A stretch of 13,352 nt of DNA, from IMG/VR virus record IMGVR_UViG_2667527789_000010; one strand, given 5' to 3'. Positions within the stretch are counted from its first letter, which is position 1. Every line of letters begins with the position of its first letter. Positions 1-13,352 of this stretch are shown in pieces. Both the position numbers and the translations under genes were made by a program. The notes under the pieces are model-generated. The model was not told where the DNA came from and searched no databases. It saw nothing but the letters and a program-made list of their open reading frames with translations. The stretch comes from a virus (taxonomy: Duplodnaviria; Heunggongvirae; Uroviricota; Caudoviricetes).

Positions 1-820
<820 letters not shown>

Positions 821-824
<4 letters not shown>

Positions 825-1132
825 ATATATTTATGATGAGGACGCTCGTGCTTATTGGCAGGATTTTCAATCTTAAAGGAGTACTGATGCTGCAGATAAG
901 ACTCAACTTTTTCTGACAATTTTTCTGCTACTTCCAGGAAGACTTGCCGGACGCTCCTTCTGGCTGCTGCCTCATAAAACTCCAGCGCAGCTCCTTCAAC
1001 ACGGTCCATGGCGACATCCAGGTCAAAAATTTCACCGTCAAAGCGTTCCTTGTCCTGTAAGGCTACAGTTACCGTAACTTTATTCTCAAAATTACGGACT
1101 CCTTTCACAACCAGTTCATAGTCTTGAGTCAT
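821..1132 (-). CDS. ydfR: YdfR-like lysis-cassette protein (DUF1327 by recall)
   Basis: 103-aa ORF between holin and endolysin, translationally coupled to the endolysin start. Position and length match Qin YdfR. Confidence 0.7.
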
Positions 1133-1136
1133 TGGA

Positions 1137-1352
1137 TTACTCTCCTCTCGCAGCCTTACGCCTGTCTTCTTTAATCTTGAAATAAAGATTTGTCAGATAC
1201 GTCAGCAGGCCAAAAACCAGGCTACCCAGCACACCGATTGCAGCCCACTGTGACGGAGTTACTTTATCGAGTAACTGTAATGCCCAGAAACCAGCATTAC
1301 CCGCCGATGTGCCATAGGCAACACCTGTTGTTAACTTATCCATTGATTTCAT
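1137..1352 (-). CDS. essQ: Holin, EssQ-like (71 aa)
   Basis: ATG at 1350-1352 preceded by GGTGAGGA. Product [71 protein letters not shown] has hydrophobic helices and a basic C-terminus. The track's 97-aa version is an upstream in-frame extension without an SD. Confidence 0.75.
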
Positions 1353-1572
1353 ATCCTCACCCCGATGTACACGGATGGTGCAATATGTTTGAAAAAGATC
1401 GGAGTCTACGGGGTAGTTTTGACAGCACACGTTGTTCTCAACGGCGCTAAAGAAACATACACATTAAAAATGTGAGTAATTATTTTGAAAGAAAGTCATA
1501 TATAAAATAATAATACGAGAAATGTTTTCATATTTAGTGTACTGTATACGGCCATTTATACAGGAAAAGCCT

Positions 1573-1743
1573 ATGTCAGAACGTAAAGACTCAAAATCAC
1601 GCCGTAATTATCTCGTTAAATGTTCCTGCCCAAACTGCACCCAAGAGTCAGAACACAGTTTTTCAAGAGTACAAAAAGGTGCCCTTTTGATCTGCCCTCA
1701 TTGCAACAAAGTATTCCAGACAAATCTTAAAGCTGTAGCCTGA
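1573..1743 (+). CDS. Small hypothetical zinc-ribbon protein (56 aa) with two CxxC pairs
   Basis: ATG at 1573 with AGGAAAAG SD. Product MSERKDSKSRRNYLVKCSCPNCTQESEHSFSRVQKGALLICPHCNKVFQTNLKAVA carries CPNC...CPHC. Sits in a strongly AT-rich island (about 1440-1800) on the strand opposite the late operon, followed by a hairpin at 1806-1825. Confidence 0.4.
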   Translation: MSERKDSKSRRNYLVKCSCPNCTQESEHSFSRVQKGALLICPHCNKVFQTNLKAVA

Positions 1744-1800
1744 TTGATTTTATTAGTAACAAGTATTTTTTATATTTTAATAATATATTTAAAGCAGATA

Positions 1801-1825
1801 ATAAAAAACCCGCCTGAGCGGGTTT
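1801..1825. terminator. Rho-independent terminator hairpin, probably bidirectional (clear T-tract on minus strand)
   Basis: AAACCCGC-CTGA-GCGGGTTT perfect stem-loop at 1806-1825. On the minus strand it is followed by TTTTTT, so it can terminate the cspB transcript; on the plus strand it follows the zinc-ribbon ORF but lacks a strong U-tract. Confidence 0.5.
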
Positions 1826-2106
1826 GAGATTGTGGTGCTTTTTGTGGGAGTCATCCACTTACGCACTTTGTTTTGCGATGCCAGCAGTTAGCTTCTGCTG
1901 TGAAACTATTCATGCAGCAAACCTGCACTTCACCACAATGGTTAGCATACTTTTCCTGATTAAGATTTTGCCAAATATGCTAGCCATTGTTTCATGTATT
2001 GGACCTCCTTACTTTTTATTAAAGAGATCCAATATTCACTACTCTGTCCGTATCTCTACTCAGGCATCAGCCTTCTTCGTTATCGTATACAGACGAGCGA
2101 TGAATT

Positions 2107-2322
2107 TTAATCAGTAATGATGACATTTGCTGCTGCAGGACCTTTAGCACCACTCTCTATAGAGAAGGTAACCTTTTGACCTTCAAATAAGGTTCGATAA
2201 TTATCATTCTGAATCGCAGAAAAATGCACAAACACATCTTTACTACCATCAACAGGAGAAATAAAGCCGAAACCTTTATCAGCGTTAAACCATTTTACTA
2301 AACCAGTCATTTTATTTGACAT
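2107..2322 (-). CDS. cspB: Cold-shock protein CspB (CspA family, 71 aa)
   Basis: [71 protein letters not shown] has the RNP1 (KGFGFI) and RNP2 (VFVHF) motifs. SD AAGGAA upstream of the ATG at 2320-2322. Confidence 0.9.
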
Positions 2323-2480
2323 TCTACATTCCTTAACTTGAGCCTTTCGGCATAAATGGTTTGCATAACAGAAACGACTTCGTACTTAATTGGAGAGACT
2401 CAAAGAAGGAATAAGTGAATAACACCTGAAATGAGAACTGCTTTAGTAAACTACTTCGTATATCGTCTGTTCTTCAAACC
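2323..2480 (-). promoter_or_regulatory. cspB long 5' UTR with cold-box-like element
   Basis: About 160 nt of non-coding leader upstream of cspB. Minus strand contains TGAAGAACAGACGA (complement of about 2464-2477), resembling the cspA-family cold box UGACGUACAGA. The promoter itself was not pinned down. Confidence 0.4.
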
Positions 2481-2620
2481 GACGCAGTCATTAACTCATA
2501 GTTGAACATATGAAGCAATGTTTATTTTAGACATCCAGCCACCTTCAATCCTATCAAAAAAGTAGTTTTCTCCAGGAACGTGTGTATGGTGCACCAGGTT
2601 ATCAGTATTAAGGAGTTTTT

Positions 2621-2832
2621 CTGTCCCCTAAAATGACAGGAATTGTCAAAAACTTTGACTACAAAAGCAGCAAAGGTCTTATATTCCCATCCGATGGCGT
2701 ATCGATGCCCAGCTTCACGTTTCAGCTCTCAATCTTCGAGATGCAGAAGAAATTACCACAGGATTACGCGTGGAATTTTGCTGGATAAATGGTTCGCGTG
2801 GACCTTCAACTGCCAATGTTTATCCCGGGATG
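2621..2832 (+). pseudogene. cspF/cspH-like cold-shock gene, degraded (start-codon change, frameshift, no in-frame stop)
   Basis: Frame 2 from ATG 2633 gives [22 protein letters not shown]. The Csp-like sequence then continues in frame 1 from 2698 as [42 protein letters not shown], consistent with a 1-bp deletion near GGC|CGT at 2696-2700. The SD AAGGAG (2610-2615) is positioned for a codon at 2621 that is CTG. The C-terminal frame has no stop until 3159. Confidence 0.55.
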
Positions 2833-2867
2833 AGATTCAATATCTCTATTGCCCCATTTAAAGCACA

Positions 2868-2902
2868 AAAACCCGCTTATAAGCGGGTTTTCTACTTTTT
2901 TC
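2868..2902. terminator. Bidirectional rho-independent terminator (tR'-like for the late transcript and terminator of the cspF-like gene)
   Basis: Perfect palindrome AAACCCGCTTA|TAAGCGGGTTT (2870-2891) followed by TCTACTTTTTT on the plus strand and by TTTTTGTGCTTT on the minus strand. Confidence 0.6.
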
Positions 2903-2938
2903 TAAACGTCGGATACACAAAGCCCATCGTTGAGAAAA

Positions 2939-2967
2939 TCTTATCCATGTTTTTTGAAAAATGCAAA
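2939..2967 (-). promoter_or_regulatory. Candidate late promoter (PR'-like) immediately downstream of the Q-like gene
   Basis: Minus strand reads TTGCAT (complement of 2962-2967), a 17-nt spacer, then TAAGAT (complement of 2939-2944), starting about 30 nt after the quuQ stop and about 50 nt before the terminator at 2870-2891. The arrangement matches lambdoid Q/PR'/tR' logic. Confidence 0.35.
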
Positions 2968-2997
2968 CATCATGTCGCCATCTTCAGCAAAAATCAT

Positions 2998-3750
2998 TTA
3001 TCTCGTCACCTTCCTCAATTGCGCTTCCGCGTATGCTTCTTCCTGCCAGCACTTTGTTACCAGTTTACCAATGACGTCCGCATACCCCTTATACCACTGA
3101 TAATCGGTCAGGTCTGGTACCAGCTTCTGGACATGACGTCGTGCCAGCGTGGTCGGTAAACGACTAAACCGGTTTCCATTACAACGCCCACAAATCTTAT
3201 ATACCGGTACGCCATGAAACCGGGTTCTTTTTTCATCCAGAACAATCCCTTTACCCTTACACCCTCTGCACGCTGTGCTGACTTCGCCCTTACCATGGCA
3301 ATGCTGACATAGTTCCTTCACCCATTCTTCCTTGATTACAGATTCCCCGCGTCTGTAGTGTTTCACCACTTCGCGCAATACATTATAAAATCCCGTACCT
3401 GAACAATGCTCACAGCGAGCCTTACTTGCCGCAGACCTGGAGTAATCAGCAAAGGCAAAATTCACGAGGTAAGGAATAATCTGTAACCGGATTTCTTCAC
3501 TCAATTTGTTCAATGTCGGGTTATCCAGTGCCATCGCGTAATTTAGCAGGCCTTCAATCGCAAACTGAGCGTCCTGAACACCAACTTTTGCCAGAAATAA
3601 GGCCAACCCAAGTGGTGCTTTCGACTGCACCATCCCCTGCGCTGCCATTACATCCGTAATTGTTAAACAACCGGTGCCTGTCGCTGGAGCGTCATCGCTC
3701 AATTTTGGAGATTTTGGGGAGTAATATTTTGGTAAGGCTTCAAGGTTCAT
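2998..3750 (-). CDS. quuQ: Late-gene antiterminator Q-like protein (QuuQ-like, 250 aa) with four CxxCxGxG zinc-finger repeats
   Basis: ATG at 3748-3750 preceded by GGAG. Contains [24 protein letters not shown] and CGRCNGNR repeats. Sits directly upstream of the lysis cassette and candidate late promoter. Length matches K-12 QuuQ by recall. The track's 260-aa version is an upstream extension. Confidence 0.7.
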
Positions 3751-3763
3751 GCTCGTTCTCCAC

Positions 3764-4813
3764 TTACGCCAGTACGCCAATTGCCAGCGCGCGATCGATA
3801 AAACGAAATATCAGCTCCAGTTGGGAGCCATACTTCTCTTCAAATGCCACTGTATCCGTATGCAGCTCGTTGTGATGCTTTCTGCACAAAGGCAACACAA
3901 AGAGATCATGTGCTTTTGTTCCCATTCCGCCCTGCCCGTGACCAATCAGATGATGCGGATCGTCGGCTGGCATACCGCAGCAAGCACACGGCTGTGTCTT
4001 AACCCAACGTGTGTATTTCTCCTTAACCCAGCGGCGACGTTTAGGCAGCTTCATGAAAGATTCCGGAGACTCTGGATCAACGGTGATGCTTACCACCGTC
4101 TTTTCCTGTGGTGTTTTTTGTTGCTGGTGGGCGTAAGGCAACGGTGCAAGATTTTTTGTGCGTTGTTTCAATATGCTGGTGGCGGTCTGCTCTCCCGGTA
4201 CGATGTCGCTTTCGCGGTACACCGAGCAGATTTTTTCCGCTGGTAATCCCAGCGAACGACGCGATACAGCCTCAGGTAGTGCATCCACCACCTGATTGCA
4301 GACCGCCCACCAGGATAATTCAGCCAAAGATAATTCCCGCTCCTGCGTACCGCTTATTGCGTGACGGATGACGTCAATCACCCATGCTGTCAGATTTTGT
4401 TGAGCAAGCAGCTCCAGTGATTCCGATGTCTGGTCACGCAGTTGGTTGTCGCAGTGCCAACACAACACCATTGCGCCGGTACCATAACGGTGAATGACTG
4501 TTTCAGAGTGATGGTAATCGCCATTAGGCCACTGGCAGGATGTAACATGACGTAATAGCCAGTCAGACAATGCGCCAACACCGCCAGCAGCACGAATCAC
4601 CCGTTCGTTACTAAAAAACGGCAGCAATGTTTTGTCTTCCGCCAGCGACTGGCGAACGGCAGGAACGACTCCGGATGGCAGATTACGCATGCTTTTTGGT
4701 TCCGGTTCCACCAGCACTCGAGGATTATGAAATATCTGTATGGATTCACGGCCCGGCTTAAGGACCACCAGCCCAAGCTCAGGCACCAGAACAGGTCTAA
4801 GTAATACCCGCAC
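3764..4813 (-). CDS. ydfU: YdfU-like protein (DUF968 by recall; 349 aa) with Cys/His-rich C-terminal motif
   Basis: GTG start at 4811-4813 preceded by a strong SD GGAGG and placed 1 nt after the stop of the upstream ORF; the track's ATG at 4852 would overlap that ORF. C-terminus contains CACCG...HHLIGHG...CRKHHNELH, a putative metal-binding or HNH-like region. Confidence 0.7.
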   Translation of the reverse strand: MRVLLRPVLVPELGLVVLKPGRESIQIFHNPRVLVEPEPKSMRNLPSGVVPAVRQSLAEDKTLLPFFSNERVIRAAGGVGALSDWLLRHVTSCQWPNGDYHHSETVIHRYGTGAMVLCWHCDNQLRDQTSESLELLAQQNLTAWVIDVIRHAISGTQERELSLAELSWWAVCNQVVDALPEAVSRRSLGLPAEKICSVYRESDIVPGEQTATSILKQRTKNLAPLPYAHQQQKTPQEKTVVSITVDPESPESFMKLPKRRRWVKEKYTRWVKTQPCACCGMPADDPHHLIGHGQGGMGTKAHDLFVLPLCRKHHNELHTDTVAFEEKYGSQLELIFRFIDRALAIGVLA

Positions 4814-4814
4814 G

Positions 4815-5093
4815 TTACCTCCAGATCCGTTGCTGGAAAGTGCGGGACGCACGTGGTGGGCGTTCGGAGTAAGGCAATCTGACTGAGATTATCCAGTGAC
4901 GGTAGTCGAGGCTAAGGGCTTTCTTAACCTCGTATCCGCGCCTGCGGTAACACTGAATTATCCATTCAGCCTGCTCTTCAGTGCATGGAGGGTGTTGGAA
5001 CCATTCAGACTTGAATGCGTGAGAATACCGCTCGTGCGTGCAGACAAGAACGGGCGAATTATCAGAATTGTAATATTTTACGTTGCGTGCCAT
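4815..5093 (-). CDS. Small prophage protein, Rem-like by position (92 aa)
   Basis: ATG at 5091-5093 preceded by GGAGAAAACCG. Lies directly upstream of ydfU, as rem does in Qin. Sequence identity to Rem was not verified. Confidence 0.5.
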   Translation of the reverse strand: MARNVKYYNSDNSPVLVCTHERYSHAFKSEWFQHPPCTEEQAEWIIQCYRRRGYEVKKALSLDYRHWIISVRLPYSERPPRASRTFQQRIWR

Positions 5094-5159
5094 CGGTTTT
5101 CTCCGGTGGCACGGTGTTACTCAGCGGGAGTTCAGCCCCGCGCAAGATTGTAGATGAGT

Positions 5160-5411
5160 TTATTCTTCTGCAAAAGCTAAAAAGCCTGCTTTTATTCCGA
5201 TCTCTTTCAGTGCCTGTAATGAAGTGACAAACTCACCTTCGCGCAAGATAAATCCGTCTGTCACTCGACCATCCACAAAATTAATTAACGCAGCCCCATT
5301 CTTTCGCAAACACATAATGCGGTAATGACTAACAAGATTTCCATTTTCAACGCACACAGCATAGAGGCCATCTTCACAAAAAATTTTACGCAATTCTTCG
5401 ATGTTCATCAT
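5160..5411 (-). CDS. Hypothetical protein (83 aa), unknown function
   Basis: ATG at 5409-5411 with SD GGAAGGA. Product MMNIEELRKIFCEDGLYAVCVENGNLVSHYRIMCLRKNGAALINFVDGRVTDGFILREGEFVTSLQALKEIGIKAGFLAFAEE. First gene after the hok terminator. Confidence 0.5.
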   Translation of the reverse strand: MMNIEELRKIFCEDGLYAVCVENGNLVSHYRIMCLRKNGAALINFVDGRVTDGFILREGEFVTSLQALKEIGIKAGFLAFAEE

Positions 5412-5530
5412 CAGAATCCTTCCGGATAATTAGCTCTCCCCTTTAAGGGACCATCCCTCTTATCCCTGCGCGCTACTTAAGTATTTTTGATTCTATTCCG
5501 GCACCGTCCAGAACTTCAAACGCGTTGAAA

Positions 5531-5559
5531 ATAAAAACAAAAACCCGCCGAAGCGGGTT
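5531..5559 (-). terminator. Rho-independent terminator of the hok transcript
   Basis: AACCCGC-CGAA-GCGGGTT hairpin (5542-5559). On the minus strand it is followed by TTTTTGTTTTTATTTT. A second hairpin GGCGAGGGA-TTTC-TCCCTCGCC (5599-5620) lies between the hok stop and this terminator and may be the 3' fold-back element of hok mRNAs. Confidence 0.6.
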
Positions 5560-5627
5560 AAGTGCGGGTGCGTTGAGGATGCCTGCCACATCAGAGGTGG
5601 CGAGGGATTTCTCCCTCGCCGGGTTTC

Positions 5628-5783
5628 TTACTCCTCAGGTTCGTAAGCTGTGAAGACAGCGACCTCCGTCTGGCCGGTTCGGATTCGTACCTCGCAGAGG
5701 TCTTTCCTCGTTACCAGTGCCGTCACTATGACGGTTAAACAGATGACGATCAGGGCGATTAACATCGCCTTTTGCTGCTTCAT
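5628..5783 (-). CDS. hokD: Hok-family type I toxin (51 aa), HokD-like
   Basis: MKQQKAMLIALIVICLTVIVTALVTRKDLCEVRIRTGQTEVAVFTAYEPEE: single TM helix plus the conserved Hok C-terminal region. SD AAGGAG lies 9 nt upstream of the ATG at 5781-5783. Confidence 0.85.
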   Translation of the reverse strand: MKQQKAMLIALIVICLTVIVTALVTRKDLCEVRIRTGQTEVAVFTAYEPEE

Positions 5784-5840
5784 AGCCTGCTTCTCCTTGC
5801 CTTTCGGCACGTAAGAGGCTAACCTACATATGTCTAGCAT
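5628..5840 (-). CDS. Mok-like reading frame (in-frame 19-codon N-terminal extension of hok)
   Basis: ATG at 5838-5840 with no SD gives MLDICRLASYVPKGKEKQA fused in frame to Hok. This resembles the chromosomal mok/hok arrangement in which mok shares the hok stop; that arrangement is recalled, not checked. Confidence 0.4.
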   Translation of the reverse strand: MLDICRLASYVPKGKEKQAMKQQKAMLIALIVICLTVIVTALVTRKDLCEVRIRTGQTEVAVFTAYEPEE

Positions 5841-5958
5841 GAAATTGGCCTCAGATTAATGTTAAGCGTCTTGCAGGACGCGTAATGTTAACTGGGGCTT
5901 TTCTCTATCTGCCGTTGGTGTTCATGCCCGAGGCAGATAGCCTCAAGCACCCGCAGCC

Positions 5959-5987
5959 ATTCTACTTAACTACCGTTACCTCGCCAA
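5959..5987 (-). promoter_or_regulatory. Candidate sigma70 promoter of the hok/mok transcript
   Basis: Minus strand reads TTGGCG, a 17-nt spacer, then TAGAAT (complement of 5982-5987 and 5959-5964). The predicted transcript from about 5951 to the terminator at about 5540 is roughly 410 nt, the size class of hok mRNAs. Confidence 0.4.
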
Positions 5988-6457
5988 TGTGAAATCAGTC
6001 AGAAAGGCGATCCATAAGAACAATAGCAAGACAATAAATCGCCATTACAGCCGTAATAGCCAGCGCACATTTGAGAACCAGCACCACAACCTCCTGTATT
6101 GGACGTAGACCAGTCCTGATGAATATGAGGCTGTCTCGTCAGTGATTCAATACAACTATTGGGTATAGTTTCTCTGATTTTTTCTGTGGAAATGGGGCAC
6201 AACCACTAGTCACCACCAGCACTTCTTTTAATACGCAAAGTCCGACACAAGCTAACCTTCTAGTCCGCTTTGAGCGAAAAACAGCCATAATTTAGTGCCA
6301 CGTATATAATGATAGAGCTATTCAAGCTAGCAATTCACATGTAAAAATTCAGAGGGTAGAAGCACATAGTTATAAATGTTGGCTCCATCGACAAATTGCG
6401 GTCTCAAGTACATTTATTAATGTTGCCCCCGCATTAACAAATCATCAAGGTGACGAC

Positions 6458-8245
6458 ATGGACGATATTAATATCAGCCTCGACGAACTTAACACTATTG
6501 ATTTATCCCCCTTAATCCAGAGTAAGCTGCCAGTTACCTGCTTTGATATCACAAAGTATCTTTCTAGCCTAGGTGATGGAAGAGCGGAGATAAGACTGCT
6601 AACCCATATTTGCGGTTTTCACTTTCGTCCCGAAAATCCACAGGTACCATTTGGTCCGTGCTTTCAAAGCAGCCAAGGTAGATCTGCAATTCCGGATGAC
6701 ATTAACGGGTTGTCGCTGGAGGTACTTTCTCAATTTTGCCCGACGATAGAGCTACCCGAACTTCAAGCTCGTATTGCTGATACACTTTGGGTTCGTAAAA
6801 TTGGTGGAATCCGTTTTCCTTTGCTGGCAGTCCGTGCTTATTATGCGTCCAGTATAGCTATTATGACATCGCAAGGGACGTGGGTTAGTGCTTTAGAACG
6901 CCTAGAGCGTGCGCTTAGGCTGTGTTGTTTTTTTCGAAAGCATACTGATTTCAGGGATGAATTTGATCAGCTTTCGGCACATCTACTAGCAGAGTATGAA
7001 CGTACCAGAGAACAAGGCGATTCACCTTATCCGCTGCGACTCCTGCAACTCGATATCGACTGTAAAGTGAGTGAGCCATCTTTTATTGCCCAGGAACTCC
7101 TGTTTCTGACAAAAAACTATCTGGCTCAAAAATTATTTTCATTTGCCGTCGATGCCTGTAAAACCGCAATCCCGATTGCGAATAGGTGCTGTGACAGAGA
7201 TACACAGTTTGAATTCTGGCGGCTTCTTGCCGATACACATCTGGAAGAGTCAAAATTCCAAGATGGCGGTATGATTTCGGCAGCCTGCATGCAGAATGCT
7301 ATTGAAGCACTGGCTAATATTCCAGGAACCCGAATAGAACGTCTTGCGCTGTATGAAGAAATGCGTGATTACCAAATCGAATCCCGTCACCAGATGTCTA
7401 TCCTTCAGTCTCCCCCTCAAGATATTAGTGAGATTGTCCATCAAGCCAAGAGTCGGGTAGTCGGAAGAGATTTGTTTGATATGGTTTTCAGACTTGCGAT
7501 GCTGGTCTGTCGGCCAACCAGCATTGAGAGACTTAAGGCTCAAGCAATAGAACAAAAGGCCAACAGCATAGCTTGGATGTTTGGATCAACACATATTGAT
7601 CATGAGGGAATGACACTTGCTCGCATACCCGCAGGATTGGGGATTGATGATGCAAATGGGGCAGTTATTTGGCCCATAATGATGACGAGAATGCGTATCG
7701 ACCATGAGTTGGCAGTAGCTGGGCAAATTATTCCTGCTACAGATGAGATCACAATGAAATATCCAATCTCGGAGGCGTTTTTTCGCGATATGTTCATCAA
7801 TCATCCCTTCATCCCGTTTGGGCATGAAGAGTTTTTCATCAAGGGTATGGTTTGCGGTTTCAATGGAGATTTTATGACGGCATGCCACGTGTTGATTCCC
7901 CAGCTCGAAAATAGTCTGAGATATGTGGCTAAAATTAAAGGTGAGGAACCATCGCAGCTTCACGGGGACGGTTCGCAAGAGCGAAATGGACTCAAGGGAT
8001 TACTAGATAATCCACTGATTATTGAAGCTTTCGGCGTAGACATAATTGGCAATCTTCAGGCCTTACTGGTAGATAAAATCTATGGTGATTTACGAAATCA
8101 ACTAGCTCACGGATATGTGCCTGCCGGTTACTACAATCAACCTCCCTGCATTTTTGCATGGTGGCTTGTATTGCACATTCTAATGAACCCTACGGCGAGA
8201 TACTGGCAAGCCACTTATGGCCAAGAGAGTGAGGCTCAGACTTAA
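6458..8245 (+). CDS. Large hypothetical protein (595 aa) with C-terminal HEPN-type R-x4-H motif; candidate defence/abortive-infection nuclease
   Basis: Unambiguous 1788-nt ORF with SD AAGGTG 5 nt upstream of the ATG. It is the only long plus-strand gene in an otherwise minus-strand block. Lower GC by eye (about 40-47%) and E. coli-rare codons (AGA, AGG, ATA, CTA). C-terminus contains GDLRNQLAHG; a second R-x5-H occurs at RDMFINH. No Walker A motif seen. Confidence 0.8.
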   Translation: MDDINISLDELNTIDLSPLIQSKLPVTCFDITKYLSSLGDGRAEIRLLTHICGFHFRPENPQVPFGPCFQSSQGRSAIPDDINGLSLEVLSQFCPTIELPELQARIADTLWVRKIGGIRFPLLAVRAYYASSIAIMTSQGTWVSALERLERALRLCCFFRKHTDFRDEFDQLSAHLLAEYERTREQGDSPYPLRLLQLDIDCKVSEPSFIAQELLFLTKNYLAQKLFSFAVDACKTAIPIANRCCDRDTQFEFWRLLADTHLEESKFQDGGMISAACMQNAIEALANIPGTRIERLALYEEMRDYQIESRHQMSILQSPPQDISEIVHQAKSRVVGRDLFDMVFRLAMLVCRPTSIERLKAQAIEQKANSIAWMFGSTHIDHEGMTLARIPAGLGIDDANGAVIWPIMMTRMRIDHELAVAGQIIPATDEITMKYPISEAFFRDMFINHPFIPFGHEEFFIKGMVCGFNGDFMTACHVLIPQLENSLRYVAKIKGEEPSQLHGDGSQERNGLKGLLDNPLIIEAFGVDIIGNLQALLVDKIYGDLRNQLAHGYVPAGYYNQPPCIFAWWLVLHILMNPTARYWQATYGQESEAQT

Positions 8246-8463
8246 AGTGAATAAGTTTACGAAGTTGGCACTTCCGGATGCATGTCCATATGAGTTGAGG
8301 CGATTTGGTTAATAAGGTTGAGTGCTGCTGAAATTATTCGATGTCCGCTTTTGGCACAAAGCGGACAACCACGCCAGATCTACCCTGTGCCATGAAAAAT
8401 GAGAATGTCAATTCACTCCTGAACTAATGCTTTTTAATCTAGTAACGTCTAAAATACCTAACA

Positions 8464-8865
8464 TTATCCCTGATAAAATGCCAGTATGCGCTGCATAACT
8501 TCACTCATCCGGCACTCGCGACAGATTATGTTTAGGCGACTGTCGTAGCGACGTATTTCTCCATCAGGTAACGACCAGATAACGTCCGGATCAACCACAG
8601 CTGTTTTCTTCACCTTTGCCCTCGAGAGTTTTTTGCGGGCGTTTTGCCAGTCCTTACGCGCCTGTTCAGACGGGAATAACCCGTAGCCGGAGTTGTATAC
8701 ATCGCCACTGGCTACCAGCTCTCTGGCAAGAACGCTCATCAGATATCTAGTCGCACCTGTTTTAGCTTCCAGTTGCCGTAACGTCTCACGACCGCTCTGG
8801 CGCACGAGTTCCACCACCTGCCCTTTAATTTTTTCCCGCTCTTCTTGTGTAAAAACTTTTGCCAC
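8464..8865 (-). CDS. Hypothetical prophage early-region protein (133 aa)
   Basis: GTG start at 8863-8865 preceded by a strong SD AAGGGGGA. Basic protein immediately downstream of the O-like replication gene. No recognisable motif. Confidence 0.5.
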   Translation of the reverse strand: MAKVFTQEEREKIKGQVVELVRQSGRETLRQLEAKTGATRYLMSVLARELVASGDVYNSGYGLFPSEQARKDWQNARKKLSRAKVKKTAVVDPDVIWSLPDGEIRRYDSRLNIICRECRMSEVMQRILAFYQG

Positions 8866-8905
8866 AAGTCCCCCTTAAAATTACCTCATGACCTGAAATC
8901 AAAAC

Positions 8906-9883
8906 TTATCCTCTGAAACCAGGCGGAATTTCTGTATCCGGTTCAGAAATATGATTAACACAACGCTGTACAGGTGAACGCCCCAGGCGGATGACCAGTT
9001 CGTCCCATTTTTCGCGGAGCTTTGACGGGCTCATGATGTTTTTTACCCAGAATGGATCCCGCTGTACCCGACCAAACATTTCACAAATTTGTCTGTGGCT
9101 TCTGCCATCCAGCATCCGCATTGTGCGCACATCATTGGCCCAGACAGTCCAGTTAGGCTCTTTTGGTCGCATGATCTCGCCATCATCACTGGCGGCCTGT
9201 TCGTAGAGACCCACGATCCGCCCCCATATCCACTGCGCACACGCCAGATCCTCCTGGCTACCCCACTGGCGTTTTTTCGCACTAAACACAACTGCGCCAG
9301 GGTGCCGGATTAAAAAATCCTGTTCAGCCGTCTGCGGGTCCGGTTGCGAAGCTTCCGGACGAAAAGTGTTTTTATTCTCTGTAGTAATCTCTGTTGTATT
9401 CTCTGTTGTATTCTCTGTAGGATCATCGGGCCATTTTGACCCGATGACATTGGGTCGTTTTGAACCAATGGAGCGTTTCATTTTGACCTCTTCCATCGTG
9501 TCATTTTGACCTGATGGAGCGGCGCATTTTGAACCGATGGATTCGCTCAATTTGCCATCATCTAAAAGCTCGCTCCCATAGTTAATCGTGTAGAAATTGG
9601 TCATATCGCGCTTTGATTTATTGAGCTTTTCACAACGCAAAAGCCCCAGCGTTTTCAGACTTGCAAACGCGCGCTTTAACGTTGACTCTGACCAGAATGG
9701 GAACTGTTCCAACCATTGTTCCGTTGTGTTGTAAATCCAGCGAACACCATCACATTCCATGCCGGAATTGGTATCTCTCAACCAGTAATGCAACTGCTGC
9801 AACACAATGGCTTCATTTAAGCCAATCTTCATCGCAAGCTGTGTGTTTATAACCAGTGGGCGTTCAGCAAAAAGAAGGCTCAT
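8906..9883 (-). CDS. Replication initiator, lambda O-like (replisome-organizer type) with internal origin iterons
   Basis: ATG at 9881-9883; the track's TTG at 9937 gives a longer version. N-terminal region (ERPLVINTQLAMKIGLNEAIVLQQLHYWLR...) resembles the DNA-binding domain of phage replication initiators. Central TENTTENTTEITTEN low-complexity linker is encoded by 12-bp tandem repeats, adjacent to 5 iterons. Sits downstream of the cro-like gene as O does in lambda. Confidence 0.65.
   Translation of the reverse strand: MSLLFAERPLVINTQLAMKIGLNEAIVLQQLHYWLRDTNSGMECDGVRWIYNTTEQWLEQFPFWSESTLKRAFASLKTLGLLRCEKLNKSKRDMTNFYTINYGSELLDDGKLSESIGSKCAAPSGQNDTMEEVKMKRSIGSKRPNVIGSKWPDDPTENTTENTTEITTENKNTFRPEASQPDPQTAEQDFLIRHPGAVVFSAKKRQWGSQEDLACAQWIWGRIVGLYEQAASDDGEIMRPKEPNWTVWANDVRTMRMLDGRSHRQICEMFGRVQRDPFWVKNIMSPSKLREKWDELVIRLGRSPVQRCVNHISEPDTEIPPGFRG
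9375..9422. repeat. Four tandem 12-bp repeats (TTCTCTGT[A/T]G[T/G]A) inside the O-like gene
   Basis: ttctctgtagta / atctctgttgta / ttctctgttgta / ttctctgtagga, read directly from the sequence. They encode the TTEN-repeat linker. Confidence 0.8.
9432..9540. repeat. Putative origin of replication: five iterons with about 23-bp periodicity (consensus CATTTTGACC-n-GATGG)
   Basis: Copies start at about 9432, 9456, 9479, 9502 and 9525 (cattttgacccgatg, gttttgaaccaatgg, cattttgacctcttcc, cattttgacctgatgg, cattttgaaccgatgg), inside the O-like gene as in lambda ori, and flanked by AT-richer sequence. Confidence 0.6.
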
Positions 9884-10385
9884 AATTCCATCCAGCTTTT
9901 TGTTGGTATTGCTGTCGATACGCAAGTTTGAAAGCAATTGCTTTTTCTATAAGTTCGTCAGTTTCACGATCCACTACGGCAGGATCAGCAAAAAGCAGTC
10001 CGGACTCCACCACATCGCCATATTCTTTGTTTAACCCGGCGATCATGTACGTGATGCTTTTTCCGTCACTAATTTCACGATACAACCTGAAATCATTAAT
10101 CCGGATAGCCTCCATAATTGCAGGCACTAGCGCCGTGAACTTTTCACGCTTATCCCTGGTGTCGATAGCCTTCCAGCGTTCGAATATCTTCACTCGATTA
10201 ACGCCAAGCGCTCGCTGATCAACCGCGCCACCTTCATCTGTGACACGCTGAACATCGATGTTCGGGCGCTCTTTCAAAGCCCAGAATGCTTCAGTGATTA
10301 ATATCGTCGCCTGCTCCTGTGTCATTCCTGGTCGACATATCCAGGCATCCAGAGCCTCACGAGCCTGTTCAGGAGTGATTTTCAT
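9864..10385 (-). CDS. Hypothetical early protein (173 aa) in the cII/YdaT position between cro-like and O-like genes
   Basis: ATG at 10383-10385 overlaps the dicC-like stop by 17 nt, and its own stop overlaps the O-like start by about 20 nt, indicating tight translational coupling. Function not recognised. Confidence 0.5.
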   Translation of the reverse strand: MKITPEQAREALDAWICRPGMTQEQATILITEAFWALKERPNIDVQRVTDEGGAVDQRALGVNRVKIFERWKAIDTRDKREKFTALVPAIMEAIRINDFRLYREISDGKSITYMIAGLNKEYGDVVESGLLFADPAVVDRETDELIEKAIAFKLAYRQQYQQKAGWNYEPSFC

Positions 10386-10596
10386 TGTTCAACCGCCCCG
10401 CCCGCTTCGTCTTACGATATTCGTCATAAACCTTGGGATCATACAGAAGCTCCCCGCCAGATGCCTCCTGTAGACGCATCGCGCGACCTTCAGGAACCAG
10501 TATCCCCCAAGCAGCAACACTTGCCAGTCTCACTCCTGCGGCATTGGCAAGCTTTGTTTTGCTGCCAAAAAAAGTAATTGCGTCAACTTTAAGCAT
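10369..10596 (-). CDS. dicC: Cro-analogue repressor DicC-like
   Basis: MLKVDAITFFGSKTKLANAAGVRLASVAAWGILVPEGRAMRLQEASGGELLYDPKVYDEYRKTKRAGRLNNENHS. ATG at 10594-10596 with SD GAGGGGG; the TTG at 10599 is an alternative start. Divergent from dicA across an operator-bearing intergenic region. Confidence 0.75.
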   Translation of the reverse strand: MLKVDAITFFGSKTKLANAAGVRLASVAAWGILVPEGRAMRLQEASGGELLYDPKVYDEYRKTKRAGRLNNENHS

Positions 10597-10609
10597 CAAA
10601 GCCCCCTCT

Positions 10610-10627
10610 TGTTAGACTTTTCTAACA
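10610..10627. promoter_or_regulatory. 18-bp palindromic operator in the dicC-dicA intergenic region (TGTTAGA-CTTT-TCTAACA)
   Basis: Perfect 7-bp inverted arms with a 4-bp spacer between the divergent repressor genes. Nearly identical to the second site at 11121-11138. Confidence 0.6.
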
Positions 10628-10676
10628 TTATTGTGCGCGGGATATCTAAGTCAAGAAAAATTAGAATTACCTAACT

Positions 10677-11084
10677 ATGGATACAAGAACCCTAGGCCAG
10701 CGAGTTCTGGCGCGACGAAAAGAATTACGCTTAACACAACGAGAAGCTGCGCGCCTCGCTGGAGTTGCTCACGTCACAATTTCACAATGGGAAAGAGACG
10801 AAACCCAGCCAGTCGGAAAACGATTGTTTGCTTTAGCGGATGCTCTGAAGTGCTCACCTACATGGCTAATGTTTGGTGACGAAGACAAGGCACCAGTGCC
10901 TGCACAAGAACTTCATGTGGAAACAGAGCTAACTCCCAACCACAAAGAATTGATCGAATTATTCGATGCTCTTCCATCTTCCGAGCAGGAAGCCTTGCTG
11001 TCTGAAATGCGCGCAAGAGTAGAAAACTTCAACAAACTCTTCGAAGAAATGCTTAAAGCGCGTAAAAATAAATCAATAAAATAA
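10677..11084 (+). CDS. dicA: CI-analogue HTH (XRE-family) repressor DicA-like, 135 aa
   Basis: HTH region LRLTQREAARLAGVAHVTISQWERDETQP. The downstream LFALADALKCSPTWLMFGDEDK and C-terminal EMRARVENFNKLFEEMLKARKN closely resemble K-12 DicA as recalled. Very short leader (candidate -10 TAGAAT at 10662-10667). Confidence 0.85.
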   Translation: MDTRTLGQRVLARRKELRLTQREAARLAGVAHVTISQWERDETQPVGKRLFALADALKCSPTWLMFGDEDKAPVPAQELHVETELTPNHKELIELFDALPSSEQEALLSEMRARVENFNKLFEEMLKARKNKSIK

Positions 11085-11120
11085 CATTCTTTTCAAGTGA
11101 TTAGTTGCGCCCACTCTTTT

Positions 11121-11138
11121 TGTTAGACTAATCTAACA
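11121..11138. promoter_or_regulatory. Second 18-bp palindromic operator (TGTTAGA-CTAA-TCTAACA) upstream of the dicB-operon promoter
   Basis: Same 7-bp arms as the site at 10610-10627. Located just upstream of a candidate promoter (-35 TTGCCT 11147-11152, -10 TAAATT 11170-11175) whose spacer contains a degenerate third half-palindrome TGTTAG...TCTAA. Confidence 0.6.
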
Positions 11139-11146
11139 AAAAACAC

Positions 11147-11175
11147 TTGCCTCTCATGTTAGGTTATTCTAAATT
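11147..11175 (+). promoter_or_regulatory. Candidate promoter of the ydfA-dicF-dicB operon (dicBp-like)
   Basis: TTGCCT, 17-nt spacer, TAAATT, flanked and overlapped by DicA-type operator palindromes. Confidence 0.4.
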
Positions 11176-11252
11176 ACTTTCCATCAAGACACCGCACGGT
11201 GTTCTCAGCAAACAGTTCCGCTACCCCGGCGTTAAGGGGAAATGAGGTCAGC

Positions 11253-11408
11253 ATGGATACTATCGATCTTGGCAACAGCGAATCTCTGGTATGTGGCGTG
11301 TTCCCCAACCAGGACGGCACGTTCACCGCGATGACGTATACCAAAAGCAAAACGTTTAAAACCGAAAATGGTGCCCGTCGCTGGCTGGAAAGAAACTCAG
11401 GTGAGTGA
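11253..11408 (+). CDS. ydfA: YdfA-like small protein (51 aa)
   Basis: ATG at 11253 with SD GAGGT. Product MDTIDLGNSESLVCGVFPNQDGTFTAMTYTKSKTFKTENGARRWLERNSGE. First gene after the dicB-type promoter. Confidence 0.75.
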   Translation: MDTIDLGNSESLVCGVFPNQDGTFTAMTYTKSKTFKTENGARRWLERNSGE

Positions 11409-11409
11409 T

Positions 11410-11985
11410 ATGGATTTCGACACAATCATGGAAAAGGCTTACGAAGAATACTTCGAAGGCCTTGCCGAAGGCGAAGAAGCTCTCAGCTTCAGTGAGTTTA
11501 AACAGGCACTCAGAATAAGAATGTGCTCTCACAATGACGCGGAGCACAAATATGAGAAGCAAAATCAGACCGCAGAAAATTTTGTTCTGGAACCCGGAGA
11601 AACGCTTTTCAAAATTCCCGTTACGTGCCCCATTTGCGGTTTTACATCAGAAGAACTTGACGACTCCTGTAACAATCAGGAAACAACCAAGTATGTCGAA
11701 GATGATACCGAGTGCGCACGAAGAACGATTATATCCACGAGTCCAAACTCCAGGGCCAATAAATCTCACTTTGAGAGGGTGATTAATCCACTCCCCCAAA
11801 CCAATAAAAAAGATGCCGGAGGACAAAAAACCCAATGGAACAACGGGATATCTGTCAAAAAAAGACGTTCCATTAAAGACAAACAACGCAGCGCCAACAA
11901 CTGTAAGCGCTTTATACCAGTAATCAATTTTCATGTTCTTAAGCGGATTTATTGGTGGTTGCGACATTGCTTAATGAATCCTTAA
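11410..11985 (+). CDS. YdfB-like N-terminus continuing as a 192-aa ORF (possible ydfB/ydfC fusion or over-extension); 3' half uncertain
   Basis: ATG at 11410 with SD AGGTGA, 1 nt after the ydfA stop. N-terminus MDFDTIMEKAYEEYFEGLAEGEEALSFSEFKQAL is acidic and protein-like, followed by a CPICG...C...C zinc-ribbon-like segment. The K/N/R-rich tail (from about 11700) overlaps a 106-aa minus-strand ORF that looks like a membrane protein. Confidence 0.35.
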   Translation: MDFDTIMEKAYEEYFEGLAEGEEALSFSEFKQALRIRMCSHNDAEHKYEKQNQTAENFVLEPGETLFKIPVTCPICGFTSEELDDSCNNQETTKYVEDDTECARRTIISTSPNSRANKSHFERVINPLPQTNKKDAGGQKTQWNNGISVKKRRSIKDKQRSANNCKRFIPVINFHVLKRIYWWLRHCLMNP

Positions 11986-12244
11986 AACTGTGGTGATTTT
12001 AAGGATACCACCTCGCCTGACGTGGTTAAAAGCAGGCACACAACACGAAAGCGCACGGCGAAGTTCGTCTCACTGTACGGTGTCGTTAAATTTAATTCGA
12101 CCGTGCGCTTCCGGTTGTGGCAACCCGCAAAATGGCGCGGCGGTAAGTATGGCGGGGTTATTCCTTCCCCGTTGAGGACACCGGGTTGTCAGGTTGACCA
12201 TACGCTTAAGTGACAACCCCGCTGCAACGCCCTCTGTTATCAAT

Positions 12245-12300
12245 TTTCTGGTGACGTTTGGCGGTATCAGTTTTACTCCGTGACTGCTCTGCCGCCGTTT
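12245..12300 (+). ncRNA. dicF: DicF small RNA (division-inhibiting sRNA targeting ftsZ) with intrinsic terminator
   Basis: tttctggtgacgtttggcggtatcagttttactccgtgactgctctgccgcc followed by gtttt matches my recollection of the 53-nt DicF sequence. The 3' GGCGG...CCGCC stem plus U-tract forms a terminator. Located between the ydfB/C region and dicB as in the K-12 operon. Confidence 0.75.
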
Positions 12301-12471
12301 TTAAAGTGAATTTTGTTATGCGGTGAATGCGGCTAAGCGCACGCGGAACAGTTAAAACCAAAAACAGTGTTATGGGTGGATTCTCTGTATCCGACGTTAA
12401 TTGTTAACTGGTTAACGTCACCTGGAGGCACCAGGCTCTGCATCACAAAATTTATTGTTGAGGACGCGATA

Positions 12472-12660
12472 ATGAAAACGTTATTACCAAACGTTAATAC
12501 GTCTGAAGGTTGTTTTGAAATTGGTGTCACTATCAGTAACCCTGTATTTACTGAAGATGCCATTAACAAGAGAAAACAAGAACGGGAGCTATTAAATAAA
12601 ATATGCATTGTTTCAATGCTGGCTCGTTTACGTCTGATGCCAAAAGGATGTGCACAATGA
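12472..12660 (+). CDS. dicB: Cell-division inhibitor DicB (62 aa)
   Basis: ATG at 12472 with SD GAGGA. Product MKTLLPNVNTSEGCFEIGVTISNPVFTEDAINKRKQERELLNKICIVSMLARLRLMPKGCAQ matches DicB as recalled. Confidence 0.85.
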   Translation: MKTLLPNVNTSEGCFEIGVTISNPVFTEDAINKRKQERELLNKICIVSMLARLRLMPKGCAQ

Positions 12661-12848
12661 ATTCAGCATTTGCGCTTGTTCTGACAGTTTTTCTTGTTTC
12701 CGGAGTGCCAGTTGATATTGCAGTCAGTGTTCACAGGACAATGCAGGAGTGTATGACTGCAGCAACCGAACAGAAAATTCCCGGTAACTGTTACCCGGTC
12801 GATAAAGTTATTAACCAGGATAATATCGAAATCTCGGCAGGTCTTTAA
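12657..12848 (+). CDS. ydfD: YdfD-like small membrane (lysis-associated) protein, 63 aa
   Basis: ATG overlaps the dicB stop (ATGA at 12657-12660). N-terminal TM segment FALVLTVFLVSGVPV. Position after dicB as in Qin. Confidence 0.75.
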   Translation: MNSAFALVLTVFLVSGVPVDIAVSVHRTMQECMTAATEQKIPGNCYPVDKVINQDNIEISAGL

Positions 12849-12941
12849 AACAGTTCCGTAATAAATATCCGGTTTCATTCTTATATGCCAGCAATGGCAG
12901 GGATTTGTTCATCCTTAAATCTGTCATGAGGTTAAAACAAA

Positions 12942-13352
12942 ATGAGTAAAGTCTTTATTTGCGCCGCTATTCCTGACGAACTGGCAACAAGGGAAGAAGG
13001 CGCTGTGGCTGTAGCCACAGCCATTGAAGCTGGCGACGAACGCCGTGCTCGAGCAAAATTTCACTGGCAATTCCTGGAACATTATCCGGCTGCTCAGGAC
13101 TGAGCTTATAAATTTATTGTCTGCGAGGATAAACCTGGCATACCCCGCCCTGCCCTCGATTCATGGGATGCTGAATATATGCAGGAAAACCGCTGGGATG
13201 AGGAGTCTGCTTCTTTTGTCCCGAATGAGACTGAATCCGATCCGATGAACGTCACTTTTGACAAGCTGGCCCCTGAAGTACAGAACGCTGTCATGGTTAA
13301 GTTCGACACATGTGAAAACATCACCGTTGATATGGTTATTAGCGCACAGGAA
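12942..13352 (+). pseudogene. YdfE-like gene interrupted by an in-frame TGA at 13101-13103; continues off the window end
   Basis: ATG at 12942 gives MSKVFICAAIPDELATREEGAVAVATAIEAGDERRARAKFHWQFLEHYPAAQD, then TGA, then the same frame stays open to the window end (AYKFIVCEDKPGIPRPALDSWDAEYMQENRWDEESASFVPNETESDPMNVTFDKLAPEVQNAVMVKFDTCENITVDMVISAQE). Confidence 0.5.

Follow-up and report, generated by a model that had tools for sequence, protein, structure and literature searches.

Late promoters of lambdoid phages

The Q proteins of lambdoid phages are found in the Pfam families PF03589 (Q-lambda), PF06530 (Q21) and PF06323 (Q82), with no sequence similarity among the three (PMC9388147). In phage lambda, the sequence AACGAT at +1 to +6 acts as a -10-like element: there sigma70 brings about the pause during which Q is loaded (PMC9388147). 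Q-binding elements (QBEs) are located between the -35 and -10 hexamers (PMC4914094). The lambda QBE is 13 bp, and in the lambda Q-loading complex sigma region 4 moves to a -35-like TTGACT (PMC9388147). The intrinsic terminator tR' ends a leader of 194 nt and gives a short constitutive RNA, the 6S RNA.

Other phages show variations of this PR'-qut-tR' arrangement. Phages P22 (gene 23), HK97 and HK225 have a Q of the Q-lambda family and AACGATGG at +1; their terminators end at +53 to +57, and the HK225 record annotates the corresponding hairpin as a rho-independent terminator. In Stx phages PR' is constitutive, tR' gives a short RNA in lysogens, and the stx cargo is located between Q and the lysis genes (Sy et al. 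2020, PMC7547250). The StxS RNA of these phages, which have another Q and another leader, is processed from a 258-nt transcript to 74 nt (PMC7547250). A literature search for quuQ, ydfT, the Qin late promoter and a cspF-ydfT sRNA gave nothing specific, and no QuuQ experiment for any Qin-type cassette was found.

Here we describe the region 2863-2966 on the minus strand of a phage-derived sequence. We suggest with good confidence that this region controls the late genes of a Qin-type lambdoid prophage, as a cassette similar to PR'-qut-tR' of lambda and served by QuuQ.

Gene organization of the late region

The window, that is the whole stretch of 13,352 nucleotides that was analysed, is a lambdoid E. 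coli prophage of the Qin type. Many E. coli chromosomes match positions 1400-3800 at 100% identity; among them is that of strain W2-5, where the region is annotated by RefSeq and where the prophage has terminase, portal and capsid genes. The gene layout is the same in K-12 MG1655. The gene coordinates below were derived from the ORF list of the window and from family scans.

291-824, minus strand: rrrQ, lysozyme (annotation)
821-1132, minus strand: ydfR (annotation)
1137-1352, minus strand: essQ/essD, holin (Pfam Phage_holin_2_1; annotation)
1573-1743, plus strand: ynfU, zinc-ribbon ORF, antisense to late transcription (Pfam PF23499, E=2.5e-31; annotation)
2107-2322, minus strand: cspB coding sequence, sense to late transcription, with its own transcription unit (Pfam CSD)
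2091-2483, minus strand: cspA-type 5' UTR and cspB (Rfam RF01766, 158.8 bits)
2633-2861 (about), plus strand: cspF pseudogene, antisense to late transcription (RefSeq 'frameshifted; incomplete')
2998-3750, minus strand: quuQ (ydfT), 250 aa, with the stop codon TAA at 3000..2998 (Pfam PF03589)
3764-4813, minus strand: ydfU (RefSeq annotation and ORF list)

The lysis genes (1352-291, minus strand) are located downstream of the cassette on the same strand, with the essQ start approximately 1.6 kb away. The first-pass annotation of this DNA placed cargo genes between quuQ and the lysis genes, and both the annotation and Pfam support this, with cspB in the sense orientation and the cspF remnant and ynfU antisense. 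It also counted cspF as a gene, but in the window cspF is a frameshifted and truncated pseudogene, according to the RefSeq note and the alignment with K-12. Compared to K-12, one nucleotide is missing between 2697 and 2698, and a 258-bp deletion (junction 2822/2823; L002 5059-5316) removes the last cspF codons and ynfS. The larger deletion ends 40 nt past the 3' end of the leader RNA described below and leaves the cassette intact. The Rfam 15 hits at gathering score in the window are cspA, sok and DicF only; the PR' leader RNA matched no Rfam 15 family.

QuuQ is a Q protein of the lambda family

QuuQ matches Pfam PF03589 (E=3e-54), and its only other Pfam match is a DnaJ-type zinc-finger motif. 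A phmmer search matched the lambda Q chain 7UBM_Q (E=7e-36), and the lambda Q chain 4MO1 was also matched. Of 250 residues, 247 are identical to K-12 QuuQ. The protein is 98.8% identical to Q of Escherichia phage PhiR42_1 and 94% identical to Q of mEp460. Since QuuQ belongs to PF03589 and not to PF06530 or PF06323, the Q82 and Q21 qut regions, with which the first-pass annotation proposed to compare the locus, are from the wrong families. The proper comparators are lambda and P22 Q.

Lambda Q is 33-41% identical to QuuQ, depending on the aligner. In the alignment of the two proteins (A3), many invariant residues fall within the N-terminal 1-55; in lambda Q, residues 1-44 form the nozzle. L245 and T249 of QuuQ are kept and correspond to L202 and T206 of lambda Q, whereas the flap-tip contacts C53, H56 and L58 of lambda Q are L, V and V in QuuQ. 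QuuQ residues approximately 114-160 (window 3268-3411, minus strand) form an additional zinc-finger insertion, CxxCxGxG ... CxxCxGKG, which is recognised by the DnaJ_CXXCXGXG model of Pfam. The insertion is found in most family members, and the Q proteins of lambda and P22 are without it. Due to the changed flap-tip residues and the extra insertion, the details of QuuQ loading may differ from those of lambda.

Promoter, start site and pause element

The elements of the proposed cassette, and a further hairpin downstream, are as follows.

2966..2961, minus strand: -35 hexamer TTGCAT of PR' (direct reading and pattern search)
2960..2944, minus strand: 17-nt spacer TTTTCAAAAAACATGGA, putative QBE (comparison of related sequences)
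2943..2938, minus strand: -10 hexamer TAAGAT of PR' (TAAAAT in K-12)
2937..2932, minus strand: TTTCTC, the 6 nt between -10 and +1 (direct reading)
2931..2923, minus strand: start A2931 and pause element AACGAT followed by GGG (AACGATGGG), equal to +1..+9 of lambda PR'
2915..2914, minus strand: predicted sigma70-dependent pause, RNA 3' ends at +17/+18 (homology to K-12 RNET-seq pauses)
2868-2891, both strands: tR' intrinsic terminator hairpin, palindrome AAAACCCGCTTATAAGCGGGTTTT (terminator scan and fold)
2931-2863, minus strand: short terminated PR' leader RNA of approximately 69 nt, 67 nt in K-12 (K-12 Term-seq via alignment A1; fold)
1806-1825, minus strand: second intrinsic-terminator-like hairpin, 8 pairs followed by TTTTTTATT (scan and fold)

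Direct reading and a pattern search found TTGCAT-17-TAAGAT exactly where it had been reported, on the minus strand after the quuQ stop codon, at 2966-2938. TTGCAT begins 31 nt after the stop codon. The two hexamers match the sigma70 consensus at 7 of 12 positions. A promoter scan did not call them, and promoter-like sites in the region numbered 5 against 5.4 in shuffles. The hexamers alone are thus at chance level, and it is the adjoining AACGATGGG that brings the promoter above chance. This sequence, the stronger promoter evidence, was missing from the first-pass account. It occurs a single time in the window (0.12 expected), and the composite TTGCAT-17-TAAGAT-6-AACGAT was found in 0 of 200 shuffles with 2 mismatches allowed. 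Conservation and the K-12 data presented below add to the evidence that the promoter exceeds chance.

Written from the -35 hexamer to +9, lambda PR' reads TTGACT-TATTGAATAAAATTGGG-TAAATT-TGACTC-AACGATGGG and the window TTGCAT-TTTTCAAAAAACATGGA-TAAGAT-TTTCTC-AACGATGGG. The register is the same, with a 6-nt -35, 17 nt, a 6-nt -10 and 6 nt before +1, and +1 to +9 are identical. The first A of this lambda-identical stretch is A2931, in agreement with the start near 2931 suggested earlier, and in the K-12 ortholog it is a mapped dRNA-seq TSS. The spacers, and with them the presumed QBEs, are different. The last T of the -10 together with TTTCTC (TTTTCT) sits where lambda has the -35-like TTGACT, and TTTCTC matches lambda at 4 of 6 positions. 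TTTTCT may be a degenerate counterpart of the lambda element.

In other respects the locus also resembles lambda: the Q protein is of PF03589, the cassette follows directly after Q, the lysis genes are downstream, a short RNA is made constitutively and ends at an intrinsic terminator, and a sigma70-dependent pause is located 16-17 nt from the start, for which the data on the Qin side are from K-12. Unlike lambda, with its leader of 194 nt, the leader here is approximately 69 nt, and the holin comes only after a cargo of 1.6 kb (cspF remnant, cspB and ynfU) and a second terminator. P22, HK97 and HK225 share the compact layout of the window; their spacer blocks and terminator hairpin sequences differ from those of the window, and these phages are without cold-shock genes between Q and the holin. 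The window thus holds a second, diverged qut site of the Q-lambda type, with the pause element of lambda and another presumed QBE, which makes it useful for studies of Q specificity.

Terminators and leader RNA

The description of a palindrome with 11-bp arms and T-runs on both strands, approximately 50 nt beyond the promoter, proved essentially right by direct reading, scan and fold. The terminator scan gave AAAACCCGCTTATAAGCGGGTTTT 10 pairs and a 4-nt loop. It folds at -20.0 kcal/mol on the minus strand (z = -5.9) and at -14.5 on the plus strand (z = -5.1), and is flanked by the T-rich tails TTTTTGTGCTTT on the minus and TTTTCTACTTTTTT on the plus strand. Terminator-like sites are enriched in the region (6 vs 2.0 in shuffles). 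The scan lists the tR' hairpin on the plus strand only, because the minus-strand tail is 5 T followed by GTG. The perfect palindrome is specific to the variant in the window; the K-12 hairpin is CCCGCTGATGAGCGGG. The distance to the hairpin is constant in relatives, while the loops and some of the stems differ.

Judged from its sequence, it is plausible that tR' would be used in both directions and would also end plus-strand transcripts from the cspF side. The curated K-12 Term-seq lists contain no plus-strand 3' end at the tR' hairpin; cspF is possibly too weakly expressed.

Late transcripts had been said to cross two more hairpins before essQ. One of them, 2870-2891, is tR' itself, and only 1806-1825 is additional. 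By its fold the latter looks strong in the late (minus) direction. Term-seq 3' ends were expected at about 2868 and about 1801. For the first, a minus-strand end is found at tR' in K-12, whereas the only end recorded at 1806-1825 is weak and lies on the plus strand (1641060), on the side of ynfU. The hairpin at 1806-1825 may serve ynfU and, without Q, late-direction transcripts past cspB.

On the side of cspB, Term-seq of K-12 has its dominant 3' ends at 1641224 and 1641226, with scores of 0.6-2.5 million. They map to the start codon (approximately 1992-1994) of an 11-codon ORF, MKQWLAYLAKS*, at 1960-1995 on the minus strand, approximately 110 nt downstream of cspB. The ORF has a near-perfect Shine-Dalgarno sequence, TAAGGAGGT, at approximately 2003-2011, and no obvious terminator hairpin is seen at approximately 1992-1994.

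Transcription of the K-12 copy

Over the 141-bp module, K-12 and the window are 92.9% identical. From the K-12 sequence, we placed the start at 1642422 in NC_000913.3. The offset from NC_000913.2 to NC_000913.3 at this locus, which we take to be 1976 bp, converts this position to 1640446. One consistency check of the offset was done at gnsB, where the converted TSS lies 7 nt after a TTGATT-17-TATCTT promoter. Position 1640446, the first A of AACGAT in K-12, is a TSS in the dRNA-seq data of Thomason et al. (listed in PMC7876045). Sigma70-affinity RNET-seq of a delta-greAB strain gave pauses at 1640429 (score 6881, genome-wide row 12) and 1640430 (score 5783, genome-wide row 24) of NC_000913.2 (Sun et al. 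2021, PMC7876045, Supplementary Data 1), 17 and 16 nt from 1640446, the nearest of these TSSs.

A curated Term-seq 3' end at 1642356 on the minus strand is classed as 'orphan' (Adams et al. 2021, PMC7815308, Supplementary file 1). Its scores are 103,591 in LB at OD 0.4, 55,368 in LB at OD 2.0 and 123,305 in M63, and the RNA ends with ...CCCGCTGATGAGCGGGTTTTGTGC (PMC7815308). Together these data show that in K-12 the promoter is constitutive, that it is followed by a sigma70 pause like that of lambda, among the strongest genome-wide, and that the terminated RNA is 67 nt long. Neither Adams et al. 2021 nor Sun et al. 2021 links the TSS, the pause or the 3' end to the prophage. Three unexplained items of K-12, an orphan 3' end, an unassigned TSS and a strong promoter-proximal pause, can hence be assigned to the Qin late promoter. 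The supplements of the Cappable-seq (PMC4782308) and SMRT-Cappable-seq (PMC6131387) studies have no entry at the site in either assembly; these files are possibly incomplete and are not evidence of absence.

Transferred to the window via alignment A1, the K-12 features give a start at 2931, a pause at approximately 2915/2914, a 3' end at approximately 2863 and an RNA of approximately 69 nt. It should be noted that the experimental evidence is from the K-12 copy, which is 93% identical and has a better -10 (TAAAAT), not from the exact sequence of the window. In all, a PR'-like promoter with qut and a tR'-like terminator between quuQ and the cargo and lysis genes, as the first-pass annotation had suggested, is supported by AACGATGGG and by the K-12 TSS, pause and Term-seq end.

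Conservation of the cassette

The module is found in 1603 of 5426 complete E. coli genomes (about 30%), and the ydfT stop is the only thing annotated under it. In approximately 205 complete genomes the 141-bp PR'-tR' module is at least 99% identical to that of the window. A Q of the QuuQ type (92-99% identical) is found in PhiR42_1 (host ECOR13), mEp460, 2H10, the Stx2k phage and Stx2c phages. All of mEp460, PhiR42_1, 2H10 and the Stx2k phage retain the cassette from the Q stop codon through the terminator. Just past the terminator the homology to mEp460 and Stx2k breaks off, which makes tR' the module boundary. The cargo that follows is hypothetical genes and a methylase in mEp460, and tRNAs and stx2k in the Stx2k phage.

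The -35 hexamer TTGCAT is identical in all close relatives, and is TTGCAA, TTGTCA or TTGCTA where Q is 63-71% identical. These more distant relatives (Mangrovibacter, Kosakonia, Phytobacter, Atlantibacter, Scandinavium and Buttiauxella) have the same layout; their hairpin is another one, but its distance is unchanged. A set of 80 IMG/VR contigs, all selected by the shared -35/spacer core, gave 26 cassette variants. Nearly all of them keep AACGATGGG, while +30 to +40 and the hairpin loops and stems vary.

We compared 57 distinct PR' regions of the Q-lambda family. The AACGATGG-like element at +1 is near-universal among them. The spacer is specific to each clade, with TTCAAAA...TGG in the QuuQ clade, TTGAATAA...TGGG in lambda and P22 and TTTTCCCGAA...TGTGG in the HK225 clade. 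Such a pattern would be expected with the cognate QBE in the spacer. About 49 of the 57 regions have an intrinsic terminator that ends at +50 to +67; lambda, with its 194-nt leader, and SF6 are exceptions. The compact layout, which had been pointed out as a special feature of this locus, is therefore the norm of the family, and lambda is the outlier.

The Stx2k phage (L005 4250-6600) has the same Qin-type PR'-tR' cassette approximately 2.3 kb upstream of tRNA genes and stx2. Because of this, Stx2k toxin expression should depend on the Qin-type cassette, not on the better-studied 933W-type. It would drive stx2 in the Stx2k phages and probably also in the Stx2c phages; both have a QuuQ-type Q that is 94% identical to QuuQ. 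Its strength and its response to Q thus bear on toxin output.

Pairing of AACG(A) at +1 to +4/5 of the leader with (U)CGUU at +19 to +27 is possible in most members of the family, lambda, P22 and HK225 among them. In the window (2905-2931, minus strand) this 5' stem joins AACG at +1-4 with CGUU at +24-27. Both sides are changed in a compensatory manner in YeP3 (AAGGA/UUCUU) and in the Citrobacter locus L125 (AUAAU/AUUAU). Per-sequence shuffles of the leaders in L088-L156 were not significant (typical fraction 0.1-0.7), and the stem may thus reflect shared ancestry.

Proposed mechanism and alternative explanations

We suggest the following model. Sigma70 RNA polymerase would start constitutively at A2931 from TTGCAT-17-TAAGAT. 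Sigma70 region 2 would then re-bind the -10-like AACGAT (+1 to +6), and the complex would pause at approximately +17/+18. Without Q, the polymerase would escape, terminate at the hairpin 2891-2868 and release an RNA of approximately 69 nt. QuuQ made after induction would bind the spacer element between -35 and -10 and load onto the paused complex, probably with NusA. The modified polymerase would then read through both tR' and the terminator that follows (1825-1806). Late transcription would thereby pass the cspF remnant in antisense, cspB in sense and ynfU in antisense to reach essQ-ydfR-rrrQ approximately 1.6 kb downstream. In this model the identity of the QBE, Q loading, readthrough and NusA dependence are what we infer, and the spacer block is a candidate from sequence comparison. 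Beyond the K-12 assignments and the variant qut site, this is textbook lambdoid biology.

The hairpin could instead do no more than terminate plus-strand transcripts of the convergent cspF(-ynfS) unit, with the minus-strand 'promoter' a chance match in AT-rich DNA. The cspF remnant does end just upstream of the hairpin on the plus strand, the scan calls the hairpin on that strand only, and the hexamers, at 7/12, are uncalled. However, the curated K-12 3' end is on the minus strand with none listed on the plus strand, and the TSS and sigma70 pause of K-12 are on the minus strand as well. As the composite motif was absent from all 200 shuffles and both mEp460 and the Stx2k phage, which are without cspF, retain the cassette, we consider this explanation very improbable. 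Even less credible is a mechanism of the Q82 or Q21 type, in which Q would bind as a dimer and another element would set a pause at +25 or +18. Parts of the late region do resemble phage 21, since the holin belongs to the phage-21 S type (Pfam Phage_holin_2_1). Nevertheless, QuuQ matches PF03589 and neither PF06323 (Q82) nor PF06530 (Q21) (PMC9388147), and the initial transcribed sequence is identical to lambda from +1 to +9. The Pfam result and the lambda alignment led us to reject a cassette of this type.

It is also conceivable, though unlikely, that the cassette is active but a relic that no longer responds to Q, its sole present product being the constitutive short RNA, maybe co-opted as a trans-acting sRNA like StxS. 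Although the Qin prophage of K-12 is cryptic, the RNA is abundant there under every condition, and in the leader an A-rich stretch, AGAAAAAAGUAGAAAA, precedes the terminator hairpin with its U-tail. PR'-tR' RNAs can become Hfq-dependent regulators, and this has been proposed to be common (PMC7547250). Against this, QuuQ is intact and 98.8% identical to Q of PhiR42_1, a phage genome record (host ECOR13), and the W2-5 prophage has terminase, portal and capsid genes. The pause element and the spacer block are kept across diverged relatives, and a plain sRNA gene needs neither of them. The RNA has no Rfam match, and we found no report of Hfq binding in the literature. We thus prefer the Q-served late-gene cassette.

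The 67-nt RNA is abundant in K-12 and unannotated, and the cassette encoding it is found in about 30% of the complete E. coli genomes. We see a small chance that the constitutive 67-69-nt PR'-tR' RNA is a trans-acting or chaperone-binding sRNA like StxS, or that the 5' stem is a conserved functional element of leader RNAs in the Q-lambda family.

A possible variable defence-gene site in Qin-type prophages

A 595-aa ORF with DUF7380 and DUF4209 is encoded at 6458-8245 on the plus strand of the window and matches the PADLOC candidate defence family PDC-S39 (E=3e-102). The corresponding position holds relBE-ydfV-flxA in K-12 Qin and a KwaB-like gene in strain W2-5. As the contents differ between these prophages, the slot appears to be a variable defence-gene site of the Qin type.

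Follow-up and report, generated by a model that had tools for sequence, protein, structure and literature searches.

The window (13,352 nt) holds, between rem and the Cro-type gene dicC, an intact hok locus, a gene for a 595-aa protein within a cargo slot, and a DUF977 gene, an O-like replication initiator and a YdaT/CII-like gene. All the ORFs named by the sequence-only reading (the 173-aa, O-like, 133-aa and 595-aa genes, hokD and rem) were recovered.

5160-5411, minus strand: rem, conserved backbone common to K-12 Qin (95% identical to K-12 Rem; rem in the ATCC 25922 annotation)
5542-5559, minus strand: intrinsic terminator of the hok transcript, a G+C-rich stem followed by a T-run, closing the folded hok mRNA
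5628-5783, minus strand: hokD toxin coding sequence (Pfam HOK_GEF, E 2.9e-23; 100% identical to K-12 HokD)
5778-5952, minus strand: complete hok mRNA leader with tac 5' end, mok start and Sok target (full-length Rfam RF01794, 112.7 bits, E 1.7e-25)
5797-5825, plus strand: probable sok promoter, TTGCCT-17-TAACCT, read from the sequence; the K-12 break falls exactly here
5959-5987, minus strand: hok promoter, TTGGCG-17-TAGAAT (promoter scan)
6263-6286, no strand: left boundary palindrome, GTCCGCTTTGAGCGAAAAACAGCC, distal arm degenerate here
about 6278-8342, plus strand: variable cargo cassette of about 2.07 kb (upstream region, 595-aa gene and 3' tail), delimited by flank/interior comparison
6458-8245, plus strand: 595-aa DUF7380 / TPR-like / HEPN (DUF4209) protein, PADLOC candidate PDC-S39
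8343-8366, no strand: right boundary palindrome with a 9-bp stem and 6-nt loop, GTCCGCTTTTGGCACAAAGCGGAC, perfect match
8464-8865, minus strand: DUF977 gene, 133 aa (Pfam DUF977, E 1.4e-26; phrog_142 'Ren-like exclusion protein', E 2e-44)
8906-9883, minus strand: O-like initiator, 325 aa from the RefSeq-type start (phrog_391 'replication initiation O-like', E 2.9e-92)
9370-9562, no strand: origin within the O gene (repeat families D1-D3 and direct sequence reading)
9864-10385, minus strand: full-length YdaT/CII-like gene, 173 aa (Pfam YdaT_toxin, E 1.2e-5; phrog_163 'CII-like transcriptional activator', E 2.3e-40)
10369-10596, minus strand: dicC, first gene of the early-right operon (NCBIfam DicC, E 1e-48; 84% identical to K-12 DicC)

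Replication module and hok locus

The early-right operon runs leftwards from the DicA/DicC switch through DicC (Cro-like), the YdaT/CII-like protein, the O-like initiator with its internal origin and DUF977; beyond it lie the palindrome-bounded slot, the intact hok/mok/sok locus with its own promoter and then rem, ydfU and Q. The longest ORF of the O-like initiator extends to 9937, and the gene is labelled 'phage replication protein O' in the annotation of several genomes. An array of six iterons at 23-bp spacing, with the core CATTTTGA(A/C)C, occupies 9424-9562 and is adjoined by a tract of 12-bp repeats (9370-9429), in agreement with the initial description of an O-like initiator with an origin. 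The layout resembles that of lambda O/ori, with the origin inside the initiator gene, a series of iterons and then a repeat-rich stretch, cro- and cII-like genes before, and after it a gene in the ren position, here the DUF977 gene, the final early-right gene ahead of the slot. The lambda origin has four 19-bp iterons, whereas the window module has its six at 23-bp spacing and no P gene; in a further difference from lambda O, the O-like protein has no Pfam match, and its C-terminal half matches PHROGs labelled DnaD-like helicase loader or replisome organiser.

The module, present in 1583 of 5426 complete E. coli genomes, had been called complete, a term that calls for qualification: searches of the ORFs between dicC and hok against Pfam and PHROGs gave no match to P, DnaC or DnaB-type loader or helicase families, although the same module occurs in records deposited as free phages. 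Because no loader is encoded, the initiator presumably recruits host DnaB/DnaC. The same gap could mean that the prophage is incapable of autonomous replication and that the interval is in decay, as in K-12 Qin but with less erosion, a reading to which the related module of Rac, where one gene bears the annotation 'ydaV: DNA replication protein' (the product of which we take to be DnaC-like), lends some weight. We consider such decay quite unlikely, given that the loader-less dicC-ydaT-O-DUF977 order is found at 97-98% identity in the deposited phages mEp460_ev081, HannyBb and PhiR42_1, that the C-terminal half of the initiator has the DnaD-like or replisome organiser matches noted above, and that the ATCC 25922 prophage described below retains integrase, excisionase, exonuclease and terminase.

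The hok gene was initially described as having its own promoter; the promoter scan, the Rfam match and the mRNA fold agree and add the full leader. Transcription is predicted to start about 7 nt past the promoter, on the base where the Rfam model begins (5952), and a mok-type in-frame extension of hokD reaches an ATG at 5840, yielding a 70-aa ORF (5628-5840). In the minimum-free-energy fold, the 5' end of the hok mRNA pairs with a 3' fbi-type segment (z = -6.4). Judging from the sequence, Sok RNA would probably run rightwards from about 5832; its candidate promoter at 5797-5825 was not called by the promoter scan and is, we assume, collinear with the sok promoter of plasmid R1. The Hok_Gef toxin, full RF01794 leader, mok-type extension, tac/fbi-type 5'-3' pairing, own promoter and terminator are shared with R1 hok/mok/sok and with E. 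coli chromosomal hok loci; unlike R1, the window hok is chromosomal and prophage-borne, with a predicted sok promoter and RNA. K-12 retains just 5778-5797 of the leader, and its hokD is a truncated derivative (PMC6379469). Transcription of this copy comes from the relBE promoter, as is established for the relBEF operon.

Relation to the Qin prophage of K-12

A near-identical prophage in ATCC 25922 occupies the same chromosomal site as Qin, adjoining rspB, which upholds the earlier view of the prophage as a mosaic relative of Qin. The sequence is genuine and recurs: at least 80% of 5160-10600 is present in 145 of the 5426 complete E. coli genomes, in several at 100% identity. The K-12 map that had been given for comparison proved correct, the order in K-12 being dicC, ydfX, ydfW, flxA, ydfV, relB, relE, hokD, rem, ydfU, ydfT. 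In the alignment to K-12 Qin that had been proposed as a check, blastn yielded 98% identity over 127-5797 and 86% over 10106-10689, with zero alignment across 5798-10105, an interval without a K-12 counterpart; homology breaks at 5797 and 10106. Identity is 97-98% over the lysis genes, cspB, ydfT, ydfU, rem and the hokD coding sequence and resumes at that level over dicF, dicB and ydfD, whereas DicA is only 57% identical. K-12 ydfX comprises the first 93 codons of the 173-aa gene (98% identity over residues 1-93), and neither the remainder of ydaT (its 3' half) nor the origin-bearing O gene, DUF977, the cargo slot, sok or the hok leader and promoter is present in K-12 Qin. Conversely, it has a relBE-ydfV-flxA-ydfW block where the window prophage has none: tblastn with K-12 RelE, RelB, YdfV, FlxA, YdfW and YdfC gave no match in the window at E<=1e-3, consistent with the reported lack of RelB and RelE ORFs.

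These differences had been attributed to a single replacement of cargo in a toxin-antitoxin slot, that is, one recombination exchanging the relBE/flxA/intK remnant for a replication and defense block, with the two gene sets as alternative occupants of one slot. It is true that window positions 5798-10105 and the K-12 segment (L002, 15290-17357) share no similarity and that both are bounded by dicC and hokD. However, WCHEC040047 and HCP6S3_I1 (L006 and L010) carry the relBE block and the full dicC-ydaT-O-DUF977 module together, with the displaced hok leader between them; K-12 differs from HCP6S3_I1 only by a clean, single 6.1-kb deletion (L010, 1504-7637) with flanks 100% and 99.9% identical and a 2-nt overlap at the junction; and the conserved flanks of the true slot end at about 6277 and 8343, away from the K-12 breakpoints. 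One swap is accordingly very improbable, and the contrast resolves into three separate differences: insertion of the relBE block, the 6.1-kb deletion, and a cargo slot confined to about 6278-8342. Because that one deletion, with its nearly identical flanks, separates K-12 from HCP6S3_I1, K-12 represents the derived state.

In the K-12 lineage, the relBE-ydfV-flxA-ydfW block, together with a partial ISNCY, interrupts the hok leader at a point 14 nt ahead of the hokD ATG, and the 15-bp sequence ATAGCCTGCTTCTCC is found at both ends of the inserted block. An invasion of hokD by relBE integration, shortening it from about 70 to 51 codons, has been reported (PMC6379469). The sequence of events would begin with insertion of the block into the hok leader of the shared architecture; K-12 Qin would then have arisen through the loss of 6.1 kb between a point just past ydfW and the interior of ydaT. 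Intact hok with its leader was found in 4020 of the 5426 complete genomes, the relE/hokD junction in 1163 and the K-12 deletion junction in 360.

A palindrome-bounded cargo slot

The phages mEp460_ev081 (LR597641) and HannyBb (PP925841) match the window at 97-98% over the backbone (repressor, dicC, ydaT, O, DUF977, hok, rem, ydfU and Q) and have the same slot boundaries, but the slot holds PD-T7-1 in mEp460_ev081, QueH and a methyltransferase fragment in HannyBb, and the 595-aa gene in the window. A survey of related prophages, likewise proposed by the sequence-only reading, revealed that the occupant of the dicC-hok slot varies: the cargos include PD-T7-1 (E 4e-157), which is a validated defense system (PMC9519451), KwaA with KwaB (Kiwa), the RelA/SpoT candidate PDC-S33, NUDIX with HAD, TetR with adenosine deaminase, Ham1 and SIR2, and QueH, methyltransferases and unknown proteins. 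The slot is a defense hotspot.

The truly variable part is the cassette of about 2.07 kb bounded by the 24-bp palindromes. Its flanks are common to four loci (L003, L007, L008 and L009) and its interior is not; the conserved flanks of four different cargos stop at 6275-6280. The left palindrome is intact at the same position in L007, L008 and many IMG/VR loci, and the right one is kept on the DUF977 side in all cargo types examined. An unrelated prophage backbone (L076) carries the same cassette at 92% identity, the homology spanning exactly 6271-8366. These palindromes may mark the site of exchange, but it is quite possible that they are only transcription, RNA-stability or REP-like elements and that cargo is exchanged by homologous recombination in the flanking genes. 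Copies also lie outside the slot, some arrayed 45 bp apart, beside genes that do not look phage-derived, and the few compensatory changes in the stems would be expected of a structured RNA or ssDNA element. Against this, the homology to L076 stops precisely where the right palindrome has its outer edge and, on the other side, within the left palindrome, breaks fall at the palindromes in all cargo types examined, and the stems are not followed by a T-run.

The 595-aa HEPN protein

The 595-aa protein matches the PDC-S39 HMM over its full length (E 2.9e-102) and has DUF7380 at its N terminus, a TPR-like middle part and, at the C terminus, a HEPN domain in which an R-x4-H motif is invariant, so that its first description as HEPN-like and defense-like stands. 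DUF4209 has been placed among the HEPN families predicted to be active (PMC3710099). A search of solved structures detected no similarity beyond the TPR-like region, with HepS (see below) possibly missing from the library. In the searchable literature, the name PDC-S39 appears only in PADLOC output lists, and PADLOC candidates were reportedly chosen by genomic association. The gene is present in 152 of 5426 complete E. coli genomes, always at >=99% identity, and in several strains IS elements disrupt it, which indicates that it is dispensable. Neither a promoter ahead of the gene (by the promoter scan) nor a terminator after it was detected. With 3202 clusters at E<=1e-30, the family is large; its members are uniformly about 600 aa long, and homologues occur in further prophage moron sites, namely the P2 gpA-gpQ hotspot, downstream of Q in Enterobacter, and a prophage end beside umuD/dinI. 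The PDC-S39 proteins from the P2 hotspot (E. coli S88 and phage vB_EcoM-569R9) share the tripartite architecture and the two conserved HEPN motifs, but the S88 homologue (PDC-S39 match, E 8.5e-85) is only 24% identical and these proteins belong to a different phage family and slot, PDC-S39 itself being a predicted family.

The 595-aa protein is most likely a prophage-encoded single-protein abortive-infection RNase. It is rather unlikely that the protein is not anti-phage at all and is instead a moron with an RNA-processing or regulatory role, a prophage-stabilizing toxin or a non-immune HEPN scaffold. Such a role would fit the fate of the S88 homologue, which Rousset et al. cloned (pFR103, 'Putative HEPN') and challenged with phages and placed among 'additional tested systems', off the validated list. 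It would also fit the Vibrio cholerae homologue, located in a two-gene islet amid housekeeping genes without defense neighbors, the eukaryotic DUF4209 branch (C6orf70/ERMARD), which has no immunity link, and the metabolic look of other slot cargos (QueH, NUDIX/HAD, GNAT). Arguing for defense are HEPN catalytic residues invariant across 39 diverse homologues, recurrence of the family at four distinct accessory sites of prophages, the P2 hotspot among them, a slot shared with PD-T7-1 and Kiwa, and the placement of the family among phage defense candidates by the PADLOC authors.

HepS of Gifsy-1 is a solo HEPN protein whose gene follows the replication genes; once a tail-tip protein has activated it, it cuts tRNAs in the anticodon loop (PMC13043305). 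It resembles the 595-aa protein as a single-gene prophage HEPN with a canonical R-x4-6-H motif in the lambdoid accessory region after the replication genes; unlike the small, solo, tetrameric HepS (catalytic R100/H105), the window protein is about 600 aa long, with DUF7380 and TPR-like domains. The single cargo gene of the window is convergent with the operon and has an upstream region of its own. As an abortive-infection RNase, the protein would be made in the lysogen in an auto-inhibited form. Its N-terminal/TPR part would sense a component of an infecting phage, and two HEPN domains would form a composite R-x4-H site (R546/H551 with Q482/E484/N485/R488); cleavage of tRNA or another RNA would then stop translation and abort the infection.

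Overall, the interval is probably the early-right arm of an undeleted Qin-type (mEp460-like) lambdoid prophage, an architecture from which K-12 Qin also derives. Its slot is occupied by a predicted HEPN abortive-infection cargo, for which HepS supplies a mechanistic precedent and plausibly models how an RNase activated by a trigger could abort infection. The locus is a well-defined but ordinary case of prophage mosaicism.

Gene content of the dicC-to-hok interval

The window belongs to a lambdoid E. coli prophage of the Qin type. The prophage adjoining rspB in E. coli ATCC 25922 is 99.7% identical to the window over 13.2 kb, and 100% identical copies of 5160-10600 were found in several other strains. 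ORF prediction and family matches gave the following features, in agreement with the genes and coordinates that the sequence-only reading had listed.

Features of the window from dicC to the Q-type antiterminator gene
10369-10596, minus strand: dicC
9864-10385, minus strand: YdaT/CII-like gene, 173 aa
8906-9883, minus strand: O-like initiator gene
8464-8865, minus strand: DUF977 gene
8343-8366: right palindrome GTCCGCTTTTGGCACAAAGCGGAC, perfect
6458-8245, plus strand: single 595-aa ORF
6263-6286: left palindrome GTCCGCTTTGAGCGAAAAACAGCC, degenerate in the window, intact in other strains
5628-5783, minus strand: hokD
5559-5542, minus strand: hok terminator
5160-5411, minus strand: rem
leftward of rem, minus strand: ydfU, then the Q-type antiterminator gene ydfT

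Compared by blastn with the Qin prophage of E. coli K-12, the window is 98% identical up to 5797 and 86% identical over 10106-10689, and 5798-10105 gave no alignment at all. K-12 RelE, RelB, YdfV, FlxA, YdfW and YdfC, used as tblastn queries, had no match in the window. The K-12 Qin map given in the earlier reading is correct, and its claims that the gene content of the interval differs and that RelB and RelE are absent both held. HokD is identical between the two prophages, and K-12 YdfX corresponds to residues 1-93 of the 173-aa protein. Because this part of ydaT shares 98% identity with K-12 ydfX and lies beside divergent regulators (DicA, 10677-11084, 57% identical; DicC, 84%), the sequences suggest that the immunity allele differs and that recombination joined the two parts near 10385.

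Further differences from K-12 lie on both sides of the interval. The segment 11511-12027 does not resemble K-12 sequence, and the window lacks ydfC; a 106-aa hydrophobic ORF at 11647-11967 (minus strand), which has no Pfam match, occupies the position of the annotated sieB of strain SCU-125. At 2822/2823, 258 bp of K-12 are missing (the cspF 3' end and ynfS), and cspF is a pseudogene in the RefSeq annotation of ATCC 25922. Between ydfU and rem, a 92-aa ORF (4815-5093) matches phrog_1212 (E 1.8e-35); the ATCC 25922 annotation lists it as hypothetical, and the homologous K-12 stretch is without an annotated gene.

The O-like protein matches phrog_391 (E 2.9e-92), and inside its gene, at 9424-9562, lie six iterons with 23-bp spacing and the core CATTTTGA(A/C)C, several of them internally palindromic, in keeping with the earlier call of an O-like initiator with ori. 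The gene after O is DUF977, and no ORF in 8464-10599 has a family match to a helicase loader or helicase (P, DnaC-like or DnaB-like). An initiator with iterons inside its gene is shared with the lambdoid O/ori/P type, whereas the P-type loader or helicase is missing here. Since mEp460_ev081, HannyBb and PhiR42_1 carry the same module at 97-98% identity, and nothing found in these related phages is missing, the description of a complete replication module stands in that sense; it fails in that no helicase loader is encoded. Adjoining the iterons, and also inside the O gene, is a 12-bp repeat tract (9370-9429) that encodes ENTT repeats. The stretch 5160-10600 is 12 bp longer than its ATCC 25922 counterpart (5441 vs 5429 bp). 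The most likely cause is an additional unit of this tract, which would amount to copy-number variation beside the iterons.

The hok locus and the origin of K-12 Qin

The Hok/Gef toxin ORF matches PF01848 (E 2.9e-23), and its leader, 5952-5778, is an end-to-end match to RF01794 (positions 1-157 of 157; 112.7 bits, gathering score 59). A promoter scan called TTGGCG-17-TAGAAT, ending 7 nt before 5952, so that with the complete leader the toxin gene does have its own promoter, as had been proposed. An in-frame mok-type ORF of 70 codons starts at 5840; as a separate 70-aa gene it was rejected, being a mok-type extension of hok. In the minimum free energy fold predicted for the transcript 5952-5536 (-170.6 kcal/mol, z = -6.4), the first ~17 nt pair with the segment just before the terminator, a predicted 5'-3' (tac-fbi) pairing like that of full-length hok mRNAs. 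A likely sok promoter, TTGCCT-17-TAACCT at 5797-5825 (plus strand), was read from the sequence and not called by the promoter scan; we take it to be collinear with the sok promoter of R1. Judged by these elements, with the sok promoter a putative one, the hok locus is complete in the window, and the homology to K-12 breaks exactly at the putative sok promoter.

The difference from K-12 had been interpreted as replacement of the relBE/flxA/intK remnants by another module. K-12 does differ in content, and to that extent the observation is confirmed and its interpretation partly supported, but a single replacement is contradicted by two strains, WCHEC040047 and HCP6S3_I1, that carry both gene sets. 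Both have the whole dicC-ydaT-O-DUF977 module and some slot cargo, after which the hok promoter and leader stand detached (equivalent to window 5782-5972); beyond them come a partial ISNCY transposase gene and then ydfW, flxA, ydfV and relBE. Because the detached leader precedes the block in both strains, the relBE block was inserted into the hok leader, at a point 14 nt before the hokD ATG; the 15-bp sequence ATAGCCTGCTTCTCC flanks it on both sides. K-12 Qin is in turn the HCP6S3_I1 form minus 6.1 kb, since it is 100% identical to that locus left of its position 1503 and 99.9% identical right of 7638, with a 2-nt overlap at the junction. We are highly confident in the structural and evolutionary reconstruction, by which one insertion and one deletion turned the shared architecture into K-12 Qin. 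That relBE integrated into hokD is already on record (PMC6379469); the 6.1-kb deletion step in K-12 was not found in the literature searched.

Among 5426 complete E. coli genomes, hok is intact with its leader in 4020, the replication module is present in 1583 (about 29%), the relE-hokD junction in 1163 and the K-12 deletion junction in 360. K-12 Qin can accordingly be re-read as a hok/sok locus into which relBE, flxA and ydfW were inserted and from which the replication genes were later lost by deletion, a re-reading that bears on the interpretation of relBEF or hokD regulation in K-12.

A variable cargo slot bounded by palindromes

When the flanks were compared across four different cargo types, the hok-side flank shared by the window and prophages with other cargo stops at 6275-6280, and the DUF977-side flank resumes at 8341-8343. 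A survey of the occupants of the dicC-to-hok interval revealed that the contents of this slot vary, with at least 12 cargo types.

Cargo of the slot in related prophages
mEp460_ev081: PD-T7-1 (E 4e-157)
WCHEC040047: QueH and Kiwa (KwaA E 1.3e-101, KwaB E 2.8e-159)
MS 69-1: RelA/SpoT protein (PDC-S33 match, E 5.3e-119)
SCU-125: NUDIX and HAD
comparison locus L032 and relatives: TetR, adenosine deaminase, Ham1 and SIR2
comparison locus L079: HTH-cupin and GNAT
HannyBb: QueH and methyltransferase
several other loci: unknown proteins

The known defence systems among these are PD-T7-1 and Kiwa, alongside the PDC-S33 candidate and a SIR2/ThsA-like protein; the remaining slot cargos had no defence match. 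The SIR2/ThsA-like protein belongs to a four-gene cargo found in the same slot at L032 (1793-5305), L075 (7522-11034) and L085, which encodes a TetR-type regulator together with adenosine deaminase, Ham1/ITPase-like and SIR2-like proteins, the SIR2-like one matching ThsA weakly; the set looks like an uncharacterised defence cassette. A synthetic empty-site query detected no empty site among the 5426 genomes, and the smallest cargo, ~840 bp, encodes a 195-aa unknown protein. BL21 was considered as an empty slot and rejected, as it has a deletion of 6108-8568 that also takes the DUF977 end. The ~275 bp that separate the left palindrome from the hok promoter (5988-6262) are conserved across all related prophages, irrespective of cargo, and two small plus-strand ORFs are annotated in their counterpart in HannyBb.

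The slot thus combines a fixed position, conserved flanks, variable content and known systems, as a prophage defence hotspot does. This fits the placement known for lambdoid prophages, in which accessory and defence genes are frequently found past the replication genes (PMC13043305). As the early-right arm of a lambdoid prophage, the region is typical and well preserved; it carries a defence-type moron, and neither slot nor cargo is unexpected for such a prophage. It defines a compact accessory slot with sharp boundaries, next to a replication module carried by more than a quarter of complete E. coli genomes. Because the slot already holds two validated systems, its other cargos are good candidates: PDC-S39 (the family matched by the 595-aa protein), PDC-S33, the SIR2/deaminase/Ham1 set and several unknown proteins.

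Palindromes of 24 bp, of the family GTCCGCTTT-N6-AAAGCGGAC and located by regex scan, bound the slot in all the related prophages examined. IMG/VR contigs spanning both sides of the slot have one copy on each side, for any cargo size; conservation lies in the stems and variation in the loops, with a few compensatory changes. An exact copy occurs in 67 IMG/VR contigs, about half of them DUF977- or hok-type loci. Other viral contigs carry such palindromes in arrays, some 45 bp apart (e.g., L040, 310-1358), and K-12 flxA is bracketed by two (15982-16005 and 16973-16996 of the K-12 Qin locus). An unrelated prophage backbone with umuDC-like genes, an invertase and tail fibre genes (L076) holds the cassette of the 595-aa gene at 1326-3421, with 92% identity; the homology spans exactly 6271-8366 of the window, and here too palindromes of this family lie precisely at the cassette ends. 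The palindromes may be recombination joints, RNA elements or REP-like repeats; a role as intrinsic terminators was rejected, there being no T-run after either stem.

The 595-aa HEPN protein

The 595-aa protein is a full-length match to PDC-S39, a candidate single-gene defence system of PADLOC (PDLC05012, E 2.9e-102 over residues 43-581; PDLC05011, E 2e-101), with Pfam DUF7380 at residues 4-166 and PF13910 (DUF4209) at 484-573 (E 3.2e-8; 33.9 bits, cut-off 22.3). Across 39 homologues, with identities as low as 23%, seven residues are invariant (G384, Q482, E484, R488, R546, H551 and G552), making up the motifs QxENSxxR and, typical of HEPN, R-x4-H. The latter, R546-N-Q-L-A-H551, opens the last core helix of a four-helix up-and-down HEPN fold, and the P2-hotspot homologue keeps it as LRHKLAHG. 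The DUF4209 match, the invariant motif and the fold together substantiate the earlier description of the protein as HEPN-like. In sequence and profile searches of the PDB the only match was a weak one, to the TPR repeats of kinesin light chain. DUF4209 is a predicted active HEPN family (Anantharaman et al., PMC3710099).

The gene occurs in 152 of the 5426 genomes, always chromosomal and at ≥99% identity; since IS66/ISEc23 or IS3 elements interrupt it in several strains (H1-H3, H8, H12, H17, H20, H61), it is dispensable and sometimes inactivated. The wider family comprises 3202 clusters (50% identity clusters, E ≤ 1e-30), with length conserved at ~600 aa. Homologues lie at the P2 gpA-gpQ hotspot, downstream of Q in an Enterobacter prophage, beside a NERD-UvrD giant protein in Pseudomonas and at a prophage end near umuD/dinI; the gene context of a V. 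cholerae homologue is uninformative.

Metal-independent RNase activity, usually from a dimeric composite site, is what would be expected of a HEPN protein. If it works like HepS and other single-protein HEPN systems, the lysogen would make the protein as an auto-inhibited RNase, a phage product would bind its DUF7380/TPR part and switch the RNase on, and cleavage of tRNA or other RNA would abort the infection. We consider an anti-phage function slightly better than an even bet. Two points weigh against it: no member of PDC-S39 is known to protect against phage, and the P2-hotspot homologue of E. coli S88 (pFR103), cloned and tested by Rousset et al., appears only among their "additional tested systems" and not among the validated ones. 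Literature searches found nothing on DUF7380 and, for PDC-S39, returned only lists, with no test reported under that name.

A more ambitious reading, which we regard as improbable, joins the two lines: the palindromes would be portable recombination joints and PDC-S39 a working abortive-infection enzyme with a TPR sensor, a HEPN effector and an undescribed trigger. Single defence cassettes would then move via palindromes between unrelated prophage backbones and positions, a lambdoid cassette exchange comparable in effect to integron cassettes, although no dedicated integrase was identified. As for the family itself, large, ~600 aa in length and without known function, it shares its HEPN domain with eukaryotic ERMARD, and a positive phage test of PDC-S39 would annotate many genes (>3000 clusters at 50% identity).

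Follow-up and report, generated by a model that had tools for sequence, protein, structure and literature searches.

The window analyzed here, a stretch of viral DNA 13,352 nt in length, carries a toxin gene of the Hok family, and the question it raises is whether this gene belongs to a self-contained type I toxin-antitoxin locus or is a diverged remnant of the relBE-hokD (relBEF) arrangement of Escherichia coli K-12, without autonomous regulation. Our answer, held with high confidence as far as identity and regulatory architecture are concerned, is that positions 5537–5987 form a complete hok/mok/sok cassette of the HokD/HokW clade; its expression and function may be assigned by analogy with related loci. 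The cassette belongs to a Qin/mEp460-like lambdoid prophage of E. coli, where it occupies the early-right (nin-like) region. It is already known and offers nothing new in itself, being an ordinary copy of a well-known RNA-controlled toxin system. An earlier sequence-only reading had proposed a self-contained module consisting of a minus-strand promoter, a leader hairpin, an in-frame mok-like extension of hok, a hairpin after the hok stop, a terminator and a plus-strand sok promoter. On inspection of the sequence, all of these features were found where they had been placed or 1–2 bases away (Table 1), and the reading as a whole is supported by homology and structure as well as by the comparison with K-12.

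Table 1. Elements assigned to the hok/mok/sok cassette, in window coordinates; SD, Shine-Dalgarno sequence.
Feature	Position	Strand	Description
hok promoter	5987..5959	-	-35 TTGGCG 5987-5982; 17-nt spacer; -10 TAGAAT 5964-5959
Predicted full-length hok mRNA	5952..5537	-	about 416 nt; 5' end, Rfam model start; 3' end, terminator
tac element GGGUGCUUGAGG	5952..5941	-	mRNA 5' end; pairs with fbi (full-length MFE) or ucb (consensus)
Leader hairpin	5940..5905	-	9-bp stem, 18-nt loop; CTATCTGCC (5940-5932) with GGCAGATAG (5913-5905)
ucb (AAGCCCC)	5900..5894	-	inert fold: pairs with mok SD region; active fold: pairs with tac
Sok-target hairpin	5852..5812	-	mok SD 5852-5849, mok AUG 5840-5838, loop CUAGACA; Rfam consensus and sequence
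mok reading frame	5840..5628	-	70 aa, in frame with hok; ORF list
hok toxin gene (HokD)	5783..5628	-	51 aa; Pfam PF01848, PGAP name
3' UTR hairpin	5620..5599	-	9 bp; GGCGAGGGA-GAAA-TCCCTCGCC; present in MFE
fbi element CCUCAACGCACCC	5578..5566	-	12 bp and one bulged C with tac
Intrinsic terminator of hok mRNA	5559..5527	-	stem-loop AACCCGC-TTCG-GCGGGTT 5559-5542, then T-run to 5527
sok promoter	5797..5825	+	-35 TTGCCT 5797-5802; 17-nt spacer; -10 TAACCT 5820-5825
Predicted Sok antisense RNA	5832..5902	+	about 71 nt; ends by analogy with sokW and sokC

The conserved sequence and structure of hok leaders are present upstream of the toxin gene: Rfam model RF01794 matched 5952..5778 from end to end (model positions 1–157 of 157) and scored 112.7 bits (gathering score 59; E 1.7e-25). 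This model, which is named 'sok', describes the leader of hok up to the start codon of the toxin; its match lies on the hok-mRNA strand and does not put an antisense gene on that strand, and a sense-strand sRNA gene at this position was rejected. The match starts 6 nt downstream of the -10 element of the proposed hok promoter, which agreed with 9 of 12 consensus positions in the promoter scan and whose -10 aligns with TAGAAT, TATAAT and TAGGAT of hokW, hokC and hokB. The hexamers alone are not above chance, as the scan found 2 promoter-like sites in the region versus 1.8 expected from shuffles. Because of this count, and because the sok promoter scored too low to pass the threshold of the scan, the promoter assignments rest on homology; more generally, since motif scans alone are insufficient, the case against a chance arrangement is made from homology and structure. 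The Rfam start and the terminator scan together delimit a predicted transcript of about 416 nt, close to the roughly 410 nt proposed earlier, with an MFE of -170.3 kcal/mol (z = -7.3 relative to shuffles).

Folding of this predicted mRNA recovered tac-fbi pairing. Its first 12 nt pair with 5578–5566 at probabilities of 0.97–1.0, closing the full-length molecule by a 5'-3' fold-back, and the energy of this duplex was equalled by 22 of 2,000 shuffled tails. Covariation points in the same direction: hokB and an IncF plasmid hok have different tac sequences, each with a complementary fbi at the same relative position, and the U to C change at position 7 of the hokB tac is matched by changes in both fbi and ucb. 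In the full-length MFE structure, 5898–5894 (ucb) pairs with GAGGC 5852–5848, whereby the mok SD is paired, and in the consensus leader fold (Rfam and RNAalifold) ucb pairs instead with 5952–5945. When RNAalifold was applied to 8 hok loci, both the tac-ucb stem and the inner hairpin were recovered, and 5 of the 32 predicted pairs showed compensatory changes. The leader hairpin belongs to the first RF01794 stem, and three of its pairs show compensatory changes across these 8 loci; similarly, pair 5616/5603 of the 3' UTR hairpin is A-U here and G-C in hokW. The textbook active fold was not uniform among the MFE folds of mRNAs truncated at the 3' side (ends 5579, 5585 and 5590), two of the three having a 5' metastable hairpin in its place. 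Because of this inconsistency, the active-state structure was taken from the Rfam and RNAalifold consensus.

On the opposite strand, the candidate sok promoter agrees with only 7 of 12 consensus positions (3 of 6 in the -10) and shows 100% identity with that of sokW in phage 933W/Sp5. Mutation of the sokW -10 from TAACCT to GAGCCG in a 'pro-less' construct (primers YO-421/422) led to loss of antitoxin activity (PMC8621323). By this homology the candidate promoter can be regarded as real, in agreement with the sequence-only reading. The Sok RNA predicted from it would fold into a 15-nt unpaired 5' tail and a hairpin at 5847–5899 followed by UUUUCUCU, a U-run, as in a terminator hairpin. Both sokW (933W) and sokC (K-12) overlap mok by 9 nt. 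At the level of sequence, then, the features of a cis-encoded antisense sok gene are found together, namely a promoter within the hok SD/mok region, a free tail, a terminator hairpin and complementarity to the mok start. The loop of the target hairpin contains the YUNR U-turn motif (CUAG, 5837–5834) typical of the family, and Franch and colleagues reportedly described in 1999 a defining role of YUNR in the Sok-target loop.

The toxin itself is hydrophobic, of about 50 aa and with a Hok/Gef domain, as expected for the family (Pfam PF01848, HOK_GEF; E 2.9e-23, 81.6 bits, cut-off 22), and is named HokD by PGAP (WP_000813254.1). The proposed mok-like extension corresponds to a 70-aa ORF with its start codon upstream of hok, an overlap with hok and an SD of its own (GAGG, 8 nt before the AUG); it matched PHROG 251 'MokW-like host killing' (E 7.6e-33) and is homologous to the annotated mokW (933W) and mokC (K-12). 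An identical HokD protein was toxic on expression (bioRxiv 10.1101/2025.08.07.668861). HokD has Tyr, not Cys, at the position that other Hok proteins require for a disulfide, and its second cysteine is gained through low-level RNA editing, hokD mRNA being edited at only ~6% in K-12 (PMC12214031). Wen and Fozo (2014) make no mention of hokD.

The PGAP name and the near identity of coding sequence and 3' UTR to K-12 would also be expected of a relBEF remnant. In K-12, hokD (relF) comes third in the relBEF operon of the Qin prophage; its coding sequence is nucleotide-identical to that of the window, its 3' UTR, fbi and terminator are nearly so, and its downstream neighbors rem, ydfU and ydfT are the same. 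However, this identity begins just 14 nt before the hok ATG, at window position 5797. In K-12, relE, which ends 71 nt upstream of hokD, replaces the hok promoter, tac, ucb, the mok start, the sok gene and the sok -35, and the statement of the sequence-only reading that K-12 hokD sits behind relBE and lacks its own regulatory region proved correct by alignment. The window differs on each of these points. Upstream of its hok gene lies the full-length Rfam leader that is absent in K-12; tblastn with RelE and RelB gave no match in the window (best E 1.7), and blastn-short with the K-12 bases preceding the breakpoint gave only chance words of 9–10 nt. Relics of relE upstream of hok had been set in advance as the observation that would count against a self-contained locus; none was found in the window, and the locus reading survives. 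Moreover, of 5,426 complete E. coli genomes only 1,165 have the relE-hokD junction, compared with 4,030 having a full-leader copy (counted when at least 80% of promoter, leader and 5' end of hok was covered). On these grounds we rejected the remnant reading, to which we assign practically no probability.

It follows from the minority status of the junction that K-12 represents the derived state; most E. coli genomes have the complete form, and the K-12 variant is in the minority. A 701-nt stretch with the cassette is present at 99% identity or more in 1,085 E. coli genome records, strain ATCC 25922 being one carrier, and conservation of the hok regulatory elements extends over thousands of genomes and to the active phages mEp460, HannyBb and Tritos. 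The value of the cassette as a discovery is small, the clade having been annotated in phage 933W and experimentally tested in Sp5. Besides, PGAP marks the toxin as hokD in thousands of genomes and leaves mok, sok and the mRNA elements unlabelled, and therefore the truncated K-12 relBEF form may be assumed to be typical.

The neighborhood of the cassette was also examined. Between the DUF977 replication-module gene and hok there is a slot whose cargo varies between genomes, and a conserved, unnamed hydrophobic ORF of 29 aa, with a putative GTG start at 6084, ends 8 nt before the hok -35. This ORF had no match in Pfam, NCBIfam or PHROGs, and an exact-sequence look-up returned only 'hypothetical protein'. 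Another small ORF, 6288..6139 (-) of 49 aa, was rejected as coding, as mEp460 has a 14-nt deletion inside it. The slot was compared in nine elements, that is, seven non-K-12 strains (one of them a phage), a second phage and K-12. Seven of the nine slots had different PADLOC-matching cargo: PDC-S39 (the cargo in the window, at 6458–8245), PDC-S06, PDC-M68B (an ABC-three-component system), SIR2, PD-T7-3-like, HEC-06 and PD-T7-1. The K-12 cargo is relBE, and in phage HannyBb an annotated DNA methyltransferase and hypothetical genes lie upstream. The hokD-type cassette and the 29-aa ORF could be viewed as the fixed right-hand border of a defense-gene hotspot in Qin/mEp460-like lambdoid prophages, a tentative idea that we consider rather unlikely. 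In its strongest form, hok/sok or the 29-aa ORF would be functionally tied to the cargo, for example as a stabilizer or as a back-up abortive-infection arm, and K-12 relBEF would be one cargo insertion that ran into hok. For follow-up work, the variable defense-cargo slot and the 29-aa ORF may be more useful than the cassette.

All sequence and structure elements of the canonical hok pathway are present in the cassette, with close homology to tested loci. According to this pathway, the promoter at 5987–5959 would give rise to a stable mRNA of ~416 nt, in which the 5' tac pairs with the 3' fbi and ucb sequesters the mok SD, so that the closed molecule would be neither translated nor bound by Sok. 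Slow 3' trimming would take off fbi and allow tac to pair with ucb, after which the target hairpin could form with the mok SD, the AUG and the U-turn loop. The short-lived Sok of ~71 nt, starting at 5832 (+), would bind the target loop via its free 5' tail, block mok translation and trigger RNase III cleavage; hok translation would also be blocked because it is coupled to that of mok. If Sok synthesis stopped or Sok were depleted, the mRNA pool would be translated and the 51-aa Hok peptide would depolarize the inner membrane, with prophage induction, element loss and transcription shut-off as possible triggers. Transcription, processing, Sok instability and the physiological trigger are what we infer for this cassette.

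About any single physiological role we are far less confident than about the identity and architecture of the cassette, and a hok locus may be intact in sequence and yet fail to kill. If hokW-sokW is taken as the model, the cassette would most likely assist lysis of the cell and release of the phage when the prophage is induced: HokW is made upon RecA-dependent induction, and phage release was halved without hokW-sokW (PMC8621323). Prophage retention and abortive infection are alternative roles that do not exclude this one. It is also conceivable, if improbable, that the cassette is intact yet physiologically silent, a transcribed and fully repressed passenger that takes no part in killing, maintenance or defense. 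For example, native hokA, hokB and hokC gave neither post-segregational killing nor activation by rifampicin, and hok was not enriched near known defense systems (bioRxiv 10.1101/2025.08.07.668861); the low-level editing that HokD requires for its second cysteine (PMC12214031) is consistent with such a passenger as well. However, a silent passenger accords less well with the conservation of the regulatory elements in thousands of genomes and active phages, with the compensatory changes that keep tac-fbi, tac-ucb and the 3' hairpin paired, or with the measurable induction phenotype of the sister locus hokW-sokW (PMC8621323).

Abortive infection as the main role, in which a lytic phage would stop host transcription, Sok would decay and Hok would kill the cell before the phage cycle is completed, appears to us equally doubtful; if true, it would make the cassette part of the defense cargo of the prophage. 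The defense or candidate-defense genes in the adjacent slot of the sampled genomes argue for it, as does the partial exclusion of T4 by R1 hok/sok, which Pecota and Wood reportedly observed in 1996. In contrast, the Hok survey saw no general association with defense systems (bioRxiv 10.1101/2025.08.07.668861), and hokW-sokW instead aids the release of its own resident phage (PMC8621323), although the two roles are not exclusive.

Among known systems, hokC/mokC/sokC (gef) and hokB/mokB/sokB of K-12 are more distant paralogues of the cassette, with full-length RF01794 leaders (118.3 and 109.7 bits, respectively) and the same order of elements. mokC is in frame with hokC, as in the window, whereas mokB is out of frame with hokB; the Sok hairpin of the window is longer owing to a 16-nt insertion that is absent from both loci, and IS186 adjoins the 3' end of K-12 hokC. 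The archetypal hok/sok (parB) system of R1/IncF plasmids, for which post-segregational killing is established, follows the same regulatory logic. The IncF plasmid hok has a full-length RF01794 match (106.6 bits) and its own complementary tac/fbi pair just upstream of the terminator, and its mok, annotated as DUF5431, runs out of frame and terminates within hok. The R1 toxin is distant, being 44% identical to HokW (PMC8621323).

hokW/mokW/sokW of the Stx2 phages 933W and Sp5 (VT2-Sakai), a toxin with an RNA antitoxin dependent on RNase III and Hfq (PMC8621323), is 93.5% identical to the cassette over 416 nt, from the -10 to fbi. Its architecture is the same: Mok (70 aa) is in frame with Hok (51 aa), and Sok (71 nt) shares the 9-nt overlap with mok. 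Identity reaches 100% in tac, fbi and the sok promoter, and each of the two loci is found in a lambdoid prophage. In contrast, the two are unrelated in the -35 region and beyond fbi, where the terminator lies, HokW differs from the window Hok by 4 residues within the C-terminal 8, and hokW-sokW lies near the right end of the 933W record, whereas the window cassette lies between the replication and Q genes. The two do not share the Sok/target recognition sequence that would define a hokW-sokW subgroup with interchangeable antitoxins, as they differ at 5 of the 15 positions by which the Sok tail recognizes the target loop, and for this reason they probably have separate specificities and the sokW results apply by analogy rather than identity; overall membership of the window cassette in the clade is clear.

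The sequence-only reading had described a self-contained hok/mok type I toxin locus, and every hok/mok, promoter, hairpin, terminator and sok-promoter element that it listed was found in the sequence. This confirms the observation, and its interpretation is supported as well. The toxin matched Pfam Hok/Gef (E 2.9e-23), and the 70-aa ORF matched PHROG 251, "MokW-like host killing" (E 7.6e-33). The promoter scan returned 2 promoter-like sites against 1.8 expected, which is not above chance by itself, and the sok promoter, with a consensus match of only 7/12, was absent from the scan output. The case for the cassette therefore rests on homology and structure: the two family matches, a full RF01794 match, RNA folding and homology to hokW, the sister locus of Stx2 phages.

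Features of the hok/mok/sok cassette and its surroundings
Feature	Position	Strand	Basis or detail
hok	5783..5628	-	ORF, 51 aa
mok ORF	5840..5628	-	70 aa, ATG at 5840, in frame with hok
Predicted hok promoter	-35 TTGGCG 5987-5982, 17-nt spacer, -10 TAGAAT 5964-5959	-	scan
hok terminator (stem-loop; T-run follows)	5559-5542	-	scan
Leader hairpin, 9 bp	5940-5932 with 5913-5905	-	sequence, exact
3' UTR hairpin, 9 bp, GAAA loop	5620-5599	-	sequence, exact
sok promoter	candidate -35 TTGCCT 5797-5802, 17-nt spacer, candidate -10 TAACCT 5820-5825	+	sequence
Sok-target hairpin with mok SD, mok AUG, loop CUAGACA	5852-5812	-	YUNR motif CUAG at 5837-5834
29-aa ORF, very hydrophobic, MLVLKCALAITAVMAIYCLAIVLMDRLSD	5995-6084 (6087 if first GTG)	-	GTG start 6084, stop 5995
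DUF7380/DUF4209 protein, hok neighbour	6458-8245	+	PADLOC candidate defence gene PDC-S39, E 2.9e-102
cspA-type thermoregulator leader, upstream of cspB	2091-2483	-	Rfam, 158.8 bits
DicF sRNA	12246-12297	+	Rfam, 72.5 bits

RF01794, although named "sok antitoxin", matched 5952..5778 (-) over the whole model (112.7 bits against a gathering score of 59, E 1.7e-25), that is, on the hok-mRNA strand and ending at the hok AUG. Scans of six other hok loci gave the same strand and end each time, so the model describes the hok leader, and its match is ruled out as a marker of the antisense strand. Its first position, 6 nt past the hok -10, sets the likely transcription start of hok mRNA at about 5952 (-).

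We folded the predicted 416-nt mRNA (5952..5537), which had an MFE of -170.3 kcal/mol (z = -7.3 versus dinucleotide shuffles). The tac/fbi pairing raised in the sequence-only reading was recovered: tac, the mRNA 5' end (nt 1-12, GGGUGCUUGAGG), and its 3' partner fbi (5578-5566, CCUCAACGCACCC) formed a predicted duplex of 12 bp plus one bulged C with pair probabilities of 0.97-1.0, the energy of which was matched by only 22 of 2,000 shuffled 3' tails. Closed in this way, the mRNA has its mok Shine-Dalgarno sequence GAGGC (5852-5848) paired with GCCCC (5898-5894) of ucb, the alternative leader partner of tac. In the alternative fold, tac (5952-5945) pairs with ucb (5900-5894) around the 9-bp hairpin; the Rfam consensus has this fold, RNAalifold gave it as the consensus for eight hok leaders, and it was the MFE structure when only the 5'-terminal 63 nt were folded. 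Full RNAs truncated at the 3' end gave mixed MFE folds, some showing a 5' metastable hairpin. Corresponding elements were present in K-12 hokB (tac GGGUGCCUGAGA, fbi UCUCAUGGCACCC) and IncF plasmid hok (tac GGCGCUUGAGGCU, fbi AGCCUGAAGCGCC), and in each the distance from the 5' end to fbi was about 345-385 nt. A U-to-C change at hokB tac position 7 had an A-to-G counterpart in both fbi and ucb (for ucb, alignment columns 11/75), a pattern that, as read from the alignment, is classic for an element able to pair with either of two partners. Besides, three pairs of the inner hairpin had double changes in the eight-leader alignment, and the 3' UTR hairpin pair 5616/5603 was A-U in the window and G-C in hokW.

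By analogy with annotated sokW (933W) and sokC (K-12), both of which overlap mok by 9 nt, the predicted Sok would span about 5832-5902 (+), 71 nt. In its predicted fold the first 15 nt (GUCUAGCAUGAAAUU) are an unpaired tail, 5847-5899 form a long hairpin, and UUUUCUCU follows. Relative to the Rfam consensus the hairpin is lengthened by a 16-nt insertion, common to hokW and to plasmid and chromosomal hokD-type copies. Structure and homology together suggest that the canonical hok pathway applies to this cassette: a closed, inert hok mRNA would be slowly trimmed at its 3' end and refold with tac onto ucb, Sok would block translation of mok and the coupled translation of hok, and depletion of Sok would lead to Hok production.

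An alternative origin, a diverged relBE-hokD remnant, was ruled out by locus alignment. In the K-12 Qin prophage hokD follows relB and relE, and 71 nt separate the end of relE from the start of hokD. Window and K-12 share an identical hok CDS, and their 3' UTRs have two base differences. Going upstream, identity breaks off at window position 5797, 14 nt from the hok ATG. The hok SD is thus retained in K-12, and the promoter, tac, ucb, mok start, sok and sok -35 are missing; this agrees with the sequence-only reading, which placed the K-12 hokD behind relBE and without a regulatory region of its own. No RelE/RelB remnant was found in the window (tblastn, best E 1.7), and K-12 DNA upstream of the breakpoint shared only 9-10-nt chance words with it; no relE-derived sequence lies upstream of hok here. 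Among 5,426 complete E. coli genomes, the K-12 relE-hokD junction occurred in 1,165, versus 4,030 in which a copy covered at least 80% of promoter, leader and hok 5' end. The autonomous cassette is therefore the rule and K-12 the derived form. In line with this, the K-12 hok genes, hokB apart, are considered inactivated, by insertion elements (hokA, hokC, hokE) or rearrangements removing TA components (PMC12214031). Separately, the hok Tyr47 codon UAC (5645-5643 (-)) lies in the context GCUUACGAA, a TadA-type UACG motif; at this codon hokD mRNA is reported to undergo A-to-I editing at a low level (6%), which changes Tyr to Cys, the residue encoded in the DNA of other Hok proteins (PMC12214031).

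Positions 5400-6100 were 100% identical in the chromosomes of numerous strains, E. coli ATCC 25922 among them, and at least 99% identical in 1,085 genome records. The ATCC 25922 annotation places the locus in a Qin-like lambdoid prophage, and the cspB leader thermoregulator and DicF are consistent with this context. On the hok strand a dicC-like cro, ydaT, a replication gene and a DUF977 gene precede hokD, a single + strand gene lies between DUF977 and hokD, and rem, a hypothetical gene, ydfU, ydfT (Q-like), cspB and lysis genes follow. Directly past the hok terminator, a promoter-like site TTGAAG-18-TAGAAT (5490-5519 (-)) upstream of rem (5411..5160) may be that gene's own promoter.

The 29-aa ORF has AGGAGG upstream of its GTG, and 8 nt separate its end from the hok -35. 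Seven copies, 78-100% identical in nucleotide sequence, all kept it intact and had many synonymous and conservative changes. The ORF was present in four phages and in 1,879 of 5,426 E. coli genomes; in one genome it stood without hok. It had no family match, is almost never annotated by PGAP and is named in databases only "hypothetical protein". About 190 nt upstream of it are conserved between the window and phage mEp460, and the cargo gene is on the opposite strand in both. A 49-aa ORF (6139-6288 (-)) probably does not encode a protein: in mEp460, 14 nt are deleted within it, in a stretch that is otherwise conserved. Between the DUF977 gene and the 29-aa ORF or hok lies a slot whose content differed in every genome sampled, and most cargos matched PADLOC models: PDC-S39 in the window, PDC-S06, an ABC-three-component system (PDC-M68B), SIR2, a DUF4145/PD-T7-3-like gene or DUF262/HEC-06 in other strains, and PD-T7-1 in mEp460. 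In K-12 it holds relBE, ydfV and flxA. This variability suggests a hotspot for defence cargo in Qin/mEp460-like prophages.

With regard to role, hokW-sokW is the closest experimental analogue. HokW stops growth and sokW counters it, an effect that depends on RNase III and Hfq; on mitomycin C induction sokW is lost and HokW is made RecA-dependently, and phage release is halved without hokW-sokW (Takada et al., PMC8621323). By this analogy, the cassette would most likely aid lysis and phage release when the prophage is induced; it may also, or instead, serve in prophage retention or in abortive infection. An intact cassette carried as a silent passenger, with no physiological role, would agree with the lack of post-segregational killing by native chromosomal hokA, hokB and hokC in earlier work (bioRxiv 10.1101/2025.08.07.668861); we consider it rather unlikely.

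The cassette type is already known. Matches were found in 110 records of the phage collection, including mEp460 (99.4%) and HannyBb (99.1%), annotated there as MokW or MokW-like; 933W and VT2-Sakai (Sp5), whose records annotate mokW, hokW and sokW antisense RNA, were 93.5% identical over 416 nt. Homology spanned 5971 to 5556 in 933W, from the -10 to just beyond fbi, and 5964 to 5566 in a plasmid hokD copy, so that the conserved block, judged by these limits, is essentially the transcription unit. The sokW -10, the mutation of which abolished protection (PMC8621323; by the primers, AGGTTA changed to CGGCTC on the mRNA strand), is the same TAACCT hexamer as here. Compared with hokW, tac, fbi and the 29-nt sok promoter were 100% identical and Hok differed at 4 C-terminal residues, while 5 of 15 nt of the Sok tail/target loop differed, the differences clustering there (5832-5852). 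Divergence of recognition specificity among co-resident hok/sok copies would be expected to give such clustering; the differences suggest separate antitoxin specificities for the two cassettes, which would fit genomes with up to 9 matching places.

Follow-up and report, generated by a model that had tools for sequence, protein, structure and literature searches.

Between the promoter of a hok toxin locus and a 595-aa gene of a prophage lies a short hydrophobic reading frame that is preceded by a consensus Shine–Dalgarno (SD) sequence. The locus raises the question whether this frame is a gene and, if so, whether its product acts as a small toxin, as a membrane partner of the neighbouring defence-like gene or in a different way. 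Here, we address this question for the window, by which we mean the whole analysed stretch of 13,352 nucleotides (IMG/VR record IMGVR_UViG_2667527789_000010), and for related loci in genomes, plasmids and phages.

The window is a Qin-like lambdoid prophage of E. coli, and positions 5600–6500 are 100% identical to strain M16807. Its minus strand runs in the direction of the pR operon, with cro, a ydaT-like gene, replication genes, the DUF977 gene, the small ORF, hok/sok, rem, the DUF968 gene and Q in this order. Rfam models detect a cspA-type thermoregulator leader at 2091–2483 (minus strand, 158.8 bits) and the DicF sRNA at 12246–12297 (plus strand, 72.5 bits), as expected for a Qin-like prophage. 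The features that are relevant for the following are:

5995..6084, minus strand: small gene of 29 codons and a TGA stop, starting with the GTG at 6084–6082, product MLVLKCALAITAVMAIYCLAIVLMDRLSD
5997–5995, minus strand: stop codon TGA of the small gene
6085..6087, minus strand: upstream in-frame GTG, originally proposed as the start; the triplet is not conserved among relatives
6090..6095, minus strand: SD sequence AGGAGG, 5 nt ahead of the GTG at 6084
6122..6127, minus strand: putative −10 element CATATT, with a predicted transcription start near 6115
6145..6150, minus strand: putative −35 element TTGAAT of the small gene's promoter, a hexamer kept over a varying spacer
5983..6152, minus strand: self-contained module (putative promoter, 5′ UTR, ORF), the sole stretch shared with a locus that lacks hok
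6151..6280, no strand assigned: conserved non-coding stretch upstream of the putative promoter, with a sharp outer edge followed by variable cargo
5959..5987, minus strand: hok promoter TTGGCG-17-TAGAAT, a separate unit (context)
5628..5952, minus strand: hok/mok/sok locus (context)
5952–5778, minus strand: hok leader and Sok target, Rfam RF01794
5840–5628, minus strand: mok frame (context)
5783–5628, minus strand: hokD (context)
6458–8245, plus strand: 595-aa DUF4209 gene, located between the small ORF and the DUF977 gene, which are both on the other strand

Reading frame, start codon and translation

On the minus strand, AGGAGG (6095–6090) is followed by TT, a first GTG (6087–6085), a second GTG (6084–6082) and the open hydrophobic frame. 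This arrangement, the peptide encoded from it and its location between the hok promoter (5987–5959) and the 595-aa gene (6458–8245, plus strand) agree with the original prediction. The open frame with its SD also stands, and it is the proposed length of 30 codons that has to be revised. In many relatives, the first GTG is replaced by GTC, TAT, ATC, GTT or GCC. The second GTG is retained, with ATG at this place in the Shigella copy, and GGAGG or GGAGA precedes it at constant spacing in nearly all of 117 unique contexts. Since the second GTG is conserved and the first is not, the start lies one codon downstream, at 6084, and the product has 29 aa. A simple search of the window finds the SD-plus-start pattern three times, compared to 0.61 expected. 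The pattern is not rare on its own, so that the comparative evidence carries the case against a chance ORF.

Evidence for translation comes from the copy in BL21, which is listed in Table S4 of the preprint "The Cryptic Bacterial Microproteome" (PMC11188072) at NC_012971.2 1591437–1591524, minus strand, as VLVLKCTLAIVAVMAIYCLVIVLMDHLSD. The start listed there is the GTG equivalent to window position 6084. The Ribo-RET support is a re-analysis in this preprint with low counts, namely 13 retapamulin initiation-site (TIS) reads (fraction 1), and it is accompanied by 38 RPF reads over 90% of the ORF. The reads originate from the Ribo-RET sets of Meydan et al. 2019 in the smORFer analysis, and low read counts of this kind resemble those of some accepted small proteins in the same table (PMC11188072). 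The table assigns the copy to cluster Escherichia_98807 with 389 members, gives 'Entero67K' as its prediction class and predicts purifying selection (PMC11188072). We conclude that ribosomes initiate on the small ORF in BL21. A literal match of the peptide is absent from the paper texts that we searched, and it is the supplementary table that carries it.

The frame had been described as unannotated. This is correct for the present record, and NZ_CP031256, which is 100% identical, is blank between hokD and the DUF4209 gene. It does not hold elsewhere: a 29-aa variant of the product is annotated by PGAP as hypothetical protein WP_000960667.1 in other RefSeq genomes, and the GenBank entries of REL606 and BL21 name the BL21-type sequence 'membrane protein' or 'conserved hypothetical protein'. 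As a sequence, the ORF is not new, since it already has accessions as a hypothetical protein and one entry in a catalogue of microproteins.

To sample intactness independently of the frame, IMG/VR was scanned with a DNA pattern from the hok-promoter side only, starting from the last base of the ORF stop. Start codon, SD and uninterrupted frame are all kept in 98 of 107 usable loci. Eight of the nine exceptions are 5′ truncations through deletion or recombination; in the ninth, the frame is intact and the SD is weakened. No point frameshift or nonsense mutation of the small ORF was found among the 107 loci. In 20 unique full-length variants, we count 45 distinct site changes, which divide into 21 synonymous, 24 non-synonymous and no stop. 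For random change, a synonymous share of 26% is expected (binomial P 0.0025), and all five other frames score worse on this split. The non-synonymous changes are conservative (A/T/V/S, V/I/L, M/V, D/E, R/H). The frame is conserved with a bias towards synonymous sites. An overlapping 67-aa frame had been judged spurious, and we agree: across 50 unique relatives its open length varies from 18 to 118 codons, and its changes are mostly non-synonymous (36, with 8 synonymous). Two further candidates were rejected. The 49-aa ORF at 6139–6288 is interrupted by a stop in one divergent locus, L006 (read by eye), and an antisense 39-aa ORF annotated in one phage record overlaps frames that gain stops in variants.

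Divergent copies give the clearest measure of selection. The Nei–Gojobori dN/dS is 0.13 for the window and the locus of E. coli E10, 0.18 for the window and the Shigella virulence plasmid pINV, and 0.10 for E10 and pINV, at a synonymous divergence of 0.8–1.2 in these pairs. Among divergent copies as a whole it ranges from 0.09 to 0.26. One lineage (L116/L117) combines an ATG start with an in-frame deletion of one codon. Between close variants, dN/dS is near 0.5–1, and the value given for cluster Escherichia_98807 is 0.46 (PMC11188072, preprint), so that constraint is clear only over longer divergence. Judged from these comparisons, frame, SD and start codon are shown to be under purifying selection. 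Taking conservation and translation together, we regard it as very probable that the small ORF is a real translated membrane-peptide gene.

Synonymous change is not evenly distributed over the frame. Synonymous variants occur at 15 of 16 degenerate codons in codons 2–18, but only at 3 of 10 in codons 19–29 (window 5995–6030; one-sided Fisher P 0.0013). It follows that part of the conservation is at the nucleotide level, and an overlapping constraint of this kind on codons 19–29 is likely from the variant pattern. Masking of the SD, the history of recombination or an element upstream of the hok promoter could each account for it. The sequence of this stretch is complementary to the SD of the same gene, and the hok −35 follows just downstream.

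A compact unit at the edge of a cargo hotspot

Upstream of the SD, a putative promoter TTGAAT-17-CATATT is found. With 8 of 12 positions matching consensus it stays below the threshold of the promoter scanner. A −35 of the form TTGAAT, TTGAGT or TTGAAG together with the −10 CATATT is kept in six divergent loci: the window, L006, L003, L184, E. coli E10 (L005) and the Shigella flexneri plasmid pWR501 (L007). The 17-nt spacer differs among them. Hexamers that are kept over a variable spacer are the pattern expected of a working promoter. In BL21-type prophages, the putative promoter is absent and the final codons of the DUF977 gene overlap with the ORF; there, the ORF would be read from the phage operon. 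A promoter-like site is also present on the plus strand (GTGATT at 6142–6147, 16 nt, TATAGT at 6164–6169), back-to-back with that of the small gene.

The limits of the unit are defined by loci in foreign surroundings. E. coli E10 and a Shigella flexneri chromosome (L095) carry only promoter and ORF, in a different nin-region context and without hok, and homology of the E10 locus to the window is limited to 6152–5983. The module travels as a unit of ~170 bp with promoter-like −35 and −10 elements, 5′ UTR and ORF. On Shigella pINV the ORF is intact beside a truncated hok leader. These arrangements show, at the level of the compared loci, that the small-gene unit also survives without hok. Conversely, the unit is absent from the hok loci of 933W type and of K-12. 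Such presence or absence among related loci (E10 versus the 933W and K-12 types) is the discrete insertion that is typical of a moron.

In prophages of the window's type, the unit directly abuts the hok promoter. With the hok promoter at 5987–5959, its −35 begins 7 nt past the stop of the small gene, and no terminator was found between this stop and the hok promoter. A terminator-like hairpin within the ORF was rejected, as it is weak and not kept in E10. On the outer side, ~130 nt of conserved non-coding DNA (6151–6280) lie upstream of the putative promoter, and in most cases homology between loci ends sharply at window 6277–6288. For 5973–6290, neither an Rfam match, even at permissive E-values, nor a fold signal (z −0.3) was detected.

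Beyond this edge the neighbourhood changes. Among 195 loci, we count 44 distinct contexts upstream of the module boundary, and in BL21 the module follows directly after the DUF977 gene without any cargo. In the window, the hotspot between the DUF977 gene and the small-ORF/hok flank is occupied by the DUF4209 gene, whose 595-aa product is a match to PDC-S39, a candidate defence family of PADLOC (E 3e-102). The ORF region is joined to the DUF4209 gene in 152 genomes, compared to 1,685 genomes that carry the ORF region. Given the 44 contexts and the cargo-less BL21 locus, the small ORF is part of the conserved flank of a cargo hotspot and not a partner of DUF4209. In Qin-like lambdoid prophages, the unit marks the fixed border of this hotspot and adjoins the hok promoter.

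The ORF region is widespread in E. coli. Matches to 5975–6290 (316 bases) are present in 2,513 of 5,426 complete E. coli genomes. At least 80% of this region is covered in 1,685 of them, mostly at 90–95% identity, and it is almost never annotated. The peptide is found by tblastn in the four temperate phages mEp460_ev081, Evi, Tritos and HannyBb, relatives are encoded by 395 IMG/VR stretches, and 143 plasmids carry it, 124 of them from Shigella and nearly all at 72% identity over the full length. A pattern scan of one genome per species returns only Escherichia/Shigella and three oddly labelled metagenome-bin contigs; these are binned as Collinsella, Scatousia and Haemophilus and are taken to be mis-binned E. 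coli prophage DNA. An exhaustive representative search yields nine near-identical proteins, all at least 83% identical and mostly with spurious N-terminal extensions. By these searches, the family is narrow in diversity, with members from Escherichia and Shigella. For prophage Tritos, which carries the small ORF, hokD is reported at 3792-fold above the prophage background in the lysogen (PMC9928086). From this hokD figure, the locus is transcriptionally hot in the lysogen.

Several divergent loci show how the hok flank has been rearranged. The icsP upstream region is a model for control by H-NS and VirB. In pWR501 and in an ospC2-carrying E. coli plasmid, this region is built on a decayed lambdoid hok locus: an intact small ORF, a TTGGCG-18-TAGAAT hok promoter and ~70 nt of leader lie ~250–380 nt before the icsP start codon. 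In pWR501, the ORF occupies 3001–3090; after the hok promoter and the leader remnant, unrelated AT-rich DNA comes next, and the icsP start codon is located at 3381. Literature searches on the icsP upstream region returned no report of an ORF and no icsP start sites.

On an IncY plasmid (L009), a 34-aa relative, MSDDLSLAMEGALAVISVVGVYCLVVFLMDRMGN, which is annotated as WP_077779993.1 and is 43% identical, is found at the corresponding site ahead of the hok promoter, where the junction differs. The relative is weak by score (E 0.3) and is supported mainly by its position and the shared YCL..LMDR core. At ~1940–2130 of this locus, a gggtaaaaacg(t/g)t(t/c)gc-like sequence appears, by eye, to be repeated on both sides of the relative, which suggests that the cassette was inserted between a 27-aa ORF and the hok promoter. 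This unannotated transmembrane ORF of 27 codons is found on the IncY plasmid at 1866–1949 (MNWPEAFAITGVAMAIAFLVYVICRWG), and in 933W, where it abuts the hok promoter, at 2477–2394 of the minus strand (MTWPEAFANVGTVMAVVLVVYSICRWR). Its copies differ at many synonymous sites, which suggests that it is a further real small gene. In E. coli 2013C-4538, a degenerate 3′ remnant of the small ORF of ~30 nt lies before the hok promoter (~2890–2940, minus strand). It is cut off by a different upstream segment, with a partial pseudogene called by PGAP nearby, and the locus is one of the hits that match only to ~window 6023, like that of O157:H7 DEC4E.

The peptide and its possible roles

The original prediction of a hydrophobic single-TM peptide with a charged C-terminus is borne out: the gene encodes one very hydrophobic helix that ends in a short charged tail. 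The 29-aa peptide has a GRAVY of 1.74, and its best 19-residue window, CALAITAVMAIYCLAIVLM, averages 2.58. AlphaFold2 predicts one helix for residues 2–29 with a mean pLDDT of 92, a result that is expected of a single-sequence prediction for such a hydrophobic peptide and adds little. L8, A9, V13, Y17, C18, L19, L23 and M24 are invariant or near-invariant, followed by D/E-R and an acidic end. K5 near the N-terminus and the net negative tail suggest an N-in/C-out orientation. Due to the acidic N-terminus of the IncY relative, we hold this topology loosely. The peptide matches no family in Pfam, NCBIfam, PHROGs or PADLOC, and no Hok/Gef profile of Pfam or NCBIfam is matched by the window peptide at E up to 10.

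Two readings turn on distribution and frame conservation. A chance open frame within conserved non-coding DNA, be it a recombination boundary or DNA ahead of the hok promoter, could draw on the threefold occurrence of the SD-start pattern, on conservation that extends beyond the ORF, on the dN/dS near 1 of close variants and on the fact that PGAP usually leaves the ORF unannotated. The frame is intact in 98 of 107 loci, however, and it accumulates a synonymous-rich split of changes without stops, an in-frame indel, start switches from GTG to ATG and low dN/dS over long divergence. The hok-less E10 locus conserves only promoter and ORF, the Ribo-RET signal is present and no RNA structure was found. 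With this, chance is largely refuted, and we consider it very improbable. The proposal of a membrane partner for the adjacent DUF4209 (PDC-S39) gene relies on proximity, as both are 370 nt apart in divergent orientation, and on the strong family match of the larger protein. It does not survive the distribution: the junction is present in a small share of the genomes with the ORF region (152 vs 1,685), the upstream side takes 44 different forms and BL21 has the module without cargo. A specific partnership is refuted in this way, and its probability is close to negligible.

The remaining readings are about the membrane itself and about hok. Fst, Ldr, TisB and ZorO-type toxins are small and hydrophobic and carry a short charged tail. 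The peptide resembles them in all three properties, and it is encoded beside another type I toxin, hok. It could thus be a type I-like toxin that depolarises or permeabilises the inner membrane when expressed and that is held in check by weak GTG initiation, by mRNA folding or by an undetected RNA antitoxin. In the consensus fold, CAGGAGG, which contains the SD, is paired in each of the five compared sequences with the 3′-terminal ORF segment CCTTTCTG, in the stretch that is poor in synonymous change. These pairs are invariant, so that covariation lends them no support, and the z value is only −1.5. Fold energies of the inferred mRNA (z −1.5) and of its antisense strand (z −0.2) do not differ from those of shuffled sequences, and neither strand gives a fold signal. 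A conserved opposite-strand promoter over or beside the ORF was not found across the compared loci. No direct repeat could be the source of a divergent, complementary sRNA like IstR, OhsC or Orz, as the sole repeat has 11 nt with one mismatch and lies at the variable boundary. Neither an RNA family nor a toxin family is matched, and the short 5′ UTR, consensus SD and unregulated-looking promoter are unlike those of tightly silenced toxins. Of the features of a type I toxin, the small hydrophobic helix is thus present, and sequence analysis, which does not prove absence, detects no RNA antitoxin; we consider a toxin of this type unlikely. A functional tie to hok would mean that the peptide assists or opposes Hok in the membrane or, in a cis version, that transcription or translation of the ORF tunes the hok promoter or yields 5′-extended hok transcripts. 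In almost all loci, the stop codon lies right next to the hok promoter, a 43%-identical relative is found at the same place on the IncY plasmid with a different junction, no terminator was found in between, and the 3′ third of the ORF beside the promoter is under nucleotide-level constraint. On the other side, loci in which hok is missing or truncated (E10, the Shigella flexneri chromosome, pINV) still have an intact ORF with low dN/dS, many lambdoid hok loci (933W type, K-12 hokD) do not have it, and selection at the amino-acid level is not expected of a purely cis-acting element. Such a tie is improbable in our assessment. A special form of it, in which the peptide adds a third component, at the protein level, to lambdoid hok/sok and modulates insertion or oligomerisation of Hok or serves as second effector, would explain why two unrelated junction types place a family member immediately before hok and why 933W has another unannotated 27-aa transmembrane ORF at the same spot. 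We give it a low probability, of about one in ten.

Preferred reading and comparison with known systems

The best explanation overall, which we favour as probable, is a self-contained moron for a single-pass inner-membrane peptide. A sigma-70-type promoter belonging to the small gene would drive synthesis of the peptide in the lysogen, and read-through from pR would contribute in lytic growth, with the BL21 copy being fused to the end of the DUF977 gene. The peptide would span the inner membrane as a single helix and expose its acidic MDRLSD tail on the outer side. It may act by helix–helix contacts along its Ala/Cys/Tyr face and thereby modulate a membrane protein or the membrane itself. This mode of action, a moron-type small membrane protein acting via helix–helix contacts, is a tentative proposal to which we give somewhat less than an even chance; it draws on the resemblance to small membrane proteins that are already known and on the missing hallmarks of a type I system. 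In our best reading, the peptide is neither a classical RNA-controlled type I toxin nor a DUF4209 partner.

The small gene matters for its frequency and for its location. The ORF region is present in about a third to half of complete E. coli genomes and in inducible temperate phages, most Shigella virulence plasmids in the collection carry it, and standard annotation omits it almost everywhere. It is located in a highly expressed prophage region, beside a classic toxin and at the edge of a defence/cargo hotspot. Upstream of icsP, an unnoticed translated gene with its promoter could affect how reporter constructs of this region are read. If the peptide has a membrane target or interacts with Hok, a system regarded as purely RNA-controlled would gain a protein player. 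In the case that no phenotype exists, the small gene would be one more catalogued microprotein.

The closest comparison is with the existing entries. Cluster Escherichia_98807 of the Entero67K class, WP_000960667.1 and the REL606/BL21 entries represent the same ORF as in the window. They consist of a catalogue line and names, without locus description, hok linkage, promoter, icsP context or function; the gene is already catalogued, and characterisation is lacking from those entries. To these entries, the present analysis adds a corrected start codon, a putative promoter, the limits of the module, its linkage to hok, its location at the hotspot, its icsP context in Shigella and negative tests for an RNA antitoxin. 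With the one-helix type I toxins (Hok/Gef, Ldr, TisB, ZorO, Fst), the peptide shares tiny size, hydrophobicity and a short charged end, and its gene is likewise located on mobile DNA, here even beside hok. In contrast to these toxins, no RNA antitoxin, long structured leader or toxin-family similarity was found.

The E. coli inner-membrane regulators AcrZ, MgrB, MgtS, KdpF and CydX share the small size, the single helix and the SD-led ORF, and the peptide has a similar face of small residues that is suited to helix packing. These regulators are chromosomal core genes with known partners, whereas the small gene is borne by prophages and plasmids. Morons of temperate phages can encode membrane proteins, as for HK97 gp15, a superinfection-exclusion moron. 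Like gp15-type morons, the small gene is a compact unit with a putative promoter of its own between genes of the phage operon, although no terminator of its own was found. It is likewise present in functional temperate phages and is likely expressed in the lysogen. We conclude that the small gene is a member of the small single-helix membrane proteins of mobile elements.

Follow-up and report, generated by a model that had tools for sequence, protein, structure and literature searches.

The gene under study occupies positions 6458..8245 on the plus strand of a window of 13,352 nucleotides, the whole stretch of DNA that was analysed, which derives from a virus of the Caudoviricetes (IMG/VR record IMGVR_UViG_2667527789_000010). 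It opens with an ATG and encodes a 595-aa protein identical to WP_021514655.1. An earlier note on this DNA had described a long, clean ORF with a good Shine-Dalgarno sequence, lying between a hok toxin locus and a replication module, and both points are borne out: the sequence AAGGTG (6447-6452) stands 5 nt ahead of the ATG, hok/sok adjoins the gene on one side, and a DUF977 gene, a replication-type ORF and YdaT follow on the other. The gene had also been said to run opposite to every neighbour, which holds for its immediate neighbours, the next plus-strand gene being a CI-like repressor. The features of the locus are as follows.

5628-5783, minus strand: hokD, flanking the gene on one side
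6263..8366, plus strand: self-contained cassette of 2.1 kb, comprising ~195 bp of upstream region, the ORF and ~120 bp of 3' region
6263..6457, plus strand: upstream non-coding region, conserved with the cassette; presumed own promoter and 5' UTR
6458..8245, plus strand: the gene under study
6467..6955, plus strand: DUF7380 (PF24098), aa 4-166 (Pfam E 3.4e-34, 118.6 bits against a cut-off of 27)
6707..7393, plus strand: predicted TPR-like alpha-solenoid of 11 helices, ~aa 84-312
7394..7819, plus strand: middle helical region with a beta-hairpin (invariant G384); its long helix, aa 401-434, leads to the HEPN domain
7820..8242, plus strand: HEPN domain, aa 455-595, including Pfam DUF4209/EMARD_N (PF13910), aa 484-573
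7898..7921, plus strand: PQLENSLR block, aa 481-488, in the first long HEPN helix
8093..8110, plus strand: RNQLAH, aa 546-551, the HEPN R-x4-H catalytic motif, within GDLRNQLAHG (aa 543-552)
8343..8366, plus strand: hairpin with a 9-bp stem, GTCCGCTTT-TGGCAC-AAAGCGGAC, from sequence and folding; lies at the cassette's 3' boundary
8464-8865, minus strand: DUF977 gene, flanking the gene on the other side
10677, plus strand: CI-like repressor, the nearest further plus-strand gene

Collinearity of the window with E. coli K-12 breaks off at 5797 and resumes at 10106, and the equivalent interval of the K-12 Qin prophage contains relE-relB-ydfV-flxA-ydfW, confirming the relBE and flxA content stated in the earlier note. 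Compositional signs of foreign origin are fainter than that note had suggested. Overall, the gene is only slightly AT-richer than its surroundings (44.9% GC as against 45.7% for the window), with a clear difference at third codon positions (GC3 of 40%, versus ~50% in hok, DUF977 and DUF968), and the rare codons AGA, AGG, ATA and CTA, offered as a mark of horizontal transfer, are only modestly frequent at 5.4 per 100 codons (1.2-7.1 in the neighbours).

The view of the gene as cargo that moves horizontally and occupies a variable slot of the prophage is nonetheless well founded, for the gene travels as a cassette that here replaces the relBE-flxA interval of K-12. Exactly the span 6263..8366 is common to unrelated backbones at 82-97% identity, namely a Klebsiella IncF plasmid and other lambdoid prophages (four loci), and similarity between the copies ends at ~6263 and at 8366. 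A scan for consensus sigma-70 promoters called none in the upstream region 6263..6457. The terminal hairpin is possibly a terminator, though no T-run follows it; a terminator scan did not call it, and folding of the cassette's 3' region is not unusual (z -0.68).

The adjoining hok/sok, the use of K-12's relBE slot, the presence of the gene on both plasmids and prophages, and the occurrence of IS3 knock-outs would all suit a toxin for addiction or stabilisation, one that, like hok/sok, serves post-segregational killing or self-preservation and has no anti-phage role. Such a function is nevertheless improbable. The cassette contains a single ORF; a search of it for a hidden antitoxin yielded no plausible small ORF, with none on the same strand in 6263..6457, and no stable antisense structure, MNT gene or other conserved neighbour accompanies it. 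Moreover, a simple toxin needs no 450-aa N-terminal sensor-like region, and most copies of the gene are intact.

The AlphaFold2 model of the protein is confident (pLDDT 90.7), and its secondary structure resolves the DUF7380 region into a small alpha/beta cap and the first helical hairpins, with near-invariant residues at R105, D108, W111, A124, Y128, R151 and A152. The TPR-like solenoid is presumably a sensor or autoinhibitory module. PDB profile searches with the full-length protein and with its C-terminus returned weak TPR matches at most, or nothing relevant; no solved close relative was found in the PDB by sequence or profile search, and a Foldseek search of viral structures yielded nothing beyond weak TPR- or SNAP-like matches, none at E<=0.001. 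As the earlier note had observed, the protein has no Walker A motif or P-loop, and the Pfam scan found no NTPase family.

HEPN enzymes work as pairs of domains that together form a composite RNase site, and metal-independent RNase activity is one criterion of the superfamily. In the protein studied here, the C-terminus has the all-alpha helical-bundle fold of the superfamily, with one HEPN domain only per chain, and its DUF4209/EMARD_N match scores 33.9 bits against a gathering threshold of 22.3. GDLRNQLAHG had been proposed as the HEPN signature, and the conservation agrees: R546, H551 and G552 are invariant in 36 of 36 aligned sequences, and R-x4-H is kept in all 144 full-length cluster representatives. 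In the PQLENSLR block, Q482, E484 and R488 are likewise invariant, and N485 and S486 nearly so. Motif occurrence alone says little, as the protein has 4 matches to R-x4-6-H with 2.9 expected by chance (P=0.33); R546 and H551 are meaningful because of their conservation and the fold. The second motif of the earlier note, RDMFINH, is present (aa 443-449), but it lies 103 residues upstream rather than ~80 and is unconserved, a chance match like the R-x4-5-H matches at R255 and R411, also unconserved. The C-terminal part is thus identified as HEPN, its R-x4-H motif being conserved and its RNase activity predicted.

The protein had been called an orphan, undescribed and without a family that could be named; none of these descriptions survives comparison with public resources. 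Both DUF7380 and DUF4209 score above the Pfam cut-offs, and the DUF7380-DUF4209 family comprises ~8,000 sequence cluster representatives, drawn from numerous phyla of bacteria as well as from phages, plasmids and one archaeal plasmid. Both models of PADLOC PDC-S39 match near end to end (E 2.9e-102 and 2e-101), aligning aa 43-581 with profile positions 54-602 of 615. PADLOC PDC entries are candidates drawn from genomic association. RefSeq lists the protein by name in 152 E. coli genomes, 2.8% of those for the species, and WP_021514655.1 itself appears in Table S5 of DefensePredictor as a "Predicted novel defense gene" with a mean log-odds of 4.34, a modest score; it is absent from that study's table of cloned systems. 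A 2013 study placed DUF4209/C6orf70 within the HEPN superfamily and also described TPR fusions and operons related to restriction-modification (PMC3710099). With the HEPN assignment, the candidate-defence label and the accession already in public resources, the finding of the gene adds little in itself. In the searchable literature no experiment on the protein was found, nor anything on DUF7380; for DUF4209 only the 2013 HEPN paper appeared, and for PDC-S39 only mentions in inventories, with no phenotype, among them a 2026 preprint annotating a PDC-S39 candidate in an E. coli O157:H7 strain. The family comparison proposed in the earlier note thus succeeded with PADLOC, through PDC-S39, and failed with the suggested Abi_C/AbiJ, Abi_2/AbiD-F and RnlA/LsoA profiles, which, like AbiV, gave no match in Pfam (at E<=1), NCBIfam or PADLOC. 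Similarity to the Abi HEPN families is at fold level only; others have reported an HHblits probability of 72.8 to AbiJ for this protein.

Pfam now calls the DUF4209 domain EMARD_N, and the domain also occurs in a conserved family of eukaryotes whose history was followed back to the last eukaryotic common ancestor (PMC3710099). By analogy with ERMARD/C6orf70, a eukaryotic protein of ER-associated RNA degradation, the protein might be an RNA-processing or regulatory factor outside conflict, perhaps acting on RNAs for the host or the mobile element, or a non-catalytic HEPN scaffold, and some bacterial copies do sit among housekeeping genes. This seems unlikely, however, given the invariance of R-x4-H, unlike non-catalytic HEPN domains, the cassette-like, mobile-element-associated locations, and a patchy distribution, in 2.8% of E. 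coli genomes and, by motif scan, in ~175 of 185,579 species representatives.

Nor does the gene look like a passenger. Qin-like prophages are defective, and some copies are truncated or split by IS3/IS1203, as might be expected of a functionless, decaying remnant of a cryptic prophage no longer under selection. Yet the 595-codon ORF is clean, intact in 56 of 60 sampled E. coli copies and at least 99% identical in ~150 genomes, mostly intact; the architecture is conserved at full length in thousands of clusters across phyla, and the structure model is confident. Decay is therefore very improbable.

Relatives of the gene occur in a variety of mobile settings. In three independent backbones, those 39-40% identical occupy the interval from antiterminator Q to the lysis genes, and distant relatives are the 13th and 55th commonest cargo of the P2 gpA-gpQ (tin/old) hotspot. 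Other copies adjoin Mokosh MkoA, type I HsdR and, twice, DUF4238, a protein of the last kind having been validated as anti-T7 by Rousset et al. (PMC9122126). Relatives are present on 44 IMG/VR viral contigs; in the phage collection, a near-identity DNA search found no match and a protein-level search only two distant P2-type ones. The homologue survey that the earlier note proposed thus turned up prophage, plasmid and defence-gene neighbourhoods, together with some copies in small islets among housekeeping genes that bear no obvious marks of mobile elements. Neighbour clustering of 96 loci found no recurrent neighbour in the gammaproteobacterial branch, where the protein is a single-gene system; a cyanobacterial sub-branch has a PIN-domain partner. 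The ~160-aa ORFs downstream of the Vibrio and Aeromonas copies were considered as a conserved partner and rejected, being mutually unrelated and without a PADLOC match.

Two further contexts bear on another reading. Twelve Klebsiella plasmids, most of them conjugative and the annotated one IncFIB/IncFII, carry a 97%-identical copy; its place is the leading region, with umuDC on one side and an anti-restriction gene on the other, and it is co-oriented with the anti-restriction, DUF3560 and methyltransferase genes. An 83%-identical Brenneria copy directly follows an ArdC anti-restriction gene. Both copies also fit a counter-defence or establishment factor, that is, a HEPN RNase that a plasmid or phage entering the cell would produce early, disabling an RNA-based immune component of the host instead of protecting the host from phages, with crRNAs, retron or toxin-antitoxin RNAs, or nucleotide signals as imagined targets. 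There is little likelihood of this. In the prophage studied here, the gene is oriented away from every early and late operon and is preceded by an upstream region of its own, an arrangement that suits expression in the lysogen rather than early on entry. Furthermore, tin/old-type hotspots of P2, Q-lysis slots and Mokosh, restriction-modification or DUF4238 neighbours are typical settings of defence cargo, PADLOC and DefensePredictor both class the protein as defence, and the Klebsiella plasmid position may be incidental because an IS110 element and a group II intron flank it.

A distant homologue has in fact been put to the test. Rousset et al. (2022) examined a "Putative HEPN" gene from the P2 gpA-gpQ hotspot of E. 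coli S88, cloned as pFR103 with its native promoter and challenged with eight coliphages (PMC9122126). This gene, the 13th-ranked cargo of the hotspot (193 occurrences), has the same architecture as the protein studied here and aligns with it over the full length (hhalign probability 100%, E 2e-52, 581 aligned columns) at ~19-24% identity; it keeps R-x4-H (LRHKLAHG), and the NS of PQxENSxR is replaced. It appears only in Table S2B, "additional tested systems", and not among the validated ones, and therefore no defence was detected against the eight coliphages, a result that would also suit a counter-defence factor. The same table lists a tested "HEPN-TPR" gene, pFR83, from the P4 hotspot (PMC9122126). 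The negative pFR103 homologue, the modest DefensePredictor score and the housekeeping islets count against a defence role.

Taken together, PDC-S39, DefensePredictor, and the Mokosh, P2-hotspot and HsdR/DUF4238 contexts make defence or abortive infection, as the earlier note had suspected, the most plausible role. The reading favoured here, with a confidence only a little above even, is that the gene is a single-gene moron of a Qin-like cryptic prophage encoding a sensor-effector RNase (DUF7380-TPR-HEPN, PDC-S39) that blocks other phages, so that it would probably protect the cell against them. Expression of the protein in the lysogen would be driven by the gene's own upstream region, as suggested by that region travelling with the gene, and the DUF7380 cap and TPR-like solenoid would hold the C-terminal HEPN domain inactive until the N-terminal half senses a product or consequence of another phage's infection. 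Two HEPN domains may then pair, as known HEPN dimers and the single domain per chain suggest, with R546 and H551 of each chain forming a composite RNase site; cellular or phage RNA would be cut, translation would stop and the infection would abort. It is more tentatively suggested that the DUF7380-TPR-HEPN family as a whole is a widespread single-protein immune sensor, whose N-terminal half would recognise a phage component directly and release the HEPN RNase. As DUF4209 is shared with ERMARD/C6orf70, traced to the last eukaryotic common ancestor, the family might on that same tentative reading add to the prokaryotic immune modules that eukaryotes have inherited, with a new sensing domain.

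Should the gene prove defensive, PDC-S39 would turn from a catalogued candidate into a real system, common in enterobacterial prophages, plasmids and the P2 hotspot. [quoted passage not shown] Since the reference strain ATCC 25922 and Klebsiella conjugative plasmids carry the gene, it may also affect phage typing and phage therapy.

Among known systems, the protein is a member of PADLOC PDC-S39, from which it has no structural difference. AbiV, AbiJ, AbiD/F, RnlA/LsoA and the HEPN-MNT toxins have no match to it at sequence level and lack the 450-aa DUF7380-TPR half, and the gene has no cognate antitoxin (MNT, RnlB); a HEPN-MNT toxin-antitoxin was considered and rejected, the neighbours being hok/sok and DUF977 and the protein having 595 aa versus ~130 aa for such a HEPN. 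Csm6/Csx1 differ in their CARF/Rossmann sensor and CRISPR context, both missing here, and Cas13 in having two HEPN domains rather than one, and an RNA guide that the present protein lacks. Avs/STAND proteins similarly fuse a repeat-helix (TPR-like) module to a nuclease effector in one polypeptide; here, however, the order is reversed, with the repeats N-terminal and the effector C-terminal, and the STAND/P-loop NTPase is missing, so that membership was rejected for want of a Walker A motif or NTPase family. DefensePredictor DS-11 (CBS-HEPN), from the same kind of E. coli isolates, is, like other validated single-protein HEPN systems of that species, a single protein with a regulatory domain and HEPN, and mutation of its HEPN catalytic residues abolished defence (PMC13092281); its module is CBS in place of DUF7380-TPR, and its defence is validated, whereas that of the present protein is a prediction only (PMC13092281). 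Finally, for the C6orf70/ERMARD-DUF4209 family a conserved R-x4-H, TPR fusions and a place in restriction-modification-related operons are described (PMC3710099); the protein studied here scores as DUF4209, and the last two traits reappear as TPR-like fold matches and, among its relatives, HsdR neighbours. The eukaryotic members are described as ER-associated and as having a transmembrane region (PMC3710099), whereas the bacterial protein carries DUF7380 as an additional N-terminal domain and is spread in cassette form by mobile elements.

The 595-residue protein encoded at 6458-8245, identical to WP_021514655.1, belongs to a large, already catalogued family for which a defence role is only a candidate; the earlier note was wrong to call it an undescribed orphan. 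Two Pfam domains score over their curated cut-offs, DUF7380 at residues 4-166 (E 3e-34) and DUF4209 at residues 484-573, and the PADLOC single-gene phage-defence candidate PDC-S39 matches nearly end to end (E 2.9e-102). Two PHROGs families of unknown function also match, and NCBIfam has no model for the protein. In RefSeq, where its name is "DUF4209/DUF7380 domain-containing protein", it occurs in 152 of 5,426 complete E. coli genomes, all copies being chromosomal and at least 99% identical. Searching 1.84 billion cluster representatives with a profile yielded 8,072 relatives, 3,220 of them at E <= 1e-30; almost all measure about 590-650 aa and align along their whole length. When one genome of each species was scanned for the motif, the family turned up in no more than about 175 of 185,579 species and is therefore patchily distributed; its carriers are Gamma- and Alphaproteobacteria, many Cyanobacteria, Chloroflexota, Verrucomicrobiota, Armatimonadota and Acidobacteriota. 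The family extends to archaea, since a haloarchaeal plasmid of Natrinema sp. J7-2 (NC_018225.1, search match H41) carries a DUF4209 relative with 34.5% identity over the matched pieces.

DUF4209 (the C6orf70/ERMARD family) was assigned to the HEPN superfamily and predicted to be catalytically active, with TPR fusions and R-M-related operons noted (Anantharaman et al. 2013, PMC3710099). The AlphaFold2 model of the present protein, from a 36-sequence alignment, is almost all-helical and confident (pLDDT 90.7, pTM 0.74), and its HEPN-like bundle around RNQLAH (aa 546-551) upholds the HEPN call first made by eye. The predicted parts are as follows.

DUF7380: N-terminal alpha/beta cap with conserved R105, D108, W111, Y128 and R151
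About aa 84-312: TPR-like solenoid, between the DUF7380 cap and the helical linker
Helical linker: between the TPR-like solenoid and HEPN
About aa 455-595: C-terminal HEPN

The model predicts a HEPN fold, whose catalytic residues are invariant, and a TPR-like N-terminal half. Taken alone, RNQLAH is not beyond chance, the protein having four R-x4-6-H occurrences (R255, R411, R443, R546) where shuffled sequences would give 2.9 (P = 0.33); it is singled out by conservation. Only seven columns are invariant among 36 homologues down to 22% identity (G384, Q482, E484, R488, R546, H551, G552), and in an exhaustive search all 144 full-length representatives had R-x4-H at this position, mostly as RN-x3-H; a non-conflict role in RNA processing, or a non-catalytic one, is considered improbable. 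The weaker motif RDMFINH, thought to lie about 80 residues upstream, is 103 residues away and unconserved in the 36-homologue alignment, while a motif scan agreed that the protein has no P-loop.

The E. coli prophage that forms the window is cryptic, lambdoid and Qin-like. K-12 Qin is collinear with it at 97-98% identity from 127 to 5797 and from 10106 onwards, and E. coli strain 190 has the identical locus integrated beside rspB, as Qin is. Likeness to K-12 stops at 5797, where K-12 has relE-relB, and the entire 4.3-kb segment 5798-10105 is unlike K-12 Qin. This segment carries the HEPN gene, DUF977, a 343-aa replication-type ORF (no Pfam match) and the N-terminal part of a YdaT-family gene; the K-12 counterparts of the last three are remnants only (ydfW, ydfX). 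The K-12 interval replaced is relE-relB-ydfV-flxA-ydfW, as the earlier note said of relBE and flxA. Also as described there, the ORF is long and clean (6458-8245, (+), ATG start, 595 codons, AAGGTG Shine-Dalgarno 5 nt upstream) and opposite in strand to its neighbours on both sides, hokD on the left and DUF977 on the right.

2091-2483 (-): cspA-type thermoregulator 5' UTR in front of cspB, an ordinary Qin feature
Beyond hokD/sok on the left, strand opposite to the gene: rem, ydfU (DUF968), Q antiterminator
5628-5783 (-): hokD, left neighbour of the gene
5778-5952: complete sok antisense RNA, directly upstream of hokD (Rfam RF01794, 112.7 bits)
5999-6202 (-): 67-aa ORF, no Pfam match
6139-6288 (-): 49-aa ORF
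Right of the gene, strand opposite to it: DUF977, replication-type ORF, YdaT
12246-12297 (+): DicF small RNA, an ordinary Qin feature

In K-12, hokD is the tail of the relBE operon; the prophage in the window keeps a classic hok/sok module, because a complete sok is present and K-12 similarity ends at 5797. From sok to where the cassette begins (5953-6262), a span of roughly 300 bp that holds the two short ORFs, no gene is annotated. The segment that runs from 5782 up to the cassette, comprising sok and this region, accompanies the gene in viral contig L018, whose backbone differs further upstream. Composition speaks for a foreign origin to a moderate degree: GC is little below that of the window (44.9% versus 45.7%), GC3 is clearly lower (40% versus about 50% in flanking genes), and rare-codon use is modestly high (5.4 per 100 codons versus 1.2-7.1 in neighbours).

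Copies at least 99% identical all occupy one slot, hok-[gene]-DUF977. Other backbones share the unit 6263-8366, in which the ORF is preceded by about 195 bp and followed by about 120 bp. The end of this unit coincides exactly with a perfect 9-bp-stem hairpin (8343-8366), followed by a T-run on neither strand, that may act as a terminator or mark a boundary of recombination or insertion. A 97%-identical cassette is found on 12 Klebsiella plasmids, and 16 of the 31 plasmid matches overall are typed conjugative. For example, the Klebsiella pneumoniae IncFIB/IncFII plasmid NZ_CP031801.1 (L138) carries it at 6809-8909 in the leading region, where umuDC and a group II intron lie to one side of it and IS110 and an anti-restriction gene to the other. 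An 83% relative in Brenneria lies between ArdC and DUF4238. The leading-region site beside an anti-restriction gene makes a counter-defence reading possible and the ArdC context also favours it; we hold such a function to be unlikely. Among other relatives, one of 88% occupies the nin region of a different lambdoid prophage, those of 39-40% have antiterminator Q and the lysis genes as their immediate neighbours on either side (three backbones), one of 27% lies between an integrase and a relaxase and one of 26% near a Mu-type portal; 44 IMG/VR viral contigs carry relatives. In P. syringae, a relative of about 37% adjoins a Mokosh MkoA gene (PADLOC E = 0) and lies behind an Xre-type HTH gene, and type I HsdR is close to two distant copies. 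The cargo reading was correct: this is a single-gene cassette with its own flanks, found repeatedly in phage accessory slots and defence islands.

Clustering of ORFs within 3 kb at 96 loci revealed no recurrent partner gene for this protein's branch. Two unrelated genomes (L009:9761-10927, L059:4403-5410) have DUF4238 as the next gene downstream of DUF4209, with a 4-bp overlap in one, the other being the Brenneria genome with the 83%-identical copy; a DUF4238 protein is a validated anti-T7 defence (Rousset et al. 2022, PMC9122126). In a cyanobacterial branch of the family, 12 loci (L091, L100, L101, L103, L109, L112, L116, L119, L125, L127, L131 and L137, e.g., L137:11806-12246 +) have a conserved ORF of about 146 aa with a PIN domain downstream on the same strand, and DUF7380-DUF4209 with PIN may represent a two-gene form that includes a second RNase. 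The cassette 6263-8366 contains no plausible small ORF and no unusually stable RNA; that the gene is an addiction toxin seems doubtful. Intact copies make up 56 of 60 sampled in E. coli, ATCC 25922 among them, and a functionless remnant is very improbable. IS3/IS1203 insertions split the gene in a few genomes, and truncated viral-contig copies stop at residue 518 or at 547, the latter right at the catalytic RNQLAH (E. coli matches H12-H15, H53 and H68; IMG/VR loci L031, L032 and L034).

PDC-S39 appears in the defence inventory of an O157:H7 strain (2026 preprint). DefensePredictor (Science 2026, PMC13092281) lists WP_021514655.1 itself, from E. coli assembly GCF_003334005.1, as a "Predicted novel defense gene" (mean log-odds 4.34) with a remote AbiJ match (HHblits probability 72.8); a second, different E. 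coli DUF4209 protein of 602 aa, WP_000710784.1, is predicted as defence in its Table S5 with a higher mean log-odds of about 7.4, and neither is in the table of cloned systems. At the P2 gpA-gpQ hotspot, DUF4209 single-gene cassettes rank 13th (193 occurrences) and 55th (76) (Rousset et al. 2022, PMC9122126). The 13th-ranked cassette, from E. coli S88, was cloned there, native promoter included, on a low-copy plasmid in MG1655 as pFR103 ("Putative HEPN"). Over the 399 residues that could be compared, its protein shares 99% identity with a DUF4209 protein that phage vB_EcoM-569R9 encodes between gpA and gpQ. This phage protein is homologous to the present family over its full length (hhalign probability 100%, E 2e-52, 581 columns, 19% identity) and retains the motif LRHKLAHG. 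pFR103 is listed only among the "additional tested systems" of Table S2B, outside the validated systems of Table S2A, and with this homology one distant member has therefore been tested without detected defence, against eight coliphages; the P2 systems reported as active are three different ones, namely DUF4238, a three-gene system and DprA-PRTase (PMC9122126). Negatives with this small panel are common, 5 of 8 additional P2 systems giving none, and the separate single-gene P4-hotspot system pFR83 ("HEPN-TPR", E. coli ATCC 8739) likewise showed no detected defence (Table S2B, PMC9122126). The pFR103 result weakens the defence claim and does not refute it.

On balance, we lean towards an autoinhibited sensor-HEPN RNase that would be triggered by infection and abort it through RNA cleavage. 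In HEPN RNases, two HEPN domains build the active site, and antitoxins or sensor domains keep them inactive. By analogy with these enzymes, the N-terminal half would serve as autoinhibitor and sensor, infection would lead to HEPN pairing, and the ensuing RNA cleavage would abort the infection. Listed with figures for the predicted structure are AbiV (5.0), Las1 (5.0) and RnlA/LsoA (4.6-4.8).

Follow-up and report, generated by a model that had tools for sequence, protein, structure and literature searches.

Does the cluster of short tandem repeats within the O-like initiator gene of this Escherichia coli prophage serve as a replication origin, and are its two kinds of repeat there for the DNA or for the encoded protein? 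We addressed this in the window, the whole stretch of 13,352 nt of DNA that was analysed. Positions 9371-9562 probably serve a lambdoid prophage of the Qin/mEp460 type as its vegetative replication origin, placed inside the linker-coding part of its own initiator gene. This reading is very likely, given the repeats, how they are conserved, the low duplex stability, the domain homologies and the recurrence of the module in genome records of phages. As a system it is a further example of the known lambda-type origin-in-initiator kind. Unexpectedly, sequence comparison shows the 12-bp repeat to be more than a protein linker: as a DNA motif it is conserved between bacterial phyla.

Both repeat sets are real, as originally predicted: Tandem Repeats Finder returned the 12-bp array (9373-9420, 4.0 copies, 88% matches) as well as a 23-bp array (9458-9541), and shuffles and motif counts place the two sets far above chance. 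CAGAGAWTAM occurs 4 times in the 13.3-kb window, always within the array (0.12 expected; 0 of 200 shuffles reach 4). Self-alignment bears out the longer period too, with a lag-23 identity of 0.56 over the 117-nt iteron block against a mean of 0.35 in shuffled blocks (sd 0.024, maximum 0.45; 2000 trials, the best lag from 10 to 40 being taken in each), and the ten best-periodic 117-nt windows of the 13-kb stretch all fall in this block. The original prediction had put four 12-bp units at 9375-9422; the array stands, but the gene register shifts it by 4 nt (Table 1). Its five 23-bp iterons also stand (9424-9539, spacing 23, 23, 23 and 24), and a sixth, degenerate copy is added to them, all on the minus strand within the O-like gene.

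Table 1. Features of the putative origin, its initiator gene and the promoter upstream (window coordinates).
Feature	Coordinates	Strand	Sequence or remarks
O-like replication initiator gene	8906-9883	minus	325 aa; ATG 9883, stop 8906-8908; ORF list and translation
N-terminal winged-helix domain	9569-9883	minus	aa 1-105; presumed iteron-binding domain
Lambda-O-like C-terminal domain	8990-9388	minus	aa 166-298; BLASTP
C-terminal tail	8909-8968	minus	QRCVNHISEPDTEIPPGFRG; copy of the 20 C-terminal residues of host DnaT
12-bp array, four units	9371-9418	minus	ACAGAGAWTAMA; proposed DNA-unwinding element, possibly a sequence-specific origin element
12-bp unit 1	9418-9407	minus	ACAGAGAATACA
12-bp unit 2	9406-9395	minus	ACAGAGAATACA
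12-bp unit 3	9394-9383	minus	ACAGAGATTACT
12-bp unit 4	9382-9371	minus	ACAGAGAATAAA
Iteron 0, degenerate	9540-9562 (9562-9540)	minus	GATGATGGCAAATTGAGCGAATC; in 23-bp register with the others
Iteron 1	9517-9539	minus	CATCGGTTCAAAATGCGCCGCTC; codon phase 2
Iteron 2	9494-9516	minus	CATCAGGTCAAAATGACACGATG; codon phase 1
Iteron 3	9471-9493	minus	GAAGAGGTCAAAATGAAACGCTC; codon phase 0
Iteron 4	9448-9470	minus	CATTGGTTCAAAACGACCCAATG; codon phase 2
Iteron 5	9424-9446	minus	CATCGGGTCAAAATGGCCCGATG; codon phase 2; near-perfect palindrome, 25 bp; adjoins the 12-bp array
pR-like promoter	10627-10654	minus	TTGACT-16-AATAAT; promoter scan, sole match in 8300-11200

Every iteron has internal dyad symmetry, with arms that converge on an A-tract (minus-strand consensus cAtcaGGTCAAAaTGanccgaTc), and both the form CATCGGG-TCAAAATG-GCCCGATG and the logo built from 66 iterons are semi-palindromic. 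The inverted repeat of iteron 5 has arms at 9423-9433 and 9437-9447 that are 91% complementary. Among relatives, six iteron positions are kept in register in all of 11 enterobacterial genes. Each of their 66 iterons has A2, A10 and G15, and C9, A11, A12 and T22 are each retained in 64-65 of the 66. Iteron 0 retains invariant positions C9, A10-12, G15 and T22, and in mEp460_4F5, Kp4882, L016 and L018 its place is taken by an intact GGTCAAAGTG site. Since the five good iterons fall in different codon phases (Table 1) and encode unrelated peptides (SIGSKC, PSGQND, EEVKMK), the repeat is maintained at the DNA level.

The initiator corresponds to RefSeq WP_000054490.1, a 'hypothetical protein' (100% identical locus in E. 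coli strain 190). PHROGs alone names it, through a match to PHROG 391 'replication initiation O-like' (E 2.6e-92), and scans of Pfam (E 0.01 or better), NCBIfam and PADLOC gave no family. The repeats lie inside this gene, as predicted, between an N-terminal, presumably DNA-binding domain and a C-terminal domain homologous to lambda O: the iterons sit between aa 105 and aa 155, and the BLASTP homology, 36% identity over 133 residues with lambda O residues 150-270 (E 3e-26), starts within the 12-bp array. The prediction is not supported for the N-domain, which is not that of lambda O. Phage_rep_O (PF04492), which lambda O itself matches at 5.7e-36, has no match in the initiator, and BLASTP against lambda O found no similarity in the N-domain. 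Structure comparison of a model that is confident for residues 11-105 only puts the fold closest to RepA_N/DnaD-N initiators, with structural-alignment identity of 11-19%. The modelled C-domain is unreliable, as the alignment behind the model spanned the N-domain only, and was left out. Pfam RepA_N (PF06970) gave no match at E 0.01 or better, and no Pfam family is precomputed for 120 N-domain homologues. Relatives of the N-domain number roughly 600 in IMG/VR and also include 139 phage records. As the N-domain is not that of lambda O by sequence, 'lambda-like' here rests on the architecture and the C-domain.

A further element is the tail, for which a phmmer search with a 39-aa query matched PDB chains 2ru8, 6aep and 9zbt_D at DnaT 160-179 (E 3e-4 to 7e-4). 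A PDB sequence search with the initiator returned this tail and a spurious YteR match, nothing else. The annotation in the mEp460 records, by which the whole protein would be a DnaT, is not borne out, given that the NCBIfam DnaT model NF002770 matches at positions 160-179 alone (16.3 bits against a cut-off of 201). In the accessible part of a 2026 preprimosome paper we found no role for DnaT residues 160-179. The initiator is modular: N-domain, iterons and array travel together with varied C-domains (lambda-O-like, Phg_2220_C, DnaB_2), and E. coli AZ 190 combines this C-domain with another N-domain (HTH_36) and other repeats, and has no array.

The initiator gene belongs to an operon behind the pR-like promoter, in the order cro-like, YdaT(cII)-like, O-like and DUF977 (the last being DUF977/Ren-like), which reads through the putative origin, and a cI/DicA-like repressor gene faces the promoter. 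Homologues of P, DnaC or DnaB occur neither in the window nor in phage HannyBb, as far as the latter is annotated around its initiator gene; downstream of the initiator of a variant in strain RM9387 there is an IstB/DnaC-like gene. Rfam gave no RNA family in the region, and no IHF consensus was seen by eye in the array. A DnaA-dependent origin is unsupported, as there is no DnaA box near the putative origin and the one match with 1 mismatch lies at 7924.

From this arrangement we infer how the initiator could act by iteron binding, unwinding and helicase recruitment. Dimers of the N-terminal winged-helix domain would bind the five to six dyad-symmetric 23-bp iterons, and the resulting nucleoprotein complex, aided by transcription from the pR-like promoter, would open the 48 bp of 12-mers that adjoin them. 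Recruitment of the host helicase-loading machinery would then fall to the lambda-O-like C-domain together with the DnaT-like tail, as we propose because no phage P/DnaC gene is present.

The part given to the 12-bp array in this scheme can be read in more than one way. It has a GC of 0.30-0.33, and no duplex of the gene is less stable: the nearest-neighbour minimum lies at 9363-9369 (windows of 30, 48 and 60 steps), and within the whole window the array ranks in the top 1.4-1.9% for instability. The same test recovered the known A+T-rich region of lambda and found the array in other gammaproteobacterial members. The array also sits at the position of the lambda A+T-rich region, and its copy number drifts from 2 to 5 in relatives (3 is usual and the 4 of the window rarer), in line with the copy-number variation foreseen for it. 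All this would suit a passive A+T-rich unwinding element that is at the same time a slippage-prone microsatellite, its exact sequence being irrelevant. We hold this to be rather unlikely. The A+T-rich region of lambda has a different sequence. CAGAGAnTAC is retained across phyla: its units come after the iterons in relatives from Gammaproteobacteria, Firmicutes and Bacteroidota and in MAGs labelled Hydrogenimonas and Bacillota, the post-N-domain zone containing 81 units and the flanks 9 matches in 450 kb. That this identity stems from recent horizontal transfer is rejected on account of the saturated synonymous sites of the adjoining N-domain (third-position identity 0.39, n = 3498). Moreover, the low-GC relatives BMBtp2, Staphylococcus phage 96 and L024 conserve the array even though it is not less stable there than 53-64% of windows of the same gene. 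As the array in low-GC Firmicute relatives is no less stable than the remainder of the gene, passive unwinding is not the whole explanation of its conservation, and codon, cross-phylum and stability data together weaken the idea of a pure A+T element.

A second alternative concerns the iterons, which in a defective prophage could have ceased to be an origin and could persist as a relic, titrate the initiator of related superinfecting phages, with exclusion or incompatibility as the effect, or autoregulate the operon. The prophage does look defective, with a frameshifted exonuclease and xis and a Qin-like gene order largely devoid of structural genes, and the surroundings encode no helicase loader. 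Inhibition of rep-lambda phages by ori-lambda segments on plasmids is reported in the abstract of PMC3349717. Against this, the initiator gene is intact, its N-domain is 100% identical to that of phage HannyBb, and the iterons differ from those of HannyBb at 3 bases only. HannyBb, where annotated around its initiator, also has no loader gene, and therefore an absent loader does not imply inactivity. Overall we consider the loss of origin function unlikely, and it would in any case be compatible with the element being an origin by descent. Even on the origin reading, which we prefer, the origin may never fire in this prophage. In favour of that reading, the module recurs at 96-97% DNA identity in the phage genome records of HannyBb, mEp460_ev081 (a functional temperate phage according to a preprint) and PhiR42_1, with N-domain identity of 99-100% to HannyBb and PhiR42_1. 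The O-like gene is absent from K-12 Qin, in agreement with the original prediction, and the O-like segment is matched over at least 80% of its length in 1746 of 5426 complete E. coli genomes (about a third).

It is very improbable that the repeats act at the protein level only, as flexible inter-domain linker peptides with no DNA function. In favour of this, residues 112-181 are predicted to be disordered (pLDDT below 55, no secondary structure), the 12-bp units of the window are in frame, and 76 of the 81 units in relatives share one frame encoding T/P-E-x-T. Against it, all three codon phases are represented among the iterons, whose peptides are unrelated, and four loci have units in a second frame (spacing 10-11 or 14 bp). 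Codon usage weakens the pure linker further. The array of the window encodes TENT-TENT-TEIT-TENK, and among 68 peptide-defined units the Glu codon is GAG in 66, against a background of 34% in these genes. NCA is the first codon of 67/68, so that the residue varies (T, P or S) and the bases CA are constant, and third positions of the array agree in 32/34 cases between lineages whose synonymous sites are saturated. These patterns indicate that the array is constrained at the nucleotide level, independently of the peptide, and is more than a linker. The original prediction had taken it as a mere TTEN linker beside the origin, a view that also sits poorly with its place, which is that of the lambda unwinding region.

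Returning to the origin reading, we speculate that a large initiator family with no Pfam model, present in phages of Gammaproteobacteria, Firmicutes, Bacteroidota and other groups, shares the CAGAGAnTAC 12-mers as an origin element that is sequence-specific and new to the literature. They would be read by the conserved winged-helix N-domain, with host-specific C-domains and short tails, here the DnaT-tail copy, plugging into the helicase loading of the respective hosts with no phage loader. We offer this as a tentative possibility.

The locus provides a candidate origin and initiator for the Qin/mEp460 group of E. coli prophages, of which a full-text literature search found no published account. 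Its gene is called 'hypothetical' in RefSeq and mislabelled 'Primosomal protein I' in some phage records. A replicon that K-12 has lost is retained, apparently intact, in some Qin-like prophages, which bears on amplification in situ after derepression and on how such prophages interfere with related phages. With the 12-mer motif and the DnaT-like tail there are testable handles on DNA opening by winged-helix initiators and on DnaB recruitment by loader-less phage replicons.

The anatomy matches that of ori-lambda, as first proposed, and also that of the Stx-phage origins. Within gene O, ori-lambda comprises four 19-bp inverted-repeat iterons and a 40-bp A+T-rich region, and is activated by pR transcription. 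Ori-lambda and the putative origin here both lie in the middle of the initiator gene between N- and C-domains, with dyad-symmetric iterons at a spacing of about 20-24 bp that share a central TCAAAAYG, and with an unstable region on the C-terminal side of the iterons. The order is likewise common (N-domain, iterons, unstable stretch, lambda-O-like C-domain, the last 36% identical), as is an operon of cro, cII-like, O and Ren-like genes behind a pR-like promoter. The present system differs in its N-domain, which is not Pfam Phage_rep_O, in six iteron positions instead of four, in exact 12-mers where lambda has a homopurine A+T tract, in the absence of a P gene and in the DnaT-like tail, which lambda O does not have. 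Stx phages 933W and P27, with six iterons and an A+T-rich tract in gene O, share the six positions and the weaker distal iterons, as with iteron 0 here. They differ in that their O N-domains are of the lambda type and a P gene is present; through the extra iterons O is longer by 13 residues, and no 12-mer array has been reported for them.

Many RepA_N plasmids also bear their origin inside the rep gene. RepA_N initiators (pSK41, pTZ2162; RepA of the Vibrio satellite PLE) resemble the present one in the N-terminal winged-helix RepA_N/DnaD-N fold predicted by the structure model; they differ in that no Pfam RepA_N match is found here and the C-domain comes from lambda O. Their iterons are reported to be semi-palindromes that converge on a poly-A tract, and in this family the N-terminal domain is conserved and the C-terminal domain host-specific (PMC7145576).

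Short tandem repeats in an unstable region adjoining the iterons of a winged-helix initiator are also found in RK2 oriV/TrfA and F/RepE (compare the oriC 13-mers), where the initiator binds the repeated 13-mers as single-stranded DNA. One route by which the N-domain could read the 12-mers would be to capture a single strand after unwinding, in the manner of TrfA on the 13-mers of RK2. The period here is 12 instead of 13, the sequence is unrelated and the array lies inside a coding region. At RK2 oriV the sequence of every 13-mer repeat is required (PMC4081077); for the present array, comparative evidence that the sequence is constrained beyond its A+T content is strong.

The original prediction placed two repeat families, four 12-bp units and a series of 23-bp iterons, inside an O-like gene, and both were recovered by Tandem Repeats Finder, motif counts and periodicity. 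Tandem Repeats Finder gave the 12-bp array 4.0 copies and 88% matches and also reported a 23-bp array, and all 4 copies of CAGAGAWTAM in the window lie within the 12-bp array (expected 0.12; at least 4 in 0 of 200 shuffles). Self-alignment confirmed the 23-bp periodicity, with a lag-23 self-identity of 0.56 for the iteron block vs. a shuffle maximum of 0.45, and the block is the most periodic stretch in the entire window. Every iteron has dyad symmetry, the one adjoining the array being a near-perfect palindrome.

Repeats, genes and RNA elements located in the window
Feature	Position	Strand	Remarks
12-mers in gene register	9418-9371	minus	ACAGAGAATACA, ACAGAGAATACA, ACAGAGATTACT, ACAGAGAATAAA
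Five 23-bp units (iterons)	9539-9424	minus	
Sixth, weaker iteron	9562-9540	minus	in register; good site in relatives
DnaT-like C-terminal tail of initiator	8909-8968	minus	last 20 residues QRCVNHISEPDTEIPPGFRG, ending ..VNHISEPDTEIPPGFRG
pR-like promoter	10654-10627	minus	heads local gene series
cro-like gene		minus	gene order, between pR-like promoter and YdaT/cII-like gene
YdaT/cII-like gene	9864-10385	minus	gene order
O-like gene	8906-9883	minus	gene order
DUF977/Ren-like gene	8464-8865	minus	gene order, after O-like gene
cI/DicA-like repressor gene	10677-11084		opposite direction to O-like gene series
cspA thermoregulator	2091-2483	minus	Rfam, above gathering score; upstream of cspB
sok antitoxin RNA	5778-5952	minus	Rfam, above gathering score; adjoins hokD
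DicF	12246-12297	plus	Rfam, above gathering score

The gene around the repeats is indeed O-like: PHROGs assigns its protein to 'replication initiation O-like' (2.6e-92), and aa 166-298 share 36% identity with lambda O residues 150-270 (E 3e-26), a homology that begins within the 12-mer array, at the place of lambda's A+T-rich region. Scans of Pfam and NCBIfam returned no model for the protein, and the Pfam scan shows its N-domain (aa 1-105) to be different from that of lambda O, Phage_rep_O. AlphaFold2 models the N-domain as a winged helix with pLDDT above 90, and as disordered the stretch that iterons and array encode (residues 112-181). The N-domain was counted in 139 phage records, whose hosts include Vibrio, Staphylococcus, Bacillus, Klebsiella, Pseudomonas and Flavobacterium; 0 of 120 listed homologues carry a precomputed Pfam domain, and their annotations range from 'DnaD-like helicase loader' to 'conjugative transposon protein'. 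It also heads ~785-aa proteins in L047, L048 and L050 (MAGs labelled Deferribacterales and Proteobacteria), which may be fusions to another replication enzyme and whose genes have no CAGAGAnTAC units.

Codon phases of the five iterons are 2, 1, 0, 2 and 2, and the peptides they encode are unrelated. When iteron number was compared across related genes, the 11 enterobacterial homologues, whose N-domains are 72-100% identical to that of the window where measured, kept all six positions in register. A2, A10 and G15 are invariant in 66/66 iterons and C9, A11, A12 and T22 are each found in 64-65 of 66, giving the consensus cAtcaGGTCAAAaTGanccgaTc. To judge from these sequences, the repeats are DNA features.

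The 12-bp array is conserved over a greater distance. N-domain relatives at only 45-60% identity keep iterons, spaced 22-24 bp and built on a CAAAATG or CAATTTG core, with CAGAGAnTAC units after them; such relatives are found in Bacillus, Anoxybacillus, Staphylococcus phage 96, Bacillus phage BMBtp2, Taibaiella, Erwinia phage PEp14, Pseudomonas phage AF and MAGs labelled Hydrogenimonas and Bacillota. In 43 loci, 81 units lie in the zone that follows the N-domain, vs. 9 matches in 450 kb of flanks, and 43 of the 48 spacings between units are 12 bp (the others 10, 11 or 14). In four loci the units are not all in one frame, e.g., GAC AGA GAC TAC followed by ACA GAG ACT ACA, encoding DRDY and then TETT. 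With units defined by peptide only ([TPS]E[INTS]T), Glu is GAG in 66/68, vs. 34% in the same genes, and the first codon is NCA in 67/68 even as the residue shifts among T, P and S. Third positions at identical N-domain residues agree between lineages in 39% of cases (n = 3498), and the two synonymous positions of array units in 32/34. A+T richness alone does not explain this conservation, because in low-GC relatives the stability of the array does not fall below the average of the gene. The proposed role of the array as a TTEN-repeat linker stands as regards disordered-linker coding, but is an incomplete reading, given that the DNA motif itself is conserved at the GAG codons and synonymous positions. 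TrfA and RepE, both winged-helix initiators, bind one of the two strands of the repeated 13-mers in their unwinding elements, and the sequence of every 13-mer is required (PMC4081077). By analogy, this initiator family might act on the 12-mers in the same manner, which we regard as possible rather than probable.

As proposed, unit number varies; it runs from two to five across loci, every change being in frame. Three units are the norm (76 of 80 IMG/VR loci with an N-domain 99-100% identical to the window's, as well as HannyBb, RM9387 and mEp460_4F5); four are present in the window and L009, five in L088 and the Edwardsiella locus L020, and two plus a degenerate third in Enterobacter L016. At least 80% of the window's 1.2-kb segment is covered in 1747 of 4092 matching complete E. 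coli records. The four-unit allele is probably a minority among E. coli records, because just 39 of the 4092 are at least 99% identical to the segment, an estimate based on segment identity. The initiator gene of two related prophages (IMG/VR loci L099, L103) is cut in the array after unit 1 by what looks, by eye, like an IS3-family insertion sequence end (ACTGTGAACCGCCCCGGGAATCC..., then a transposase start).

N-domain, iterons and array travel together across different C-domains: lambda-O-like in E. coli, mEp460_4F5, Trabulsiella, Edwardsiella and Scandinavium, Phg_2220_C in a Klebsiella phage (by Pfam) and, to judge from sequence similarity, apparently also in the members from Citrobacter, Raoultella and Enterobacter, and DnaB_2 in Staphylococcus phage 96. 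Conversely, E. coli AZ 190 carries the window's C-domain on an HTH_36 N-domain; its repeats differ (DPS..DPS), the 12-mer array is absent and DNA similarity to the window ends exactly at the array. Modularity of this kind is what one expects of an initiator-binding domain together with its cognate origin. The segment is 96.0-96.8% identical in the phage genomes HannyBb (N-domain 100% identical, three base differences in the iterons), PhiR42_1 (N-domain 99.1%) and mEp460_ev081, the last described in a preprint as a functional Qin-like temperate phage. Three contigs encoding an N-domain 100% identical to the window's (L009, L010, L025) are filed under MAGs named Veillonella parvula, Bacillota bacterium and Collinsella sp., probably through binning contamination; L009 also has the four-unit array and full protein sequence of the window.

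The initiator is not followed by a P-, DnaC- or DnaB-like gene in window 8464-10385, and none lies in the annotated 9 kb around the initiator gene of HannyBb; this 'initiator-solo' layout is thus not peculiar to the window's defective prophage. In E. coli RM9387 (L006:1247-1987), whose module is otherwise similar, an IstB/DnaC-like ATPase gene stands directly downstream, and the DnaT-like tail is still present. The initiator's last 20 residues have their match at the very C-terminal end of E. coli DnaT, which accounts for the 'Primosomal protein I' label in mEp460 records. Similar tails (IPAGFRG, VPAGFRS, IPPGFRG, PNGFRG.., PKGFRG..) end enterobacterial members with either C-domain type; Firmicute members have other ends and lambda O has no such tail. 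Izhakiella and Trabulsiella loci (L017, L019) share ..GGHWNSPEAWENTL in place of GFRG, which may be another short host-binding motif. The portions of the literature searched gave no statement of what the DnaT tail binds; from the match we infer that the tail may be related to helicase recruitment.

Bases 8800-10000 are 100% identical to the E. coli strain 190 chromosome (NZ_CP020520.1), where the locus is a Qin-like prophage adjoining ynfA and rspAB. K-12 has dicA, dicC, ydfX, ydfW, flxA, ydfV, relBE and hokD at the same place and no O-like gene; the original prediction's statement that K-12 Qin differs in this respect was therefore correct, and a preprint reports most replication genes missing from K-12 Qin. 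Between the DUF977 gene and hokD, a 595-aa DUF7380/DUF4209 protein (6458-8245, plus strand) matching the PADLOC candidate defence family PDC-S39 (E 3e-102) takes the place of relBE, ydfV and flxA. Downstream of DicF lies a 13-bp tandem repeat, AAACGTTAATACC (1.9 copies, 12476-12500).

[quoted passage not shown] Lambda (L003) has at 1160-1175, just beyond its A+T-rich region, one CAGAGAATTC, identical to the unit at 9/10 bases, which could be a relic of the unit or a coincidence. In Edwardsiella L020 the array is likewise followed by lambda's ..GAATTCTGGCGAATCC.. stretch, and in Scandinavium L022 by a close variant, ..GAATTCTGACGAATCC... According to the literature, ori-lambda consists of four inverted-repeat iterons (six in Stx phages) and then a 40-bp A+T-rich region within O; O binding opens it, and transcription from pR is required. 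The window has the same order along the gene, iterons and then an unstable stretch. Nearest-neighbour stability within the gene is lowest at the array, the minimum starting at 9363-9369 with three window sizes, and places it among the least stable 1.4-1.9% of the whole window; the same calculation recovers lambda's known A+T-rich region as a control, as well as the array in the other gammaproteobacterial members. The region is very likely, on its sequence and layout, the lambda-style origin that the original prediction spotted, and it belongs to an already-known type, the origin inside an initiator gene.

Follow-up and report, generated by a model that had tools for sequence, protein, structure and literature searches.

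The window analysed here, a 13,352-nucleotide stretch of Caudoviricetes DNA (IMG/VR record IMGVR_UViG_2667527789_000010), carries two near-identical 18-bp palindromes on either side of a dicA-like repressor gene, which raises the question of whether they are operators and, if so, whether one protein reads them at two different promoters. A sequence-only reading of the window had proposed that a single DicA-like repressor governs both the dicC/dicA switch and the dicB operon. On comparative sequence evidence, the sites are operators and belong to the P22-type immunity region of a Qin-like E. coli prophage, with a probability that we put at about 0.87. Dual control by DicA is already established for K-12, and one repressor for both promoters is the published model (PMC10448788, citing Béjar et al. 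1986/1988); the window holds a new allele of that system. The additions made here are modest: operator and promoter coordinates for a common, divergent non-K-12 Qin allele together with a fourth site, an explicit element-by-element match to P22 immC, and a candidate specificity determinant, suggested by the pairing of DicA residue 22 with operator position 2. Their significance is small beyond annotation, the Qin immunity region being the one that controls the toxic division inhibitors DicB and DicF.

The Qin-like prophage and its immunity genes

The window represents a Qin-like prophage of E. coli. Many E. coli chromosomes, that of ATCC 25922 among them, match the 1.2 kb around the sites at 100% identity, and there this region lies in a Qin-like prophage beside rspB and ynfA. 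Over the entire window, identity to other E. coli genomes is at least 99.9%. The earlier gene assignments hold, with a dicC-like and a dicA-like gene followed downstream by ydfA and DicF (Table 1), and dicC is divergent from dicA across an intergenic region of 80 bp. The genes and their order are those of K-12 Qin, including a homologue of rem, whose K-12 product is an antirepressor that relieves DicA repression (PMC10448788), whereas the DicA of the window is only 57% identical to its K-12 counterpart.

Several other elements were observed in the window. A 191-aa ORF (11410-11982, plus strand) has a YdfB-like start followed by a Cys-containing tail (CPICG...) and has no Pfam match; in the ATCC 25922 RefSeq annotation ydfB is a truncated pseudogene, with nothing annotated between ydfB and dicB. 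Two Rfam matches lie on the minus strand, a cspA-type thermoregulator leader (2091-2483) upstream of a cold-shock gene (cspB in ATCC 25922) and a sok antitoxin RNA (5778-5952) at the hokD locus.

Table 1. Genes, promoters and predicted operators of the immunity region (positions in the window)
Feature	Position	Strand	Basis
rem homologue, 83-aa ORF	5160-5411	-	roughly where ATCC 25922 has rem annotated
dicC-like gene (Cro analogue)	10369..10596	-	84% identity to K-12 DicC; Pfam P22_Cro, E=2.6e-11
Operator Oc (P22 OR1 position), TGTTAGA-CTTT-TCTAACA	10610..10627	.	K-12 Oc alignment; predicted by homology
Candidate dicC promoter, -35 TTGACT (10654-10649), 16-nt spacer, -10 AATAAT (10632-10627)	10627..10654	-	promoter scan
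Possible middle operator remnant (Om / OR2 position)	10633..10650	.	right half-site TCTAAG alone recognisable; weak
Operator Oa (P22 OR3 position), AATTAGAATTACCTAACT	10659..10676	.	repeat pair with third site; P22 OR3 alignment; predicted
dicA-like repressor gene, 135 aa	10677..11084	+	57% identity to K-12 DicA; HTH_3
Operator Ob2 (P22 OL2 position), TGTTAGA-CTAA-TCTAACA	11121..11138	.	P22 OL2 collinearity; predicted
Putative dicB-operon promoter, -35 TTGCCT (11148-11153), 17-nt spacer, -10 TAAATT (11171-11176)	11148..11176	+	K-12/P22 PL alignment
Operator Ob1 (P22 OL1 position), TGTTAGG-TTAT-TCTAAAT	11157..11174	.	motif and repeat search; in promoter spacer and -10; predicted
ydfA, first dicB-operon gene	11253..11408	+	Pfam DUF1391, E=9e-28; annotated ydfA in identical genomes
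DicF small RNA, dicB operon	12246..12297	+	Rfam RF00039, 72.5 bits
dicB, ydfD	downstream		annotation in genome identical over the 1.2-kb region

Predicted operators at the two promoters

The two perfect palindromes TGTTAGACTTTTCTAACA (Oc) and TGTTAGACTAATCTAACA (Ob2) and the imperfect copy TGTTAGGTTATTCTAAAT (Ob1), the last of them within the candidate dicB-operon promoter, were confirmed at the positions first reported for them. That account was right about these three sites and incomplete in lacking one at the dicA promoter: a repeat search of the window revealed a fourth site, AATTAGAATTACCTAACT, which abuts the dicA ATG and, compared with the third site in reverse complement, agrees at 16 of 18 positions. 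We follow Yun 2012 in using the names Oc, Om and Oa. With up to three mismatches allowed, three copies of the motif were seen against 0.62 expected per window, a number reached by 4 of 200 shuffles. The third site had been called degenerate, and an imperfect copy is indeed present; since it corresponds to P22 OL1, which according to the literature binds c2 more tightly than any other natural operator, "degenerate" must not be taken to mean "weak".

In K-12, the DicA operator Oc is TTGTTAGTCATAACTAACAA, a 20-nt inverted repeat over the dicC -10, at which DicA represses dicC and is required for dicA transcription; single-base changes in it appear whenever the region is cloned in high copy, and in an in vivo binding assay one of them removes all DicA-dependent repression (Yun et al. 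2012, PMC3441716). The comparison with published operators that the sequence-only reading had proposed bears it out, as window positions 10609-10628 fall column for column on K-12 Oc in the intergenic alignment. This segment is the inverted repeat TTGTTAG-N6-CTAACAA, TTGTTAGACTTTTCTAACAT, which abuts the predicted dicC -10, the last T of that hexamer being the first T of Oc. The dicC promoter hexamers match the consensus at 10 of 12 positions in the promoter scan, and the -35 block AGTCAAG is kept in K-12, PPompW and P22 PR in the alignment. Oc covers about -7 to +11 of this promoter, with the predicted transcript start at about 10620 (minus strand) inside it; in K-12 the dicC 5' end has been mapped by 5'RACE and Oc overlaps the -10 (PMC3441716).

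On the dicA side, positions 10659-10676 align with K-12 Oa (ATTTAGCATTAGCTAACT|ATG). The dicA -10 is probably TAGAAT (10662-10667) with a start near 10674, judging from sequence similarity, and Oa covers both. In K-12, the dicA mRNA is among five that are leaderless in E. coli and begins 3 nt ahead of the ATG (PMC4681348, text and Table S3). A Shine-Dalgarno sequence is absent before the ATG in every dicA homologue examined, and by homology with K-12 the dicA mRNA here (start region 10662-10679) is likely to be essentially leaderless as well. The centre of Oc would then lie near -55.5 relative to the dicA start. Because Oa lies over the presumed -10 and start point, whatever binds it should turn dicA down, and P22 OR3 covers PRM in the same manner. 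K-12 Om and Oa were recognised by sequence and gave no DicA binding in vivo when cloned alone (PMC3441716). At the Om position the window is cut down to a half-site, unlike K-12, whereas SQA-class loci have a fuller middle site, TCGTAGAGAAACCTAAGT, at -42.

The call of the dicB-operon promoter rests on homology to K-12 and P22; its hexamers match only 8 of 12 consensus positions, which is why the promoter scan did not report it. The K-12 promoter reads ATGTTAGCTATAGCATACAAAATCAC-TTGACC-GATATGTTAGTCATGGC-TAATCT (TTGACC-17-TAATCT), and its alignment with the window identifies Ob2 and Ob1 as counterparts of two K-12 sites. P22 PL has its annotated start at the A of CCATCA, and by homology transcription of the operon would begin near 11184, placing the centre of Ob2 near -54.5. 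Ob2 lies just upstream of the -35 and is followed by AAAAA(T)ACACTTG, as is P22 OL2. The A-tract AAAAAACAC (11139-11147) that separates Ob2 from the -35 is conserved between P22 PL and Qin; it resembles a proximal UP-element subsite, and DicA at Ob2 might also block alpha-CTD contacts.

K-12 Qin shares with the window the 18-20 bp inverted repeat with a TGTTAG core over the dicC promoter, Oa beside the dicA ATG, and a dicB-operon promoter with a site in its spacer. It differs in half-site position 7, which is T or C in K-12 and A in the window (TGTTAGA), and in its upstream dicBp site, which is decayed (TGTTAGCTATAGCATACA) where the window has a perfect palindrome. Reg-Seq rated the DicA site for K-12 dicB as low-evidence with its location unknown (PMC7567609), and the present comparisons provide support for DicA sites at this promoter. 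Béjar's description, as restated by Ragunathan and Vanderpool (2023, PMC10448788), is of three operators in each of two regions. In the window the clear sites number two per region, a third being represented at most by the possible half-site remnant at the Om position, where the SQA class has a fuller site, and by a conserved TTAG island near 11101. A third operator of the dicB-operon promoter at the OL3 position is not claimed, because only a TTAG island (11101-11104), conserved in alignments of this allele, marks the place and nothing convincing was found there in other classes.

A close known arrangement outside Qin is that of phage P22. The N-terminal 68-71 residues of DicA match the DNA-binding domain of P22 c2 (PDB 1ADR/2R1J, E about 1e-18), Val33, Trp38 and Glu39 are invariant in nine DicA relatives, and the partner protein DicC falls in the P22_Cro family. 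P22 c2 binds 18-bp operators of consensus ATTTAAGATATCTTAAAT with the four central base pairs uncontacted, its helix 3 reading TTAAG half-sites and its Val33 packing against thymine methyls (PMC5175364, PMC4267663). In the P22 record, OR1 (ATTAAAGAACACTTAAAT) lies at the -10 and +1 of PR, whose -35 reads AGTCAA on the top strand; OR3 (ATTTAAGATGACTTAACT) directly adjoins the c2 ATG, the PRM transcript being annotated from 4 nt before it; and after OL2 (ATTTAAGTTTTCTTCAAA) comes AAATACAC-TTGACC-17 nt-TAAATT, whose spacer and -10 hold OL1 (AATTAAGAAGTCTTAAAT). The window aligns collinearly as Oc, AGTCAAG, Oa|ATG, Ob2, AAAAACAC-TTGCCT-17 nt-TAAATT and Ob1. Both systems have 18-bp sites of 7+4+7 bp with a free centre, a repressor leader of 3-4 nt beside the abutting operator, and one operator upstream of the -35 and one in the spacer/-10 of a TTGNCC-17-TAAATT promoter, separated by 35 bp in P22 (OL2-OL1) and 36 bp in the window (Ob2-Ob1).

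The two systems differ in the half-site, ATTTAAG in P22 and TGTTAGA in the window, in the number of clear sites per region, and in the repressor itself. Window DicA has a short C-terminal domain; HTH_3 was the only domain class matched in a Pfam search of its 135 aa, in which Peptidase_S24, the RecA-cleavage domain of c2, was not found, so that DicA appears P22-repressor-like at the DNA without being a full c2-type protein. DicA is described in the literature as being without the Ala-Gly cleavage site, and induction in K-12 runs through the Rem antirepressor. Glu44 and Glu48, which give P22 c2 its sensitivity to the central operator bases, are replaced by Gln44 and Lys48, and this fits the free drift of the central bases, C and G included, in the operators considered here. 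Phage lambda follows the same logic with cI and Cro, namely divergent repressor and Cro genes, operators over both promoters, a leaderless repressor mRNA and a repressor that also closes a second, leftward-type early promoter, but its operators are 17 bp without sequence relationship to those of the window, and cI has a DNA-binding domain of another family and a cleavable C-terminal domain.

Conservation and co-variation with DicA residue 22

DicA relatives were gathered from reference genomes, phage records, viral contigs and metagenomes, and for each locus 110 bp upstream and 260 bp downstream of dicA were scanned for NNTTAG-N6-CTAANN with at most one core mismatch. Campylobacter matches (L014-L025), which cover residues 82-115 only (19-115 in one), were excluded. 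All four sites were present at the expected places in 104 of the 113 distinct loci with enough flank, whose DicA proteins are 57-100% identical and which span Escherichia, Citrobacter, Buttiauxella, Enterobacter, Pantoea and Erwinia. The spacing stays at 49-52 bp between Oc and Oa and at 34-37 bp between Ob2 and Ob1, even though Ob2 begins anywhere from 38 to 156 bp past the dicA stop.

Among the 56 distinct loci that carry the allele of the window, positions 1-7 and 13-17 of Oc are invariant while positions 8, 9 and 12 vary (centres CTTT, TATT, TTTT or GTTT), and positions 2-6 and 13-18 of Ob2 are invariant while positions 8-10 and 12 vary (centres TCAA, CCAA, CTAA, TTGA, TTAA, TAAA or CAAA). 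Oa is invariant and Ob1 nearly so, centres included, as expected if both sites double as -10 elements. Two parts of this allele are hypervariable, the stretch preceding Ob2 and the five bases that follow the dicB-operon -35. One allele variant from a metagenome contig (L124) has no Oc match upstream of dicA in the scan; the aligned sequence with a 16-column insertion inside Oc may be this locus, possibly an operator-disrupted prophage.

The half-sites change together with the repressor. Where residues 20-22 of DicA are Thr-Gln-Arg, the operators are TGTTAG...CTAACA in every locus tallied, with G at operator position 2, whereas Ser-Gln-Ala, a P22-like helix 2, goes with CCTTAG...CTAAGG operators, with C (occasionally T) at position 2 in Oc, Ob2 and Ob1 alike. 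The switch is concerted at Oc and at the left half-sites of Ob2 and Ob1. Judging from pairwise identities, the Arg22 and Ala22 classes look monophyletic in the N-terminal domain, and the co-variation therefore amounts to one evolutionary event at several half-sites and is not put forward as statistical covariation. That operators about 500 bp apart, at two promoters, change in concert is the best evidence here for one protein reading both, and together with the published K-12 model it supports the proposal that a single repressor serves the two promoters. In phage phiES15, whose repressor is 52% identical and has another recognition helix, an everted CTAAC-N4-GTTAG occurs both upstream and downstream of the repressor gene.

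A near-identical DicC (helix-turn-helix SKTKLANAAGVRLASVAAW) is paired with the TGTTAG class in the window and with the CCTTAG class in PPompW-type loci, which suggests that DicC ignores operator position 2. Tentatively, then, the helix-2 residue 22 of DicA (Arg or Ala) may set operator position 2 (G or C) and so create hetero-immune classes that keep the same DicC, an idea to which we give distinctly less than even odds. If it is true, repressor and Cro read different parts of common operators, DicC using the class-independent core of Oa and Ob1. The repressor-operator co-variation could guide specificity-swap experiments.

Proposed occupancy of the sites and competing explanations

Taken together, the co-variation, the layout and the K-12 model point to one repressor controlling the dicC/dicA switch and the dicB-operon promoter. 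A DicA dimer would bind the 18-bp sites through two 7-bp half-sites with the core TTAG, leaving the four central bases uncontacted. At Oc it would block the dicC promoter and, as in K-12, would be needed to transcribe its own nearly leaderless gene, while at Ob2 and Ob1, the latter in physical overlap with the spacer and -10, it would shut the ydfA-dicF-dicB promoter. Oa would be bound by excess DicA, or by DicC acting as Cro, and dicA would be turned down. Occupancy, relative affinities, cooperativity and the protein using Oa and Ob1 are all inferred in this scheme. DicA looping between Oc and Ob2, 511 bp apart here and at variable distance among classes, is speculation.

Alternatively, only the perfect palindromes could be DicA sites and Oa and Ob1 mainly sites of the Cro-like DicC. 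In the manner of Cro at lambda and P22 OR3, DicC would then shut off dicA through Oa and damp the dicB operon through Ob1. The failure of K-12 Oa alone to bind DicA would fit this, as would the near-mirror relation of Oa and Ob1 (16/18), which depart from the palindromes at the same outer positions; the parts of both sites that are common to the two DicA classes are identical, in keeping with their near-identical DicC, and DicC overproduction is described in the literature as repressing dicA and affecting dicB. Yet one half of each site, the left in Ob1 and the right in Oa, tracks the DicA class (position 2 being G versus C or A), an argument for DicA reading these sites too, and their P22 counterparts OL1 and OR3 are both bound by c2, OL1 the most tightly. 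We consider this explanation possible but rather unlikely as the main one. The two assignments of Oa and Ob1 are compatible, and shared use by DicA and DicC, by analogy with lambda and P22 OR3, is the most economical reading.

That the palindromes act instead as nucleic-acid hairpins, for example as a terminator after dicA or a 5' stem on the dicC mRNA, is very improbable. An 11-bp stem (-9.6 kcal/mol, z = -5.2) can form in the segment 11117-11142, which includes the T5/A5 flanks, and position 17 changes to match the G-to-C change at position 2, which would also preserve a stem. Nevertheless, the Ob2 stem lacks a following U-run on both strands and is therefore no intrinsic terminator; the third site is unfolded (-1.6 kcal/mol, z = -0.1); the predicted dicC start lies inside Oc, so that the full stem would not be transcribed; and K-12 genetics links Oc to DicA binding. 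The hairpin reading was rejected mainly for the missing U-tract and the unfolded third site, and the operator reading is retained.

Perfect 7-4-7 palindromes as such occur about once per random window and eight times in this one, the remaining six (1807, 2871, 5542, 5601, 13003 and 13006) being G+C-rich and hairpin-like, but a chance or mobile repeat without regulatory role has a practically negligible probability, because two palindromes with a common half-site arose in 0 of 300 first-order random windows and because conservation of position, spacing and half-sites in 104 of 113 distinct loci refutes it.
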